DNA of 64,000 nt from an uncultured Bacteroidales bacterium (GTDB taxonomy: Bacteria; Bacteroidota; Bacteroidia; Bacteroidales; Paludibacteraceae). Below are positions 1 to 64,000 of this stretch, piece by piece; the first letter of the stretch is position 1; every line of letters starts with the position of its first letter. A program made the position numbers and the translations under genes. The stretch is taken from positions 2,714-66,713 of the forward strand of contig CALCGR010000151.1 in NCBI GenBank assembly GCA_937901025.1. The letters are read 5' to 3'. Under the pieces are notes generated by a model. That model was given only the letters and a program-made list of their open reading frames with translations. It made no database searches and was not told the DNA's origin.

Positions 1-324
1 GTAAGTAATGCCCCCGGCAGACCCGGTTGGGTGATCGTTAAGAAGAAACCCGGACCACGTAACCCGAGGGGAAAAAGAAAGAACCTATGGGTGATGCCGG
101 AAACACAAAAGATGGGTGTCGATAAACTGAAGGCGAATCAAGCAAAAGCCTCCGAGATTTACAAGGACTCCGAAAAAAGAGAGCAATTAAGGCAAGAGTA
201 TATCCGTTGGAAAAGTGAAGAGAGACGACACGGAAGGGACGGGTATCTGTTTCACGGGAAGCGATGCCGCTATCTATGGGACTATGTGAGGATAAAAGTG
301 GGGGTAGAGGGGGTAGAGGAGTAG
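1..324 (+). CDS. Unknown basic protein, C-terminal fragment (frame open from base 1)
   Basis: Frame +1 has no stop from base 1 to TAG 322-324. K/R-rich stretch KKKPGPRNPRGKRK. No family recognised. The stop codon lies inside repeat A1. Confidence 0.3.
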   Translation, partial: VSNAPGRPGWVIVKKKPGPRNPRGKRKNLWVMPETQKMGVDKLKANQAKASEIYKDSEKREQLRQEYIRWKSEERRHGRDGYLFHGKRCRYLWDYVRIKVGVEGVEE

Positions 325-344
325 GGGAGTAGAGGGGTAGGGTA
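299..344. repeat. Micro-array family A copy A1, (GTAGRGGR)n, G-rich strand on +
   Basis: gtgggggtagagggggtagaggagtaggggagtagaggggtagggt. Degenerate tagagg units continue to about 445. An 11-nt tandem duplication of gaccagaaac lies at 379-400. Confidence 0.85.
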
Positions 345-497
345 TCGTTAGGACACCTATGGAAACAGAGTAGAGGCAGACCAGAAACTGACCAGAAACC
401 GAGTGGATGTTGAGTGATAGAGGACGGTTAGAGGCGGGGGAGAAGAATGCGCATTTTGCAAAAAGTGCGCATTTTTTGTTGCAAAAACGTAAATTTA

Positions 498-529
498 TTT
501 GCGTATATGAAAAAAAATCCGTAATTTTG
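498..529 (+). promoter_or_regulatory. Bacteroidetes-type promoter P1 (for the PIN TA pair)
   Basis: TTTG 498-501, 20-nt spacer, TAATTTTG 522-529. Belongs to the conserved cassette aaatttgcgtatatgaaaaaaa..gtaattttgcag. Confidence 0.7.
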
Positions 530-559
530 CAGCGCAAAACTGCAAAAACAATTAAAATT

Positions 560-799
560 ATGATTCCTGTAGTAGCACGCACATCTCAACAATTCGGGTT
601 AAATCCGATGCAATTACATTTGGTAAGTATGCTGAACTTTAATTCAACGAAGGCTGCTGAACAACGCCTTAAGGTTGCGTTGGAGCAATTCTATCTTACG
701 GAGTTTAATCAAATGAAGGAGCATCTCTACGCGTCCGGAGAACTAACTGAAGCTGCAATAACCGAGGGCGCTAATAGGCACTTCCGTACTCCGTATTGA
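560..799 (+). CDS. Putative antitoxin partner of the PIN toxin (79 aa)
   Basis: The first ATG after promoter P1 is at 560. The stop at 797-799 abuts or overlaps the PIN gene start. Small and helical-looking. Assigned from position only. Confidence 0.55.
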   Translation: MIPVVARTSQQFGLNPMQLHLVSMLNFNSTKAAEQRLKVALEQFYLTEFNQMKEHLYASGELTEAAITEGANRHFRTPY

Positions 800-801
800 T
801 T

Positions 802-1215
802 ATGAATGTAGTTCTAGATTCTAATGTGATTTTGCAGGTGGCTTTTACACAAAAACCACTTAAAATTGTTTGGGATAAATTGTTGGAGGGATCTTACACC
901 TTGTGTGTGACGGAAGATATTTTATATGAGTATCAAGAGAAAGTAATTGATTGTTTCCAGAATGAACAGTTAGCCAATCTTCTGATTAACACCTTGCTTA
1001 ACTGCTCGCATGTAAAACGAATTGATGCGTTCTTTAGGTATAATCTTATAACATCTGATCCTGATGATAATAAGTTCGTGGATTGTGCTTTAGCTTGCAA
1101 TGCGAAATATATTGTAACGGAAGACTCGCATTTTGAAGCATTGAAGGGGATAGACTTCCCTAAAGTGGATGTGATTAATTTGTCGGAATTTATATCTATT
1201 CTGCAAAAAAAGTAG
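802..1215 (+). CDS. PIN-domain toxin (VapC-like ribonuclease)
   Basis: N-terminal VVLDSNVIL, DPDDNKFVDCALA and C-terminal YIVTEDSHF acidic motifs are typical of PIN toxins. An alternative TTG start is at 796. Confidence 0.8.
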   Translation: MNVVLDSNVILQVAFTQKPLKIVWDKLLEGSYTLCVTEDILYEYQEKVIDCFQNEQLANLLINTLLNCSHVKRIDAFFRYNLITSDPDDNKFVDCALACNAKYIVTEDSHFEALKGIDFPKVDVINLSEFISILQKK

Positions 1216-1239
1216 TAAAATATAGGTATAAACTCTTTA

Positions 1240-1273
1240 GCGGTAATATCAATAGCGATATTATCGCTTTTTT
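1240..1273 (+). terminator. Rho-independent terminator after the PIN TA pair
   Basis: Arms gcggtaatatc (1240-1250) and gatattatcgc (1257-1267) with one wobble, then TTTTTT at 1268-1273. Confidence 0.7.
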
Positions 1274-1335
1274 GTCCCCTAAAATTAGCAAAATATAACT
1301 TTTTGTGAAATTGTTCCTTTTTTATTGCAAATAAA

Positions 1336-1367
1336 TTTGCATATATCAAAAAAAAGTTGTACCTTTG
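1336..1367 (+). promoter_or_regulatory. Promoter P2 (giant surface protein gene)
   Basis: TTTG 1336-1339, 20 nt, TACCTTTG 1360-1367. Same cassette: aaatttgcatatatcaaaaaaaagttgtacctttgcag. Confidence 0.7.
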
Positions 1368-1391
1368 CAGCGATTTTTGAATGGAGAATAT

Positions 1392-1423
1392 ATGCCCTTC
1401 CCGAAATAAAAACGGGGGGGGGC
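1392..1423 (+). promoter_or_regulatory. 5' leader element: 5-codon mini-ORF, hairpin and G9 homopolymer
   Basis: atg ccc ttc ccg aaa taa at 1392-1409. gcccttcccg (1394-1403) can pair, with G-U pairs, to cgggggggggc (1413-1423). Nine consecutive G at 1414-1422. Confidence 0.4.
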
Positions 1424-1500
1424 GTAATTTATTGATATATAGTGAGTTAGAAACGAACTAAAATATAAATAACTTTAAGTTTAACTAAAATTCATTTATT

Positions 1501-4500
1501 ATGAAAAAATTTTCATTATTTATGCTAATGGCAGTCGGACTGCTGATTAGCGGAAGTATGTGGGCAGATACCCCGTATTGGTATTCCTATCTTAGCGAAG
1601 AAACAGAATCAAGTGGAACAATTTATGGGCAGCAGAGTCAGACTTGGGAGCAGGATATTTGGTTTGCCTTTGATGGTTTTACGAGTACCGTGGTAGAATA
1701 TCCAAATCCACCCATATTCGACCCTGATAATGTTTGTAATGATTCACACCAACAAGACTTATGGTCTCTCTCTCATGTGGTAAAAATGATGAAAGATGGA
1801 TTTTTGAAATGGTCGGGAGTTAGCACTGCAGTTGATGAAGGTTCTAAGGGTTCTCAATCGTTCATCTTGAAAATGGACAATCATACTCTGACGATTGATG
1901 AAGATGGGATGTTTGATATAAGAGGGGTAATGCCCAATTTGTATTGTCCTCCTTTTTTCGCAGATGATTATAAAGCCTCTAACTTCACTATTAGTGGTGG
2001 CACAACAAAAGGAGTGATAGATTGTAAAAATTCTGTTGTTCCTTTCCAATTAGGTATTTGTTCTGAATTAACTTTGGAAAATGTTGAGATTAAAACAGTA
2101 AACGACATAGTGGCAATTTCATCTACCGGAGGTGCGTATGAAAAAACAAGTCGTAACGGATACATACCTAATAAGATATTAACCAAAGGAACGGTAAATA
2201 TTAGCAAGATTAGTATTGACGGATGTGGCTACTCTTCTACTACATCAAATACAAATTACATCCCTGTTGTTGAAAACTCGGGTAATTTAACAACTACAAT
2301 AAATACTAAAGGAAGGAAATCTGCTGTTCTTCCAGAACTTCCTGTTCTTGAGGTTAAGAACAATGCCAATGCCACGATGAATCTTAGCATTGTTATGAAT
2401 TATACTAAAGAAACATATGGTTATGGTACAATCAACATCACTAACGAAGGTACAATTGTCATTGAAGGCGGTGAAATTCTTGGTGGTATTTCTTATTCAG
2501 GAAATGGTACTATTCAAATGAAAGCTGGAACGATATGTGAAGCTGCATACGAAGCTTTAGTAGCTACCGAAAAGTTCTCATTGTATCCTGGTACGACGGA
2601 AGCTTCGCACACTGGTGGAAAGTACGTTTTTGAAGCAGGAAGTGCGGTTCCTGTTGCAAATATAATTAAAGATGACGTTATTACCGGTTGCTCTTCTCTC
2701 GAAAATGCATTCGGAGGAGCAACAGCCGGTTCTACTATTCAATTTGTAGGAGAGGGAAGTTCCTTGACTATGAGCCAAGATGCCACCCTCGCTTCGGGTG
2801 TGACTCTTGACTTAAATGGTGGTACTTTAGATTGTGGCGATTACCGTTTGTCTATGGGTGAAGGTTCCAATACCTCTATTATCAAAAATGGTTCGATAAC
2901 AGGTAGCAATAATAATGGGCTTATAGCTATTGAGAATAATTGCGCTATTGATTTCCAAAATATTACCTTCAGCAATGCTGCTAAACAATATGCGATTGAA
3001 TCACATCAATCAAATGCTACAAATGTATCTATCTCAATTGACGCAAATACAACTTTTGCGAATAGCGATTATGCATTGTTTATGAATACTACGCATACAA
3101 CGGTTACGAACTATTCCACTATAGGTATTTCTTCTTCAGGAACGATAACTTGGAGTGATAATGCTACTATCAACAATTACGGAACATTGAACTATGGCGT
3201 TAATACCACTGCTACCAATGGCGGATCTAATATGACTTTCAACAACCACGCTGGTACGATGAATATCCTCAAAGGTACTTATAGCGGATGTACCTTTACT
3301 GTTGATGGTGGTACGATGAATGTTGGGAGCAAGGATTTGACGGTAAAAAATACAGTTACGTTCTCTCGCACTTCTGGCACATTGAATATCGTAGATGGAA
3401 ACTTTGTCGGTGCCGATGTTTCTGGTGTTGTTTCTGTTGTAAAAGGTGGTTCCTTCAAAAAGAATGACGCAACCTATAGTTGGTTGAATACTTACAAGCA
3501 GTCTGATTTAGATGTTGTTGCAACAATTGTAAACAGTAAAGAAGCGTATGTTGTTGCCTCTTCCTCTGCCTTTGTTGCCGAGTGGAACGGAATGAAATTT
3601 ATCTATTTGGATGATGCTATCAAAAAAGCACAAGCAGGTGACGAAGTAAATTTGATTGGTAATACTACGGAAAGTGTGACTATCTCAAAGAATATTACAC
3701 TGAATCTTGTTTCCGGCACACTGACGGGTAATGTCACCATTGCTGCGGATGTTACGATTAATGGAACACTCCAAGAGGGTGTTTATCAAGGCACCATCAA
3801 TGGTGGCAATGGCTCTGCTATTAAGTTCAGTGGCAGTCGCACTTTGACTATCAATGGCGGTAACTTTACTGCTGAGGGGACAAAGCCAGTTATAGATATG
3901 AATAGTACCACAAATACTGATGTTTATGCTTTGATTGTCAACAATGGTAATTTTGTTGGTTCGTCAAATGTATCGAAAGATGGTTCAATCATTTCTACGA
4001 CAAGTGCAGGTTACAATAGAGCAAATATCACGATAAATAGAGGCGAATTCAGTATGATGGCAGGAAAACCCACAACCAATAAATTGGCATTGATTTGCTT
4101 TGCCCCAATTAATAGCAATGGTTCTACATTGACTATCAAGGAAGGTAACTTTACTATTGATTATTCTGTCAAGAATACTGGCAATTACAACTGGGCTTGT
4201 GTAGCTGCTTCTGGACAATACAACACTATGAATATTACCGGTGGTTCGTTTGAAAACAAAACGACTGCTGATAAATATAGTAGTAGTAACGTAGGTTATG
4301 GTAATGCATTGTTGGTTTACGATGCGTTTGGTTCCGTTTCTCTTGCTAACGCAAAATTCAAGAGTTACGGAAAAGCAGGTTGGATTTGGGCAAATCAGAT
4401 GGCTCTTAAAGAATTCGATGTTGATAATGTTACCTTTATTAGTGAGGCTCAAAGAGCACTTGATTTAGGTACATGGAAAGATAACCAAACAATGACTATT

Positions 4501-6771
4501 GCAGGTGGTTATTTTGAAGGAGATTTTGGTATATTTATTGGCGGCAGTGCTACTGCAACGGGAAAGATATCTATTACGGATTGCAACATTGATGCAAAAA
4601 CAACTGGTATCGGAGTTACAAGCACTCAATATACAATCGCTATCACCGGCGGAACCATCATCAGTGGTAAGAAAGGTGTCAATGTAGGATGCGAAACCAT
4701 GATGACTATTGGTGGTTCTGCATCCATCAAGGGTGGTACTTATGGAGTTTACAATGATAAGGGATCTATCAACATCACCGGTGGCCGTATCTGGGGTGAG
4801 ACCAACTCAGTGTTCAATACGAAATATTTGGAATGTGCAGGACTTCAAGGAATAGTTGAAGTAACTGGTGGTGTGTTCAATAATCGTCCTGTACCTGAGG
4901 GTTATATCGTTCGTGGAGGAACGCCTGCTTCTGCACCAAAACGCGCTGCATCAGGCCTAATTGCTGGTGGCGGTGACGGAACACCTCCAGGAGGAGGAAA
5001 TAAACCAGAGCCTTGTCCTAGTGATGATCCTCAAGAAGGCAATGCTACTATCTTAGGTGTTGGATTAGATGTTATCACAAATACAGATAAAACAACATAT
5101 GACTTAGGCTATCTTTATACCGTTGGAAGACTAACAGGAGCAAATATCTCGGTTAATCCAGATGCTGAAGATAGTGGATTAGGTCTCGATTGGTCAGAGA
5201 ACGACACTTGGACAAATGGTACAGAAAATATGATTCCGACTATTTCTGATGATGTAGTTATTGAAGGCAGAACAGTTGTTGTCGGTAAAGACGGTAAAAC
5301 AACGGATGCTGTTGCCAATCAAGTAACTGTAAAGGGTGGAGATGATGGTAATCAAGGTGACTTGATTGTAAAAACAGGAAGCAGCCTTACTGTTGGCGAA
5401 ATCTTGAGTGTTGAAAAAGGTAATAATGATGCTTTAGGTAAAGTAACTGTAGAAGCCGGTGGTAAGTTATCCGTCGGTGAGGCTAATGACTTGACCAATT
5501 TGGACATCGTTTTGCAAGATGATGGCGTAAATGGTACAGGTGTAATGCTCTTCAACCCCGCGAACCCAACGCAAAAGGAAGTGTTCGCCACTATCGAACT
5601 TCGCACCAATGCACATAAGAACAATGATGGTACTTACTTCTGGAACTACATTGGTATTCCGTTGAAATTGAATGCTGGCGAGTTCAAGGCCGAAAACTGG
5701 GAGAAAGTTCCTGTAACAGCCGGTCAACCAACGGGCACATATTTGCAATCTTGGGACTTTACTCAAGGATGGGTGAATCAAACTATAGCGGCTTTCGCTC
5801 CATTCCAAGGAATGTCTATCGCCAACAATTCAGAAGACGGCGTTATCTATCGCTTCAAAGGAACGATGGTCGGTAATGCAGATAAGAAGATGGAATTTAA
5901 ACCTCGCGGATATAACTTCTTCGCGAACTCCTATACCGCTCCAATTGATATTCAAACGTTATTAGAAGAACAAGAAGCAGAACTTGGCGATGCTGTGAAT
6001 GCTACCGTTTATATGTTCGACACGAAAAACGGTCGCTTTGAAGGAGTGGCTAAAGGTGCTTTCGAAGGTTTCCATGCTCCGTACTTCCGTGTAATTCCTT
6101 CGATGAACGGTTTCTTCATTTTGAACAATAATACTACACCAGCAGAAAACACTATGGATTATGAAGATGCCGTTTATAACTGCGCATTAGGCAATCGTCC
6201 TATCTTTGCTCCGAAACACGAAGCCATGAACTTCTCTCGCGTTCACATCAATGTAGAAGCCGATGGTTCGAAGGATGGTTTGTACCTCATTGAGAACGAT
6301 GAATTTACCTCCGAGTTTGAGAATGGCTATGATGTTGTGAAGTATATGACCAAAGGTCAATATAACATCTATGCTCAAACTACTACAGGTCGTCAATCTG
6401 AACTCTTCAATAGCAATATCGAAGGTACGATGATTGGCTTCGAAGCTGCTGCAGACCAAACGATGTACACGATGAGCTTTGACGAAGTACAAGGCGACAA
6501 CTTCGTGCTGACCGATATGGTAACGGGCGAATCTGTTGAAATGAGCGAGGGTAACACCTATACCTTCTTCGCAGAGGCTGGTCAAAGCAATGATAACCGC
6601 TTCCTCGTAACGCGTGCGAACAAAGTTCCGACCACTATTGGTGGTTTGAAGAGTAACGCGAAAGCACAAGGTATCTATTCCGTAACAGGTCATTACTTTG
6701 GCAATGTAACCGAGTGGAACCGCTTACCGCAAGGCGTTTATATGGTCAATGGCGTAAAAGTAATTAAATAA
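1501..6771 (+). CDS. Giant secreted surface protein, predicted parallel beta-helix repeats, T9SS-type C-terminal domain
   Basis: Signal peptide MKKFSLFMLMAVGLLISGSMWA. About 1400 aa of G/N/T/S-rich imperfect repeats (..GGT..NI.G..). C-terminus ..GIYSVTGHYFGNVTEWNRLPQGVYMVNGVKVIK resembles a T9SS sorting domain. Confidence 0.75.
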   Translation: MKKFSLFMLMAVGLLISGSMWADTPYWYSYLSEETESSGTIYGQQSQTWEQDIWFAFDGFTSTVVEYPNPPIFDPDNVCNDSHQQDLWSLSHVVKMMKDGFLKWSGVSTAVDEGSKGSQSFILKMDNHTLTIDEDGMFDIRGVMPNLYCPPFFADDYKASNFTISGGTTKGVIDCKNSVVPFQLGICSELTLENVEIKTVNDIVAISSTGGAYEKTSRNGYIPNKILTKGTVNISKISIDGCGYSSTTSNTNYIPVVENSGNLTTTINTKGRKSAVLPELPVLEVKNNANATMNLSIVMNYTKETYGYGTINITNEGTIVIEGGEILGGISYSGNGTIQMKAGTICEAAYEALVATEKFSLYPGTTEASHTGGKYVFEAGSAVPVANIIKDDVITGCSSLENAFGGATAGSTIQFVGEGSSLTMSQDATLASGVTLDLNGGTLDCGDYRLSMGEGSNTSIIKNGSITGSNNNGLIAIENNCAIDFQNITFSNAAKQYAIESHQSNATNVSISIDANTTFANSDYALFMNTTHTTVTNYSTIGISSSGTITWSDNATINNYGTLNYGVNTTATNGGSNMTFNNHAGTMNILKGTYSGCTFTVDGGTMNVGSKDLTVKNTVTFSRTSGTLNIVDGNFVGADVSGVVSVVKGGSFKKNDATYSWLNTYKQSDLDVVATIVNSKEAYVVASSSAFVAEWNGMKFIYLDDAIKKAQAGDEVNLIGNTTESVTISKNITLNLVSGTLTGNVTIAADVTINGTLQEGVYQGTINGGNGSAIKFSGSRTLTINGGNFTAEGTKPVIDMNSTTNTDVYALIVNNGNFVGSSNVSKDGSIISTTSAGYNRANITINRGEFSMMAGKPTTNKLALICFAPINSNGSTLTIKEGNFTIDYSVKNTGNYNWACVAASGQYNTMNITGGSFENKTTADKYSSSNVGYGNALLVYDAFGSVSLANAKFKSYGKAGWIWANQMALKEFDVDNVTFISEAQRALDLGTWKDNQTMTIAGGYFEGDFGIFIGGSATATGKISITDCNIDAKTTGIGVTSTQYTIAITGGTIISGKKGVNVGCETMMTIGGSASIKGGTYGVYNDKGSINITGGRIWGETNSVFNTKYLECAGLQGIVEVTGGVFNNRPVPEGYIVRGGTPASAPKRAASGLIAGGGDGTPPGGGNKPEPCPSDDPQEGNATILGVGLDVITNTDKTTYDLGYLYTVGRLTGANISVNPDAEDSGLGLDWSENDTWTNGTENMIPTISDDVVIEGRTVVVGKDGKTTDAVANQVTVKGGDDGNQGDLIVKTGSSLTVGEILSVEKGNNDALGKVTVEAGGKLSVGEANDLTNLDIVLQDDGVNGTGVMLFNPANPTQKEVFATIELRTNAHKNNDGTYFWNYIGIPLKLNAGEFKAENWEKVPVTAGQPTGTYLQSWDFTQGWVNQTIAAFAPFQGMSIANNSEDGVIYRFKGTMVGNADKKMEFKPRGYNFFANSYTAPIDIQTLLEEQEAELGDAVNATVYMFDTKNGRFEGVAKGAFEGFHAPYFRVIPSMNGFFILNNNTTPAENTMDYEDAVYNCALGNRPIFAPKHEAMNFSRVHINVEADGSKDGLYLIENDEFTSEFENGYDVVKYMTKGQYNIYAQTTTGRQSELFNSNIEGTMIGFEAAADQTMYTMSFDEVQGDNFVLTDMVTGESVEMSEGNTYTFFAEAGQSNDNRFLVTRANKVPTTIGGLKSNAKAQGIYSVTGHYFGNVTEWNRLPQGVYMVNGVKVIK

Positions 6772-6967
6772 TTAATAATCAATAAAATAATGAATAATAT
6801 GAATAAAGTATATGTAAGCCCTGTGTGCCACCTCGATGAGGTGGCTGCACAGATGAGCGTAATTTGCAGCACGTCTGGAGAAGATATTCCCGTTTTAAGT
6901 CCAGAGAAAGATCATGGAGGAGTTGGCGTACCACAAGCTCCCAAAATTGTTTAAAATTGTTAATATT

Positions 6968-7663
6968 ATGAAAAAGTTTAGTATATTATTTGCGCTTGTG
7001 ATGACCATCTCCGCGATGGCACAAACGCCTGCGTTCAATCGCATAAGAATTAATCTGCAAAATACAAATACAACAAGATCTGATTATGCGTATTTAATTG
7101 AGTCGCCAGATTTTACGGAAGATTTTGAGAATGGCTATGATGTTATCAAAGGCACCTTAGGAGGGGATATCTTTGTGTATAGTATAACTACCGATGGAAG
7201 ACAATCGGATTATTTCAATAACACACTCGAAAATTTGCCGATTGGTTTTTGGAATAAGACCGATAATGCTGCTACGATGAAGTTCACTTTCTCGGAGATT
7301 CAGCATGGATTGGAGGGTGATTTTACGTATTATCTCAAAGATAATTCTAACGACTCCTTAACGATTATTAACCAATTTACTGAATATGTCTTTACCGCTG
7401 CTGCTAACGAACAAAACGACACTCGCTTTATGATTGTAAAGCCTGAGTTCAAAATCTGCACCACTTTCGACCACGTAGAAATCTACGAGAACCAAGGTTC
7501 GGACAATATCGTCATCACCAAGATGGCGGGCGATACCGTGGTTAATGTAGCTCCGGTACCCGTTTATCAAGCAATCGACCTCTCCGCTCAACCCGCCGGT
7601 CACTACTTCCTGTATGTGAACGGCGAGCAGTACGAGTTCTGCAATAAACCCGAAGCGAAGTAA
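6968..7663 (+). CDS. Secreted protein paralogous to the pre-CTD region of the giant protein
   Basis: Signal peptide MKKFSILFALVMTISAMAQ. DFENGYDVIKG, TDGRQSDYFNN and NDTRFMIVK match EFENGYDVVKY, TTGRQSELFNS and NDNRFLVTR encoded at about 6230-6620. Confidence 0.7.
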   Translation: MKKFSILFALVMTISAMAQTPAFNRIRINLQNTNTTRSDYAYLIESPDFTEDFENGYDVIKGTLGGDIFVYSITTDGRQSDYFNNTLENLPIGFWNKTDNAATMKFTFSEIQHGLEGDFTYYLKDNSNDSLTIINQFTEYVFTAAANEQNDTRFMIVKPEFKICTTFDHVEIYENQGSDNIVITKMAGDTVVNVAPVPVYQAIDLSAQPAGHYFLYVNGEQYEFCNKPEAK

Positions 7664-7664
7664 C

Positions 7665-7741
7665 GATCTTTGAAATATTCGGACGCCGCCTTTCGCTTTG
7701 CGAAATTCCCCCGAATATGGGGATGTGATCTTTGAAATATT
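7665..7741. repeat. 15-nt perfect direct repeat pair bracketing a hairpin
   Basis: gatctttgaaatatt at 7665-7679 and 7727-7741. Between them atattcgg (7676-7683) pairs with ccgaatat (7711-7718). Confidence 0.8.
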
Positions 7742-7754
7742 GGATTTTACCGCT
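7741..7754. repeat. Left copy of a 14-bp inverted repeat flanking the vapD cassette
   Basis: tggattttaccgct is the exact reverse complement of 8338-8351. Confidence 0.8.
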
Positions 7755-7800
7755 GATTAGTGACATTTTTGCCATTAATTAGTTAAATTATGCAGAAAAA

Positions 7801-7832
7801 TTTGCATATATGGAAAAAAAGTTGTACCTTTG
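7801..7832 (+). promoter_or_regulatory. Promoter P3 (vapD pair)
   Basis: TTTG 7801-7804, 20 nt, TACCTTTG 7825-7832. Cassette aaatttgcatatatggaaaaaaagttgtacctttgcag. Confidence 0.7.
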
Positions 7833-7858
7833 CAGTCGATTTATTAAAAATAACTCTT

Positions 7859-8035
7859 ATGAAATTAGGTGATAATGTTTTTATCTCTCCCGATTTAACT
7901 CGTTTATCCAATTGGATTCAAGGGAATATTATTGACGTGGAGAATAATCCGTACAACGGAACTGTCATTTCTGCGAAGACATCTGATGGGAACATCTTCT
8001 TCGGAGTAGCTAATCTTTTTAGACCTATTGCCTAA
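7859..8035 (+). CDS. Small protein upstream of vapD, putative cognate antitoxin (58 aa)
   Basis: First ATG after P3. TAATG stop/start overlap with vapD at 8033-8037. No family recognised, so the role is inferred from position. Confidence 0.5.
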   Translation: MKLGDNVFISPDLTRLSNWIQGNIIDVENNPYNGTVISAKTSDGNIFFGVANLFRPIA

Positions 8036-8310
8036 TGTTTGCTCTTAGTTTTGATATGAACATTGCGGATTTAGAGGCTAATTATGGTAAGCCTTATAAT
8101 CCGGCGTATTATGAAATTAAGCGCATCCTGAAGCAGGATGGATTTTATTGGTTCCAGGGTAGCACTTACATGACAGATAGCAATGACCTATCGACCATAT
8201 TTAAGGCTATCATGGATCTTAAACAAATAGATTGGTTTTGTAAATCAGTGCGCGACATTCGTGGATATAGGGTGGAAGATTGGTCCGATTTCACGAGTTT
8301 GATAAAGTAA
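8035..8310 (+). CDS. vapD: VapD family endoribonuclease (Cas2-like fold)
   Basis: MFALSFDM.., EANYGKPYNPAYYEIKRIL, GFYWFQGSTY and WFCKSVRDIRGYRVEDWSDFTSLIK closely resemble Helicobacter/Haemophilus VapD as I remember them. Confidence 0.85.
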   Translation: MFALSFDMNIADLEANYGKPYNPAYYEIKRILKQDGFYWFQGSTYMTDSNDLSTIFKAIMDLKQIDWFCKSVRDIRGYRVEDWSDFTSLIK

Positions 8311-8337
8311 TTACCTTTCCTTATAGTATTTTAAAGT

Positions 8338-8351
8338 AGCGGTAAAATCCA
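8338..8351. repeat. Right copy of the 14-bp inverted repeat flanking the vapD cassette
   Basis: agcggtaaaatcca. It overlaps the 5' arm of the terminator hairpin. Confidence 0.8.
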
Positions 8352-8374
8352 TTAGCGATTTTGCCGCTTTTTTT
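8339..8374 (+). terminator. Rho-independent terminator after vapD
   Basis: gcggtaaaatc (8339-8349) and gattttgccgc (8357-8367) with one wobble, then T7 at 8368-8374. Similar in sequence to the terminator at 1240-1273. Confidence 0.75.
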
Positions 8375-8397
8375 GCGGTATTGAAAAATGAATAACC

Positions 8398-8425
8398 GTG
8401 CATCGTGCATCGTGCACCTTGCACC
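8398..8425. repeat. Micro-array family C copy C1 (heptamer GTGCATC x4), intergenic
   Basis: gtgcatc gtgcatc gtgcacc ttgcacc, immediately upstream of the 8439 gene. Confidence 0.85.
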
Positions 8426-8438
8426 AAAATAAACAACA

Positions 8439-10100
8439 ATGAAAAAATTACTTATAGCAATCGGATGCTTCATCAGCCTCTCGCTTATGGCGGGCAACCC
8501 CGTCTTGGAAGCACACGTCTGCCAAGCAGATAAGTTCTTGGCGGGCTGCGATGTGTTCCAGCGAACCGACGGCGACCAAGCCGGCGTACCTGTCGATATC
8601 GGCGGGGTGGAATATTCCCTTAACCTAACTTGGGGAACACCTGCCGAGTTCCCTTACAGTGATAGCATAGCTGTTGGAGGTAAATATATCTTCAACTGCC
8701 AAGTATTAGATGGTCCCGGTGAATACCGTGACACCCTCGTTACCGCGACCGGCTGCGACTCCATCGTTGTACTCACACTGACAGAGTACACTCCCGTACC
8801 GCCTTGCAAAGACACCACCGTCGAATACACCGACAGCGTCGCCGTAGGAGGTAAGTACATCTTCAACTGCCAGGTACTCACCGAGGCAGGAACTTATACG
8901 GAGACCCTAACCAAAGCCGATGGCTGCGATAGTATCGTTGTCCTCACGCTGACGGAGTATACCCCCGTACCGCCATGCGTACCGACTACGGGTGATACGA
9001 CTGCCTACGTCTGCCAAGGTGATGACTTCTACTGGCATGGTACAATAGCCGTAGATGGTGATACATGGACAACCACGAACGTTGCCGGATGTGACTCTGT
9101 AGTAACACTGCACATAATCGATTTGCTCCCGACCACAGGTGACACGACTGCTTATGTATGCCAAGGTGAAGAGTTTATCTGGCACGGTCAACCGGGTGTA
9201 GAGGGCGCCATATGGACGACTACGAATGTAGCCGGATGTGACTCTGTAGTAACACTGCACGTCATAGAACTTCTCCCCACTACGGGTGATACCACCGCTA
9301 CCGTCTGCCAAGGCGAACGACTGATCTGGCACGGGAAGGCGGCGAAGGACGGCCTGACATGGACCACGACCAATGCTGCCGGCTGCGACTCCATCGTCAC
9401 CCTGCACCTCACCGTGCTGCAACCCAGCTACGGCGATACGACAGCGTATGTATGCCAGTATGAGTCGTATTTCTGGCACGGAGAATGGGTAGCCAACACC
9501 GCGACATGGAAGACCACGAATGCCGTAGGCTGCGACTCGATCGTTACGCTGCACGTAGAGAAGAGTCCTACCTGGGTGGATGACTTACCCGCATATGCCA
9601 AGGACAACGATTGGTTGCTCATGATCGACCGCAAGCAATTGCGCGAACAATACGACATGGAACCGACCGAAGACCAAGTACACTGGTATAAAAAGAGAGT
9701 CAATGGATTTATCTTCCTCGGTACCGGCTACTACTTTACGAACGGTCAACCGCTGGAGGGTGACTATTACGCTCGTCTCGTAGGCATCGACCTCTCGCCC
9801 TTAGGTTCCTGTGTGGCTGAGGCGCGCACCATCACGTTGCACTGCGGCACGGAGGCTCGTGCACTCACCCTCGCTCCGACGATGGTCGGCGCCGGTGAAC
9901 CGATGGTACTCAGCAACCTCGACGCTACACAAGAGAGCACAATCGTGATTTATAACGCTGCGGGAAGTGCGATGCGCTCGTTCCGCGTGCAAGGCACCGA
10001 GACCTTCCACCTTAATGCGGAAGAGACCTCCGGAATCTACCTCATGCACGTTGAGAATGCACACCAATCTACCACCCTCAAGTTTATCGTTAACCAATAA
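8439..10100 (+). CDS. Cys-repeat secreted protein with T9SS C-terminal sorting domain
   Basis: Signal peptide. Two repeats of about 55 aa, then four of 49 aa of the form C-x..W-x..GCDS-x-V-x-L. C-terminus ..TIVIYNAAGSAMRSF..SGIYLMHVENAHQSTTLKFIVNQ is typical of T9SS type A CTDs. Confidence 0.75.
   Translation: MKKLLIAIGCFISLSLMAGNPVLEAHVCQADKFLAGCDVFQRTDGDQAGVPVDIGGVEYSLNLTWGTPAEFPYSDSIAVGGKYIFNCQVLDGPGEYRDTLVTATGCDSIVVLTLTEYTPVPPCKDTTVEYTDSVAVGGKYIFNCQVLTEAGTYTETLTKADGCDSIVVLTLTEYTPVPPCVPTTGDTTAYVCQGDDFYWHGTIAVDGDTWTTTNVAGCDSVVTLHIIDLLPTTGDTTAYVCQGEEFIWHGQPGVEGAIWTTTNVAGCDSVVTLHVIELLPTTGDTTATVCQGERLIWHGKAAKDGLTWTTTNAAGCDSIVTLHLTVLQPSYGDTTAYVCQYESYFWHGEWVANTATWKTTNAVGCDSIVTLHVEKSPTWVDDLPAYAKDNDWLLMIDRKQLREQYDMEPTEDQVHWYKKRVNGFIFLGTGYYFTNGQPLEGDYYARLVGIDLSPLGSCVAEARTITLHCGTEARALTLAPTMVGAGEPMVLSNLDATQESTIVIYNAAGSAMRSFRVQGTETFHLNAEETSGIYLMHVENAHQSTTLKFIVNQ
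8646..9569 (+). repeat. Intragenic tandem coding repeats (2 x about 165 nt, then 4 x 147 nt)
   Basis: The peptide units ..AVGGKYIFNCQVL..GCDSIVVLTLTEYTPVPPC x2 and TTGDTTAYVCQG..WHG..WTTTN.AGCDS.VTLH x4 are mirrored by DNA-level repeats. Confidence 0.85.
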
Positions 10101-10117
10101 TAGAAAGGAAAAGCATT

Positions 10118-11059
10118 ATGAAAAAGACCATCATTATTCTTAGTTTGCTGACCCTTTCCATGTGGGTTAGCGCACAAACGGCCGATACCACCGCCATAGC
10201 CACCGATACTATCGCTGTGGCCACCGATACTATCGCCGCTGATACGACCGCTACGGATACCACCGCCATCAATCGTCTGACGATAGGTGCCCGCATCGGT
10301 GCGGCATCGCTGCTGCAAAAAACCGTCGCTGACGCGAAAGGACAATTCGGCTTTGACGCGCTCCTCGACCTCCAATATGCCCATTACTGGATCAAGAAGA
10401 ACGATAATAAGTTCGGTATCCTGACCGGCCTTACCTTAGGCTATGTACAAACAGGCTTCAGGAGCAACGGCTCGCATCAGCAATATACCTTGACCGATCC
10501 CGACGGCTGGAAAGCACAGTACGACGTGACCGTCGGTGCCCTCCGCGAGAAAGATTACCAACTCCAATTGGAAATACCCGTGATGTTCTCCATGGTCCTC
10601 GGAAAAGGATTCTTCCTCAACGCAGGTCCGAAACTCCTATTGCCCGTCTATGCTTCCTACAAGCAAACCGTCGAGAACTCGACCATCAACGCTTATTTCG
10701 AACAGACGGACGTAACCGTTCGTAACGAGGATATCACCGGTCGCGCTACCGATGAACAACTCATCGGTAAGGGCAAGTCCAACAACCGCCTCAAACTCAA
10801 CATCACCTTAGGGGCAGAGTTGGGGTACGAGTGGCAACTCAATAACGGTAACTCCCTCGGTTTGGGCGCGTACGTGAATGGCGGCCTGTACAGCATGTAC
10901 AAGAACGACAACGCTACCGACCAAGCCGGTATCGTGGCCGTGACACCCGCTGTTCCCTCCAAGGTAACCATCTTCTCCGCTACCGATACGTGGACTAAAA
11001 AAATGGGATTTGTGGACTTCGGTCTCAAACTCGCTTACCACTTTAATTGGTATAAATAA
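10118..11059 (+). CDS. Outer-membrane beta-barrel protein (porin-like)
   Basis: Signal peptide ..SMWVSAQ. Alternating amphipathic strands (GILTGLTLGYVQ, LGAELGYEW, LGLGAYVNGG). Aromatic C-terminus LKLAYHFNWYK. Lies 17 nt after the T9SS cargo gene. Confidence 0.6.
   Translation: MKKTIIILSLLTLSMWVSAQTADTTAIATDTIAVATDTIAADTTATDTTAINRLTIGARIGAASLLQKTVADAKGQFGFDALLDLQYAHYWIKKNDNKFGILTGLTLGYVQTGFRSNGSHQQYTLTDPDGWKAQYDVTVGALREKDYQLQLEIPVMFSMVLGKGFFLNAGPKLLLPVYASYKQTVENSTINAYFEQTDVTVRNEDITGRATDEQLIGKGKSNNRLKLNITLGAELGYEWQLNNGNSLGLGAYVNGGLYSMYKNDNATDQAGIVAVTPAVPSKVTIFSATDTWTKKMGFVDFGLKLAYHFNWYK
10181..10270 (+). repeat. Low-complexity tandem array just after the signal peptide
   Basis: gccaccgatactatcgc is duplicated at 10199-10215 and 10220-10236 (period 21). 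It encodes ADTTAIATDTIAVATDTIAADTTATDTTAI. Confidence 0.8.
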
Positions 11060-11094
11060 CCCTCGCACCGTGCTTCCTGCACTTTTTGTGGCAT

Positions 11095-12732
11095 TTATTG
11101 CCCGAAATAGTGCAGCAGCACCTCGCTGGGGGTGAGTTCGGTTTGCTCCGCATAATGAACCATCGCACTCAGCCGCTCCACGTACTGGTCCTTGCGGTCC
11201 TCATATACCCGTTTCGGAAGGAAGATCGACTCCTGCCGCTCCTGAACAAAAGTGAAGCGACACGCTACCGTACGCGGGATATACGTAATCACTCCCCTCG
11301 CTGCCAAACTGCCTAAGATCCTATCCGCCTCTCTGCCTTTCAGCCTATCCGCCTCTACATCTATATATTGCAGCCCCGCAAAGATGCCGGTATATCGCCG
11401 CATAAGCGACTCTAATAGCGCCTGTTCGTTCTCGGATAGGCCATATTCCCGCCACTGCGACGTGGTGATCTTCACTTGTACGCGAGCACGCATCTCTTGG
11501 TCTTCCTCAAAATCGATATACCCCGCTTGCGAGAGGATATGCAGTGCCGCATAGGTAGGCAGCAACGGCAGGGACATCACGTGCATTAGGTCCTCCATGT
11601 GGATAGCGAACGAGTGACCCAGTCCGCTCCCGGCACCTACGCCTAAGTAATCGCAAGTCTTGTGATAGACCTCCTCGATAAACTCCTTGGTCGGATAGTT
11701 ATCCGTCACCCGCTTGCGCATCTTCGGCTTATCCGTCACGTCATATAACAACACCGCATAGGCGGTCTTCCCATCCCGTCCGGCGCGTCCGGCTTCTTGG
11801 AAATACGCCTCCAGGCTATCGGGCAGATCAAAGTGTACGACGAGCCTTACATCGGGTTTGTCGATACCCATGCCAAAGGCATTGGTGCAAGCCATGATAC
11901 GCGTCTTATTCTGTTTCCACGCCTGCTGTTTCTCGCTGCGCTCGAGCGACGTGAGTCCCGCATGGTAGAAGTCCGCATCAGGCAGGGCTTCCGCCAGTTC
12001 TTGCGCCCGCTTGCGGTTGCGCACATACACAATCGCCGAACCCGGCACCTTGGATAGGATATGCTGTAACTCGCCCCATTTATCGTTCGTCTTCCTCACT
12101 ACGTATTGTAAGTTCTTCCGCTCAAAACTCTGCGTGAAGACTTTCATCACCCCGAGCCTCTCACAGATGTCCTCGACGACCTTCGGGGTCGCGGTGGCGG
12201 TGATGGCTAGTAGCGGACAGGTGATGAGTTGACGGATATCGGCTATATGCAGGTAGGAGGGACGGAAATCGTATCCCCATTGGCTGATGCAGTGGGCTTC
12301 GTCCACGGCGATGAGACTGATGGGCAGTTGGGCGAGGCGTTTACGGAAATCCTCATTCTCCAACCGCTCGGGGGAGACATACAGGAAGTGGTAGGGTCCG
12401 AACTGACAGTTATCCAAGGCGGCTGCTTGTTGGTCGTGACTCATACCCGAATAGATGGCTGCCGCCAGGATATCGTGCTGCTTGAGGTTCTCCACCTGGT
12501 CCTTCATGAGGGCAATAAGCGGCGTGATGACGAGGCATAAGGACGGCTGACCCGCTTCGGCTTTGACCATCGTGGGAATCTGGAAACACAAGGACTTGCC
12601 TCCGCCCGTAGGCATCAATGCCAGCGTGTCCTGTCCCGATAGAACGGAACCGATAATCTCTTCCTGCAACGGGCGGAAGGATTCGTAACCGAAATATTTC
12701 TTTAAGACCTCAAGCGGTGTCATTGCATTCAC
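11095..12732 (-). CDS. recQ: RecQ-family ATP-dependent DNA helicase (short form)
   Basis: KKYFGYESFRPLQEEII, Walker A PTGGGKS, DEAH box VDEAHCISQWGYDFRPSY and FQEAGRAGRDG. At 545 aa it is shorter than E. coli RecQ. Confidence 0.9.
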   Translation of the reverse strand: MNAMTPLEVLKKYFGYESFRPLQEEIIGSVLSGQDTLALMPTGGGKSLCFQIPTMVKAEAGQPSLCLVITPLIALMKDQVENLKQHDILAAAIYSGMSHDQQAAALDNCQFGPYHFLYVSPERLENEDFRKRLAQLPISLIAVDEAHCISQWGYDFRPSYLHIADIRQLITCPLLAITATATPKVVEDICERLGVMKVFTQSFERKNLQYVVRKTNDKWGELQHILSKVPGSAIVYVRNRKRAQELAEALPDADFYHAGLTSLERSEKQQAWKQNKTRIMACTNAFGMGIDKPDVRLVVHFDLPDSLEAYFQEAGRAGRDGKTAYAVLLYDVTDKPKMRKRVTDNYPTKEFIEEVYHKTCDYLGVGAGSGLGHSFAIHMEDLMHVMSLPLLPTYAALHILSQAGYIDFEEDQEMRARVQVKITTSQWREYGLSENEQALLESLMRRYTGIFAGLQYIDVEADRLKGREADRILGSLAARGVITYIPRTVACRFTFVQERQESIFLPKRVYEDRKDQYVERLSAMVHYAEQTELTPSEVLLHYFGQ

Positions 12733-12742
12733 TTTTCCGCTG

Positions 12743-12774
12743 CAAAATTACAACAATTTTCTCAAATATGCAAA
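12743..12774 (-). promoter_or_regulatory. Promoter for recQ (minus strand)
   Basis: The minus strand reads aaatttgcatatttgagaaaattgttgtaattttgcag: TTTG, 20 nt, TAATTTTG. Confidence 0.65.
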
Positions 12775-12789
12775 TTTTTGTAAGAAATA

Positions 12790-12821
12790 TTTGCGTATAT
12801 TCAAAAAATGTAGTACCTTTG
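12790..12821 (+). promoter_or_regulatory. Promoter P4 for yicC, back-to-back with the recQ promoter
   Basis: TTTG 12790-12793, 20 nt, TACCTTTG 12814-12821. Confidence 0.7.
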
Positions 12822-12829
12822 CACTCACT

Positions 12830-13765
12830 ATGATAAAATCAATGACCGGCTATGGTAAGGCCGTAAGAGATTACCAGGATAAGACGCTTACCGTCGAGTT
12901 GCGCGGACTGAACTCCAAATCCTTGGATTTGAATTGCCGTATGCCCGCATTGTTAGCCGAAAAAGAGTTGGATATGCGCCAACTCATCGCCGCTCGTCTC
13001 GAGCGCGGCAAAGTGGATATGACGGTCTCCATCGTCGACCGACCGCTATCGCTGAAGGACCGCTGCGCTGAAGGACCGGCTACGCCTGAAGGACTGACCC
13101 CCATCAACGCAGAGGCATTTAAGTTTTACTACAAACAGTTGGCGGACTTGCAAGCCGAGTTGGGTATCCCTGCTTCGGCAGACTTGGTAGGGGCGGTGAT
13201 GCGTCTGCCGGCGGTGACGAAGGCGGAGAGTCAGGAGGTCGCGGCTACCTTAGACCCTGCGTTAGCTCAGTTGGTGATGGAAACCCTCACGGAGGCTATC
13301 GACGCCTTTGACGCTTTCCGCACGCAGGAGGGCGCAGCCTTGCAAGCGATGTTTGAGGACAAGCTGACGGCGATTGAGAACCTCAAGGCGGAGGTGGAAC
13401 CGTTGGAGAAAGGGAGAGTGGAGCATATCCGCGAGCACCTACTCAGTAACCTCGATAAACTGGCGGAGGAAACGAAAGAGCGCATCGATAGCAATCGCTT
13501 GGAGCAGGAGATGATCTACTACCTCGAGAAGTTAGATATCACCGAGGAGAAGGTACGATTGACCAATCATATCAAATATTTCCGCGAGACGATGAGCGGG
13601 GACGGTACGGGTGTAGGGAAGAAACTCGGGTTTATTGCCCAAGAGATGGGTCGCGAGATCAATACCTTAGGCAGCAAGTCCAATCAGTCTGAAATGCAGA
13701 TCATCGTAGTGAAGATGAAAGACTTGCTCGAACAGATCAAAGAGCAAGTGCTCAACGTACTTTAG
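12830..13765 (+). CDS. yicC: YicC family stress-induced protein
   Basis: MIKSMTGYGKA N-terminus. C-terminal ..GKKLGFIAQEMGREINTLGSKSN..MKDLLEQIKEQVLNV is typical of YicC. Start moved from 12791 to the ATG downstream of P4. Confidence 0.9.
   Translation: MIKSMTGYGKAVRDYQDKTLTVELRGLNSKSLDLNCRMPALLAEKELDMRQLIAARLERGKVDMTVSIVDRPLSLKDRCAEGPATPEGLTPINAEAFKFYYKQLADLQAELGIPASADLVGAVMRLPAVTKAESQEVAATLDPALAQLVMETLTEAIDAFDAFRTQEGAALQAMFEDKLTAIENLKAEVEPLEKGRVEHIREHLLSNLDKLAEETKERIDSNRLEQEMIYYLEKLDITEEKVRLTNHIKYFRETMSGDGTGVGKKLGFIAQEMGREINTLGSKSNQSEMQIIVVKMKDLLEQIKEQVLNVL
13051..13100 (+). repeat. 16-17-nt tandem triplet inside yicC
   Basis: gctgaaggaccgctgc / gctgaaggaccggctac / gcctgaaggactgaccc. It encodes ..LKDRCAEGPATPEGLTP. 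Confidence 0.8.
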
Positions 13766-13830
13766 ATTAAGCGGTTATATGAGCCCATGATAGACCATGC
13801 TCATAATAGTATGATTTTAAAGAAAAAAAT

Positions 13831-16800
13831 CTAAAGATTTCTTATGTCACGAACAAATAATGTCTTTGGATCCTTATAGAACTGCACAAAATCCGCCGTT
13901 GAGGTGGAGTTGGGGAGTGCACCGAAATGCTCTTTGGGCGCGTTGCGCCAAGTGAGGAAATACACAATCGGGAAACCCTCTACGGCGGGTTGCAAGACCG
14001 TTGTCCACCATGTGGGGTAGGTGTCGTTCTTGTTGCCACATTCGGTGAGAGCAATCAGTAAGCCGTGCTGTGCGGCGTACTGAGACATAAACGTTAAGTC
14101 ACGTCTGACATTATTGTAAAACCGTTTGGCTTGTGATTCGTCTTTCGTCCACTGATAGGCGTCAGGACCTAATAGGTCGACACGCCCATCGCCGGGCCAG
14201 CGTTCTAAGAAGTGTTCCAACGTGTTCTCCGTTCTCAGATTAGGAGTGTTTGCCCACACAATCTGCCCGGGCAGTTGCTCATTGAGGTAGTCCTGCGTGA
14301 GGTTCCATAACTGTTTATATTCCTCTGCCGAACAGTTGCCTTCACCCCACCAGAACCACGAGCCGTTATATTCGTGCCAAGGGCGGAAGATAAACGGAAT
14401 AGGGGTTGAAAGGCTGAAAGGTTGAGAGGCGGAGAGGCTTTTAAAAAAGTGTGCAAGGGCTTGTAACCAAGTGATGAAGAGTTCGTGGTTCTCGCCTCCG
14501 GGGAGGATACTATGTACGGTCTTTGGATCACTCACGTCCCACGCATTGCCACCTGTCTTAGGATTGCGCGGGTGCCATGACAGGGTGATGACACCTCCGC
14601 GTTCGTGTTGGCGGATAATCTCCTCGCGCATTAACTCAAACGGCACCGAATCGAGGTTCTTATTATCTCCCACCTCCAAACCTCCTAAGTCAAAGCCCAT
14701 AATCCCGGGATAGTCGCCTACGGCATCCTTCGTATCCGAACGACCGGGTTCGTATGCCCACGTAGCTCCATAGAACGGGTCGTCTTGGTGGCCGTACATA
14801 TACCCCTTACTTTGGATATGTCTCAGTCGCGCGATGAGTTGCTCGCGTGGCGTGGGCGCAGCCGAACCGTAGATACGTATCTGTTGAATCTGAACGCCCG
14901 GATCGAGGGGATAGACACGTACACGATGGGTTCCCTCCGTCGTGATAGTAGCGGTGATCGAGCGCGTGGCATATCCGCGCATAACGTTTAGTCGCCATTC
15001 GGCGGAGAAGTCCTTCTCGTGGATGTCGAACACCTGTTCGGGTTGGTCGTCGAACTGAATGGCAAATCGTGCCCCGCGTCCCTCATAGAGGTGCAACGTC
15101 GGTAAGGTGCGCACTTCGAGGCTGCAACGCCCAACGTGAAGGGGGATGTCTTGGGTGTAGGGGTGTAGGGGGGTAGAGGAGTAGGGGGGTAGGGGAATAA
15201 TCAGGGCAGGAGCCTCCGGGAAGGGTGGACACAGCCCCAAATAGATAGCGTCAATACGTGCGTCGGACGGAACATGAGTTATGCGCAAGGTGTTCTTGCC
15301 TTCGCTCACATGGAGGGTGCCGACCTTGTGCCAGGCGGGTCCTATTTGAGTGGTGTGCCATACGTTATTGATGACCGTAGCGGAAGCGTCAAAAGACTGC
15401 TCACCGCACTGTACGTGCCCAAAGACATTATCCTCGGGCAGTTTAGAGAACCGGCGAACGGGTGATAACGCACGTATCCAGAGGTCGATGTCCCCGCTTT
15501 TCTCGCTTACGAATGTAGCCCCTGTATCGGAGAGGGCTGCTGCTACATCCATCGGTCTCGACTGAGGCGCTTGGCGCACTCTTTGGATGGTGGCAGGAGT
15601 GCAATAGTCAAGGGGCAACGTGTCCGAGTAGTACCAATGGTAGGGTCTCCAGTTAAAGAAATGCTCCCATTTGCCGTCGGCGATGTCTTCGTTATAGTGC
15701 CTTGTCCATTCGTTGAGGGAGTCGTAAAGTGCCACTACTCGCTCGCCTTCTTGCAGTGCAAGAGTATCCTCTCCAAGCGAGGCGTGGTGAAGGCTCAACC
15801 GTGACAGCAGTTGCATCTCGTTGAGCATCTGTGCTCCGCGAATGGGGTAGAGGATGAGCTCAAAATAGGCCTCTCTTAGGGTCTTAGGAATACGCTGTGC
15901 TAAGGATTGTGCGCGAACGGCAATCGTTTTCCATTCGTGGATACGGGCAATGATCTCATCTTTGGGATACTCGATAAACTGAATATGCGACTCCTTGCCG
16001 CTTGCCATCAAACGATAATAGACGGCTTGTAACGCGCTTATCTCATCGGCATAGTCGGCACCGAACGTCTCGCTTGCCCAGTGGTAGATATACCGATGGG
16101 CTTGGTTGGGAGTCCATTGGTCTATATCCCACGCCATATCCATCACAAACGATATCTCTTTCTCGGCAGGTTTGATGTCCCCCACATTAAATATCCAAAT
16201 CCGTTGCGCTCCGTACCGATAAGCTTTGTTTAGCTCCGTAGCCACGAAGGTAGGGGATAAAGGACTGAGCCATATCCAGCTGGCAGGATCGCCGTGATAG
16301 GAGAGGTGGTAGTAGATACCGGCACCGCCGCTGCGACGCATCTCCTCCTCGTTGCTGAGGTTACGGGTATAACCTTGCTTGTCGTCCGACCAAAGAAGCG
16401 TCACATCCTCCGGCACTTGTAAGCCTGCGTGGTAGGCTTCTAACACTTCCTCGTAAGTGCAAAGCACCTGCGGGACTTGCTCGATGGGTTGGTTGATGTT
16501 ACGGCGAATGAGTTCACGCTGGTCGTCGATGGCCTGTTGCATGAGTTGTACGCGTTGCTCGGTGGTCTGTGCACCCTCCATCGGATAGTCGTGGATACCC
16601 CGCAAACCGAGCGTATAAGTGTTCTCGTATTTGCCGTTCGTCTTCAACCGCTCCTCCCAATAGTTGAGCATCGTCTGTCGGTTGGTGATGTAGTTGAAGT
16701 CGCCGTAGATGCCGGCGTTCTTCCACTCGTCCTCGTTATTGCGCAACATCTGTTCGCAGTGGGACGAACCCATCACAATAGCATATTTGTCAGCCAATCG

Positions 16801-17571
16801 GGCGTTCTCGCTATTGGCATTGAAGGCTTTGGAACCGTTGTGCATGGCAGGCCATAAGTAATTGGCTCGCAAGCGCAAGAGTAACTCAAACACTTTCTCA
16901 TATACCTTTGGTCCTACTTGTCCCGTCTCTTTGTCGAAAGACTGTTCCACCCACTGTGCCCATCCGCCAAAGCGCTCGTCGTTGATGAAGATTCCTCTAT
17001 ATCGCACCAAAGGCTCGTGTTGGATATATGTGCCGTTGGTTAGGTATAACGCCTCTTTGACTGTCGGTGTCACATCTGCCCACCAGTACCAAGGTGATAC
17101 TCCTATCAATCGACAGAGTGCCGTCAAACCAAAAGCCGTGCCTCGACGGTCACTACCTGCAATCACTAACAAAGGCTGACGGGTACGCGGATGAACGATC
17201 GTGGTGGTGAGACTTGCTTCCCATCGGCCGGCAATACTATCCGTGTTAATCAGTCCTTTGGCGATGAGCTCGTCGATAAGGTGACTGTGCCCGATCGTAC
17301 CTGCGATGACGGCGGGACACCGTTCGAGTTGGTTCAGCCGTTTGGCTTGCCTGACAGAGGCGGGACGAGTAGCTACTCGTTCGATATCATCTGCAAACAT
17401 CTGCGCACTAATCGCTACCACGGGATAATCGTTCTCGCTATAGTAGATAGGCGCTACTCGTTGGTTCGTATCGACCAACGGAAAAGCCTCGTTAGAGGCC
17501 GTCTCTGTCACGATGGGCGTTGCGCTCCATAGTGTCCCGACGAAACAAAGAATGGATAAAAGAATATTCAT
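13831..17571 (-). CDS. GH115 (xylan alpha-glucuronidase family) fused to a C-terminal GH26 (mannanase family) domain
   Basis: GH115: GSDRRGTAFGLTALCRLIGVSPWYWWADV, RYRGIFINDE, WPAMH, MGSSHCEQMLRNN. GH26: [38 protein letters not shown]. Start set at the ATG (MNILLSILCF..) after the promoter. Confidence 0.8.
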   Translation of the reverse strand: MNILLSILCFVGTLWSATPIVTETASNEAFPLVDTNQRVAPIYYSENDYPVVAISAQMFADDIERVATRPASVRQAKRLNQLERCPAVIAGTIGHSHLIDELIAKGLINTDSIAGRWEASLTTTIVHPRTRQPLLVIAGSDRRGTAFGLTALCRLIGVSPWYWWADVTPTVKEALYLTNGTYIQHEPLVRYRGIFINDERFGGWAQWVEQSFDKETGQVGPKVYEKVFELLLRLRANYLWPAMHNGSKAFNANSENARLADKYAIVMGSSHCEQMLRNNEDEWKNAGIYGDFNYITNRQTMLNYWEERLKTNGKYENTYTLGLRGIHDYPMEGAQTTEQRVQLMQQAIDDQRELIRRNINQPIEQVPQVLCTYEEVLEAYHAGLQVPEDVTLLWSDDKQGYTRNLSNEEEMRRSGGAGIYYHLSYHGDPASWIWLSPLSPTFVATELNKAYRYGAQRIWIFNVGDIKPAEKEISFVMDMAWDIDQWTPNQAHRYIYHWASETFGADYADEISALQAVYYRLMASGKESHIQFIEYPKDEIIARIHEWKTIAVRAQSLAQRIPKTLREAYFELILYPIRGAQMLNEMQLLSRLSLHHASLGEDTLALQEGERVVALYDSLNEWTRHYNEDIADGKWEHFFNWRPYHWYYSDTLPLDYCTPATIQRVRQAPQSRPMDVAAALSDTGATFVSEKSGDIDLWIRALSPVRRFSKLPEDNVFGHVQCGEQSFDASATVINNVWHTTQIGPAWHKVGTLHVSEGKNTLRITHVPSDARIDAIYLGLCPPFPEAPALIIPLPPYSSTPLHPYTQDIPLHVGRCSLEVRTLPTLHLYEGRGARFAIQFDDQPEQVFDIHEKDFSAEWRLNVMRGYATRSITATITTEGTHRVRVYPLDPGVQIQQIRIYGSAAPTPREQLIARLRHIQSKGYMYGHQDDPFYGATWAYEPGRSDTKDAVGDYPGIMGFDLGGLEVGDNKNLDSVPFELMREEIIRQHERGGVITLSWHPRNPKTGGNAWDVSDPKTVHSILPGGENHELFITWLQALAHFFKSLSASQPFSLSTPIPFIFRPWHEYNGSWFWWGEGNCSAEEYKQLWNLTQDYLNEQLPGQIVWANTPNLRTENTLEHFLERWPGDGRVDLLGPDAYQWTKDESQAKRFYNNVRRDLTFMSQYAAQHGLLIALTECGNKNDTYPTWWTTVLQPAVEGFPIVYFLTWRNAPKEHFGALPNSTSTADFVQFYKDPKTLFVRDIRNL
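14405..14438. repeat. Octamer micro-array (TGAAAGGC-like x4) inside the GH26 domain
   Basis: gttgaaaggc tgaaaggt tgagaggc ggagaggc on +. Read on the minus strand as SLSASQPFSLST. The paralogous GH26 domain (39439 gene) has TLVDENGQ here. Confidence 0.75.
15153..15196. repeat. Micro-array family A copy A2 inside the GH115 domain
   Basis: gggtgtaggggtgtaggggggtagaggagtaggggggtagggga. The minus-strand gene reads IPLPPYSSTPLHPYTQ. Confidence 0.85.
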
Positions 17572-17575
17572 TGTG

Positions 17576-17607
17576 CAAAGGTACGACTTTTTTTTGATAT
17601 ATACAAG
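17576..17607 (-). promoter_or_regulatory. Promoter for the GH115-GH26 gene (minus strand)
   Basis: The minus strand reads aaatgcttgtatatatcaaaaaaaagtcgtacctttgcac. The -7 TACCTTTG is perfect and the -33 is CTTG. Confidence 0.6.
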
Positions 17608-17634
17608 CATTTAGCAAAAAAAATATCAAATAAA

Positions 17635-17666
17635 TTTGCGTATATGAAAAAAATGTTGTAATTTTG
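17635..17666 (+). promoter_or_regulatory. Promoter P6 for the hipB-hipS-hipT module
   Basis: TTTG 17635-17638, 20 nt, TAATTTTG 17659-17666. Cassette aaatttgcgtatatgaaaaaaatgttgtaattttgcag. Confidence 0.7.
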
Positions 17667-17676
17667 CAGCCGAAAT

Positions 17677-17775
17677 TATATACGAACGGATATAAATAGG
17701 CAAAATACCTATTATTTATATACGAACTAATATAATATATGTAATATCAACCTTTTTTATATGCAAACGGATATA
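17677..17775 (+). promoter_or_regulatory. Three 18-bp operator-like repeats between promoter and hipB start
   Basis: tatatacgaacggatata (17677-17694), tatatacgaactaatata (17717-17734) and tatatgcaaacggatata (17758-17775), spaced 40-41 nt. Each is an imperfect palindrome TATAT-N8-ATATA. The third overlaps the ATG. Confidence 0.55.
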
Positions 17776-17967
17776 GCAACTACAGTAAAAGCATTGCGTA
17801 AGACCTACGGGCTTACTCAAGAGGATTTGGCGATGAAGTCCGGAGTAGGGCTTTGTTTTATTCGCAGTTTGGAACAAGGGAAACACACACTCCGTATGGA
17901 CAAGGTTACGCAGTTGTTGGATTATTTCAACTATTCGCTAACTGCCGTTCCTAATGCGGTGAATTAA
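17761..17967 (+). CDS. hipB: XRE/HipB-like helix-turn-helix protein
   Basis: ALRKTYGLTQEDLAMKSGVGLCFIRSLEQGK is a classic Cro/C1 HTH. First gene of the three-gene module. Confidence 0.8.
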   Translation: MQTDIATTVKALRKTYGLTQEDLAMKSGVGLCFIRSLEQGKHTLRMDKVTQLLDYFNYSLTAVPNAVN

Positions 17968-17980
17968 GTAGTATATCGAT

Positions 17981-18316
17981 ATGAGAGAAGCCGTTGTTTA
18001 TTATGAAGATGTTCCTGCGGGTGTATTAACTGAGGTGGAAGAGGATGAAATGTACCGTTTTCAGTACTTTGATTCCTATTTGTCGCATCCGGAGGCGTGT
18101 CCGATAAGTTTAACATTTCCTCTTCGTAAGGAGCCTTACGAAAAAGAGGTTCTTTTTCCTTTCTTTGATGGGTTGATTCCGGAAGGCTGGTTGTTGGATG
18201 TGGCATTACGTACCCGAGACATCAGTGTTTTGGACAGGATGTCTTTGCTATTGCTTTGCTGTAAGGATTGTATAGGAGCTGTTAGTGTTAGAGAAAAGGA
18301 GGTCGAGGATGTGTAA
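17981..18316 (+). CDS. hipS: HipA N-terminal-subdomain protein (HipS-like)
   Basis: 111 aa. ..YRFQY.., LFPFFDGLIPEGWLL and CKDCIGAVSV match the HipA N-terminal coupling domain. Stop overlaps the next start (ATGTGTAA). Confidence 0.75.
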   Translation: MREAVVYYEDVPAGVLTEVEEDEMYRFQYFDSYLSHPEACPISLTFPLRKEPYEKEVLFPFFDGLIPEGWLLDVALRTRDISVLDRMSLLLLCCKDCIGAVSVREKEVEDV

Positions 18317-19238
18317 GTGTTTGTATTGTTATCAGCCTTTGGCAGCCGGAGAACGGGATTTTCACGCTTCTTGTGCCCGTCGTTTCTTTGGGCTGACAAC
18401 GCCGCCGATGCTGGAATATTCGCGTGATAATTTAGATGAGCTGGCATCTCACATTATAGCTCAACGAACAACATTGACAGGAGTTCAACCTAAGTTGTCA
18501 CTCTATATGCAGCAAGCAGAAGGGTTGCAGCGTCTAACTATTGTCGGTTTATGGGGAGAATATATCCTTAAACCGCAGTCGGATACTTACCCTGAGTTAC
18601 CTGAAATAGAAGATTTAACGATGCATTTAGCGCAACTATGCAAGATTGATATTGTACCTCATACGTTGATACGTATGGCGGATGGCTCGTTGTGTTATTT
18701 GACACGCAGGATAGACCGGACAAAAGATGGCAGCAAAATTGCGATGGAAGACCTTTGTCAACTGACGAATCGCTTGACAGAGCATAAATATAAATGTTCT
18801 TATGAGGTGGTTGGGGAGACGATTTTGCGCTATTCGTCAGTGCCTAAGATGGATGTTGTCAATTTTTTAGATATATTGTTATTCTGCTATTTAACGGGGA
18901 ATAACGATATGCACCTTAAGAATTTTTCGCTTTACCAACCTCAAAAAGGAAAGGTGCGCCTTACACCGGCGTACGACCTTATCAATGCCGCTATTGTATA
19001 TCCTACGGAGGATGAGTTAGCTCTGAAACTTAATAATAAGCGGCGAAATATTGGTCGAGATGACTTCCTTGCTCTTGCAGAAACTTTACATATAGAATCT
19101 AAAACGGTAGATAAACTTATACAGAAATATCAAAAGTGTTGGCCGCAAGTGCAACAACTGGTGCGTTCGTCCTTTGTGTCCGAGTCGTTACAAACGTACT
19201 ATCTTCAACTCTACCAAACGCGCTTGCAAGCATTGTAA
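18309..19238 (+). CDS. hipT: HipA-family Ser/Thr kinase toxin lacking the N-subdomain (HipT-like), with N-terminal Cys/His motif
   Basis: LTGVQPKLSL (P-loop region), GNNDMHLKNFSL (catalytic loop), TPAYDL. N-terminus MCKCLYCYQPL..FHASCARRFFG. Start taken at ATG 18309, not the upstream TTG at 18285. Confidence 0.8.
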   Translation: MCKCLYCYQPLAAGERDFHASCARRFFGLTTPPMLEYSRDNLDELASHIIAQRTTLTGVQPKLSLYMQQAEGLQRLTIVGLWGEYILKPQSDTYPELPEIEDLTMHLAQLCKIDIVPHTLIRMADGSLCYLTRRIDRTKDGSKIAMEDLCQLTNRLTEHKYKCSYEVVGETILRYSSVPKMDVVNFLDILLFCYLTGNNDMHLKNFSLYQPQKGKVRLTPAYDLINAAIVYPTEDELALKLNNKRRNIGRDDFLALAETLHIESKTVDKLIQKYQKCWPQVQQLVRSSFVSESLQTYYLQLYQTRLQAL

Positions 19239-19277
19239 CTCTTTTTTAGACAAATATGCAAAAAAATATCAAAATTA

Positions 19278-19309
19278 TTTGCACATTTGCAAAAATTGTT
19301 GTATCTTTG
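19278..19309 (+). promoter_or_regulatory. Promoter P7 upstream of the CotH-family gene
   Basis: TTTG 19278-19281, 20 nt, TATCTTTG 19302-19309. Leaves a leader of about 220 nt before the ATG at 19536. Confidence 0.6.
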
Positions 19310-19412
19310 CACAAAATTTGACTTACATTGTAAGGACAACTAATCATCAGACCTTAGAAATCTAGTCCATTAATAAGAGTATGCGATGATTGTTAGCTGT
19401 TCACTCCGTTAT

Positions 19413-19486
19413 GGGTGTGGATGGCTATTTTCGTATACTCGGGCTGACTAGAGCCTCTAAGGAGAATAGCTACTGCACCCATTTTT
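19413..19486 (+). other. Long imperfect hairpin plus U-tract in the leader (candidate attenuator or sRNA 3' end)
   Basis: gggtg (19413-17) pairs with caccc (19476-80). gctattttc (19424-32) pairs with ggagaatagc (19461-70). Followed by attttt (19481-86). Confidence 0.3.
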
Positions 19487-19535
19487 AATCAAAGATGTCT
19501 CCGCTTATGCGGTATGACGATAGGGATTAAAAACC

Positions 19536-21836
19536 ATGAAACACAGTTTAGCAGTAGTACTATTTTGCGCATTGTCGTGCGCGGTGTTCAGTGAAGTTAG
19601 AATCACTGAGATCATGCAATCGAATATCGATGGCATTGTAGATGACAGTAACGAGTTTCCCGATTCTTGGGTAGAGCTCTACAACGACGGTGACGAAGCC
19701 GTCAATCTAAAAGACTACCAATTAGGTGATGGTCCTAAAGCGAAGAAAGCGTGCAATTTACCTAACTATTCCCTTGCCGGTCACAAATACGCGATTATCT
19801 ATTGCGATAAGGACGAGGACAAAGGTGCATGGCATATGTCCTTCCGTCTAGAGAGCGGTAAGGATGGTATCGTGTATCTATTCAAAAACAAAGAACCCAT
19901 CGACTCGCTCGTTGAGATTCCGAAGATGCCCGCACCTAATATATCTTACGGGCGCGCGCACGAAAACGACAAGGTGGGTTTCTTCCGTCATGCTACGCCC
20001 TACGCTACCAACGAGGACAAGGTGTATAAGAAGGATAAGATTCTGCCCGATCCGGTCTTTAGTACCCCCGGACAAGTATATACGAAAGAAGGTTATCACT
20101 CCATCAAAATCAGTGTCCCCGAAGATGCTCCGGTAGGCACTTATTTGAAGTTTACCACCAACGGCAGTATGCCTGCGGAAGAAAACGGTACGCGAGTGGA
20201 GGAATCGACCTTTCTCAATATCAATAAATCCACAGTCGTTCGGGCACGGTTGTTTCACGAGGACTACCTCAGCCCAATGGCGTGTACGGAGTCGTACCTG
20301 TTCTTAGGACACGAAACGGATATGCCGATTATCTCCTTGGTGGGTGACGAAAAATACTGGTATGACGATAAGTTCGGTATCTTAGTCGAGGGCAGTTATG
20401 TCGATTGGCAAGAGAACTTTAAGTTCGATTGGCGTCGCCCTGTGGCTCTTGAGTTCTTTGAAGGAACGAAACAAGAAGCGGTGCTGCACCAATTATGCGA
20501 GACGCGCGTACACGGTAATGCTTCCCGTGGGTTCGGACTGAAGTCGATGGCGGTATATGCCAATAAGCGTTTTGGTGAGAAAAGGCTCGAGTATGAGTTC
20601 TTTCCCGACCAAAAACCGGGATTGACGAATTTTAAATCGATCATTTTGCATAATGCCGGAAACGATTTCGATTATCTTTATTTTCGCGATGCGTTCATGC
20701 AAAAGAGCATGGCTCTCTATCAAGATATGGATTGGATGGCTTCCCGTGCAACGATTGTGTTCATCAATGGTCAATATAAGGGCATCCTTACCATCCGTGA
20801 GCGCAGTAATGAGGATCATATCTTCTCTAACTACAACGAGTTGGAGGATATCACGATGATTGAGAACTGGGGTGAACTCAAAGTCGGCGATTGGAATCAA
20901 TGGGCGGAATTGAAGGGTTTTATGGGAACAAGCGGACATAGTTATGCCGAGTACGAAAAGATGATTGATGTAGCGGAGTTTATTAATTACGAGATCGTGG
21001 AGATGTTCTATGGCAATGTCGATTGGCCGGGAAATAACATCGTTTGGTGGCGTCCGTTGAATGCAGAGACAGGTTATAAGCCCGTTTGGCGATTGCTGGC
21101 TAAAGACATGGACTATGGTTTTGGTATTTACGATATGTCGGCGGATTACAATATGTTTGAGTTTCTCTATAACCCTGACTACGATAAAGAACATAACTGG
21201 GCGAATCGGCCGGAGCATACGGCTTTCTTCCGCTATGCCATGGAGGACGAGACCTATCGGGAGGAGTATATCAATAGGGCTTTGGTTTATCTGGGGGATT
21301 TCCTGCAATATGACCGCTTGGTGCCGATGTTGGACGCAATGGTGAATGCTATTCAGCCGGAATATACCAAATACCATCGGCCGATGTATAACCAATGGTG
21401 GCCCAATTATACGGACGAATATCGCAAGGCCATTACCTGGTTACGTCAGCGGCCTGCCGCTTTTGTCAAACACATGGGTAGTCGTTATGGTCAAGGGAAG
21501 GCGGAACGGATCACTTTGACGTTTGAGGACGCGGAGAATGCAACGGTGACGATCAACGGCATCGAACTCAGCCAAGCTCAATGGGATGGTTATTGGTTTG
21601 TTGGTAGGGAAATGAACCTGCATGTTTCTTGGGCTGACGGAACGCAAAAACAGGTGCGGATTGAAACGAGCTCATTGCCGCTGACAAAGTATGTCGATAA
21701 GTCTGAAACAGACCTCGAAAAAGTGCACGATATAGGGTGCTCCATAAAGAGTCAAAATCGGAAGATTTGGAGCGAAAATGGGGTGAAAATGGTGGTAAAC
21801 GGCAAAGCAATAAATGTCCTCGGACAACAATTATGA
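19536..21836 (+). CDS. CotH kinase-family protein with N-terminal lamin-tail-like domain, secreted
   Basis: Signal peptide. RITEIMQSN..DSWVELYNDGDEAVNLKDYQLGD (LTD-like). Central HNAGNDFDYLYFRDAFMQ.. and NVDWPGNNIVWWR are typical of CotH family proteins. Confidence 0.7.
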   Translation: MKHSLAVVLFCALSCAVFSEVRITEIMQSNIDGIVDDSNEFPDSWVELYNDGDEAVNLKDYQLGDGPKAKKACNLPNYSLAGHKYAIIYCDKDEDKGAWHMSFRLESGKDGIVYLFKNKEPIDSLVEIPKMPAPNISYGRAHENDKVGFFRHATPYATNEDKVYKKDKILPDPVFSTPGQVYTKEGYHSIKISVPEDAPVGTYLKFTTNGSMPAEENGTRVEESTFLNINKSTVVRARLFHEDYLSPMACTESYLFLGHETDMPIISLVGDEKYWYDDKFGILVEGSYVDWQENFKFDWRRPVALEFFEGTKQEAVLHQLCETRVHGNASRGFGLKSMAVYANKRFGEKRLEYEFFPDQKPGLTNFKSIILHNAGNDFDYLYFRDAFMQKSMALYQDMDWMASRATIVFINGQYKGILTIRERSNEDHIFSNYNELEDITMIENWGELKVGDWNQWAELKGFMGTSGHSYAEYEKMIDVAEFINYEIVEMFYGNVDWPGNNIVWWRPLNAETGYKPVWRLLAKDMDYGFGIYDMSADYNMFEFLYNPDYDKEHNWANRPEHTAFFRYAMEDETYREEYINRALVYLGDFLQYDRLVPMLDAMVNAIQPEYTKYHRPMYNQWWPNYTDEYRKAITWLRQRPAAFVKHMGSRYGQGKAERITLTFEDAENATVTINGIELSQAQWDGYWFVGREMNLHVSWADGTQKQVRIETSSLPLTKYVDKSETDLEKVHDIGCSIKSQNRKIWSENGVKMVVNGKAINVLGQQL

Positions 21837-21856
21837 TACTATTTTAACTTATTGCC

Positions 21857-22735
21857 ATGGCACAGAATGTCTTATTAGAGATTGCTCCTCTGACGGAGAA
21901 GGATAGTTTATTTATTGTAGAACGGCATAAAAAAGAGTTCTCTTACCCTATCCATAAACACAACTGTTGCGAGTTGAATTTTATTCGTGGCGGCAAGGGT
22001 GTAGAGCGCGTCGTTGGGGACAGTATAGAGAAAATTGAGGACCTTGAATTGGTGCTTCTTACAAGCGATATTGAGCACTCTTGGCAACAAGGGGATTGCA
22101 GTGCGGAGGATATACAGGAAATAACCATTCAGTTTGAGTTGTCCTGTTTGCCGGAGGCATTGTTAAAAAAGAACCAGTTTGCCAGTATTGCCCAACTTGT
22201 TGAACGGGCAAAAAACGGAGTCGCTTTCTCGCAAACGGGTATTCTAACTATCTATTCGCTACTGATGTCCTTGCTTAAGGAAGAAGATTCTTTTCAGCAG
22301 ATGCTTATATTCTTTGAGTTGCTGCATCGATTATCGTTAGATAAGGATTGTAAGACACTATCCAGTGGTAGTTTTTCGCAAACGGGATCGCCCTCGGGTT
22401 CGCGTCGCGTACAAAAGATAAAAGACTATGTGCAGGCATACTATAAGGAGGACATAAAACTCTGTCAATTAGCGGATTTGATAGGGATGACAGAGGTCGG
22501 CTGCTCGCGATTCTTTAAGATGCGTACGGGTCGAACAATCAGTGAATATATCACGGAAGTGAGGCTCGGCCATGCCTCTCGTTTGCTGGTGGATACCACG
22601 CAGAGTATTGCCGAAGTGGCATACGATTGCGGGTTCAATAACCTAAGTAATTTCAATCGATTGTTCCATAAGGTAAGGCGCTTTACTCCTACGCAGTTTA
22701 GGAATACGTACCAAAAGAACAAGATTCTCTTGTAG
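21857..22735 (+). CDS. AraC-family transcriptional regulator (cupin-like sensor plus HTH)
   Basis: C-terminal ..LADLIGMTEVGCSRFFKMRTGRTISEYITEVRLGHASRLL..SIAEVAYDCGFNNLSNFNRLFHK. It sits directly upstream of susC. Confidence 0.85.
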   Translation: MAQNVLLEIAPLTEKDSLFIVERHKKEFSYPIHKHNCCELNFIRGGKGVERVVGDSIEKIEDLELVLLTSDIEHSWQQGDCSAEDIQEITIQFELSCLPEALLKKNQFASIAQLVERAKNGVAFSQTGILTIYSLLMSLLKEEDSFQQMLIFFELLHRLSLDKDCKTLSSGSFSQTGSPSGSRRVQKIKDYVQAYYKEDIKLCQLADLIGMTEVGCSRFFKMRTGRTISEYITEVRLGHASRLLVDTTQSIAEVAYDCGFNNLSNFNRLFHKVRRFTPTQFRNTYQKNKILL

Positions 22736-22827
22736 TTTTTTGCCCAAAATAGAATTGTAAACTCGACTTTGCAAAAATCGTATTATTATTTGTTAACAAA
22801 CTATTCGTTCACGTCGCAAAAAAGCAG

Positions 22828-22835
22828 TAATTTTG
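22828..22835 (+). promoter_or_regulatory. -7 box TAATTTTG upstream of susC
   Basis: gcagtaattttgcag matches the 3' half of the promoter cassette. No clear TTTG at -33. Confidence 0.45.
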
Positions 22836-22929
22836 CAGCGTGAAATCGACAATATATATTTGTGCAAGCAAATAGATATTAAAAACAACAATTAACCCTT
22901 TTTATTAACCCTTAAAATTTCATTACCAA

Positions 22930-25900
22930 ATGATGACAAAAAACAAACTTGTTACCCGTTTTGCAATGACAATGATGGCGCTTTTCGTATCGTCCGCTTT
23001 GTTTGCTCAGGTAACGGTCTCCGGTGTCGTTGTCGATGAGAACGAAGAACCGGTCATTGGCGCTAGCATTTTGGTTAAGGGAACGACATCCGGTACGGTT
23101 ACCGATTTTGATGGTAACTTCGAGATGAACGTTGCTGATGCTAATGCTACCCTGGTAGTTTCTTACGTGGGTTTGGAGACGCAAGAAGTTGCTCTTCGTA
23201 ACCGTAAGGTAGTTAATGTTAAGTTGGTTGCCAACACAGAAGTTCTGGACGAACTGGTAGTCGTAGGTTACGGCTCGATGAAGAAGTCCGACTTAAGTGG
23301 TGCAACCGTTTCCATGAAGGAGGAAGATTTGAAGAACCAAATCACGACTTCTCTGGACCAAGCCTTTGCCGGTAAAGCTGCCGGTGTGACGGCTGTTCAG
23401 ACCAGTGGTGCTCCGGGTTCGTCTTCGTCTATCCGCGTCCGCGGTCAAGGTACCGTCAATGCCGGTGCAGAGCCTCTGTACGTTATTGATGGTGTGATCG
23501 TTCAAGGTAGCGGTGCTTCCGCTTCGGGTTATGGTTTAGGCTCTCTGGGTAATGGTAAGGTTTCTACCATTTCTCCTATTGCCACTTTAAACCCGCAGGA
23601 TATCGTATCCATGGAAATCTTGAAAGACGCCTCTGCAACCGCTATTTATGGTGCGCAAGGTGCGAATGGTGTCATCCTTATTACCACCAAACACGGTAAA
23701 GAAGGTAAGGCACAATTCAGTTATGATGGTATGGTTGCTTGGAGTCAGCAGACCAAGCGCTTAGGTATGATGAACCTGCGCGAGTATGCTCAATACCAAT
23801 GTGACTTGGCTGATCAAGGTGAGATTGAGAGTCGTAGTATTTCTACGTACTATCGCAATCCTCAGTATTTAGGTGAAGGTACCAACTGGCAGGATGCTAT
23901 CTTCCAAACCGGTTTCCAACACCAACACCAAATTTCTGCACAAGGTGGTACAGAGAAGATACACTACTATTTGAGTGGTTCTTATATGAAACAAGACGGT
24001 ACTATTATTGGTTCGTCCTTTGATCGTTTCAGCGTACGTGCTAACATCGATGCCCAACTGACCAAATGGTTAAAACTGGGTTTGAATGCTACTTATGCCA
24101 CCACCAATGAAGACATTAAGTTGGCTGATGGTGAGCAAGGTATTATTTTCTATTCTTTGGCTGCCAACCCGGATCAACCTATTTATGATTTGGATGGTAA
24201 CTATTTCGTAGGCCGTAGCCGTGAAGGTTCGGGTGCTTCTGTTAACCCGATTGCTGAGGCTATGCTGAAGAGTAACACCTTGAAACGTCAAAAATTGATG
24301 GGTAACATCTTCTTGGAGATTCAACCCGTTAAGCAATTTACGTTCCGTTCTGACTTCGGTTTCGACGTATCGTCTGCAAAGGCTAATACGTTTGTTCCGA
24401 CGTATGACTTCGGTTATGTTAAACAAACGATCAACAGTATCTCTCAACAAAACAACAACAGTACTTATTGGCAGATTAAGAACTATGCTACTTATGCTGA
24501 CAATAAAGCCGGTCATAGTTGGAGTATCATGTTGGGTCAAGAGGCTTGGTTGAGCAAATGGGAGTATCTCCGTGGTGCTTCTTCGAACCTTCCTTCGGAT
24601 GATGTTCAGAACATTCAATTAGGTGATCCTACCACTTATAGTATTGGTCAAGGTTATGGTGCCACTTCCATGGTTTCCGCCTTTGCGCGCGCGACATATA
24701 ATTATGGTGAGCGTTACTATTTAACTTATACGTTCCGTTATGATGGTAGTTCCAACTTCGGTCCTAAGAACCGTTGGGCTCCGTTTAACTCTGTAGCCGT
24801 TTCTTGGCGTTTCTCGAACGAGAAGTTCTTTGAGCCTATCCGCGATGCTTGGTCGAACGGTAAACTCCGTTTCGGTTGGGGTCAAACGGGTAACGCTAAC
24901 ATCGGTGCTTTCGCATGGGGTGCCGGTATCAGCAGTATCTTCACCGGTGCAGGAACAGCTACCGGTAGTTCCGTTGGTTATCGTCCGAGTAACTTAGCTA
25001 ACCCGTATATCCACTGGGAGAAACAAGAGCAATTCAACGTAGGTCTCGACCTTGGTTTTGTTAATGACAAGATCATGTTGAATGCCGATTACTATTACAA
25101 GAAATCTAACGATATGTTGATGGACCTCCAATTGCCGTCCTATATGGGAACGAGCGGTAACGGTTCTTCTGCATTAGCTGCTCCTAAAGGTAACTACGGT
25201 ACGATTCTCAACCAAGGTGTTGAAATCAGTTTAGATATCAATCCGTTCCGCGGTAAGAAAGTGGAGTGGGAGAGCAATATCCAAGTATCCGTTAACCGCA
25301 ACAAACTCGTTGCTTTGGACGGAACCGCTAACGCATCGTTGGTTGGTAAAGGTCAATGGGATGATGTTGTTAGCCGCACCCTCGTAGGTGAGAGCTTATA
25401 CAACTTCTATGGCTATGAGGTAGAAGGTATCTATCAAGACCTTGAGGATATTATGAATAGCCCGAAGACGCTGACTCATCCTGCTGATGGTAACTTCGCC
25501 CGTGGTAATACGGTATGGCCCGGTGACTTGAAGTTTAAGGATGTCAATAATGATGGCGTTATCAATGAGCTTGATAAGACGAACATCGGTAGCCCGCTGC
25601 CTAAGTTCACCTTCGGTTGGACGAACACGTTGCGTTTCTTCGGTGTTGACTTGACCATCTTCTTGAATGGTTCGTATGGTAACCAAATCCTCAACTACAC
25701 GAAGATGGGTAGTGCTAACTCGAATACTTCTATTTCGAGTATGAAGTCTCAATGGACGAACCAACTTCGTGACGTGGTTGCAACCCGCGCTCAACTGGAG
25801 CCTATCAATCCTGATAAGGAATATCCGTTTGTTAACGCGTCCGGTGTACAAATTAACAACTGGTACGACGATGTTACCAACGTTCGCGTGAAGAATCCGG

Positions 25901-26229
25901 ACGCTAAGAACCCTCGTGCTTCTGTTAATGCTGACCCGAACGATAACGACCGTATTTCGAGCCGTTACGTTGAAGATGGTAGTTATCTGCGTATTAAGAA
26001 CGTTGTGTTAGGTTATACATTGCCTAAGAAAGTGCTCAAGAAAATGCACTTTGATAACTTCCGTATCTATTTGAATATCCAAAACTTGGCTACATTCACC
26101 AAGTATAGTGGATATGATCCTGAAGTCGGTGCTTCTGCACAAGATGCTACCGGTTTGTCCTTCGGCGTTGACTATGGACGTTATCCGTCCCCGACAACGT
26201 ATGCTCTTGGTTTAAACATCGCATTCTAA
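22930..26229 (+). CDS. susC: SusC/RagA-family TonB-dependent outer-membrane transporter
   Basis: Signal peptide. Carboxypeptidase-regulatory-like domain (VSGVVVDENEEPVIGASILVKGTTSGTVTDFDGNF). Plug region (VVVGYGSMKKSDLSGA). 1099 aa, ending ..LGLNIAF. Confidence 0.92.
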   Translation: MMTKNKLVTRFAMTMMALFVSSALFAQVTVSGVVVDENEEPVIGASILVKGTTSGTVTDFDGNFEMNVADANATLVVSYVGLETQEVALRNRKVVNVKLVANTEVLDELVVVGYGSMKKSDLSGATVSMKEEDLKNQITTSLDQAFAGKAAGVTAVQTSGAPGSSSSIRVRGQGTVNAGAEPLYVIDGVIVQGSGASASGYGLGSLGNGKVSTISPIATLNPQDIVSMEILKDASATAIYGAQGANGVILITTKHGKEGKAQFSYDGMVAWSQQTKRLGMMNLREYAQYQCDLADQGEIESRSISTYYRNPQYLGEGTNWQDAIFQTGFQHQHQISAQGGTEKIHYYLSGSYMKQDGTIIGSSFDRFSVRANIDAQLTKWLKLGLNATYATTNEDIKLADGEQGIIFYSLAANPDQPIYDLDGNYFVGRSREGSGASVNPIAEAMLKSNTLKRQKLMGNIFLEIQPVKQFTFRSDFGFDVSSAKANTFVPTYDFGYVKQTINSISQQNNNSTYWQIKNYATYADNKAGHSWSIMLGQEAWLSKWEYLRGASSNLPSDDVQNIQLGDPTTYSIGQGYGATSMVSAFARATYNYGERYYLTYTFRYDGSSNFGPKNRWAPFNSVAVSWRFSNEKFFEPIRDAWSNGKLRFGWGQTGNANIGAFAWGAGISSIFTGAGTATGSSVGYRPSNLANPYIHWEKQEQFNVGLDLGFVNDKIMLNADYYYKKSNDMLMDLQLPSYMGTSGNGSSALAAPKGNYGTILNQGVEISLDINPFRGKKVEWESNIQVSVNRNKLVALDGTANASLVGKGQWDDVVSRTLVGESLYNFYGYEVEGIYQDLEDIMNSPKTLTHPADGNFARGNTVWPGDLKFKDVNNDGVINELDKTNIGSPLPKFTFGWTNTLRFFGVDLTIFLNGSYGNQILNYTKMGSANSNTSISSMKSQWTNQLRDVVATRAQLEPINPDKEYPFVNASGVQINNWYDDVTNVRVKNPDAKNPRASVNADPNDNDRISSRYVEDGSYLRIKNVVLGYTLPKKVLKKMHFDNFRIYLNIQNLATFTKYSGYDPEVGASAQDATGLSFGVDYGRYPSPTTYALGLNIAF

Positions 26230-26247
26230 TAAAGAAAGGATAAGATT

Positions 26248-28068
26248 ATGAAAAAGATATTTAATTTAGCAGTTATTGCTACTGTCGTTCTTTCGTTAAC
26301 GGGTTGCGAAGATTTCCTCAACCGTCCGACGATTGATAACTATAGTACAGGTAATTACTACCAAAATGATGAACAATGCATCATGGGTGTAAACTACTTG
26401 TATAACTCTCCTTGGTATGATTTCCAACGTGGATTCTTAGCAATGGGTGATTGCATGGCGGGTAACTACCATGATGATCAATACGGATTCTTACAACTCT
26501 CTCCGCAAGCTGCCGGTGACTATGCTACGAATATGTCTAAGTCCTTGTGGTCTGTGAATGGTCACTGCTCTACTGTGATTGAGAATATTGTTGCCGCTAA
26601 AGGTCCTAGTTCGGAGATTAAACGTCAAACCATTGGTGAAGCATTGGTTTGGAAAGCAATGGCTTATTTCTATTTGGTTCGTGTTTATGGTGAAGTGCCC
26701 ATTATCCACAAACCGGCTGATATGATTAACGAAGGTAACTATAATGCAGTTTATCGTAACACGAAAGAGAACTTGTATGACTACATTCTCATGATTCTTG
26801 AAACGGCTGAAACGCTGTTGCCGAAGAACCCTGCTCCTAACGGACGTGTGGACTACTGGTCTGCTCGCGCATTAGAGGCTAAGGTTTATTTGACTATGGC
26901 AGGTGTTAGCGGTCAACTGAATCAAGACTATTTGAAGAAAGCGTTCGACATCTCGAAAGACGTGATTGATAATTCCGGTCGTCATTTGATGGCTGATTAT
27001 GAACAAATCTTCTGGGGTGAGAACAATATCAGCGAAGAGGCTCTCATTTCTTGGATGTGGTCCGGTAAGACGACTGAGGCTTCCGGTTGGACGGCTCAGA
27101 ACTCGTTCCAAAATGACCTTGCTTTCGGTGAGATGGGTCAAAGTAAGGATAACTGGGGCGCTTGGAAAGGTGCACAAGTTAACTTGCAAGAGATCTTCGG
27201 TGTAACCGCTCTGGATAACCCTGCTACTCGTGCTGACATTGATAAGGACGCTCGTCGTCACGCTACTTACATGCTTCCGGGTGATGTATATCCTCACTTC
27301 TGGAGAACCGTTGGTGGCTTGGACGTACTCAAAGCTGTCTTTGATGATAGTTATGCACGTTTCGGTCTGCCGGGAAGTTGGGGTTCCAACACGGGTACAT
27401 TCGTTTGCGTTAAGCACTGCTATGGCGACTATGATGACCACACAGCTATGTTCGGTTATGCTCCTGCTCGTAACATGACGAGTGCTGTAGCTACCCACCT
27501 GCTCCGTTTAGGTGACCTGTACTTGGTTAACGCTGAGGCTGCTGTCCTTGGTGGTGGCGACATTGCTTATGGTCTTGCTCGTTTGAACGATGTTCGTCGT
27601 CGTTCCATCAAGGACTATCAAGATGCCGGTACTTATACATTTGAAGATGTATGGACGGAGCGTCGTAAAGAGCTCGCTATGGAAGGTGACCGTTGGTACG
27701 ACTTGGTTCGCGTAAGTTACTACAATGCTGATTTTGCTCTGAATAACCCGATTGATGGTTTGAAGATTCAAAAGCGTGGCGATTACTGGAACAAGGATTA
27801 CACCTATAAGACATTCTATGAGTCCTATAAGGGTAATGAGAATAACAAAGCCGCTTGGGTTTGGGATTTAGGTGAAGATGAGTTCCGTTATCCGACCAAT
27901 GAAGAGAGAGCTCAGCCACAAGCTTATCAAACTTCTCTTACCGATGCTGTGTTCCGTATGCCGATTACGGCTGATGACGTAATCTTCAACGGCAACTTAG
28001 CTACCGGTGTTGCTCCTATTAATGAGGATGTACGTGCGAAGTACACTTACGATTTTTCTAATCTTTAA
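26248..28068 (+). CDS. susD: SusD/RagB-family glycan-binding lipoprotein
   Basis: Lipobox LSLTGC. ..RRKELAMEGDRWYDLVR.. motif. Immediately follows susC. Confidence 0.9.
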   Translation: MKKIFNLAVIATVVLSLTGCEDFLNRPTIDNYSTGNYYQNDEQCIMGVNYLYNSPWYDFQRGFLAMGDCMAGNYHDDQYGFLQLSPQAAGDYATNMSKSLWSVNGHCSTVIENIVAAKGPSSEIKRQTIGEALVWKAMAYFYLVRVYGEVPIIHKPADMINEGNYNAVYRNTKENLYDYILMILETAETLLPKNPAPNGRVDYWSARALEAKVYLTMAGVSGQLNQDYLKKAFDISKDVIDNSGRHLMADYEQIFWGENNISEEALISWMWSGKTTEASGWTAQNSFQNDLAFGEMGQSKDNWGAWKGAQVNLQEIFGVTALDNPATRADIDKDARRHATYMLPGDVYPHFWRTVGGLDVLKAVFDDSYARFGLPGSWGSNTGTFVCVKHCYGDYDDHTAMFGYAPARNMTSAVATHLLRLGDLYLVNAEAAVLGGGDIAYGLARLNDVRRRSIKDYQDAGTYTFEDVWTERRKELAMEGDRWYDLVRVSYYNADFALNNPIDGLKIQKRGDYWNKDYTYKTFYESYKGNENNKAAWVWDLGEDEFRYPTNEERAQPQAYQTSLTDAVFRMPITADDVIFNGNLATGVAPINEDVRAKYTYDFSNL

Positions 28069-28081
28069 AAATTAAACAACA

Positions 28082-29392
28082 ATGAAAAATATAGTTAAAT
28101 TTGTTGGCATCGTATTAGCTACGGCATTGGTTGCAGTGGGTATGTCCTCTTGCAAACAAGACCCTTATAAATACGTTGTGACGGATGGTCAGCCGGTGAT
28201 TAAGTATATCACCACGACCGAAGCCTCTGCTGCTGACTCGTTGATTACGGGTGCAGCCACAGAAGCTGTAATCTGCATTGTTGGTGAGAATTTGACCTCG
28301 GTTAAGGAAGTTTATTTCAATGACTTGAAAGCTATCTTGAGTTCGAGTTTTATCACCTACAACACTATGCTTGTTCAAGTTCCCGCCTCTATTCCCGGTG
28401 AAGTAACGAATAAGATTTACTTCAAAGCCAAGAATGGTGAAACCGTTACTTTCCCCTTTGAGGTGGAAGTTCCCGGACCGACCGTAACCGGTACTGTTTG
28501 TGAATATGTTCTGCCCGGTAAGCAAGGCGTTCTGCAAGGAAACTATTTTGTTGACGATCCTAACGTTCCGTTAGAGGTTGTTATGCCTGATGGTCAAGCT
28601 GCTAAGGTGGTTAGTTTCACTCAAACGAGTTTGACCTATGAGGTTCCTGCCGGTAGTACTGCAAGCGGTAAGATTATGGTTAAAACCATTTATGGTAGCT
28701 GCGAGAGTAACTTTAACTTCAACGACAAGACCAACATCCTCTTCGACTGGGATGCTGATGAAGCTTCTTTGACTACTCCTTATGGTAAGGCTAATGGTTG
28801 GCAACCCGCTACGGCACACATCGGTGTAACGGATGACGTTGAACCGATTGACGGTAAGTATATCTACTTCACAGGTGACTTGTCTGCCGGTCCCGGTGCT
28901 GTATGGGATGAAGGTCCTTGGAGCTTCACTTTCTGGCCCGGCGATAACTGGGGAACCGTTTATCCGAACCTGCAAGAGAATACTGAGTTTGCTGCTATTT
29001 TGGCAAGCCACAAGTGGGATGAACTTAAGCTCAAATTTGAGGTATGTGTTCCGAAGGCAAGTCCTTGGGCTGCTCAAGGTTTAGGTATTTACTTCACCCC
29101 GAAATCGTATGTTGATGGTACGAACCAAAACAACGGTTATTATGCTGACGCTGCGTTCCCACGTGCTTGGTATATGCCTTGGAAGGACAGTGGAAGCTTT
29201 GATACCGGTGGTGAATGGATTACCGTTATTATTCCGATGACTGAGTTTAAGTACAACCACGAAGGTAATGCTGTAGGTGGCATTGACGAGACTTATTTCG
29301 ATGGTATGTCTATGTTCTTATGGAACGGCGGCGTACAGGGTAAGGATTGCCACGCTTTCGTAGCTGTAGATAATATTCGTGTAGTGCCCTAA
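28082..29392 (+). CDS. Surface glycan-binding lipoprotein with IPT/TIG-like domain (SusE/F position)
   Basis: Lipobox GMSSC. ITGAATEAVICIVGENLTSVKEVYFND is IPT-like. The C-terminal half is rich in W and aromatic residues. Confidence 0.6.
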   Translation: MKNIVKFVGIVLATALVAVGMSSCKQDPYKYVVTDGQPVIKYITTTEASAADSLITGAATEAVICIVGENLTSVKEVYFNDLKAILSSSFITYNTMLVQVPASIPGEVTNKIYFKAKNGETVTFPFEVEVPGPTVTGTVCEYVLPGKQGVLQGNYFVDDPNVPLEVVMPDGQAAKVVSFTQTSLTYEVPAGSTASGKIMVKTIYGSCESNFNFNDKTNILFDWDADEASLTTPYGKANGWQPATAHIGVTDDVEPIDGKYIYFTGDLSAGPGAVWDEGPWSFTFWPGDNWGTVYPNLQENTEFAAILASHKWDELKLKFEVCVPKASPWAAQGLGIYFTPKSYVDGTNQNNGYYADAAFPRAWYMPWKDSGSFDTGGEWITVIIPMTEFKYNHEGNAVGGIDETYFDGMSMFLWNGGVQGKDCHAFVAVDNIRVVP

Positions 29393-29412
29393 TGCTTAAA
29401 AATTAACGAATT

Positions 29413-31788
29413 ATGAAAACATTCAATAAATTTATGATGTTGGTAGGTCTCGCCATAGTGGCGAGCCTAACCATCACCTCTTGCAAGACGGATAGACTGA
29501 ATACAAATCCGCTTGACAAGAAAGGTGTTACCCTCGTGGCTTACGGACCTAATCCTGTAGCACGTGGTGGTTATATGCGCTTCATGGGTACCGGTATGGA
29601 TCAAATTGCTTCCATCACCTTGGCAGGTCAAGAATTAACGGTTGAACCTGTGAGCAAGGAAGAGGTTAAGGCTTTGATCCCTCAAGATGCCAAGATTGGT
29701 AAAGTCGTTTTGAAAGCCAATGACGGTACTGAACTCGTAGGCTCGAGAGAGGTTACTTATACCGAGCCTGTTGGTTTCGACAAAGACAAAGCCTTTGAGC
29801 CTGCTACTGTTAAAGCCGGTCAAACGTTGAAGATTAACGGTGAATACCTCAACCTTGTAACGAAGGTTATCTTCGCTGAAGGCGTAGAGGTTACCAAGTT
29901 CAAAGAGCATGATCGCAAGTACATTGTGATTGAGAACTTCCCCGCAGAAGCTCAAACAGGTAAGGTTACCTTATCGTTCGTTGCTACCGGTGACACGATT
30001 GCTCAAGAGATTCCTTCCGAGACTAAGCTGAACGTTGTTCTTCCTTCTGTAGCTGAAATTGCTGAGTTCACTGAGGTGAAAGCCGGTGATAAGAAGACCA
30101 TTGAAGGTGAAAACTTAGACTTAGTTGTTGATGTTGTTACCTCTACCGGTGATACGCTGGACTTTATCGTTAGCAACGAAGGAGCTCAGATTGAAATCAC
30201 GATGCCTGAGGTTGTAACGAACTGCGTCATCAACGTATTTGCTGCTTCCGGCATTGCCGTTCCGGTAGCTACTATCGGTGTGGCTCTGCCTAAGGTTGCT
30301 TCGGTTGAAGACAATACCGATGTAAGAGAAGGTAGCGAAGTTGTTATCAATGGTACCGACATGGCTATCGTTTCCGCTATCAACTTCGTTGATATCAAGG
30401 GTAATGCTATCACCGTTGATGGTGACGGTATTTCGGTTACGGAAACGCAAGTTGTCGTTGCTGTACCGGCTGCTGCCATTACGGGTGCAATGGTTATCAA
30501 GACTACCGCCAATATTGATGTAGAAGATGAGAAACTCACTATCGAGACTCTCAAACCCGCTGTTACTGCTTTCAATCCCGCAGAGATTGCTATGGGTGGT
30601 ACCGTTGCTGTCAATGGTACAGACCTTGACCTCGTTAAGACTGTTACGCTGACCGGTGGTGCTGTTTTGGAGCCTGCTGACGCTTCTGAAACAACCTTCA
30701 ACATCACGATTCCTTATGCTAATGCTGAGACCGGTAAGGTTACGCTGACTATGCACAATGGTGAGACCGTTGAGACGGACGTTGAGTTGACAATCAACGC
30801 TCCTGAGTGCTGCTACGTTGTAGAATGGCCGGATCCCGAAGTTGAAATCAAGGCCGGTACGATGATGGTTATCACCGTGGCTAACATTGACAAACTGACG
30901 ACCGTTAAGATTGATGGTCAAGATTGCCAAATCATCAAGATGGGTGACCAATTATACATCGCTGTTCCTGATGCAGCCGGTAAGAACTCGGTTATCACTC
31001 TCGTTTCCGAGAATGGTTCGATTGACTATCCGTATGCATTCGTTCCTAACACCGAACAAAAACGTTCGTTGTGGAAGGGTGCTCTGCCTATCAGCTGGGG
31101 TGATGATGGCAAGATTCATATTGCCGCAAGTGCAATGGCTGAAGTTCCCGCAGGTGCTGAATTGGTTATGTGCTACACGCAAATAGATCAAACTTGGGGT
31201 CAAGCTCAAATGTGCTTCGGTGACTGGAGTAAGAAACTCTTACCTGATGGTACAACGACCACCGGTGACGGTGCATTGGTTCCGACGGACATCTATGGTT
31301 GGTTCACTGATGGTATTCTCTATCGTGAGACTCCGATTGTATTAACGGATGAGTTATTAACAGATCTCCGCGCTCACGTAGATGGTAATGGTGATATTCT
31401 CCACATCCAAGGTTCTGACCTTATCTTCAACGAGGTTTATGTTCGTTGGACGATTTCGTTGGAGACTACGCTGGCTACCGGTCCGTTCATTGCAACTGGT
31501 TGGGGAGCTCAACCTACTGTTTTGAATAATGGAGAACTCGCTGGAGCGAAAGCCGGTCAGATTCTGCGCATGTACATTACTCCGATTGATGGTGGTTATT
31601 GGCAAGTGCAATTATTCCCGACCGACTGGTCTGCACAAGTTGTTGCCTTTACTGCCGGTGATTGGGACTTAGCTGCACATAATGGTGCTATTGAAATCGT
31701 TTTGACGGATGAAATAATCAGTAAATTCCAACCGGGTATCGTTCTTAATGGCGATTTGACTCAAGTTGATAAGATTACTCTCGAGTAA
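29413..31788 (+). CDS. Surface lipoprotein with multiple IPT/TIG-like repeats
   Basis: Lipobox LTITSC. Repeated modules ..G..L.I.G.NLDLV..V.. (for example GTDLDLVKTVTLTGG). Confidence 0.6.
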   Translation: MKTFNKFMMLVGLAIVASLTITSCKTDRLNTNPLDKKGVTLVAYGPNPVARGGYMRFMGTGMDQIASITLAGQELTVEPVSKEEVKALIPQDAKIGKVVLKANDGTELVGSREVTYTEPVGFDKDKAFEPATVKAGQTLKINGEYLNLVTKVIFAEGVEVTKFKEHDRKYIVIENFPAEAQTGKVTLSFVATGDTIAQEIPSETKLNVVLPSVAEIAEFTEVKAGDKKTIEGENLDLVVDVVTSTGDTLDFIVSNEGAQIEITMPEVVTNCVINVFAASGIAVPVATIGVALPKVASVEDNTDVREGSEVVINGTDMAIVSAINFVDIKGNAITVDGDGISVTETQVVVAVPAAAITGAMVIKTTANIDVEDEKLTIETLKPAVTAFNPAEIAMGGTVAVNGTDLDLVKTVTLTGGAVLEPADASETTFNITIPYANAETGKVTLTMHNGETVETDVELTINAPECCYVVEWPDPEVEIKAGTMMVITVANIDKLTTVKIDGQDCQIIKMGDQLYIAVPDAAGKNSVITLVSENGSIDYPYAFVPNTEQKRSLWKGALPISWGDDGKIHIAASAMAEVPAGAELVMCYTQIDQTWGQAQMCFGDWSKKLLPDGTTTTGDGALVPTDIYGWFTDGILYRETPIVLTDELLTDLRAHVDGNGDILHIQGSDLIFNEVYVRWTISLETTLATGPFIATGWGAQPTVLNNGELAGAKAGQILRMYITPIDGGYWQVQLFPTDWSAQVVAFTAGDWDLAAHNGAIEIVLTDEIISKFQPGIVLNGDLTQVDKITLE

Positions 31789-31810
31789 TCCATCATCTGC
31801 TATACAAATT

Positions 31811-31843
31811 CAGGGGAAGTCGCAAGACCTCCCCTGTTTTTTT
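31811..31843 (+). terminator. Rho-independent terminator after the susCD/SGBP unit
   Basis: caggggaagtc GCAA gacctcccctg (11-bp stem, one mismatch), then T7 at 31837-31843. Confidence 0.8.
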
Positions 31844-31883
31844 GATACTAATTTATCCAAAATCGTTGCAATAGTGCGCATTA

Positions 31884-31915
31884 TTTGCATAAGTGCAAAA
31901 GATTTTGTAACTTTG
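31884..31915 (+). promoter_or_regulatory. Promoter P9 for the 17-gene CAZyme run
   Basis: TTTG 31884-31887, 20 nt, TAACTTTG 31908-31915. The upstream gtgcgcatt motif is also seen at about 455-470. Confidence 0.65.
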
Positions 31916-31947
31916 TAGCCAAATTAGAAAAACATTCAATTTATAAT

Positions 31948-33075
31948 ATGAAACACAGTCTTATTATTTCCTTGGCAAGTGTACTCACTTTGACCGCTTG
32001 CGGGCAGCAAGAGTCTGCCGTTTCCGTTGCTCCGCTCAAACAGACGGTTGGGCAGCATTTCGCTATCGGCTGCGCTCTGAACACGAAAATCGTTAACCGT
32101 TCTGACAGTAAAGCCAACCGGATGGTGGTAACCCACTTTAACTCTATCGTCGCTGAAAACTGCATGAAAGAGGAGAGTCTCTCTCCCCGTGAAGGTCAAT
32201 GGAGATGGAAAGATGCGGATAAGTTGGTCGCTTTCGGAGAGGCGAACAACATGCGCATCATCGGTCACTGCCTCGTATGGCACTCGCAAGCAGCTCCGTG
32301 GATATTCACCGACGAAGAGGGTAACGACGTGAGCCGCGAAGTACTTATCGAGCGTATGCATAATTATATCGCCACCGTCGTAGGCCGCTATAAAGGTCGT
32401 ATCTACGGTTGGGACGTTTGCAATGAGTGTTGGAATTCGGACGGCACGATGCGCGACACCAAATGGCGCGAGATCATCGGCGATGACTATATGGAACTCG
32501 CCTTCCGCTTTGCCCACGAAGCCGACCCGGATGCAGAACTCTACTACAACGATTATGACATGTCCAAACCTGCCAAATATTTGGCGGTTTGTCAGATGGT
32601 TCGCGACTTCCAAACGAAGGGTATCCGCATTGATGCCGTAGGTATGCAGAGCCATAACGGACTCACTTATCCCGACCTCACGGACTACGAGAACGCGATG
32701 GATAGTTTAGCCGCTACCGGCGTCAAAGTCAATATCACCGAGCTGGATATCAATGTGCTGCCCCGTCCCGAAGAGTTCTTGGCCGGTGGCGCCGATATCA
32801 GCGAGATGTTCAAGTACCGTCCCGAACTGGATCCTTATCGCAACGGACTGCCCGAAGACGTGGCTGCCTCGATTGACCAACGCTGGTTGACTTTCTTCGA
32901 GATATACAAACGGCACGAACACCAGATTGACCGCGTCACGTTGTGGGGGCTTAGCGATAAAGACTCGTGGCTCAACGATTGGCCTATTGACGGAAGACGC
33001 AACTACGGAGTGTTGTTTGACCGCAACTATGACCCTAAAAGTGTAATAACCAATATCGAAAAACTATATGAATAA
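31948..33075 (+). CDS. GH10 endo-1,4-beta-xylanase (lipoprotein)
   Basis: LTLTACGQQ lipobox. AENCMKEESL, GHCLVWHSQ, WDVCNE and NITELDI catalytic-region motifs. Start moved to the ATG after P9. Confidence 0.85.
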   Translation: MKHSLIISLASVLTLTACGQQESAVSVAPLKQTVGQHFAIGCALNTKIVNRSDSKANRMVVTHFNSIVAENCMKEESLSPREGQWRWKDADKLVAFGEANNMRIIGHCLVWHSQAAPWIFTDEEGNDVSREVLIERMHNYIATVVGRYKGRIYGWDVCNECWNSDGTMRDTKWREIIGDDYMELAFRFAHEADPDAELYYNDYDMSKPAKYLAVCQMVRDFQTKGIRIDAVGMQSHNGLTYPDLTDYENAMDSLAATGVKVNITELDINVLPRPEEFLAGGADISEMFKYRPELDPYRNGLPEDVAASIDQRWLTFFEIYKRHEHQIDRVTLWGLSDKDSWLNDWPIDGRRNYGVLFDRNYDPKSVITNIEKLYE

Positions 33076-34471
33076 CACAAAAAACAATCCCGAACGCCTT
33101 AGTTGGCTTACGCGCATCGGATTTGCTTCCGGTGACATGGCGCAAAATCTGATTTATCAGACCGTATGCATGTATCTGCTCTTTTTCTACACGGATATAT
33201 ATGGTCTATCCCCTGCTGTGGCTGCCACGATGTTCCTCGTTGTCCGCCTTGTGGATGTACTCTGGGATCCGATGGTCGGTACCTTCGTTGACAAACACCA
33301 CCCTCGCTGGGGCAAATACCGTTCCTACCTCGTCTTGGCCGGTCTGCCTCTGACCGTACTGGCTATTCTGTGCTTCTGGAACGGCATGGAGGGACAGACA
33401 GAGACCATCAAGATCATCTACGCCTACGTAACTTATGTAGGTCTGTCGATGCTCTATACGCTGGTTAATGTGCCTTACGGTGCCCTCAACTCTTCGCTTA
33501 CGCGCGACACGGACGAGATAACGGTGCTGACCTCTATCCGTATGTTCATGGCGAACTGCGGCGGACTGGCTGTCAGTGCCGGTATTCCTATTCTCGTGGC
33601 TGCTCTTGCGGCTCCGGGGGCAGAACTGCCTATTAAGATGGCGTTGTTCATGGGACTGGGTTCGCTGCCCTCCTTTATCTTTATGCCGCTCGTGCCGGCT
33701 ATCCGCCGCAAAGTGGGGAAGAAGAATATGTTCTATATCTTCCTTTCCATTGCTATTTTGGGTATGGCGATGCTGTATGTCATTAGCAAAGTGGGTTCGG
33801 TAGCGGATAATATCGTTCTTATCTATATCGCTCAGTTTATCAAATCGACCGGTGTGATTGTGGCTACCGGTTATATGTGGGCACTCATTCCCGAAGTCAT
33901 CACCTATGCCGAATATACGAGCGGGAAACGAATTGCCGGTATCGTAAACGCATTGACGGGAATCTTCTACAAAGCCGGTATGGCTCTGGGTGGTGTTATC
34001 CCGGGAGCAGTGCTCGCCTTTACGCAGTATCAACCTACGGCAGAAAGTGCCAGCACGTTGCCTAAAGACTCGTCCGCTTGGTTCGTGGCAATGCTTATCT
34101 ATGCGGTCTTCGGTTTCGCGTTGCTTGTGTTCTGCTTCTCGCAATGTAAGGAGCGTGTGGTAATGGATGCGGAGGCTACGAAGAATGTTAAGGTGTCCGA
34201 TTTGTGGATGGAGTTTGTGCGTAACCGCCCATTGCGTATTGTAGCCTACTTCTTCATCACCGCTTTTGCTATGATGTCTGTCGGCAACTCTGCCGGAGCT
34301 TATTTTATGAATAACATGGAGACTCAGACGCCTCTTGCCCAAGAGGGTATCCGTTGGCTGGTCTGCGTCATCCCGGCGATACTGCTGATGCTCGCTATGT
34401 TCATTATCTCCCGTTATGAACTGACCGACGAGAAAATTGACGAAATGAACAAACAATTAAATTCCAAATAA
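33068..34471 (+). CDS. GPH-family (glycoside-pentoside-hexuronide) cation symporter
   Basis: GFASGDMAQNLIYQ.., VRLVDVLWDPMVGTFVDK and about 12 TM segments. GH10-symporter-GH43 order as in Bacteroidales xylan clusters. Confidence 0.85.
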   Translation: MNNTKNNPERLSWLTRIGFASGDMAQNLIYQTVCMYLLFFYTDIYGLSPAVAATMFLVVRLVDVLWDPMVGTFVDKHHPRWGKYRSYLVLAGLPLTVLAILCFWNGMEGQTETIKIIYAYVTYVGLSMLYTLVNVPYGALNSSLTRDTDEITVLTSIRMFMANCGGLAVSAGIPILVAALAAPGAELPIKMALFMGLGSLPSFIFMPLVPAIRRKVGKKNMFYIFLSIAILGMAMLYVISKVGSVADNIVLIYIAQFIKSTGVIVATGYMWALIPEVITYAEYTSGKRIAGIVNALTGIFYKAGMALGGVIPGAVLAFTQYQPTAESASTLPKDSSAWFVAMLIYAVFGFALLVFCFSQCKERVVMDAEATKNVKVSDLWMEFVRNRPLRIVAYFFITAFAMMSVGNSAGAYFMNNMETQTPLAQEGIRWLVCVIPAILLMLAMFIISRYELTDEKIDEMNKQLNSK

Positions 34472-34472
34472 T

Positions 34473-35396
34473 ATGAAAACACGTTATTTATTCAGCAAAG
34501 ACTACATGGCAGACCCTTCTGTACATGTTTTTAACGGAAAAGTGTATATCTATCCTTCTCACGATATTGATAACAATACCGGTGAGAACGACAACGGCGA
34601 TCATTTCGCTATGCGTGACTACCACGTTTTGCGTCTTGATAATATAGAAGAAGGCGAAGCCGTGGATTGCGGTAAGATCCTTGACTTGGACGATATCCCA
34701 TGGGCTAGCAAACAACTGTGGGATAACGATGTGGTAGAGAAGGACGGCAAGTACTACCTTATCTATAGCGGTAAGGACAAGAGCGGTATTTTCCGCCTTG
34801 GTGTAGCGATTGCTGATAATCCGGAAGGCCCGTTCAAACCCGAAGCCGATCCTATTCGCGGTTCCTACAGTATTGACCCCTGTATGTTCAAAGACGAGGA
34901 TGGCTCGATTTACTGCATTTGGGGCGGTATTTGGGGTGGACAATTGCAGTTCTATAAAGACAACGCCTTGGTAGCCGATGCTCCCTATTTGCCTAAAGGT
35001 ACGGAACCTTGTATCTGCCCGCGTATCGCTAAGATGACGGACGATGTGTTGCAGTTTGCTGAGGAACCCCGCGAAGTGGTTATTCTCAACGAGAACGGCG
35101 AGAGGATGTTGGCGGAGGATATCCATCACTTCTTTGAGGGCAGTTGGTTGCATAAAGAGGGTGACAAGTATATCCTTACCTATTCCACCGGAGATACTCA
35201 TTTGCTTTGCTATGCTGAAGGTAATAACCCTTACGGACCCTTCACGTTCAAGGGCGTATGGCTTGAACCGGTGGTAGGCTGGACGACCCATTGTAGTGTG
35301 ATTGTGGTCAACGGAAAACGACTGCTGTTCTTCCACGATAGCGTACCTTCCAACGGCGTGACTTGGCTGCGTTCCCTTAAAGTAAAAGAAATTTAA
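34473..35396 (+). CDS. GH43 beta-xylosidase/alpha-L-arabinofuranosidase (Xsa-like, cytoplasmic)
   Basis: DYMADPSVHVFNGKVYIYPSHD, ENDNGDHFAMRDYHV and GSYSIDPCMF resemble Bacteroides Xsa. No signal peptide. Confidence 0.85.
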   Translation: MKTRYLFSKDYMADPSVHVFNGKVYIYPSHDIDNNTGENDNGDHFAMRDYHVLRLDNIEEGEAVDCGKILDLDDIPWASKQLWDNDVVEKDGKYYLIYSGKDKSGIFRLGVAIADNPEGPFKPEADPIRGSYSIDPCMFKDEDGSIYCIWGGIWGGQLQFYKDNALVADAPYLPKGTEPCICPRIAKMTDDVLQFAEEPREVVILNENGERMLAEDIHHFFEGSWLHKEGDKYILTYSTGDTHLLCYAEGNNPYGPFTFKGVWLEPVVGWTTHCSVIVVNGKRLLFFHDSVPSNGVTWLRSLKVKEI

Positions 35397-35420
35397 TAAC
35401 CCTAAAATAATTTTATACAA

Positions 35421-36992
35421 ATGAAATCTTTTCGTTTCGCGCTGTTGGCGCTCATAGGTCTGCTAACCATCGTTTCTTGCAAACCCAAACCCGTAGAACC
35501 CGAATCGCCTGAAGTTAAAACTACACTCAATGTTGAGAGTTGTTCCATCAAAGAGGGCGCTTTTGTTGATATTCTCCGTACCACGTCCGTTACGATTATG
35601 TTCGGTAATGGTATGATGATTAAATTGAGTGACACTCCCATTACGCTTAATGGCGCAGCCGTTACCCCGAAGATGAATGGTGAGTGGACAGGTATCGAGA
35701 TTGCTTTGGCATTAGAGGCAGAGAAAGATTATGAACTCATCATTCCTCAAGGGGCGGTGCAATTATACAAAGACGCTTCTCGCGTTAATCCCGAGTTTAA
35801 GTTGCACTTTACCACCAAGGAGAGCGAACGACCTGTTGATCCGGGAATCACAGCTCATAACCTCGTAGAGAAATTAGGCTTTGGTTGGAACCTCGGCAAC
35901 CACTTCGATAGTTATAACGAGCAGTTCGAGTATAATGGTTCGAAGGGTATTGAATGGGGTTATTGGGATGGTGCTAAACCGACACAAGCCCTCTATACAA
36001 GCTTGGTTGATGCCGGTTTCAAGACACTCCGTATGCCTATCACTTGGGGTAACTGGCAAGTAAGGGAGAATTATGCGATTGCAGATAATTTCATGGCAGA
36101 GGTGAAGCAGAACGTAGATTGGGCAGTGGAAGCCGGTCTGTTCGTGCTCGTCAACACCCACCACGACGAGTATTGGCAGGATGCTGTACATGCTTTGGGA
36201 AACATGGCACTCCGCGATTCGATAGAGGAGCGTATCAAAGCCACGTGGCAACAGATTGCCGTTGCGTTCAAGGACTACGATAATGATAAGCTGATGTTCG
36301 AGACCTACAACGAGATTCACGATGATAACTGGGGGTGGGGAAGTCTGAATTACAATGGCTTATGTCAACTCATGGAGCGGTGGAATCAAATAGCGGTCGA
36401 TGTGATTCGCGCTACCGGTGGCAATAACGCTGACCGTTGGATAGGCGTTCCGTCTTTCTGCGCCTCGGATATCTTCACGGTGGGTCCTAAGCACGTACTC
36501 GCTATTCCGGAAGACCCTGCTAATAAAATCATGGTTGCTGTCCATACGTATGCCCCGTTTGAGTTCTGCACCGAAGGAACGGTTCAACAATGGGGTCATA
36601 CGGCTACTGAAGCTAAGGCTGCTAAAAATGGCGAAGCGGATGTGAGAAACTTCTTCGATAAACTTAAGAAAGAGTTTATTGATAAGGATATACCTATCTA
36701 CGTAGGAGAGTTCGGTTGCGAGACACGCGCCAATGCTGCTGACGAGAAATACCGCACGTACTTTATGGAGTATCTCTGCCGTGCATCGTATTTTGCCGGT
36801 ATTCCTGTCATGTTGTGGGATAATAACAACAATAATCAAGGCACCGGTGGCGGTGGTGAGTGCTTCTGGTATGTTAACCACACGACAGGCGCACTGAATA
36901 CTCCGGAATTGATAGCTACGATGGTCAAAGCCGCTACCAGCGACAATGCCGCCTATACCCTCGAATCTATTTATAACAACGCACCGAAATGA
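35421..36992 (+). CDS. GH5 endoglucanase-type glycosidase (lipoprotein, N-terminal Ig-like region)
   Basis: Lipobox [47 protein letters not shown]. Confidence 0.8.
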
Positions 36993-39442
36993 CCTACGGA
37001 TATTTTGATGACAAGAACAGGGAATATGTGATTGAGAATCCTGCAACCCCTTTCCCTTGGATAAACTACCTTGGTAACGAAGATTTCTTCGGATTGATTT
37101 CCAATACAGCCGGTGGTTACACCTTCTGTAAGGACGCCAAGTTCCGCCGTATCACCCGCTATCGTTATAACGGCGTTCCGATGGATGCCGGTGGCCGTTA
37201 TTTCTATATCAAAGACGGCGACACCGTTTGGAACCCGGGATGGAAACCGTGTAAGACCCCGCTCGATAGTTACGAGTGCCGTCACGGCATGAACTATACC
37301 CGCATCACAGGAAAGAAGGATGGAGTAGAGGCTTCTTTGCTCACTTTTGTGCCTTTGCATACCTGGGCAGAGGTGCATAAACTGACCCTTACTAACCATA
37401 CACCGGACACCAAACACCTTCAACTCTTCAGTTTTGCTGAATGGTGCCTCTGGAATGCTTCTACGGATATGGAGAACTTCCAAAGGAATTGGAGTACGGG
37501 GGAAGTCGAAGTTGAAAACTCCATCATTTATCATAAGACGGAGTATAAGGAGAGGCGGAATCATTATGCTTTCTATGCGCTCACAAACCGCAAGGCGGAT
37601 GGTTTTGATACCGATCGCGAATCGTTTATCGGGTTATATAATGACTTCTCTAATCCCCAATGTGTGATGAATGGTCTGCCGGCTATGTCCGTAGCCCATG
37701 GCTGGAGCCCGATAGCGTCCCATTATGTGGAACTGACTTTGCAACCCGGTGAGAAAAAAGACCTTATTTTCCTACTGGGTTATGTAGAGAACGAACAAGA
37801 CGAGAAATTCTGCGCAGCGGATATCGAGCGTAAACGCAAAGGCGAACTTATCAGTTCTCAAGATAGCGACGTGACCTTAATCAATAAGGCGCGCGCGCAC
37901 GAACTCATCGAGCGCTTTGCTACTGTGGAAGCCGTGGATAAAGCTTTTGCCGAACTGAGGACTTTATGGGACGGGTTACTCAGTACATTTACTGTGGATA
38001 GTAAAGATGAACGCCTCAACCGTATGGTGAACATCTGGAACCAATACCAATGTATGATCACCTTCTGCTTCAGCCGTTCCGCCTCGTTCTTTGAGTCGGG
38101 AATCGGACGCGGCATGGGTTTCCGCGACAGTAACCAAGACCTCGTCGGATTTGTGCACCAGATTCCAGAACGTGCTCGCGAACGAATCATCGATATAGCT
38201 TCTACGCAGTTCCCTGACGGCGGATGCTATCACCAATATCAGCCGCTTTCCAAACGCGGAAATAACGATATCGGCGGCGGATTCAATGACGACCCGATGT
38301 GGCTGATCTTTGGTACAACTGCTTATATCAAAGAGACAGGCGACTACTCGATATTGGATGAGAAGGTGCCCTTCGATAACCAACCCGGCACGGAAGTGAG
38401 CCTGCTGGAACACCTACGTATCAGTTTTGACCACGTAGTCAATAACCTCGGTCCACAACACTTACCCCTCATCGGTCGCGCCGACTGGAACGACTGTCTT
38501 AACCTCAACTGCTTCAGTTGGGACCCGAATGAGAGTTTCCAAACAACGGAGAATAAAACCGAAGGCAGCAAGGCGCAATCGCTGATGATTGCCGGGTTGT
38601 TCGTTTTTTGCGGTAAAGACTATGCTGAACTCTGCCGTGTTCTCCATCAAGATAAGGAAGCCGAAAGAGCACAAAAAGAAATCGACAAGATGATCGAGGC
38701 TGTGAAAACGTATGGTTGGGACGGGGAGTGGTACTTGCGTGCCTACGATTTCTTTGGCAATAAGATTGGTTCTAACGAGAACGAGGAAGGTAAGATCTTC
38801 ATTGAGTCCCAAGGTTTTTGTACGATGGCGGAGATTGGTAAAGAGGATGGATTGGTAGATAAGGCGCTTGACAGTTGCAAGAAATATTTAGATACCCCTC
38901 ACGGCATGGTGCTCAACCATCCGGCGTTTACGACCTATCACGTGGAGATGGGCGAGATATCCTCCTATCCCGCAGGCTACAAAGAGAATGCCGGTATCTT
39001 CTGTCATAACAACCCGTGGGTGATCATCGGCGAAGCGAAGACCGGTCGAGGCAACGATGCTTGGGAACACTATACGAAGATTGCTCCTGCTTGGATAAAG
39101 GACCAAGACCTGCATAAGATAGAACCATACGTTTATTGTCAGATGGTAGCCGGTAAGGATGCGGCTAAACCCGGTGAGGGAAAGAACTCGTGGCTTACGG
39201 GTACCGCTGCTTGGAACTGGCTCACTGTATCGCAGTATATCCTCGGTATCCAACCCGGATTCAACGAACTGATTATTGATCCTTGTCTGCCGTTGGAGAT
39301 GGACGGGTTTACAGTAAAGCGCAAATGGCGTGAAGCGGAGTACGAGATTATTGTTCGCAACCCGAACCATAAACAGAAAGGGGACAAGCCGACGGTAGTA
39401 GCTTATCGACCCGGCAAACAAACCATTGAAATAATATTATGA
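36989..39442 (+). CDS. GH94 cellobiose/cellodextrin phosphorylase
   Basis: [29 protein letters not shown] is the hallmark N-terminus. 817 aa with no signal peptide. ATGA overlap with the upstream gene. Confidence 0.85.
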
Positions 39443-41841
39443 AAAATTTAACTTACATTTTGTTAGGATTGATTTTGACCGCTTGCGGCCAATCGACAGC
39501 GAACTCTGTGAACACTAATCATCCCTATCGCGATGTAGCCACGGCTGCTATTAAGGCTTACTACTATCAGCGTTCGGGCGTAGCCATTGAAAAACCCTAT
39601 GCCGGCGTTTATGCTCGTGAGGCAGGTCACCCGGATACACACGTATTGGTACACCCTTCCGCTGCTACCGACTCCCGTCCTGCGGGAACGGTTATCTCCA
39701 GCCCATATGGTTGGTACGATGCCGGAGATTATGGTAAGTATATCGTCAATTCCGCCTACACGGTGGGAATGATGATGATGGCATATCAGTGGCAACCGGA
39801 GTATTACAAGTGTCTCGATGTGAATATCCCCGAGAGCGGGAGCAAGGTACCCGACTTACTCGAGGAGGTGATGTTCAACCTCAAATGGATGCAAACGATG
39901 CAAGACGAGGACGGAGGTGTGTATCATAAACTGACTACACCGACGTTTGAGAGTTTTATCAAACCTACTGAGTGTAAGCAGACACGCTATGTGGTGATGA
40001 AAGCGACGCCCGCTACCCTTGATTTTGCAGCCTCGATGGCTATGGCTGCCCGTATATATGCTCCGTTCCCCGAATATAAAAACTTCTGCTCTACTGCCCT
40101 TAAACAAGCGCGTCATGCTTGGGAATGGGCTGTGGCTCACCCCGAGACGTACTATGACCAAGCCGGTATGGCAAAACGGTTTGAACCCGAAATCAAAACC
40201 GGTGGCTATGGTGATCATAACTGTTCTGACGAGTTCTTCTGGGCCGCCACCGAACTATGGCTGGCTACCGGAGATAAACAGTTTGAGGAGGCGATGCACC
40301 AATATGAACCAACCTCTTTCACATTGCCTTCGTGGGCTAATGTGGCAGGCATAGCTATGTATGAGTGCATAGATGAATACAAGGACCCGTTCTTGGATTA
40401 TATCAAGTCTTGTCCACTTGAATACGGACACGGACTGAAAGATTTCTATTGGGGTTGCAACGGGGAAGCGTGTGCAGGCAAGGGAGCGGCTATGCTCTTG
40501 GCTTATCGGCTCACCGGTGAAGAGAAATACTTGCATAGTGCTGAACAGACTGCCGATTGGTTGTTGGGTAATAACCCAACCGGTTACTGTTTTATCACCG
40601 GTTTTGGTGAGAAACAAGTTATGCATCCGCACCATCGTCTCAGTGCTTCTGACGATGTGGAAGCACCTATCCCGGGTTGGATGGTGGGCGGACCTAATCC
40701 GCTCAAACAGGACGGCTGCGACTATTTTAATGTTGAGCGCGCTAAATGCTATGCCGACCTTACGGAGGCATACGCTTGCAATGAGATAGCCATCAACTGG
40801 AATGCCACTTTGATTCCGCTGATGGCAGGGTTGGATAAGATACACACCACTCCTAAGCAAGCTCTCATCGAGCGTTTGCGTTTCCTCTCCCGTCGCGGTA
40901 TCATGTTCGGTCACCAAGACGATCCCTTCTACGGCACTACGTGGCAATGGGAAAAAGGTCGCTCGGATACCTACGAACTGGTGGGTGACTACCCGGGCGT
41001 GATGGGCTTCGATTTAGGCGGACTGGAAGAAAAACATGATAAGAACCTCGATAGCGTACCCTTTGAGTGGATGCGTGAGGAGGCTGTCCATCATGTTAAA
41101 AACGGCGGTGTGGTTACTTTCTCTTGGCACCCGCGCAACCCGCGTACCGGTAGCAATGCGTGGGATGTGAGTGATCCTACGACGGTTCTCAATATCCTAC
41201 CGGGGGGCGAACAACACGAACTATTCTTGGAGTGGATGAATGATGTGGCTACGTTCCTTGAGACATTGGTAGATGAGAACGGACAACCGATTCCGTTTAT
41301 CCTCCGTCCGTGGCACGAGTATAACGGGTCGTGGTTCTGGTGGGGCTGGAAAAACTGCACCAACGAACAATGGCTTGCTCTTTGGAATATGTTCCAAGAT
41401 TATATGAACAAGCGTATGCCGACGAATATCGTTTGGTGCTGCTCACCTAACCTCGACGGACATTTCACAACCGAGTATTTGGAAAGTCGCTTCCCTGAAC
41501 AAGGACGCGTGGATATCCTTGGCTATGATACCTACCAATGGGGTACAGAAAAAGATTTCGTTTCGCAGTCCAAGGCAGATATAAAGTTCCTCTATGCTTA
41601 TGCACAGGAGCATAATATGCTTTTCACCATCAGCGAGTGTGGTATTCAGAACTCCCCCGTAGCCGACTGGTGGACGCGCGTGTTCTTGCCTTTGACCGAA
41701 GGCAAGGAGGTTTGCTATTTCCTTCCTTGGCGTAATTGGCACAAAGAACATTTCGGCGCGGCCAAAGGCCTCAAAACCGAAAAAGACTTTATCAAACTCT
41801 ATAAAAATCCTAGAACATTATTCCTAAAAGACCTACAATAA
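39439..41841 (+). CDS. GH9-like endoglucanase domain fused to a C-terminal GH26 domain (lipoprotein)
   Basis: Lipobox LILTAC. GH9-like [33 protein letters not shown]26: [38 protein letters not shown]. Confidence 0.75.
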
Positions 41842-41842
41842 T

Positions 41843-41870
41843 CACTAACCACTAAGCACTAACCACTAAT
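41843..41870. repeat. Micro-array family E copy E1 (heptamer CACTAAC x4), intergenic
   Basis: cactaac cactaag cactaac cactaat fills nearly the whole 31-nt gap between two genes. Confidence 0.85.
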
Positions 41871-41872
41871 CT

Positions 41873-43216
41873 ATGGCAACTATTAAAGAAAAACTCGCTT
41901 ATGCAATGGGCGATGCTGCTGCGGGCGGTATCACGTGGAAGATTATGTCCACTGTTTTTCCCTTGTTTTTTACCAATGTCTTCGGACTTAGTTTTGCGGA
42001 TGCCGCTATCCTTATGTTGTTAGCGCGTCTGTTTGACGTAGTAACCGACCCGATTATGGGTTCACTTGCTGACCGAACACAGTCTAAATGGGGCACGTAT
42101 CGTCCGTGGCTTATCTTTGGAGCTATTCCTTACGGACTGATTTTTGCGCTTTTACTTTTTACACCGGACCTCGGTCCTGTCGGTAAGCGCATTTATGCCT
42201 ATACGCTTTATTTGGCGATGATGGCTGTTTATACGGCAGTGAATGTGCCTTATGGTTCGTTGCTTGGTGTGATGACCGAAGATGATAACGAGAAAAACCA
42301 GTTCTCGTCCTATCGTATGGTGGGAGCTTATTTGATGGGATTTATCACCCTCATTATCTTCCCATACGTTCAGAAATGGATAGGCGGTACGCAGGCTCAC
42401 CAATATGCCGTTATCGGTGCTGTCTTTGGAGGATTGGCAGCTTTGATGACATTGCTTTGCGGTTTGATGACCAAGGAGCGCATTAAACCCAAACGCGCCG
42501 AGAAATACGATTGGAAACAGTTTGTGGATCTGGTTAAGAATAAACCGTGGCTCTACCTTACCGCGACAGGTATCTGCACTAATTTCTTTAATGGTTTCCG
42601 TTATGCTGCTGCGGGATATATGTTCACTTATTGCCTCCATGGCGATGTTACTTTTGGACAGTTTATCATTAACTTCACCGTCTTTATGGCAATCGGTGAG
42701 GTCACGTGTATGATCTTTGGCGGTATATCTCCTGTCTTCACTAAATGGGTTGGCAGTAAAAAGAAAGCTTTTATCATTGCCGCCTTCATTTGCGCTGTGA
42801 CTTCGGTTATATTCTTCTTTATCCCGATGGATCCTGCCTATATGTGGCTTATGATTCTGGTGGTTATCCTCACCTCCGTGGGTGTGGGTATCTATTCGCC
42901 TCTGCTGTGGTCAATGTATGCCGATGTGGCAGACTATGCTACTGAGACCTTCGGAACCTCCTCGACGGGACTGATCTTCTCGTCGGGTACGATGGCTCAG
43001 AAATTAGGCGGCGCTATCTCGGGTTCGCTCATTGCGGCTCTATTAGGTTGGGCAGGTTTAGTGTCCTCTCAGGATATGGTTACGGGTGAAACGATTGTGA
43101 CCATCACGAACGAATCGGCTGTGCAGATGATGATTTGGTGTCTGTTCTCACTGATTCCGGCAGGTATAGCCTTGATTATGGCTTGGCTGGTGTATCGATT
43201 CCCGATTAAGAAATAG
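41873..43216 (+). CDS. GPH-family cation symporter (second copy)
   Basis: YAMGDAAAGG.., ARLFDVVTDPIMGSLADR and about 12 TM segments. Precedes the epimerase, as in the mannobiose pathway. Confidence 0.85.
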   Translation: MATIKEKLAYAMGDAAAGGITWKIMSTVFPLFFTNVFGLSFADAAILMLLARLFDVVTDPIMGSLADRTQSKWGTYRPWLIFGAIPYGLIFALLLFTPDLGPVGKRIYAYTLYLAMMAVYTAVNVPYGSLLGVMTEDDNEKNQFSSYRMVGAYLMGFITLIIFPYVQKWIGGTQAHQYAVIGAVFGGLAALMTLLCGLMTKERIKPKRAEKYDWKQFVDLVKNKPWLYLTATGICTNFFNGFRYAAAGYMFTYCLHGDVTFGQFIINFTVFMAIGEVTCMIFGGISPVFTKWVGSKKKAFIIAAFICAVTSVIFFFIPMDPAYMWLMILVVILTSVGVGIYSPLLWSMYADVADYATETFGTSSTGLIFSSGTMAQKLGGAISGSLIAALLGWAGLVSSQDMVTGETIVTITNESAVQMMIWCLFSLIPAGIALIMAWLVYRFPIKK

Positions 43217-43222
43217 TTTAAA

Positions 43223-43246
43223 GTGGAGAGTTTAGAGTTTAGAGAC
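43223..43246. repeat. Micro-array family B copy B1 (reverse orientation) covering the epimerase start
   Basis: gtg gagagtt tagagtt tagagac, read as M-E-S-L-E-F-R-D. Confidence 0.8.
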
Positions 43247-44338
43247 ATATTAACGACGAATATCCTGCCTTATTGGCTAAGGTTGCAAGACCCTGTCCAT
43301 GGCGGGTTCTACGGGCAAGTGCTCGCAGATGAGACAGTTGTCAAAGAGGCAAACCGCGGAGCCATCCTCTATGGTCGTATCCTCTGGACTTTCTCTGCCG
43401 CCTATCGCGCGTTAGGAAATAAGGAGTATCTGGTGGCAGCCGAGAATGCGAAGGACTATATCCTCAACCATTTTATTGACCGTCAGCAGGGTGGGGTATA
43501 TTGGGAACTCGACTATTTAGGCAACCCTGTTAATGACCGCAAACAGTTCTATGCTTTGGGTTTTGTCCTTTATGGACTTACGGAGTATATCCTCGCCACC
43601 GGCGACGCTGCGGTCCTGCCTTATGCCATTGACCTCTATCGCTGTATTGAGCAACACGCTTGGGACCCGCAATCGGGTGGTTATATCGAGGCTACTCAAC
43701 GCAATTGGAGTGCTATCTCCGATTATCGCTTGAGCGAAAAAGATGTCAATGCACCTAAGTCGCAAAACACCCACCTGCATATCCTCGAACCCTATACAAA
43801 CCTCTATCGTGTTTGGCCACAAGAGGAGGTCAAACAGTCGATTCTGCGTCTTATCGAGGTCTTCAAAAACCATATCATTCAGCCTTCCGGTCATCTCGGT
43901 CTATTCTTTGATATGCAGTGGCACCCCTCATCTCTAAACTCTCAACTCTCAACTCTCAACTATTCTTGCGGTCACGACATCGAGTTCTCGTGGCTATTGG
44001 ATGAGGCTTGCGAGGTGATTGGTGTGAACGAGGACGAGACCGTTCAACGTGTGGCACAAGCAGCCAAAGAGGGTCTCTTGTCCGACGGACGAATGGAAGG
44101 TACGTGGTGGGAACAGTGTGAAACCATCATTGGTTATACGAATATCTATCGCCGTTTTGGAGGCGAGGAAAACAAACGAATAGCTGAGCGTTGTTGGGAA
44201 GCGACCAAAAAATATTTCATCGATTACGAACATGGCGAGTGGTGGGAGTATCCCTACTCCCAAGCAGACAAGGCCGGCTTTTGGAAATGTCCATATCATA
44301 ATTCACGATTATGCATACACTTATTATCTTTTTGTTAA
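43223..44338 (+). CDS. Cellobiose 2-epimerase / N-acylglucosamine 2-epimerase family
   Basis: ILPYWL.., GGVYWELDYLGNPVNDRKQFYALGFVLYGLTEY, NTHLHILEPYTNLY, GHDIEFSWLL. The only possible start before the conserved ILPYW is GTG at 43223. Confidence 0.8.
   Translation: MESLEFRDILTTNILPYWLRLQDPVHGGFYGQVLADETVVKEANRGAILYGRILWTFSAAYRALGNKEYLVAAENAKDYILNHFIDRQQGGVYWELDYLGNPVNDRKQFYALGFVLYGLTEYILATGDAAVLPYAIDLYRCIEQHAWDPQSGGYIEATQRNWSAISDYRLSEKDVNAPKSQNTHLHILEPYTNLYRVWPQEEVKQSILRLIEVFKNHIIQPSGHLGLFFDMQWHPSSLNSQLSTLNYSCGHDIEFSWLLDEACEVIGVNEDETVQRVAQAAKEGLLSDGRMEGTWWEQCETIIGYTNIYRRFGGEENKRIAERCWEATKKYFIDYEHGEWWEYPYSQADKAGFWKCPYHNSRLCIHLLSFC
43931..43964. repeat. Micro-array family B copy B2 (heptamer CTCTCAA), in frame in the epimerase
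   Basis: tctctaaactctcaactctcaactctcaactatt, read as SLNSQLSTLNY. Confidence 0.9.
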
Positions 44339-45726
44339 CACTTCCGTCGCTTATTTGCGACAACATGCTGCTGCAGCAGCAAGCAAACGTTAACCTCTGG
44401 GGCACCGCTACTCCGGGTAACACCGTATCGGTTTATGCCACATGGGGAGAACAAGTAGAAACAACCGTAGGCAAAGATGGCAAATGGCTCGTCCAAATCC
44501 CTACACCCGCTGCGTCTTACACGGAGCATACGCTCACGTTCGTGGAGACGCCCACCAAAAGGGCTTACTATAATCCCGATCCGGTGCAAGTGAACCACGT
44601 CCTCGTCGGTGAGGTGTGGTTTGGTTGCGGACAGAGTAACATGGAGATGCCCCTGATGGGTTTTTGGCAATGTCCTACCGAAGGGGCGAATAAAGAGATT
44701 GCTACCGCAGGACAATATGCCGGTAAGATTCGTTATGCGGTTATTGACCACGTTCCCGCGATGGAACCGCAGGACTTTATGTCCGGTCAATGGTATGAAT
44801 GTAATGCTTTCAATGCTCCTCGTTTTGGTGCAGCAGGGTATTTCTTTGCCAAACTGTTACAACAAGCCCTCGATATCCCCGTGGGTGTTATCAACTGCTC
44901 TTGGGGCGGTAGCCGCGTAGAAGGTTGGTTACCTCGCGAGATCCTCAATACCTACAAGGATGTGGATCTTACCGAAAAAGGAATGAAACAATGGGAAAAA
45001 CAAGACTATATGCGTCCGCTCGTGATGCACGACGGTATGCTGTGGCCTTGCCATTACTACACGGTCAAAGGATGGATATGGTATCAAGGTTGCTCGAACA
45101 TCGGTCATGCAGACACCTATACCGACCGTATGGAGACGCTTGTTAAGTATGTTCGCGGTTTATGGAAGAACGATAAGATGCCGTTCTATTTCGCTGAGAT
45201 AGCACCCTTCCGTCATGGCGACCCGCAAGCTACTTGGGCTGCTGAACTGCGTGAGTCGCAATGGGCACTGGAAGACCGCGTACCATATTGCAAAGGTATC
45301 TCTACCAACGACCTTGTGTACGATTATGAGATAGACAATATCCACCCTGCACAAAAACAAGCCGTAGGCGAACGTTTTGCTTATCTCGCTCTCAATCACG
45401 ATTACGGATTTAAGACTGTTTATGCCGATGCTCCGCGTTATGAGCGTCACGAGATTAGTGGCAACCATATTGATGTGTATTTCACCAACTGCGCCGATGG
45501 TTTCTCGCGTTGGCACGACTACAAAGGTTTTGAAGTCATCGACGAAAGCGGAAACGTGCATCCCGCTATCATTGAGGGCGTACAAGACGTGCCTCACGCG
45601 CTGCGTTTCTCCGCCGAAGGAGTTACTAACCCTAAGGCGGTTCGCTATTGCTTCCGCAATTTCCAAATAGGCAACCTCGCCAATATGCGCTACTTACCGA
45701 TTGTTCCATTTAGAACGGATAAATAA
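44311..45726 (+). CDS. SASA/DUF303-type carbohydrate O-acetylesterase
   Basis: LPSLICDNMLLQQ..NLWG and GEVWFGCGQSNMEMPL (catalytic Ser region), GGSRVEGW. Overlaps the epimerase 3' end by 28 nt. Confidence 0.75.
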   Translation: MHTLIIFLLTLPSLICDNMLLQQQANVNLWGTATPGNTVSVYATWGEQVETTVGKDGKWLVQIPTPAASYTEHTLTFVETPTKRAYYNPDPVQVNHVLVGEVWFGCGQSNMEMPLMGFWQCPTEGANKEIATAGQYAGKIRYAVIDHVPAMEPQDFMSGQWYECNAFNAPRFGAAGYFFAKLLQQALDIPVGVINCSWGGSRVEGWLPREILNTYKDVDLTEKGMKQWEKQDYMRPLVMHDGMLWPCHYYTVKGWIWYQGCSNIGHADTYTDRMETLVKYVRGLWKNDKMPFYFAEIAPFRHGDPQATWAAELRESQWALEDRVPYCKGISTNDLVYDYEIDNIHPAQKQAVGERFAYLALNHDYGFKTVYADAPRYERHEISGNHIDVYFTNCADGFSRWHDYKGFEVIDESGNVHPAIIEGVQDVPHALRFSAEGVTNPKAVRYCFRNFQIGNLANMRYLPIVPFRTDK

Positions 45727-46763
45727 TGAAAAAAGTATTGATTTTTGCCTCTCTGTTTGCTGTTATTGGCATGTTTGTCTCTTGCCAATGCAACCATCAT
45801 GTTAAGGAGTCCACTTTTGTAGGTGCTAATCTTTGGAATGGTGACCTCACGCAATTAGATGCCTTACAGACTATAGGAGTCAATAACATCCGCGTCAAAG
45901 CGACCGACGGAGAGAACCTCGATCCGCTACTCACTGAACTCGAACAACGAGACATGCAGGCCGTCCTCTTCCTTACCAATGCTTGGGAGTGGTCCACGGG
46001 GTATGAGCAGTATTATAGTCAAGCTACGGGAGAGTCTGTGCTCTTGCCTTCCGAAGTAGGTTATCCTTACTATATGGAGCATGCAGGACGGTTCCTGAGC
46101 AATGCTAAAGCCGTAGCTTTATTTGACGAATATGTCACCACGGTGGTTAATAAATACAAACACTATAAGTCTATCTATGCTTGGCAAATAGCCAACGAAC
46201 CGCGCGCCTTCGGACAAGACCCCGACGTGCTGGTTGCGTTCATTGACCACGAGGCTAAACTCATCAAGAAACTCGACCCTAATCATAAAGTCACTACCGG
46301 TTCGGAAGGTATATGGGGCTGCAACGAGGACTCCGTTCTCTGTCGCCGTATTCACGAAGTGCCCGAAATCGATTACATGACCTGCCATATCTGGCCCTAT
46401 AACTGGGGTTGGCTAAAGGATGGTATCGATTGGAAAGCGAATGTCAAAGCCTATATCCAATGGCATGAGGACATCGCTACCCGTATTGATAAACCGTTTA
46501 TTATAGAGGAGTTTGGTTTCCCGCGGGATAACCACGAGGTAACCCCTGCCCCCTACACCTCTACTCCTCTACCCCCGACTACCCAACGCGACGAGATGTA
46601 TCGTCTTATCTTCGAAAGCCTACAAACTGTGCCGCATCTTATTGGTGCTAACTTCTGGTGCTGGAAACAAGACCCTCCGCAAGAGCCTCAAGGACTGAAC
46701 TCCGTTCTGCCGACGGACACTACAACGCTCAATATTATTCGTCAATATAACGCGCAAAAATAA
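45726..46763 (+). CDS. GH5 family glycosidase, probably beta-mannanase (lipoprotein)
   Basis: Lipobox MFVSC. FVGANLWNG, AWQIANEPR, TTGSEG, CHIWPYNWGW, IIEEFG. Confidence 0.7.
   Translation: MKKVLIFASLFAVIGMFVSCQCNHHVKESTFVGANLWNGDLTQLDALQTIGVNNIRVKATDGENLDPLLTELEQRDMQAVLFLTNAWEWSTGYEQYYSQATGESVLLPSEVGYPYYMEHAGRFLSNAKAVALFDEYVTTVVNKYKHYKSIYAWQIANEPRAFGQDPDVLVAFIDHEAKLIKKLDPNHKVTTGSEGIWGCNEDSVLCRRIHEVPEIDYMTCHIWPYNWGWLKDGIDWKANVKAYIQWHEDIATRIDKPFIIEEFGFPRDNHEVTPAPYTSTPLPPTTQRDEMYRLIFESLQTVPHLIGANFWCWKQDPPQEPQGLNSVLPTDTTTLNIIRQYNAQK
46543..46584. repeat. Micro-array family A copy A3 (C-rich strand on +), in frame in GH5
   Basis: cccctgccccctacacctctactcctctacccccgactaccc, read as TPAPYTSTPLPPTT. 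Confidence 0.85.
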
Positions 46764-48328
46764 TGCAACACAATCATTTTCTACATCGTGCATCGTGCAT
46801 TGTGAATTGTGCACTTGTACTTTCACTTTCCACTTTGAGTGCCCAAAATCCCTATCTCCCTTTGTGGGAGTTTATTCCGGATGGTGAACCCTATGTGTTT
46901 GCCGATCCTGACTGTCCGGGCAAGGAACGTGTCTATATCTATGGCTCGCACGACATAGCCCAAACGGAGTATTGCGGACGTAACCAAGTGGTGTGGTCTG
47001 CACCGGTGGAAGACCTTACCCAATGGCGGTACGAGGGAGTGGCTTTTCAGTCTATTCTCGATGCTAATGGCAAGATGCTCAACGAGAGCGGTATAGGAGA
47101 TATGCTCTATGCCCCCGACATCACTTACAAAGACGGTCTCTACTATTTCTACCCCAATAACCAGACTTGGGGACATCGTAACGCACAAGTGGCTGTCGGA
47201 ACTCGTCCGGGCGGACCTTTCCATGTCATCAACTGGAACGACACTATCCCTTATAACTGCGATGGCGAACTGGGCTTTGATCCTGCTGTCTTTGTAGATG
47301 ACGACGGGCGCGTATATGCCTACTGGGGGTATATCCATAGTGAGATGGCGGAGTTAGACCCCGAAAAGATGTACTGCGTCAAAGCCGGTACGCCCATCTA
47401 TCGCGACCGGATCTCTTCCATCGAAGACTCTACCGGCATCTATCGTTTCCTCGAAGCATCCAGTATGCGGAAGATAGAGGACAAGTACGTGCTTATCTTC
47501 TCGCGTTTTACTGCCGATGGCGAGAGCGGACTGTCTGTGAGCAACTACACACTCGCTTATTGCTATAGTGATCAACCTTTGGGACCGTGGACTTATGGCG
47601 GTACTATCATCGATGCCCGTGCTCCCGGTGTAGATGATGAAGGCAATGCTATTCCTACCGCTAATCCGTTTGGTAACACGCACGGCGGGCTTTGTCTTAT
47701 CAACGGACAATGGTGGATCTTCTACCACCGGCAGACGGGACTCAATGAGTTCAGTCGGCAAGCTATGGTAGCACCCGTCCAAGTCAGTGTGGAGAAAGGT
47801 AAGGGAGGCAAAGTGATTATCAGTCAAGCCGAAGTGACCTCCGAAGGTTTCCGTACCGAGGGATTGGATCCATTGGTTAAGACTCCGGCAGCACTGATGT
47901 GCTATTTCACGCACCCCAAGAAAGCCGAACAGCAATTCCCTAATTTTACCCTGTACGGCAGTTATGTGGAACCCAAACAAAACGGTATTCCCGTAGTGAA
48001 TAACACTTCCGGAAGTACCATAGGCTATAAGTATTTCAATTTCGATGCGCTTGCAAAGGCAAAGAAAGTAAATTTTCACCTCAACCTCGTTCCTAAAACC
48101 GAAGGGCAGATCACTGTCCTTGTCGGCGGTCCTACCCCCAAACAAGGCGGCAAAGAGATTGGACGGATAAAAATCACTTCACAATCCACTAACTATGCAT
48201 CGTGCATTGTGAACCGTGCACTCTCCACGCTCAAAGGTAAACAGCCTTTGTTCTTTGTTTTCTCCTCCGAAACCGAAGGACAATCGATTTGCGACTTCTA
48301 CGATTTCCAATTTGAAATCATAAAATAA
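46763..48328 (+). CDS. GH43 family glycosidase with C-terminal beta-sandwich region
   Basis: NPYLPLWEFIPDGEPYVFADPD..RVYIYGSHD, LYAPDITYKDGLYYFY. The signal peptide is encoded by arrays C2/D1. Confidence 0.75.
   Translation: MQHNHFLHRASCIVNCALVLSLSTLSAQNPYLPLWEFIPDGEPYVFADPDCPGKERVYIYGSHDIAQTEYCGRNQVVWSAPVEDLTQWRYEGVAFQSILDANGKMLNESGIGDMLYAPDITYKDGLYYFYPNNQTWGHRNAQVAVGTRPGGPFHVINWNDTIPYNCDGELGFDPAVFVDDDGRVYAYWGYIHSEMAELDPEKMYCVKAGTPIYRDRISSIEDSTGIYRFLEASSMRKIEDKYVLIFSRFTADGESGLSVSNYTLAYCYSDQPLGPWTYGGTIIDARAPGVDDEGNAIPTANPFGNTHGGLCLINGQWWIFYHRQTGLNEFSRQAMVAPVQVSVEKGKGGKVIISQAEVTSEGFRTEGLDPLVKTPAALMCYFTHPKKAEQQFPNFTLYGSYVEPKQNGIPVVNNTSGSTIGYKYFNFDALAKAKKVNFHLNLVPKTEGQITVLVGGPTPKQGGKEIGRIKITSQSTNYASCIVNRALSTLKGKQPLFFVFSSETEGQSICDFYDFQFEIIK
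46784..46846. repeat. Graded heptamer array C2/D1 encoding the signal peptide
   Basis: catcgtg catcgtg cattgtg aattgtg cacttgt actttca ctttcca ctttgag tgcccaa, read as HRASCIVNCALVLSLSTLSAQ. Confidence 0.9.
48198..48232. repeat. Micro-array family C copy C3, in frame near the GH43 C-terminus
   Basis: catcgtg cattgtg aaccgtg cactctc cacgctc, read as ASCIVNRALSTL. Confidence 0.85.
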
Positions 48329-48338
48329 ATAACTTTAA

Positions 48339-49937
48339 ATGAACAATTCTATGAAACACTCTCAACATTTTACATCGTGCATTATGAATTGTGCACTTGT
48401 ACTTGTCACTCTTGTTCTTGCTTCCTGTCAACCCTCTGACCCGACTCTCGTCACCACCCATTATGGTAAGGTGCAGGGTTTTATGGAGGATAATATCCGC
48501 ATTTTCTTGGGTGTTCCTTATGCTCAAGCACCCGTCGGCGAACTGCGCTGGCGTGAGGCGTTGGCACCGCTACCCTATGATACGGTACTGCAAGCTAACC
48601 ATTTTGGTGATGACGCTATCGTTCCTTATGTTTATTGGGATATGCATTATCGTGGTAAACAACAATCCGAAGACTGCCTTTACCTTAATATATGGGCACC
48701 TAACACGCGTAAGTCCAACCTGCCCGTTCTCGTGTATTTCAACGGTGGCGGTTTGATAACCGGCAGTGGTAGCGAAACACGCTATGACGGTAAGTCGCTT
48801 GCTGAGCAAGGAATCATCATGATTACCGCTAATTATCGCGAGAACATCTTCGGGTTCTTTGCTCATCCCGAACTCACGGCTCGCTCGGCTGCGCACACCT
48901 CCGGTAACCAAGGGCTGACCGACCAAGCACAAGCGATTAAATGGGTATATGAAAACATCGCTAAATTCGGAGGCGATCCCAAACGCATTACTATCTCCGG
49001 CGAATCGGCAGGCTCTTTCTCCGTATCTATGCAGATGTGCTCTCCCTTGTCCAAGAACCTGTTGGCAGGCGGTATCGGTTCCAGCGGATCCGTGCTGATT
49101 CCGGATTACTACTACACGCTTGAGCAGGCCGAACAAATGGGCGTAAAGCGCGTACAAGAGGTCGGCAAGACCATTGACGAGTTACTGACTATGGACGCTT
49201 ACGAACTGGCAAAGTTGATGCCTCTTACGGATATGCCCAAACCGACCATTGACGGGTATTTCCTTACCGATAAACCGGAGAATATCTATGCCAATAACGA
49301 GCAGGCGCAGATTCCTCTTATGGCAGGGTGGAACCGCAACGAAGATAATCCGCATTGGAAAATCAAAACCAAACCGACTTTAGACAAACTGCGTCACTCC
49401 GTTTTCCCATGGTGGGACGACAAGATTTTTGCTATTTTTGACCTTTATGGCATTCACACCGATGCTGATGTCTTCACCCGCAAGTCGGTCGATATGTGCT
49501 CTGACCTCTTCACGGGAAACTGCACATGGCGTTGGTGCGACATCCACCGTCAGACGGGGCACACGGTATATCGTTACAAGTTCATGCCCGACCGCCCATT
49601 GGATGGTCAGCCGTACGACTCCCTCGCCGGTGCTTGCCACTCGGCAGATATTGAGTACTCGCTGGGTAACTTGCATCAGAACACGTTCTATAATTGGAAG
49701 GAACGCGACCATCAACTGTCTAAACTCTTCTCTTACTACACCGTTAATTTCATTCGCTGTGGTAACCCGAATGGCGAACAATACCATGATACCATGGTGA
49801 TTAACGGCAAGCAGGTAGAGGAGTGGATGCCTCTCACCGAAGAGGGCGAGACAATGATACTCGACTACGAGCCTTATCTCAATGCTGACCAAGCTATCGA
49901 AGAACGCTATCATAAACTAAACAACTTATTTAAATAA
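48339..49937 (+). CDS. Type-B carboxylesterase/lipase family protein (lipoprotein)
   Basis: Nucleophile elbow ITISGESAGSFSV, oxyanion region FNGGGLITGSG, lipobox LVLASC. Confidence 0.85.
   Translation: MNNSMKHSQHFTSCIMNCALVLVTLVLASCQPSDPTLVTTHYGKVQGFMEDNIRIFLGVPYAQAPVGELRWREALAPLPYDTVLQANHFGDDAIVPYVYWDMHYRGKQQSEDCLYLNIWAPNTRKSNLPVLVYFNGGGLITGSGSETRYDGKSLAEQGIIMITANYRENIFGFFAHPELTARSAAHTSGNQGLTDQAQAIKWVYENIAKFGGDPKRITISGESAGSFSVSMQMCSPLSKNLLAGGIGSSGSVLIPDYYYTLEQAEQMGVKRVQEVGKTIDELLTMDAYELAKLMPLTDMPKPTIDGYFLTDKPENIYANNEQAQIPLMAGWNRNEDNPHWKIKTKPTLDKLRHSVFPWWDDKIFAIFDLYGIHTDADVFTRKSVDMCSDLFTGNCTWRWCDIHRQTGHTVYRYKFMPDRPLDGQPYDSLAGACHSADIEYSLGNLHQNTFYNWKERDHQLSKLFSYYTVNFIRCGNPNGEQYHDTMVINGKQVEEWMPLTEEGETMILDYEPYLNADQAIEERYHKLNNLFK
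48373..48421. repeat. Graded heptamer array C4 encoding the signal peptide
   Basis: catcgtg cattatg aattgtg cacttgt acttgtc actcttg ttcttgc. 34 nt match 46782-46822 with one mismatch once one unit is removed. Confidence 0.9.
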
Positions 49938-49939
49938 TA

Positions 49940-51073
49940 ATGATTATGAAAAAAATCCTTTTTATCGTACTTTCACTTTCACTTTCCACACTAAGTGCCC
50001 AAGAAAAACCGCTCCTTTGCCCGACTCCCCCTATGGGTTGGTCGTCTTGGAACACGTTTGCTTGCGACATTAACGAAGACCTTATTAAAGCCGTTGCCGA
50101 TGAGATGGTTGCTACCGGACTCAAAGATGCCGGTTATCTCTATGTCAACATAGACGACTGTTGGCACGGACAACGCGATGCCGACGGGTTCATTCAACCC
50201 GACCCAGAACGTTTTCCTTCGGGTATGAAAGCGTTAGCCGACTATGTGCACAGTAAAGGACTGAAGTTAGGTATCTACTCCGATGCCGGAACAGAGACCT
50301 GCGGCGGTCGCCCCGGCAGTTTAGGTCACGAATATCAGGACGCTCTCCAATACGCTCGTTGGGGTATTGATTACCTCAAATATGACTGGTGCAATACGGA
50401 GAATGTGAATCCCAAGGGTGCCTATACGCTGATGTCAAAAGCCCTTCGCGCTACAGGACGGGATATCGTCTTCTCGCTGTGCGAGTGGGGAGATAACAAA
50501 GCCTATGAGTGGGCAGAACCTATTGGTCACCTTTGGCGTACTACAGGGGATGTGGCCTGTCTGTTCGACGGCATAGTAGACCACGGCACGTGGAAATCCT
50601 TAGGTGTGATGCCTATTGTGGATATCAACGAGAAACTGCGCCAATATGCAGGACCCAACCACTGGAACGATCCCGATATGTTGGAGGTCGGCAATGGTAT
50701 GACCCCCGCAGAAGACCGTACCCATTTCTCCCTCTGGTGTATGATGGCTGCACCGCTGATCTTAGGTAACGACATTCGTTCTATGAGTGCCGAGACCCAG
50801 GCGCTCCTCACCAATAAAGCCCTTATCGCCATCGACCAGGACCCGTTGGGCGTACAAGGTTGGCGTGAGAAGACCGAGGACGGGGTAGAGTATTGGATTA
50901 AGCCGTTGCAAAATGATAAAGAGGCTCGCTGCATCGTCAATCGTGGCAACGAACCTAAGATTATTCAACTCGACCAAAAGATTAAACCGATTCTTCCTGT
51001 CTGCAAGAAAGCACAAAAGAAATTTACCCTTGCCCCGCATGATGTAATCGTTTATGTAGAGGATAAACAATGA
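49940..51073 (+). CDS. GH27 alpha-galactosidase
   Basis: PPMGWSSWNTFACDINE, YVNIDDCW, YLKYDWC, LCEWG, PDMLEVGN. Confidence 0.9.
   Translation: MIMKKILFIVLSLSLSTLSAQEKPLLCPTPPMGWSSWNTFACDINEDLIKAVADEMVATGLKDAGYLYVNIDDCWHGQRDADGFIQPDPERFPSGMKALADYVHSKGLKLGIYSDAGTETCGGRPGSLGHEYQDALQYARWGIDYLKYDWCNTENVNPKGAYTLMSKALRATGRDIVFSLCEWGDNKAYEWAEPIGHLWRTTGDVACLFDGIVDHGTWKSLGVMPIVDINEKLRQYAGPNHWNDPDMLEVGNGMTPAEDRTHFSLWCMMAAPLILGNDIRSMSAETQALLTNKALIAIDQDPLGVQGWREKTEDGVEYWIKPLQNDKEARCIVNRGNEPKIIQLDQKIKPILPVCKKAQKKFTLAPHDVIVYVEDKQ
49967..50002. repeat. Array D2 encoding the signal-peptide C-region
   Basis: gtactttcactttcactttccacactaagtgcccaa (VLSLSLSTLSAQ). Compare 46817-46846, gtactttcactttccactttgagtgcccaa (VLSLSTLSAQ). 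Confidence 0.9.
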
Positions 51074-53016
51074 CCCTACTCATTGCTCTGACCACATTAT
51101 TACTCAATGCCGATTGGCGTTTCCATTTGGGTAACGCTGCCGATCCACAAAAGGACTTCGGTTGCGGAACGGAGTATTTCAATTACCTTACCAAAGCGGC
51201 GAGTATTCATAACGAAGGACCCTATGTCCCTTCCTTTAATGACTCCGCTTGGCAGGTGGTACAGATTCCTCACGATTGGGCAACGACCCTGCCTCACGCG
51301 CCCGAAGCCAGCCATAGCCACGGTTACCAAACCATCGGTTATGCCTATCCCGAACATAGTGTAGGGTGGTATCGCAAGATGATTACGCTAGACACGGTGG
51401 ATTATACAATTCCTCATCGCCTTATGTTTGAGGGAATTTTCCGCGATGCGCGCGTGTGGGTCAATGGGTTCTATGTAGGACATAACGAGAGCGGTTACCT
51501 TGGTGCTTCTTATACGATTACCGACTATCTGCACCCGGGCGAAAACCTTATTTGTGTGCGCGTGGATGCAACCCTACAAGAGGGTTGGTTCTACGAAGGT
51601 GCAGGCATCTATCGCAATGTCTATCTAACGATAGGCGACAGACAACAGGCAAAAAAATCTCTCAACTCTCAACTCTCAACTCTCAACTGCACACTTCACG
51701 GAGTGTGTCTCCACCAGGACCACGGCGGGGTAGGGATAGCCGTCCCGAAGGGACTGATGGAGTATCGACTCCGCAAACTCATGGCATTAGGCGTCAACGC
51801 CATTCGCACCGCCCACCATCCTGCCGCCCCCGACTTGTTGGACTTCTGCGACAGTCTCGGTATCTATATCATTGAGGAGAACCGGTTGATGGGCGCCTCC
51901 GAACAGGATTATCTAGCCCTCCAACGGATGATAGAGCGCGATCAGCATCATCCGTCGATCATCCTCTGGAGCATCGGCAATGAGGAATGGGCATTGGAGT
52001 GGAACGGGACAGGCGAACGTATTGCCCGGACGATGACAAACTGGTGTCACGCACTCGATAGGACACGGCTCGTCACCGTCGCCACCTCTTCCGGACCGGA
52101 TATCGTGCGCGGAGTGGATATAGCGGGTTTCAATTACATGAGGCAAAACGACCTTGCCGGTTTCCATGCGACTTATCCCGATCGACTCGCTATCATGACT
52201 GAGGAAACGACCGGCTGCGGTACGCGAGGCGTAGCCACATATAATGATGCTATTGAGAAGGGCTGGCAAAATGTGCTCGATAACGATTGGATACGAGGTA
52301 TCTTTTATTGGACGGGGTTTGACTATAAGGGTGAACCTAATCCTGCCCAATGGCCTTCGGTTAGCAGTTTGTTTGGTGTACTCGATCTGTGCGGGTTTAT
52401 GAAAGATGAAGCGTATTTCTTACAATCCGTTTGGACGGATAAACCGGTGTTACATATTCTTCCGCATTGGAACCTGACAGGACAAGAAGGGGATAGCGTC
52501 ACCGTGTGGGTATATTCGAATATGGACGAGGTTGAACTGCGTGTCAACGGCAAACGACTTGAACGTCAGCCGATGCCCAAGGTAGGACACCTCGAGTGGA
52601 AAACCATCTATCAACCCGGTTCTGTCGAAGCCATCGGTTATAAGAACGGACGCATCGCTAAACGAGAAAAAGTCTATACCGCCGGTCCGGCAACGCAAGT
52701 AAGTCTTGATACGGTCACCTATAGCGGTACCACAATTATGGATATCACTTTGCTTGATAAGAAAGGGCATTTCTGCCCAACCGCTTGCGACTCTGTTCAA
52801 GTGGAGTGGACACAACCCGTCCGCATCTTAGGCTACCATAACGGCAACCCTACTGCCCACCTCCAAATGCCGGACACTAAACACCAAACACTAAACACTA
52901 TAACAATCCCTGCCTTTAATGGCCATGCACAAATCATTTATGAAAATCTTCAATCTTCAATTAGCCCATCGGGTGATTATTCTAACAATATTCTTAGCGC
53001 TCGTATCATGCGCTAA
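51070..53016 (+). CDS. GH2 family glycosidase apparently lacking the Ig-like second domain (possibly degenerate)
   Basis: N-terminal sugar-binding domain (NADWRFHLG, WYRKM, VWVNGFYVGHNESGY, GIYRNVYL) runs within about 23 aa into the TIM barrel (GVCLHQDHGGVG, NAIRTAHHP, WSIGNEE, MTEETTGCGTRG). The last 77 nt overlap the next gene. Confidence 0.65.
   Translation: MTLLIALTTLLLNADWRFHLGNAADPQKDFGCGTEYFNYLTKAASIHNEGPYVPSFNDSAWQVVQIPHDWATTLPHAPEASHSHGYQTIGYAYPEHSVGWYRKMITLDTVDYTIPHRLMFEGIFRDARVWVNGFYVGHNESGYLGASYTITDYLHPGENLICVRVDATLQEGWFYEGAGIYRNVYLTIGDRQQAKKSLNSQLSTLNCTLHGVCLHQDHGGVGIAVPKGLMEYRLRKLMALGVNAIRTAHHPAAPDLLDFCDSLGIYIIEENRLMGASEQDYLALQRMIERDQHHPSIILWSIGNEEWALEWNGTGERIARTMTNWCHALDRTRLVTVATSSGPDIVRGVDIAGFNYMRQNDLAGFHATYPDRLAIMTEETTGCGTRGVATYNDAIEKGWQNVLDNDWIRGIFYWTGFDYKGEPNPAQWPSVSSLFGVLDLCGFMKDEAYFLQSVWTDKPVLHILPHWNLTGQEGDSVTVWVYSNMDEVELRVNGKRLERQPMPKVGHLEWKTIYQPGSVEAIGYKNGRIAKREKVYTAGPATQVSLDTVTYSGTTIMDITLLDKKGHFCPTACDSVQVEWTQPVRILGYHNGNPTAHLQMPDTKHQTLNTITIPAFNGHAQIIYENLQSSISPSGDYSNNILSARIMR
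51658..51687. repeat. Micro-array family B copy B3 (4 perfect CTCTCAA units) at the GH2 domain junction
   Basis: tct ctcaactctcaactctcaactctcaac, read as SLNSQLSTLN. Confidence 0.9.
52874..52901. repeat. Micro-array family E copy E2, in frame near the GH2 C-terminus
   Basis: acactaa acaccaa acactaa acactat, read as DTKHQTLNTI. Confidence 0.85.
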
Positions 53017-55360
53017 GAACGAAGTCACAATTCGCGTTACTAACCCGACTGAGAATGGCCCTAGAATAGTTCGTTTACAAGCCGTGAATGACAACACGAT
53101 TCGTGTTACTTCTACCGCAGAAAATAAACTCCGCGACCGTAAGAGTCTTGTTGTAAAATGCACGATGCACGATGCACGATGCACAGTTCACAATATCGGT
53201 GACACCGTTACCTTGCAAACCGCCACTATGGCGGTGAGCGTTGACCGCACCACCGGTCAAGTATGGGTCACTCGTCACGATGGTAAACTGCTACTCAAAG
53301 AGACAGTGGGTAGTCCTTATTTCACGCCTTATGAGTGTACACAAACGGACGTAAATAATAAAGATATCACTTATAACGGCTGGACGTATGCCGTTACGTT
53401 TGATAACCTCTATAACGAAGAAGGTCTTTTTGGCCTTGGTCAACACCAATCGGACGAATGGAACTGGAAAGGACGCGATGAGGAACTCTATCAGTATAAT
53501 ACGAAGGTTTCGCTCCCGATCATCTTCTCAACCGAAGGTTATGGTCTGATGTTCGACACCTACAGCCTCAGTCGTTGGGGTAATCCCGAACCCTATAAGG
53601 CATTGGAAGACTTGTTTGTAGTGGATACTGTGGCTCGTCGTATAGACGCGAAGACGATTGTTTACGAAGGCACCATCACACCGCATAAGACCGGTGAATA
53701 TCGATTCCTTCATTACTACTCCGGTTACCAACAACTCTTTATTGATGGGCAGCCTTTGAGCCCTACTATTTGGAGGACGGCTTGGAATCCGAATGAGCGT
53801 AAATATCGTTATTACATGGAAGAGGGATGTAATTATCATATCCGTCTTACGTGGCAACCCGATGGCGATGTAGCTTATTGCTCTCTTACCGCCCATGCGC
53901 CTGAGACACCTGAGACGCACCAACAACTACGGTTTTGGTCGGAGATGAACCCCAACCTCGACTACTATGTCTTTGCGGGCGAGAATATGGATAGTCTTAT
54001 TCACTCTTACCGTAAGCTCACAGGTAAAGCGACCCTCATGCCTGATTGGGTATTAGGCTACTGGCAGTCGCGTGAACGCTATAAGACCCAAGACGAAATC
54101 GTTGATGCTCTGCGCGGCTTCCATTCACGTAATCTGCCCATTGATAATATCGTCATGGACTGGAACTATTGGGAGCCTTCGCAATGGGGCGCTTTCACAT
54201 TTGAGGATTCTCGTTTCCCTAACCCGCAAGCCATGATTGATACCATTCATGCTTTGGGTGCTCATATAATGATCTCTTGCTGGCCTAAGTATTATCCGTT
54301 CACGGACCACTACCAAGAGATGTTTGCCAAAGGCTGGTTATATCCTCAATCGATTCGCGACTCGCTCATCGATTGGCTCGGGTTCCCGTATGCTTTCTAT
54401 GATGCCTACAATCCGAAAGCCGGCAGACTCTTTTTTGAACAACTATGGGAGCACCTTGGCACGATGGGTATTGACGCGTGGTGGATGGACGCTTCCGAAC
54501 CGAACATCAAAGACTGCACACCTATCGACTATCGCAAAGCCCTTTGCGGACCGACTTATCTCGGTTCATCGGACGAGTATTTTAATGCATATGCTTTGGT
54601 GAATGCGCAGTCTATATACGAAGGTTTGCAACGCAAAGGCGTACAGGATATTTTTCAACTCACTCGTAATGGTTTTCTTGGACAACAACGCTATTCCACC
54701 GCTACTTGGTCGGGCGATATCGGTACGCGTTGGGAAGACATGAAAGCGCAGATTACCGCCGGACAGAACTTCTCCGTGTCTGGTCTTCCATGGTGGAGTC
54801 AAGATATTGGTGGTTTCTCGGTAGAGAATCGTTATGCTGCGGCGCAATACGCTTTTGATGCTACCGGTATAGAGAATGCAGACCTTCAAGAGTGGCGCGA
54901 ACTCAATGTTCGTTGGCACCAATGGGGTGTGTTCACACCTATTTATCGTAGTCACGGACAGTTCCCCTATCGCGAGCCATGGAATATCGCTCCAGAAGGA
55001 CATCGCGCATACAAGGCAATAACTGCATGCCTCAACGAACGTTATAAACTGATGCCGTATCTAAAAGAGATGAATCGCCGTGTTAGCGAAGAGGATTACA
55101 CTATCATGCGACCTCTCGCTATGGACTATCCTACAGACCCCAAAGCTGTGAACTGCGGTTGGCAGTATATGTTTGGACCCGATATTATGGTTTGCCCGGT
55201 CTATAAGTATGGCGCTCGTGAGTGGAGCGTCTATTTTCCTGCCGGCACATGGTACGATTACTATACCGGAGAACTCGTTTCTAAGGGCAATGAGACACGT
55301 ATTGTTCCTGCCCCCTATGACCATAGCCCGATCTTTTTAAGAAATAAACAACAACTATAA
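52940..55360 (+). CDS. GH31 family glycosidase (alpha-xylosidase/alpha-glucosidase type, lipoprotein)
   Basis: Lipobox LALVSC. GIDAWWMDASEPN, TRNGFLGQQRYSTATWSGDI, PWWSQDIGGF, YRSHG. Start chosen at ATG 52940 (MKIFNLQL..). The ORF track starts at 52919. Confidence 0.8.
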   Translation: MKIFNLQLAHRVIILTIFLALVSCAKNEVTIRVTNPTENGPRIVRLQAVNDNTIRVTSTAENKLRDRKSLVVKCTMHDARCTVHNIGDTVTLQTATMAVSVDRTTGQVWVTRHDGKLLLKETVGSPYFTPYECTQTDVNNKDITYNGWTYAVTFDNLYNEEGLFGLGQHQSDEWNWKGRDEELYQYNTKVSLPIIFSTEGYGLMFDTYSLSRWGNPEPYKALEDLFVVDTVARRIDAKTIVYEGTITPHKTGEYRFLHYYSGYQQLFIDGQPLSPTIWRTAWNPNERKYRYYMEEGCNYHIRLTWQPDGDVAYCSLTAHAPETPETHQQLRFWSEMNPNLDYYVFAGENMDSLIHSYRKLTGKATLMPDWVLGYWQSRERYKTQDEIVDALRGFHSRNLPIDNIVMDWNYWEPSQWGAFTFEDSRFPNPQAMIDTIHALGAHIMISCWPKYYPFTDHYQEMFAKGWLYPQSIRDSLIDWLGFPYAFYDAYNPKAGRLFFEQLWEHLGTMGIDAWWMDASEPNIKDCTPIDYRKALCGPTYLGSSDEYFNAYALVNAQSIYEGLQRKGVQDIFQLTRNGFLGQQRYSTATWSGDIGTRWEDMKAQITAGQNFSVSGLPWWSQDIGGFSVENRYAAAQYAFDATGIENADLQEWRELNVRWHQWGVFTPIYRSHGQFPYREPWNIAPEGHRAYKAITACLNERYKLMPYLKEMNRRVSEEDYTIMRPLAMDYPTDPKAVNCGWQYMFGPDIMVCPVYKYGAREWSVYFPAGTWYDYYTGELVSKGNETRIVPAPYDHSPIFLRNKQQL
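52944..52965. repeat. Heptamer array (AATCTTC x2-3) at the GH31 start
   Basis: aaatctt caatctt caattag encodes the first residues KIFNLQL. The same bases are read in another frame as the GH2 tail. Confidence 0.7.
53161..53195. repeat. Micro-array family C copy C5 (reverse orientation), in frame in GH31
   Basis: cacgatg cacgatg cacgatg cacagtt cacaata, read as (M)HDARCTVHNI. Confidence 0.9.
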
Positions 55361-55383
55361 TTAACAATTAAAAATCAACTATT

Positions 55384-56487
55384 ATGAAAAAGCTTTTTAT
55401 TACTGCTTTAGCAGCACTGACACTAGTCGCTTGCGCCACCAAAGAAAACAATTTCAAGGTTCATCGTGGAACGAACCTCAGTCACTGGCTCTCTCAATCC
55501 GAAGTACGTGGAGAGGAACGTGCCAAACACATCCAAGAGGATGATATGGTTCGTCTCGAGTCCCTCGGGTTTGACTTTGTGCGTATCCCTATTGACGAAG
55601 TACAGATGTGGGACGAGGACGGCAATCAACTACCCGAAGCATGGGACTTACTCACCAACGGTATCGACCTTGCTATCAAGCACAACCTGCGTGTAGTTGT
55701 GGATCTGCACATCATTCGCTCACACTATTTCAATGCCGAAAACGAGGATGGTCAATCCGCCAATACCCTCTTTACTTCCGAGGCTTCGCAACAAAGGCTC
55801 ATCGACATGTGGTATGAACTGAGCGAGGTGCTACGCCACTATAGTGTAGATTCTGTGGCATACGAGTTCATGAACGAACCTGTAGCTCCTGAGCACGAAC
55901 AATGGAATCAACTGATTGCGAAGGTTCATAAAGCGTTGCGCGAAGTAGAGCCTCAACGGACACTCGTCATCGGTTCTAACTTATGGCAAGGAGTAGGGAC
56001 TTTTCAATATTTGAAGGTTCCCGAGAACGATAAGAACATCATCCTCTCTTTCCATTTCTATGAGCCGATGGTACTGACCCATTATAACACTTGGTGGAAT
56101 CCCATCCGTTTCTATACCGGTGACGTCCATTACCCGGGACAACTCATCTCTGACGAGGATTGGAATGCTTGTCCGGACGAGGTCAAACCAACCGTAGCCG
56201 ATTATCATCAAGAGTGGAACGAGGAAGTGCTCTATCAACGAATGAAACAGGCTATTGATGTGGCTGATTCGTTGGGTTTGCAACTCTTCTGTGGTGAATG
56301 GGGTGTTTATGAGAATGTCGATCGTGATTGGGCGTATGCTTGGACGCGCGATATGATTAAAGTTTTTAACCGCTTTAATGTGGCTTGGTGCACTTGGTGT
56401 TACGATGCCGATTTCGGCTTCTATGACCAGTTCAAAGAGGACTATAAAGATCGTGAACTTATCAATATCTTAATGGAAAAAGAATAA
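55384..56487 (+). CDS. GH5 family glycosidase (cellulase/mannanase type, lipoprotein)
   Basis: Lipobox [44 protein letters not shown]. Confidence 0.8.
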
Positions 56488-57647
56488 TGACTTTTATTGA
56501 ACGCAAACAATGGCTTGAGCAGCAGCACGCTGCGCTTATTAATCGCCCAAACGAGGCACAGCCCTCATTCAGCGGTATTTATACGCGTTATAAATATCCT
56601 GTACTCACCGACGAACATGCGCCCCTGACGTGGCGCTTCGACTTCAACGAGCAGCGTAACCCTTTCCTCATGGAACGTATCGGCGTTCACGCGGCTTTTA
56701 ATGCGGGCGCTATCTACCTCAATGGTAAATACTACGTCGTGGCTCGCGTCGAAGGTAACGACCGCAAGTCGTTCTTCGCAGTTGCTGAGTCCGATAATGG
56801 TATTGATGGCTTCCGCTTTTGGCCGGAACCTATTGTAATGCCAGAGTTCGGTGAACCCGCTACGAATATCTATGATATGCGTCTCACCAAACACGAGGAC
56901 GGATGGATATATGGTCTTTTCTGTGTGGAAAGACACGATGACTCGCAACCCAATGACCTCAGTGCCGCTACCGCCGCTTGCGGTATCGCTCGTACTCACG
57001 ACCTCAAGACTTGGGAACGGCTGCCCGACCTCATTGCCTCAACCCAACAGCGCAACGTCGTCCTCCATCCTGAGTTTGTCAATGGTAAGTATGCCCTCTA
57101 TACCCGTCCGCAGGACGGCTTCATCGATACCGGTAAAGGCGGAGGAATAGGGTGGGCATTAGTGGACGATATCACCCATGCTGAAATAAAAGAGGAGACC
57201 ATCATCGATCATCGTTATTACCATACGATAAAAGAAGTGAAGAACGGCGAAGGACCGCATCCTATCAAAACCCTGCAAGGGTGGCTTCACCTTGCCCACG
57301 GCGTACGCGGTTGCGCTTCAGGCTTACGCTATGTGCTATACCTCTATATGACCGCTCTTGATGAGCCTTGGAAACCCATCGCTCAACCCGGAGGGTTCTT
57401 TATGGCCCCCGAAAAGGAAGAGTATATCGGCGATGTGATGAACGTGTTGTTCTCCAATGGTTGGATAGTAAACGAAAAAGGCGAAGTATTCATCTACTAC
57501 GCCTCCTCGGATACCCGGTTACATGTAGCCACCACTACGGTGAACCAACTTGTAGATTATTGTTTACACACACCTGCCGATGGCTTTACTACCGGTGCCA
57601 GCGTAAAAGCGATACGTAATCTTATCGCTTCAAATACGGTGCAATAA
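56487..57647 (+). CDS. GH130 4-O-beta-D-mannosyl-D-glucose phosphorylase type
   Basis: [91 protein letters not shown] and [10 protein letters not shown] closely resemble the Bacteroides fragilis enzyme as I remember it. Confidence 0.9.
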
Positions 57648-58182
57648 GCTCATCCAACTGCTGAAAAGCACGGGTGAGGTCGTCGTTGATGAGTTGTACA
57701 TCAAACGCCTTAGCGTCTGCCATCTCAATGGTGGCTTTCGCGAGGCGTTTTTGTATCATCTCCTCCGAGGTGTCGCCACGGCTATGCAAGCGTCGAGACA
57801 ATTCGTCTATACTCGGCGGGCATACAAAGATAGATAGCGCTTTATCCCCGAAGATTTGTTCGAGGTGAATACCGCCCTTGACATCGACATCAAAGATAGG
57901 GATGGCACCTTTACTCTCTATGCGGTCAATCTCTGAATAGAGGGTACCATAATAAAGTCCTTCGTATACTTGTTCGTGCTCGATGAAGGCTCCTTCCTGT
58001 ATCTTTTGTTCAAACGCTTCACGGGAGATGAAGTAGTATTCGCGACCGTCCACTTCCTGTCCGCGTGGAGGACGCGTAGTGCAGGATACGGAGAGTTCAA
58101 AACGTCCGGGATAGGTAGATAGTAAATGTCGTACCATAGTGGATTTCCCGCTACCACTAGGTGCACAAATAATGATTAGCAT
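57622..58182 (-). CDS. gmk: Guanylate kinase
   Basis: P-loop [28 protein letters not shown]. Convergent 26-nt overlap with the GH130 3' end. Confidence 0.92.
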
Positions 58183-58183
58183 A

Positions 58184-59701
58184 CTAAAACTCTAACATAA
58201 CGATACTATAAGCCGGCAAAGTAATGGAAAGACCTTTATAGTTCTTGAAAGTTCTAGGTTCTACTGCGTTTGGTTGATCAAACGTATTTGTGGTGTGTAT
58301 ATCCTCTGCGGTCAGCACTTGAGCCGATTTAATCTTACCTTGGATACCTCGTAGTGTCACCGTCTGCGTCTTCTTGATGTCCGTATTGATGAGGGCCACG
58401 TGTGTTCGACCTTCTTTTTTAGAAGCAGTAACTGCTATAGCGGGTACTTGTCCGTCGGGTAAGTTAGTAAACGAATTATTTTCTATTGTCGTCGGAATCC
58501 ATGTGGCATCTTTGTGTACCTTAAACATGTTAAACACGTGATATGTAGGGGTCAAAAGCATGCGCTCTCCTTCGGTGAGAATCATTGCTTGTAATACGTT
58601 TATGGCTTGGGCGATATTCGCCATTGTAATGCGATAACTGTATTGATGGAAAATAGAGAACGATAATGCCGCTACTAATGCATCACGCATGGTGGCTTGT
58701 TGATAGAGGTGACCAGGATTAGTGCCGGGTTCTACATCGTACCACGTCCCCCATTCATCTATGATGAGATCAATATGTCGCGCTGTATCGTAACGGTCCA
58801 TAATAGCAATCGTTCGATTAATAAAATCCTCTATTTGGAGAGCTTTGAGTAGTGTTGTATAATATTCATTTTCGTCAAACATTGTGGACGAACCATGATG
58901 GTTCCAGTCTTGAGGAACGGTGTAGTAATGTAGCGAATAACCATCCATCATCGTTCCCACTTTTCGCATCAGGGTTTCTGTCCAATCATAATCGCCTGTC
59001 ACTCCTCCGCAAGCCACTTTGTATAGGTGACCATTATAATTACGCGTATAGGTAGAGTAACGACGGAAGAGATCACTATAATAATCGGCGGTCATGTTGC
59101 CTCCGCAACCCCAAGCTTCGTTACCAATACCGAGGTATCGAACATCCCATGCGTTTTCGCGTCCGTTACTGCGACGCAGATTAACGATAGTGCTTTGGCT
59201 ATTAGAAGTCATGTATTCCACCCATTTGGCTAACTCTTCTGGGGTGCCACTACCAATGTTTCCGCTGATATAAGGTTTCGCTCCCACCATCTCGCAGAAA
59301 TTGAGGAACTCATGCGTGCCGAAACTATTATCCTCCATCGTTCCTCCCCAGTTGTTGTTGCTTATGAGTGTACGTTGTTCTTGAGGTCCAATGCCGTCCA
59401 TCCAATGATAGTCATCTGCAAAACATCCTCCCGGCCAACGCAAAACGGGTATCTCTAATGTACGTAATGCCTCTATTACATCTAACCGATAACCATCTTG
59501 ATTAGGAATGGTCGAGTTTGGACCGACCCATATTCCTTCGTAAATACAGCGACCTAGATGCTCTGAAAACTGACCATAGATGTCCGCTGCAATTGTTTGA
59601 TTAGATGAGGGTTGAAGGGTGACAACGACTTGAGCTTGTGTCTCAAAACAACTCGAAATGATGATGCATGAGATTAGAAAGGAATAAATTGACTGTTTCA
59701 T
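58184..59701 (-). CDS. GH51 alpha-L-arabinofuranosidase
   Basis: IYGQFSEHLGRCIYEGIWVG, LRWPGGCFADDYHWMDGIGP, LGIGNEAWGCGG, signal peptide. Confidence 0.88.
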   Translation of the reverse strand: MKQSIYSFLISCIIISSCFETQAQVVVTLQPSSNQTIAADIYGQFSEHLGRCIYEGIWVGPNSTIPNQDGYRLDVIEALRTLEIPVLRWPGGCFADDYHWMDGIGPQEQRTLISNNNWGGTMEDNSFGTHEFLNFCEMVGAKPYISGNIGSGTPEELAKWVEYMTSNSQSTIVNLRRSNGRENAWDVRYLGIGNEAWGCGGNMTADYYSDLFRRYSTYTRNYNGHLYKVACGGVTGDYDWTETLMRKVGTMMDGYSLHYYTVPQDWNHHGSSTMFDENEYYTTLLKALQIEDFINRTIAIMDRYDTARHIDLIIDEWGTWYDVEPGTNPGHLYQQATMRDALVAALSFSIFHQYSYRITMANIAQAINVLQAMILTEGERMLLTPTYHVFNMFKVHKDATWIPTTIENNSFTNLPDGQVPAIAVTASKKEGRTHVALINTDIKKTQTVTLRGIQGKIKSAQVLTAEDIHTTNTFDQPNAVEPRTFKNYKGLSITLPAYSIVMLEF

Positions 59702-59732
59702 AATAAATAATAGTGATTGATATTTTTAGTGT

Positions 59733-60302
59733 TTAGTCGCATAGGGAAAAGAGATCGGCACGAGGGTTGATGAGCATCACGGGAACCTGACTACGCGCGA
59801 TGGCGTGCCGTTCGGGCGGACCGAAAATCAGGTCGTCCAGCCCATATTCCCTACTCGCCGTCAAGATCAGCAGGTCGTTTTTCCATTCAGCTTGCCGCTC
59901 GACCGCCTCTTTGGATAAGTTAAAACTATTTTTCTTAGCCTGCAAGACGCGGTAGCGTATCGGTTCTCCGGTGCGCTGCTTGACCGCCTCTATATGGGTG
60001 ATAATCTTATCGAGGTTCTGCTTGGCCTTGGTACCATAATCGTTCGCCGGGAGCAACAATATCTCCGCTCCCGTCTTACGCGCCAGGTAGGTGCAGATCT
60101 CCGATTTATAAACCTCCTCTTCGAGGAAGGAGACGGGGACGAGGATATGGGAGTAGAGGGGTAGGGGAGTAGAGGAGTAGGGTAGATTCATTGTATCCGT
60201 GATGAACACATACGGACGACGCTCGTCGCGACACTCGTTGAGGTGCCGCTGGATAATCGACGAGCGATTCAGACAGTGAATATATCGTATATCCTCATCC
60301 AT
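59733..60302 (-). CDS. Universal stress protein (UspA) family
   Basis: HILVPVSF.., ..LILTASREYGLDDLIFGPPERHAIARSQVPVMLINP. An alternative start at 60191 (MNLPYSSTPL..) gives a typical 152-aa Usp. Array A4 follows that ATG. Confidence 0.7.
   Translation of the reverse strand: MDEDIRYIHCLNRSSIIQRHLNECRDERRPYVFITDTMNLPYSSTPLPLYSHILVPVSFLEEEVYKSEICTYLARKTGAEILLLPANDYGTKAKQNLDKIITHIEAVKQRTGEPIRYRVLQAKKNSFNLSKEAVERQAEWKNDLLILTASREYGLDDLIFGPPERHAIARSQVPVMLINPRADLFSLCD
60149..60185. repeat. Micro-array family A copy A4, in frame in the usp-like gene
   Basis: gggagtagaggggtaggggagtagaggagtagggtag. The minus-strand gene reads LPYSSTPLPLYS. Its 35-nt core is identical to A5. Confidence 0.9.
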
Positions 60303-61809
60303 GAAGGAACCGTTTCCATTTTCTAAGCAGTTGTTTCAGATATTCAAGGTGGCGCAACTGATGGTACTTTGTCCAACTAACGAAGGCCAAAAGTAAACCT
60401 TGGCAGATAAGACCTGCTACCACATAACCTATCCATCGGTCTTCGGGGTCTAAATCAAACCCTTCCGGTGCGATAAAAATATAACTGACACTCACCATCG
60501 TCATAAACAGGGCGGGGATAAGCGTTAACATATACCCATGCTCTTTCTTATGAGAATAGAGGTACAGCGTAGCAGCCCAAAGGATGAAGACGGAGATCGT
60601 TTGGTTGGTCCAAGAGAAATAGCGCCAAACAATATCGAAGTTAACAAACGCCATTCCAAATACAGCAGCGAACAACGGCAGCGCAATGAGAAGTCGATTG
60701 CGAATGGGTTTTTGGTTAAGGTGCAGGAAGTCCGCTACCGTCAATCGCGCACTGCGTAAGGCGGTATCACCCGAAGTGATAGGAGCAACCACGACACCTA
60801 AGACGGCTAAGAATCCTCCCACTTTGCCAAGCCAAGTCTTACTGATCTTATCCACTACCAATGCGGCAATGTTCTCTCCCGGGTGCTGCGCTGCAAACGC
60901 TTGCAGACCGTCAATACCATACACTCCGTGGATAGGGTCGGCAAAGAATGTGCCTGCGGCAGCCGCCCAGATAAGAGCTAAAATACCTTCCGCCACCATC
61001 GCTCCATAGAAGATCCAACGCCCTTGGCGCTCGTTGGTCAAACAACGTGCCATTAGCGGCGACTGCGTGCTATGGAAACCACTGATAGCACCACAAGCAA
61101 TACTGACGAACATCATGGGGAAGATTGGCATATCGTTGGTTTGACGGTTGTATAAGCCGTCGGTGATTTCCGGCATCTCCATACTATGCCAACCAAGCAT
61201 GATGACCATAATACCAATACCCATAAAGAGCAGCACTGCACCAAAAATAGGATAGAAACGTCCAATCAGTTTATCCACGGGCAGTAAGGTGGCTAAGGTA
61301 TAATACAAGAAGATGATACCTAACCAGATATACCACGAAGGTAGTGGGCACATGCCTTGTAATAGGGTGGCAGGTCCGGTCATGAACGTAGTCGTAAGCA
61401 GTACCAGCAGGACGAGAATGAAAATACGCACCACAAAACCTAACCCCGGGCCAATCTCATCCTTGACAATCTCCGGCATAGAAGCACCATTCTTGCGAAC
61501 GGATAACATTCCTGCCATATAATCGTGAACGCCACCACCAAAGATGGTTCCAAACACAATCCATAGGAAAGCTGCCGGACCAAAGAAAATACCCATGATG
61601 GCACCAAAGATAGGACCTAAACCCGCAATGTTCAAGAACTGAACAAGGAAAATACGCCAACCTGCCATCGGTACATAATCCACTCCGTCAGGATGCGCCA
61701 CGGCAGGCGTCTTGGCAACAGGATTGATTCCAAAGATTTTTTCTACCAACCTTCCATACAAAAAGAAGCCGGCAACAAGAAGAACAAGAGCTATAAGGAA
61801 TGTATACAT
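60295..61809 (-). CDS. cstA: Carbon starvation protein A family transporter
   Basis: Polytopic membrane protein. FGTIFGGGVHDYMAGMLSVR and ..FHSTQSPLMARC.. are typical of CstA. Confidence 0.85.
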   Translation of the reverse strand: MYTFLIALVLLVAGFFLYGRLVEKIFGINPVAKTPAVAHPDGVDYVPMAGWRIFLVQFLNIAGLGPIFGAIMGIFFGPAAFLWIVFGTIFGGGVHDYMAGMLSVRKNGASMPEIVKDEIGPGLGFVVRIFILVLLVLLTTTFMTGPATLLQGMCPLPSWYIWLGIIFLYYTLATLLPVDKLIGRFYPIFGAVLLFMGIGIMVIMLGWHSMEMPEITDGLYNRQTNDMPIFPMMFVSIACGAISGFHSTQSPLMARCLTNERQGRWIFYGAMVAEGILALIWAAAAGTFFADPIHGVYGIDGLQAFAAQHPGENIAALVVDKISKTWLGKVGGFLAVLGVVVAPITSGDTALRSARLTVADFLHLNQKPIRNRLLIALPLFAAVFGMAFVNFDIVWRYFSWTNQTISVFILWAATLYLYSHKKEHGYMLTLIPALFMTMVSVSYIFIAPEGFDLDPEDRWIGYVVAGLICQGLLLAFVSWTKYHQLRHLEYLKQLLRKWKRFLHG

Positions 61810-62678
61810 TGTTGAATAAGTTGTTGAATCGATTCAGAATTAGGAACGAGCGGCAAACGCAAAACGTTATGGATAAGCCCCATCTGACAGAGGACGGTCT
61901 TGATCCCGCTCGGGTTACCCTCTATAAAGAGGTATTTGATGAACTCGTTATAATGCGCTTGCAAGGCTTTGTCCGCGTGTCTAACGATTTGACCAAACGC
62001 CTCGGGATAGGCATTCGACGCTACGGATATCAGTCCGTGCGCTCCTGCCGCCATACCCTCCGCGGCGAGGGCGTCATCGCCGATATATATTTTAAGGGGA
62101 GTAGAGGGGTAGGGGAGTAGAGGAGTAGGGTGGTTCCGCAAGTTAATCAGGTGTTTTATTTGGTCGAGGTTGCCGGAGGCTTCCTTGACTCCCATGATCT
62201 TATCGGGTACGGATTCGTAGATACGCATCACCGTCTCGGGGAGCAGGTTCACGCCCGTGCGCCCGGGCACGTTATATAAGATAATAGGTACGGGACTGAC
62301 CTTGGCAATGGCTACGAAGTGTTGATAGAGTCCTTCTTGAGAGGGTTTATTGTAGTAAGGAGTGACAGTCAAAATGGCCTTGCAATAGTTTAGAGTTGAG
62401 AGTTTAGAGTTTAGAGATTCTATTACTTGTGCCGTGTTATTACCTCCCAGACCGAGGACGAGAGGAAGACGTCCCTTCACTTTGTTCACTACAAAGTCCC
62501 AAACGGCGGTTTTTTCCTCCTCGGTCATCGTAGCCGCCTCCGCGGTCGTACCTAAGACCACAAGGAAATCTACTTTGCCGTCGATTTGTTTTTGTACTAA
62601 GGTGTCCAATCCTTTATAATCCACCGAACCATCGGGGAGAAAAGGAGTAATCAGTGCTGTTCCGAGACCCTGTATCAT
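61791..62678 (-). CDS. dapA: 4-hydroxy-tetrahydrodipicolinate synthase
   Basis: TALITPF, VLGTTAEAATM, VTPYYNKPSQEGLYQHF, LYNVPGRTG, GVKEASGN. Carries arrays A5 and B4 in frame. Confidence 0.92.
   Translation of the reverse strand: MIQGLGTALITPFLPDGSVDYKGLDTLVQKQIDGKVDFLVVLGTTAEAATMTEEEKTAVWDFVVNKVKGRLPLVLGLGGNNTAQVIESLNSKLSTLNYCKAILTVTPYYNKPSQEGLYQHFVAIAKVSPVPIILYNVPGRTGVNLLPETVMRIYESVPDKIMGVKEASGNLDQIKHLINLRNHPTPLLPYPSTPLKIYIGDDALAAEGMAAGAHGLISVASNAYPEAFGQIVRHADKALQAHYNEFIKYLFIEGNPSGIKTVLCQMGLIHNVLRLPLVPNSESIQQLIQQCIHSL
62097..62133. repeat. Micro-array family A copy A5, in frame in dapA
   Basis: ggggagtagaggggtaggggagtagaggagtagggtgg. dapA reads HPTPLLPYPSTPL. Confidence 0.9.
62384..62417. 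repeat. Micro-array family B copy B4 (reverse on +), in frame in dapA
   Basis: The reverse complement tctctaaactctaaactctcaactctaaactatt matches B2 at 32 of 34 positions. Read as SLNSKLSTLNY. Confidence 0.9.
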
Positions 62679-63145
62679 GAGTTGATAATTTTTAAATAAC
62701 GAATGATTTGTTCATAAAGGAAGGAGGCATTCACCTGTTTGGTGACGGCAATCATAAAATCCAAGATGCCGTGGGTGAGTTCCAATCCCGCCTTACAATC
62801 CGCCCGCGCATAGAGGGCCGCATAATGTAAAGGTCGACAAGGTTCCAAGGTGAGGTCGATGAGCAGGTCATAATTCACTTGTTGCAAATCCAACACCTTC
62901 GTCTTATCGGGACAATCGAACAGGTTGACCTCTTTGTCTAAGTCCAGGGTAAAGAGCGTAACCTCCTTGCCCTCCTTCGTCAGGGTTTCCTTGATGCGCA
63001 AGATATCCGCATTAAGCCCGGTAGGGTCCGCCTTATACAGAAGGAGCACATTGCGAATGTCCTTATAGTTCCTCAGCCTTGCTTGCCGCGGGTTTTGTTT
63101 ACGTATCGCCCGCTGTAATAACCAATCTTTTAATTTATCCAACAT
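62675..63145 (-). CDS. Conserved-looking hypothetical protein between ligA and dapA
   Basis: 156-aa ORF with 4-nt and 11-nt overlaps to its neighbours, suggesting translational coupling. No family recognised. Confidence 0.55.
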   Translation of the reverse strand: MLDKLKDWLLQRAIRKQNPRQARLRNYKDIRNVLLLYKADPTGLNADILRIKETLTKEGKEVTLFTLDLDKEVNLFDCPDKTKVLDLQQVNYDLLIDLTLEPCRPLHYAALYARADCKAGLELTHGILDFMIAVTKQVNASFLYEQIIRYLKIINS

Positions 63146-64000
63146 ATTCGTCTATCATTGTTAAGAACTCGTCTTCGGTGACGAGTGCTACACCTAATTG
63201 TTCTGCTTTCTTTCGCTTTTCCGGTCCCATGTTCTCTCCCGCGAGAATAAACGAGGTCTTGCTGCTGACCGAACCGCTGTTCTTGCCTCCGTGCGCCTCG
63301 ATAAGGTCCTTATATTCGTCCCGCGAATGGTGAGCGAATGTACCGGAGATCACAATGGACTTGCCGGCGAGTTGCGTGCCGGCATTGCCGACATTGCCGG
63401 AATCACCGGTAAACGTGACACCTGCCTCTTGGAGACGATGTACAATCTCCAGGTTCCGTATATCGTTGAAATAAGCGATGATGTTATCGGCAATCTGGTC
63501 TCCGACATCCTCGATGGCCGTGAGTTGCTCTTTCGTAGCCCATTGCAGCTTATCAATGGACGGGAAGACGTGGGCAATCTTCTTGGCGGTGGTCTCGCCT
63601 ACCATTCGGATACCGAGGGCAAAGAGTACGCGAGGCCAAGGCACTTGTTTGGAAGCCTCGATGCCCGCTAAGATATTCTCCGCCGACTTATCGCCCAGAC
63701 GTTCTTGTCTGGCTATATCCGCGTGCTTGAGCGAATAGATATCCGCGATGGAGTGGATGAGCCCTTGCGCAAAGAGTAGGTCAATCGTTTCCTCACCGAG
63801 TCCATCTATGTTCATCGCCTTACGGCTGACGAAGTGTTCTATCTTGCCTTTTAGCTGCGGCGGACACGTCATATCATTCGGACAACGCCACGCGGCTTCC
63901 CCTTCGACCCTCACCAGCGGCGTACCGCATTCGGGACATGTCTTGATAAAGTTAAAACGACCGGCTTCGCCTGTATGACCGGCTTCGCCTGTAGGATGGA
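63135..64000 (-). CDS. ligA: NAD-dependent DNA ligase, C-terminal part (continues beyond the window)
   Basis: Zn finger TCPECGTPLVRVEGEAAWRCPNDMTCPPQ, HhH region (GLGEETIDLL, IRMVGETTAKKI), BRCT (LAGKSIVISGTF..). The frame stays open upstream of the called GTG to base 64000. Confidence 0.9.
   Translation of the reverse strand, partial: HPTGEAGHTGEAGRFNFIKTCPECGTPLVRVEGEAAWRCPNDMTCPPQLKGKIEHFVSRKAMNIDGLGEETIDLLFAQGLIHSIADIYSLKHADIARQERLGDKSAENILAGIEASKQVPWPRVLFALGIRMVGETTAKKIAHVFPSIDKLQWATKEQLTAIEDVGDQIADNIIAYFNDIRNLEIVHRLQEAGVTFTGDSGNVGNAGTQLAGKSIVISGTFAHHSRDEYKDLIEAHGGKNSGSVSSKTSFILAGENMGPEKRKKAEQLGVALVTEDEFLTMIDEYVG
63961..63996. repeat. 18-nt perfect-length tandem duplication inside ligA
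   Basis: ccggcttcgcctgtatga / ccggcttcgcctgtagga (17 of 18 identical), read on the minus strand as P-TGEAGH-TGEAGR-F. Confidence 0.85.

What the first reader, a model, noticed from the sequence alone, without database searches (positions are those of the whole stretch)
51600..53016. GH2 gene: heptamer array B3 sits exactly where an entire Ig-like domain appears to be missing, and the 3' end runs 77 nt into the next gene
About 23 residues separate the end of the sugar-binding domain (..GAGIYRNVYLT) from the start of the TIM barrel (GVCLHQDHGGVGIAVP..NAIRTAHHP). Ten of them (SLNSQLSTLN) are array B3. Characterised GH2 enzymes such as E. coli GusA and LacZ have an immunoglobulin-like beta-sandwich of roughly 90-110 aa at this position. 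The C-terminal region also contains array E2 (52874-52901). The ORF ends only at 53016, inside the signal-peptide coding region of the GH31 gene (start 52940), over yet another heptamer array (52944-52965) that is read in two frames. Either the array marks a deletion junction, which would link the arrays to a repair or recombination process, or the gene is decaying.
Basis: partly seen in the sequence, partly recalled or inferred. Interest (0 to 1): 0.6.

Follow-up and report, generated by a model that had tools for sequence, protein, structure and literature searches.

The report
Working GH2 enzyme lacking Ig domain
This sugar-cleaving enzyme gene really does lack one of the standard domains of its family, but that loss is ancient and shared by many repeat-free relatives; the gene is intact and under strong selection, and the 7-base repeats only fill three loops that tolerate any sequence.

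Summary
The ORF at 51070-53016 (648 aa) has GH2_N, the GH2 TIM barrel and DUF4982, but no Ig-like domain (PF00703). A perfect 4.3-copy heptamer array lies in the 23-residue linker. A second array lies in the C-terminal domain. The ORF runs 77-98 nt into the GH31 gene.

The interpretation mostly fails.
- About 700-aa Bacteroidales homologues without arrays (50-62% identity) lack the same domain. On a 168-sequence tree the Ig-less proteins fall on one side of one branch, which fits a single old loss.
- The gene is not decaying. dN/dS is 0.04-0.10 across seven orthologues, both catalytic Glu are present, and the AlphaFold model is confident (pLDDT 82, pTM 0.87).
- In about 20 close Paludibacteraceae relatives, all length variation sits in three slots: the linker, a C5 loop and the tail. 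These slots hold different 7- or 16-nt arrays, always in frame, with dN/dS near 1.
- In the 12 relatives whose DNA was read, the stop is the same TAA just after the GH31 lipobox Cys. The frame stays open because hydrophobic signal-peptide codons cannot form stops in that register.

Earlier follow-ups on this window already described the genome-wide arrays. The Ig-less GH2 architecture had not been noted.

The parts
51070..53016 (+). GH2 coding sequence, 648 aa. The start ATG overlaps the GH27 stop (ATGA).
   Evidence: The ORF is intact in 13 related loci.
51103..51627 (+). GH2 N-terminal sugar-binding jelly-roll (residues 12-186)
   Evidence: Pfam PF02837, E=1e-18. AF2 pLDDT is mostly 85-94.
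51628..51696 (+). Interdomain linker (residues 187-209), at the position where other GH2 enzymes carry the ~110-120-residue Ig-like domain
   Evidence: The linker is typically 32 residues in Ig-less relatives and 135-140 in Ig-bearing ones. dN/dS is about 1.
51634..51657 (+). Degenerate remnant of a GGCGACA heptamer array, seeded on the native Gly-Asp codons of the conserved 'IGD' linker motif
   Evidence: The same position carries GGCGACA x18 in L014 and x2-3 in L012. 'V/IGD' is also present in array-free relatives.
51659..51688 (+). Array B3: CTCAACT-type heptamer, 4.3 perfect copies, read as SLNSQLSTLN
   Evidence: AF2 pLDDT is below 50 for residues 192-200. The opposite strand contains TGA stops, so only this orientation can be read.
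51691..52479 (+). GH2 TIM-barrel catalytic domain (residues 208 to about 470). The acid/base Glu305 is at 51982-51984 and the nucleophile Glu378 at 52201-52203.
   Evidence: Pfam PF02836, E=5.8e-26. NEE and TEE are invariant in 86 homologues. The alignment to 3gm8 agrees.
52228..52248 (+). Shortened loop after the nucleophile (VATYNDA). About 20 residues present in all other family members are missing here, and no array is involved.
   Evidence: AF2 pLDDT is below 50 for residues 380-392.
52489..52653 (+). DUF4982 domain (residues 474-528)
   Evidence: Pfam PF16355, E=1.3e-18.
52738..52944 (+). C-terminal beta-sandwich (GH2 C5-like), up to the last conserved residues FNGHAQIIYE
   Evidence: Pfam PF18565 scores 28.1 bits, below the cutoff of 32. 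AF2 predicts strands at 543-626.
52874..52905 (+). Array E2: ACACTAA heptamer, 4.4 copies, in a loop of the C5 domain (DTKHQTLNT)
   Evidence: The same slot holds ATCCACA, ATCACCC and other arrays in orthologues.
52940..53016 (+). Region read in two frames: the unconstrained GH2 tail (NLQSSISPSGDYSNNILSARIMR) and the GH31 lipoprotein signal peptide (MKIFNLQLAHRVIILTIFLALVSC). It includes the AATCTTC mini-array at 52945-52961.
   Evidence: The stop TAA lies in GH31 'C-A-K' in 13 loci. Tail dN/dS is about 1.
52919..55360 (+). Downstream GH31 gene (start at 52919, 52925 or 52940)
   Evidence: Pfam PF01055, PF21365 and PF13802.

Best explanation
This is a functional, streamlined GH2 glycosidase, most likely a beta-galactosidase working on hemicellulose side chains. 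The substrate is inferred.

It belongs to a so far undescribed branch of GH2. In that branch the Ig-like second domain was lost once, long ago, and replaced by a short linker that joins the sugar-binding domain directly to the TIM barrel.

In one Paludibacteraceae lineage, genomes are full of 7- and 8-nt tandem arrays. There, three parts of the protein that tolerate arbitrary sequence have become array slots: the linker, one loop of the last beta-sandwich, and the C-terminal tail. Arrays arise in these slots, in at least one case from native codons (GGCGACA from the Gly-Asp of the linker). They expand, are replaced wholesale between strains, and persist only on the strand and at lengths that keep the frame open.

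The long 3' overlap arose because this lineage lost the native C-terminal strand and stop codon. Translation now runs on until the first stop in that frame. That stop cannot occur inside the hydrophobic GH31 signal peptide: a stop needs a GH31 codon ending in T followed by one starting AA, AG or GA, meaning K, N, S, R, D or E. It therefore falls just after the lipobox Cys.

Shown: the missing domain, its age, the selection on the gene, the slot variability and the conserved stop. Inferred: the substrate, how arrays turn over, and whether the tail is inert.
For: Missing domain: Pfam finds no PF00703, and every solved GH2 relative has about 120 extra residues at this point.

Age of the loss: 104 of the 120 best homologue clusters lack PF00703 and are 634-749 aa long. 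Array-free proteins such as P0042, P0046, P0016 and P0019 share the junction. Ig-less sequences need only one state change on trees of 86 and 168 sequences, the larger one rooted on Ig-bearing proteobacterial proteins (support 78 and 87).

Function: dN/dS is 0.04-0.10 over seven orthologues with dS of 0.7-3. N304-E305 and T377-E378 are invariant. AF2 gives pLDDT 82 and pTM 0.87 for the query, and 84 and 0.88 for array-free P0042. Foldseek query-normalised TM-scores (TMq) are 0.77-0.80 to GH2 beta-galactosidases 3gm8, 4ypj, 5t99 and 4cuc.

Slots: in 20 relatives at >=80% identity, all length variation lies in three places, and the content is replaced even within >=90% identity clusters. The DNA at these places is tandem arrays of differing units. 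dN/dS there is about 1, and AF2 confidence is low at 192-200 and 629-636.

Overlap: the same TAA is used in 13 loci, and the GH31 ATGs lie inside the GHAQIIYE codons.

Genome habit: 204 period-7 and 146 period-8 arrays in 1.76 Mb, against 2-30 for periods 3-6.

Context: carboxylesterase, GH27, GH2, GH31, GH5, with conserved gene order.
Against: The N-terminal leader is only about 14 residues and lacks a basic residue in this strain, so export is uncertain.

The clade sits on a long stem branch (0.46) and has lost a ~20-residue loop next to the nucleophile. Activity or specificity may therefore differ from that of relatives.

Tree support for a single loss is moderate (78 and 87, FastTree local support). 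No AU test was run.

AF2 predicts the last seven tail residues (ILSARIM) as a beta-strand at pLDDT of about 85. The tail may therefore not be inert.
Confidence: 0.8

Rival explanations
1. The linker array is the repair or recombination scar of the event that deleted the Ig-like domain.
For: The array lies exactly at the junction between GH2_N and the TIM barrel. Compared with the sister P0019, a further ~20 residues are missing at this same spot.
Against: The same domain-less junction exists in many array-free homologues at 50-62% identity, which keep a conserved V/IGD linker and hairpin. The loss maps to one old branch. Arrays at this site differ between strains and are much younger than the deletion.
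Confidence: 0.03
2. The gene is a decaying pseudogene that has lost domains, its stop codon and parts of loops.
For: It has a shortened linker, a shortened active-site loop, a lost C-terminal strand, a weak C5 Pfam score and a long stem branch.
Against: dN/dS is 0.04-0.10 with saturated dS. The ORF is intact in 13 loci from different species-level lineages. The catalytic residues are invariant and the AF2 fold is confident.
Confidence: 0.03
3. The perfect 4-copy heptamer in the linker is a contingency locus. Slippage by one unit shifts the frame and switches the enzyme off and on (phase variation).
For: The unit length is not a multiple of 3, the array has four perfect copies, and the lineage is rich in such arrays.
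Against: None of 13 loci, nor the ~20 related proteins, is out of frame at any slot, although most of these were found through intact gene calls. Most orthologous arrays are degenerate rather than perfect. Four copies is a short tract for efficient slippage. The arrays also sit in housekeeping genes, according to earlier follow-ups.
Confidence: 0.1
4. The C-terminal tail is functional. Its last residues (L-x-A-R-phi-phi) supply the final beta-strand of the C5 sandwich, so 52990-53013 is true dual coding under selection in both frames.
For: AF2 places a strand at residues 641-647 with pLDDT of about 85. The tail ends resemble native C-termini of relatives, for example P0013 'VSATLVP' against 'ISARLVP'. 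The pattern alternates hydrophobic and polar residues.
Against: With the lipobox L-V-S-C fixed in the GH31 frame, the genetic code forces x-(R/C)-(I/L/V)-(M/L/V) in the GH2 frame. GH31-synonymous changes freely alter the GH2 residues. Tail dN/dS is about 1. AF2 may be led by the alignment.
Confidence: 0.25

Closest known systems
GH2 'domain architecture type 5' beta-galactosidases (GH2N + GH2d + GH2C + DUF4982 + C-terminal domains; Talens-Perales et al. 2016, PMC5145203), for example PDB 3gm8, 4ypj, 5t98/5t99 and 4cu6
   Same: The sugar-binding domain, the TIM barrel with NE acid/base and TE nucleophile, DUF4982 and the C-terminal sandwich are shared. Sequence E-values to the five closest (3gm8, 5t98, 4ypj, 7cwd, 8q2h) are 3e-89 to 2e-73, and Foldseek query-normalised TM-scores (TMq) are 0.77-0.80.
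   Different: The Ig-like domain GH2d (PF00703) is entirely absent. That paper states that all five GH2 architectures have two N-terminal beta-sandwiches. This clade additionally lacks the pre-barrel hairpin, a loop after the nucleophile and one C-terminal strand.
Array-free Ig-less GH2 proteins of Bacteroidales (about 700 aa, annotated only as 'DUF4982 domain-containing protein'; e.g. P0042, P0046, P0062)
   Same: They have the same domain-less junction and the same domain order, at 50-53% identity over 97-100% of the query. They fall in the same clade.
   Different: They keep the 32-residue linker with its hairpin, the full active-site loop, three terminal strands, a normal signal peptide and their own stop codon. 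They have no tandem arrays.
Long simple sequence repeats of 5-11 nt in bacterial genomes (Mrazek et al. 2007, as summarised in PMC4679880) and TAACTGA heptamer direct repeats of Beggiatoaceae, Cyanobacteria and some Bacteroidetes (PMC4679880)
   Same: There is a genome-wide excess of heptamer tandem arrays of a few copies, recurring unit families, and no associated mobile element.
   Different: The TAACTGA repeats are mostly intergenic and lie just upstream of start codons. Here many unit families exist and a majority lie inside ORFs and are translated. In this gene they occupy fixed slots whose content turns over between strains.
Coding-repeat contingency loci (e.g. the Neisseria opa CTCTT repeats)
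   Same: A tandem repeat with a unit length that is not a multiple of 3 lies inside a coding sequence.
   Different: No out-of-frame allele was seen in 13 loci. The arrays are short and mostly degenerate. No on/off evidence exists.

Membership tests
Glycoside hydrolase family 2 (CAZy GH2) | (beta/alpha)8 catalytic domain of the GH2 type | tested here: met
   PF02836, E=5.8e-26, 91.8 bits against a cutoff of 21. The AF2 barrel and Foldseek hits agree.
Glycoside hydrolase family 2 (CAZy GH2) | Acid/base Glu in the N-E motif and nucleophile Glu about 70-90 residues later | tested here: met
   N304-E305 and T377-E378 are invariant in 86 homologues and align to the NE and TE of 3gm8.
Glycoside hydrolase family 2 (CAZy GH2) | N-terminal sugar-binding jelly-roll domain | tested here: met
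   PF02837, E=1e-18.
Canonical GH2 architecture (types 1-5 of PMC5145203) | A second, Ig-like beta-sandwich (PF00703) between the sugar-binding domain and the barrel | tested here: not met
   No PF00703 hit at E<=0.1. About 120 residues are absent compared with 3gm8. The AF2 model goes from strand 184-188 to barrel strand 209-214.
GH2 type 5 (DUF4982-bearing beta-galactosidases) | DUF4982 after the barrel, plus C-terminal beta-sandwich domain(s) | tested here: met
   PF16355, E=1.3e-18. The C5 domain scores below threshold (28.1 against 32 bits), but the sandwich is modelled.
Pseudogene | Frameshifts or stops, or relaxed selection (dN/dS approaching 1) over the whole gene | tested here: not met
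   The ORF is intact in 13 loci, and dN/dS is 0.04-0.10.
Phase-variable contingency gene | Repeat copy number varies within populations and shifts the reading frame | not testable with these tools
Indirectly, no out-of-frame allele was seen among related loci.
Bacterial long simple sequence repeats (5-11 nt units) | Tandem arrays of 5-11-nt units in genome-wide excess | tested here: met
   204 period-7 and 146 period-8 arrays of >=3 copies in 1.76 Mb, against 2, 4, 3 and 30 for periods 3-6.

The most novel reading that the evidence does not exclude
GH2 enzymes can work without the Ig-like second domain, which is regarded as universal in the family. A whole gut and rumen Bacteroidales clade has joined the sugar-binding domain directly to the barrel. 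In one lineage the resulting linker and two other permissive sites have become fixed slots, where short tandem arrays are continually rewritten and exchanged. One 16-nt unit family appears in the linker slot of some strains and in the tail/signal-peptide slot of another. This would be a natural experiment in repeat-driven loop evolution, and it includes a stretch read in two frames.
Probability: 0.5. Interest if true: 0.5.

Novelty: new variant of a known kind. Interest (0 to 1): 0.35.

Why it matters
It corrects an attractive but wrong link between repeat arrays and a domain deletion, and it shows the gene is a working enzyme.

It also brings out two things worth recording. First, there is a large GH2 branch without the Ig-like domain. 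It is unannotated and has no solved structure, and it contradicts the published statement that all GH2 architectures have two N-terminal beta-sandwiches. That bears on how GH2 enzymes fold, how they form oligomers, and how they are annotated in gut and rumen metagenomes. Second, it gives a clean gene-level picture of how genome-wide tandem arrays are accommodated. They occupy a few fixed, unconstrained slots whose content turns over far faster than point substitutions. A 77-98-nt gene overlap is explained by codon arithmetic and needs no selection.

Tried and rejected
No RNA evidence and no read-level test of array length variation could be obtained.
- Same-genus species representatives carry no orthologue. 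The best hit was 38% identity. Orthologues had to come from protein-identity look-ups and pattern scans instead.
- A literature search for a described Ig-less GH2 returned nothing relevant. This shows absence from that library, not that it is undescribed.
- An earlier-findings search for a similar GH2 returned nothing relevant.
- I looked for shared flanks around the six CTCAACT arrays of the genome, to test for a larger mobile element. The flanks are unrelated.
- I considered that the tail's conservation (L-x-A-R-phi-phi) shows selection on GH2. I rejected it as evidence, because the fixed GH31 lipobox L-V-S-C forces that pattern in the other frame.
- The more distant Ig-less relatives P0019 and P0015 lie in other gene neighbourhoods. 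They could not show the ancestral GH2-GH31 junction.
Linker span and tail contacts could not be measured.
Full report
**The observation**

The ORF at 51070-53016 (+) encodes 648 residues. Pfam finds Glyco_hydro_2_N at residues 12-186, the GH2 TIM barrel at 208-369 (entering the profile at position 16), DUF4982 at 474-528 and a sub-threshold C5 domain at 557-609. It finds no Ig-like Glyco_hydro_2 domain (PF00703), even at E<=0.1. All solved relatives carry about 120 extra residues at this point; query residues 190->202 correspond to 3gm8 residues 160->281.

Tandem Repeats Finder confirms three arrays: a perfect 4.3-copy heptamer at 51659-51688, read as SLNSQLSTLN at residues 197-206; a 4.4-copy ACACTAA array at 52874-52905; and a 2.4-copy AATCTTC mini-array at 52945-52961. 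The downstream GH31 ORF opens at 52919 and has further ATGs at 52925 and 52940, so the overlap is 77-98 nt.

**The missing domain is old and has nothing to do with the arrays**

A search of 5.8 billion proteins gave thousands of homologues. Of the 120 best clusters, 104 are 634-749 aa long and lack PF00703 in the precomputed annotation, yet cover 95-100% of the query at 50-88% identity. Sixteen clusters of 789-833 aa have the domain and align in two pieces.

In the alignment, array-free proteins such as P0042, P0062, P0046 and P0093 go from '...GAGIYRHVWLT' through a short 'V/IGD...' linker and a hairpin ('IEIDPDRGIVIDGKVIRLHG') straight into the barrel. The 810-aa proteins have about 108 more residues there.

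On a tree of 86 homologues built without the linker columns, presence or absence of the domain needs a single change (local support 78). I then added 151 ORFs from genome and metagenome loci, including Ig-bearing Prevotella, Asticcacaulis and Duganella proteins used for rooting. The 17 Ig-less sequences again lie on one side of one branch (support 87). This fits one ancient loss, but support is moderate and no AU test was run.

A published survey of GH2 states that all five known architectures have two N-terminal beta-sandwiches (PMC5145203). No PDB entry lacks the domain. AlphaFold models fold confidently without it, both for the query (pLDDT 82, pTM 0.87) and for array-free P0042 (pLDDT 84, pTM 0.88). 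The query model superposes on GH2 beta-galactosidases at a query-normalised TM-score (TMq) of 0.77-0.80.

**The gene is not decaying**

I recovered orthologous DNA from six other assemblies. Downstream gene order (GH2, then GH31, GH5 and GH115 where the contig reaches) is the same wherever the sequence extends. GH27 precedes GH2 in most, but L012 has a GH130 gene there instead. Pairwise dN/dS over the gene is 0.04-0.10, and dS is 0.7-3, largely saturated. The acid/base pair N304-E305 and the nucleophile T377-E378 are invariant in 86 homologues and match 3gm8.

Six more loci found by a translated-DNA (tblastn) scan were checked, one of them the same contig as L012. The five new Paludibacteraceae or Bacteroidales MAGs, from human and horse gut, all have an intact ORF.

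**What the arrays are doing**

The query belongs to a tight clade (100% support, stem branch 0.46). Compared with its sister P0019 and the other Ig-less proteins, this clade has three further reductions:
- loss of the pre-barrel hairpin;
- loss of about 20 residues after the nucleophile ('YYTD..GHMAAINR..' becomes 'ATYND'), with no array involved;
- loss of the native C-terminal strand(s) and stop codon.

In an alignment of 20 close relatives (>=80% identity), essentially all length variation sits in three slots: the linker, a loop in the C5 sandwich, and the tail. The rest is nearly invariant. Even inside >=90% identity clusters the slot content is replaced wholesale, for example P0003 against P0125 and P0005 against P0127.

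At the DNA level the linker slot differs from strain to strain:
- window: a GGCGACA remnant followed by CTCAACT x4;
- L014: GGCGACA/GGCAACA x18;
- L015: AACTCTA/CACTCTC x10;
- six loci: a 16-mer, AGCGGTCTTTCAGCGA, x3-4;
- others: mixtures of these.

GGCGACA starts on the native Gly-Asp codons of the conserved 'IGD' motif, so at least that array arose in place. The motif '(L)ST(L/F)N(S/C)(P/T)L(R/H)G' at the 3' end of the linker is shared by most relatives, so a CTCAACT-type array is old at this site. The 16-mer family also appears in the tail/signal-peptide slot of L014, which suggests copying between slots.

In the slots, dN/dS is about 1 and AF2 confidence drops: residues 192-200 and 629-636 are below 50. 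Flanks of the six CTCAACT arrays in the genome are unrelated, so no larger mobile element is involved.

The genome has 204 period-7 and 146 period-8 arrays of >=3 copies in 1.76 Mb, against 2-30 for periods 3-6. The most common size is four copies. This agrees with earlier follow-ups on this window, and with the known class of long simple sequence repeats and heptamer direct repeats (PMC4679880).

A heptamer array read in frame always gives the same cyclic 7-residue peptide on a given strand. The reverse strand of CTCAACT contains TGA. The recurring 'SLNSQLSTLN' therefore reflects only strand compatibility.

The linker left by the ancient domain loss is one of the most permissive sites in the protein, alongside the C5 loop and the tail. 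Arrays survive where any peptide is tolerated.

**The 3' overlap**

In all 13 loci, GH2 ends at the same TAA, formed by GH31 codons 'GCT AAG' or 'CAT AAG' immediately after the lipobox Cys (...LVSC-A/H-K-N-E). The GH31 ATGs lie inside the GH2 codons for GHAQIIYE.

In this register, a GH2 stop needs a GH31 codon ending in T followed by one beginning AA, AG or GA. Such codons encode K, N, S, R, D or E, which a hydrophobic signal peptide does not contain. The GH31 frame also forces every indel to be a multiple of three. The GH2 frame therefore stays open and ends at the same place without any selection on GH2.

The more distant Ig-less relatives end with their own strand and stop, and lie in other neighbourhoods. 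The overlap is therefore a clade-specific result of losing the native 3' end.

One caveat remains. AF2 models the last seven residues (ILSARIM) as a strand at pLDDT of about 85. This could mean the tail substitutes for the lost strand. However, the fixed lipobox L-V-S-C forces the pattern x-(R/C)-(I/L/V)-(M/L/V) in the GH2 frame, so the resemblance is not evidence of selection.

**Function and context**

The neighbours are a carboxylesterase, a GH27 alpha-galactosidase, a GH31 enzyme and a GH5 enzyme, followed by GH115 in relatives. The closest characterised structures are beta-galactosidases. A beta-galactosidase acting on hemicellulose side chains is the likeliest role, but this is inference. 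The N-terminal leader is unusually short (MTLLIALTTLLLNA), so export is uncertain.

**Limits**

The phase-variation rival therefore rests only on the absence of out-of-frame alleles among related loci. Most of these were found through intact gene calls; the six from the translated-DNA scan were not.

**Verdict**

This is a functional member of an undescribed Ig-less GH2 branch, with three repeat-filled permissive slots and a gene overlap explained by codon arithmetic.

Noticed in passing
window 53158-53184 (GH31 gene); same position in L011-L016: The GH31 gene has its own array slot after the conserved 'RDRKSLV'. The window carries ATGCACG x3.9 (CTMHDARCTVH). Orthologues carry ACCAAAC, AACTATC, ACTCTAA or other units at the same place, always in frame.
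   Followed up: partly
window 52830-53350 compared with L013: The last ~200 nt of GH2 plus the first ~330 nt of GH31 are identical to L013 except for one base. The rest of GH2 is only 75-92% identical, and the linker arrays differ. This points to a recent recombination mosaic between lineages.
   Followed up: partly
L014 5966-6021 compared with L013 1870-1930, L016 4118-4178, L099, L101, L103, L104: The same 16-nt unit family (AGCGGTCTTTCAGCGA) fills the GH2 linker slot in six strains, and the GH2-tail/GH31-signal-peptide slot in another. This suggests arrays are copied between slots.
   Followed up: partly
L017 5024-5065: The sister Ig-less GH2 (P0019, 742 aa, different neighbourhood) has a CTCTGCA x6 array in its signal-peptide coding region. 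Two more heptamer arrays lie nearby, so the array habit extends beyond the query's clade.
   Followed up: no
G000 contig C57:15466-17751: The same genome also encodes a canonical-length GH2 (818-aa open frame), which matches the query at 29-48% identity in four separate pieces. The Ig-less enzyme is therefore not the only GH2 in the genome.
   Followed up: no
window 51070-51073: The GH2 start ATG overlaps the GH27 stop (ATGA). The GH2 leader is only about 14 residues and has no basic residue in this strain, whereas relatives have MR.../MH....
   Followed up: no
whole genome G000: Of the 7- and 8-nt arrays, about 60% lie fully inside ORFs of >=100 aa, although such ORFs cover about 87% of the genome. 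They are spread evenly along ORFs. Four copies is the most common size: 88 of 204 heptamer arrays and 108 of 146 octamer arrays.
   Followed up: partly
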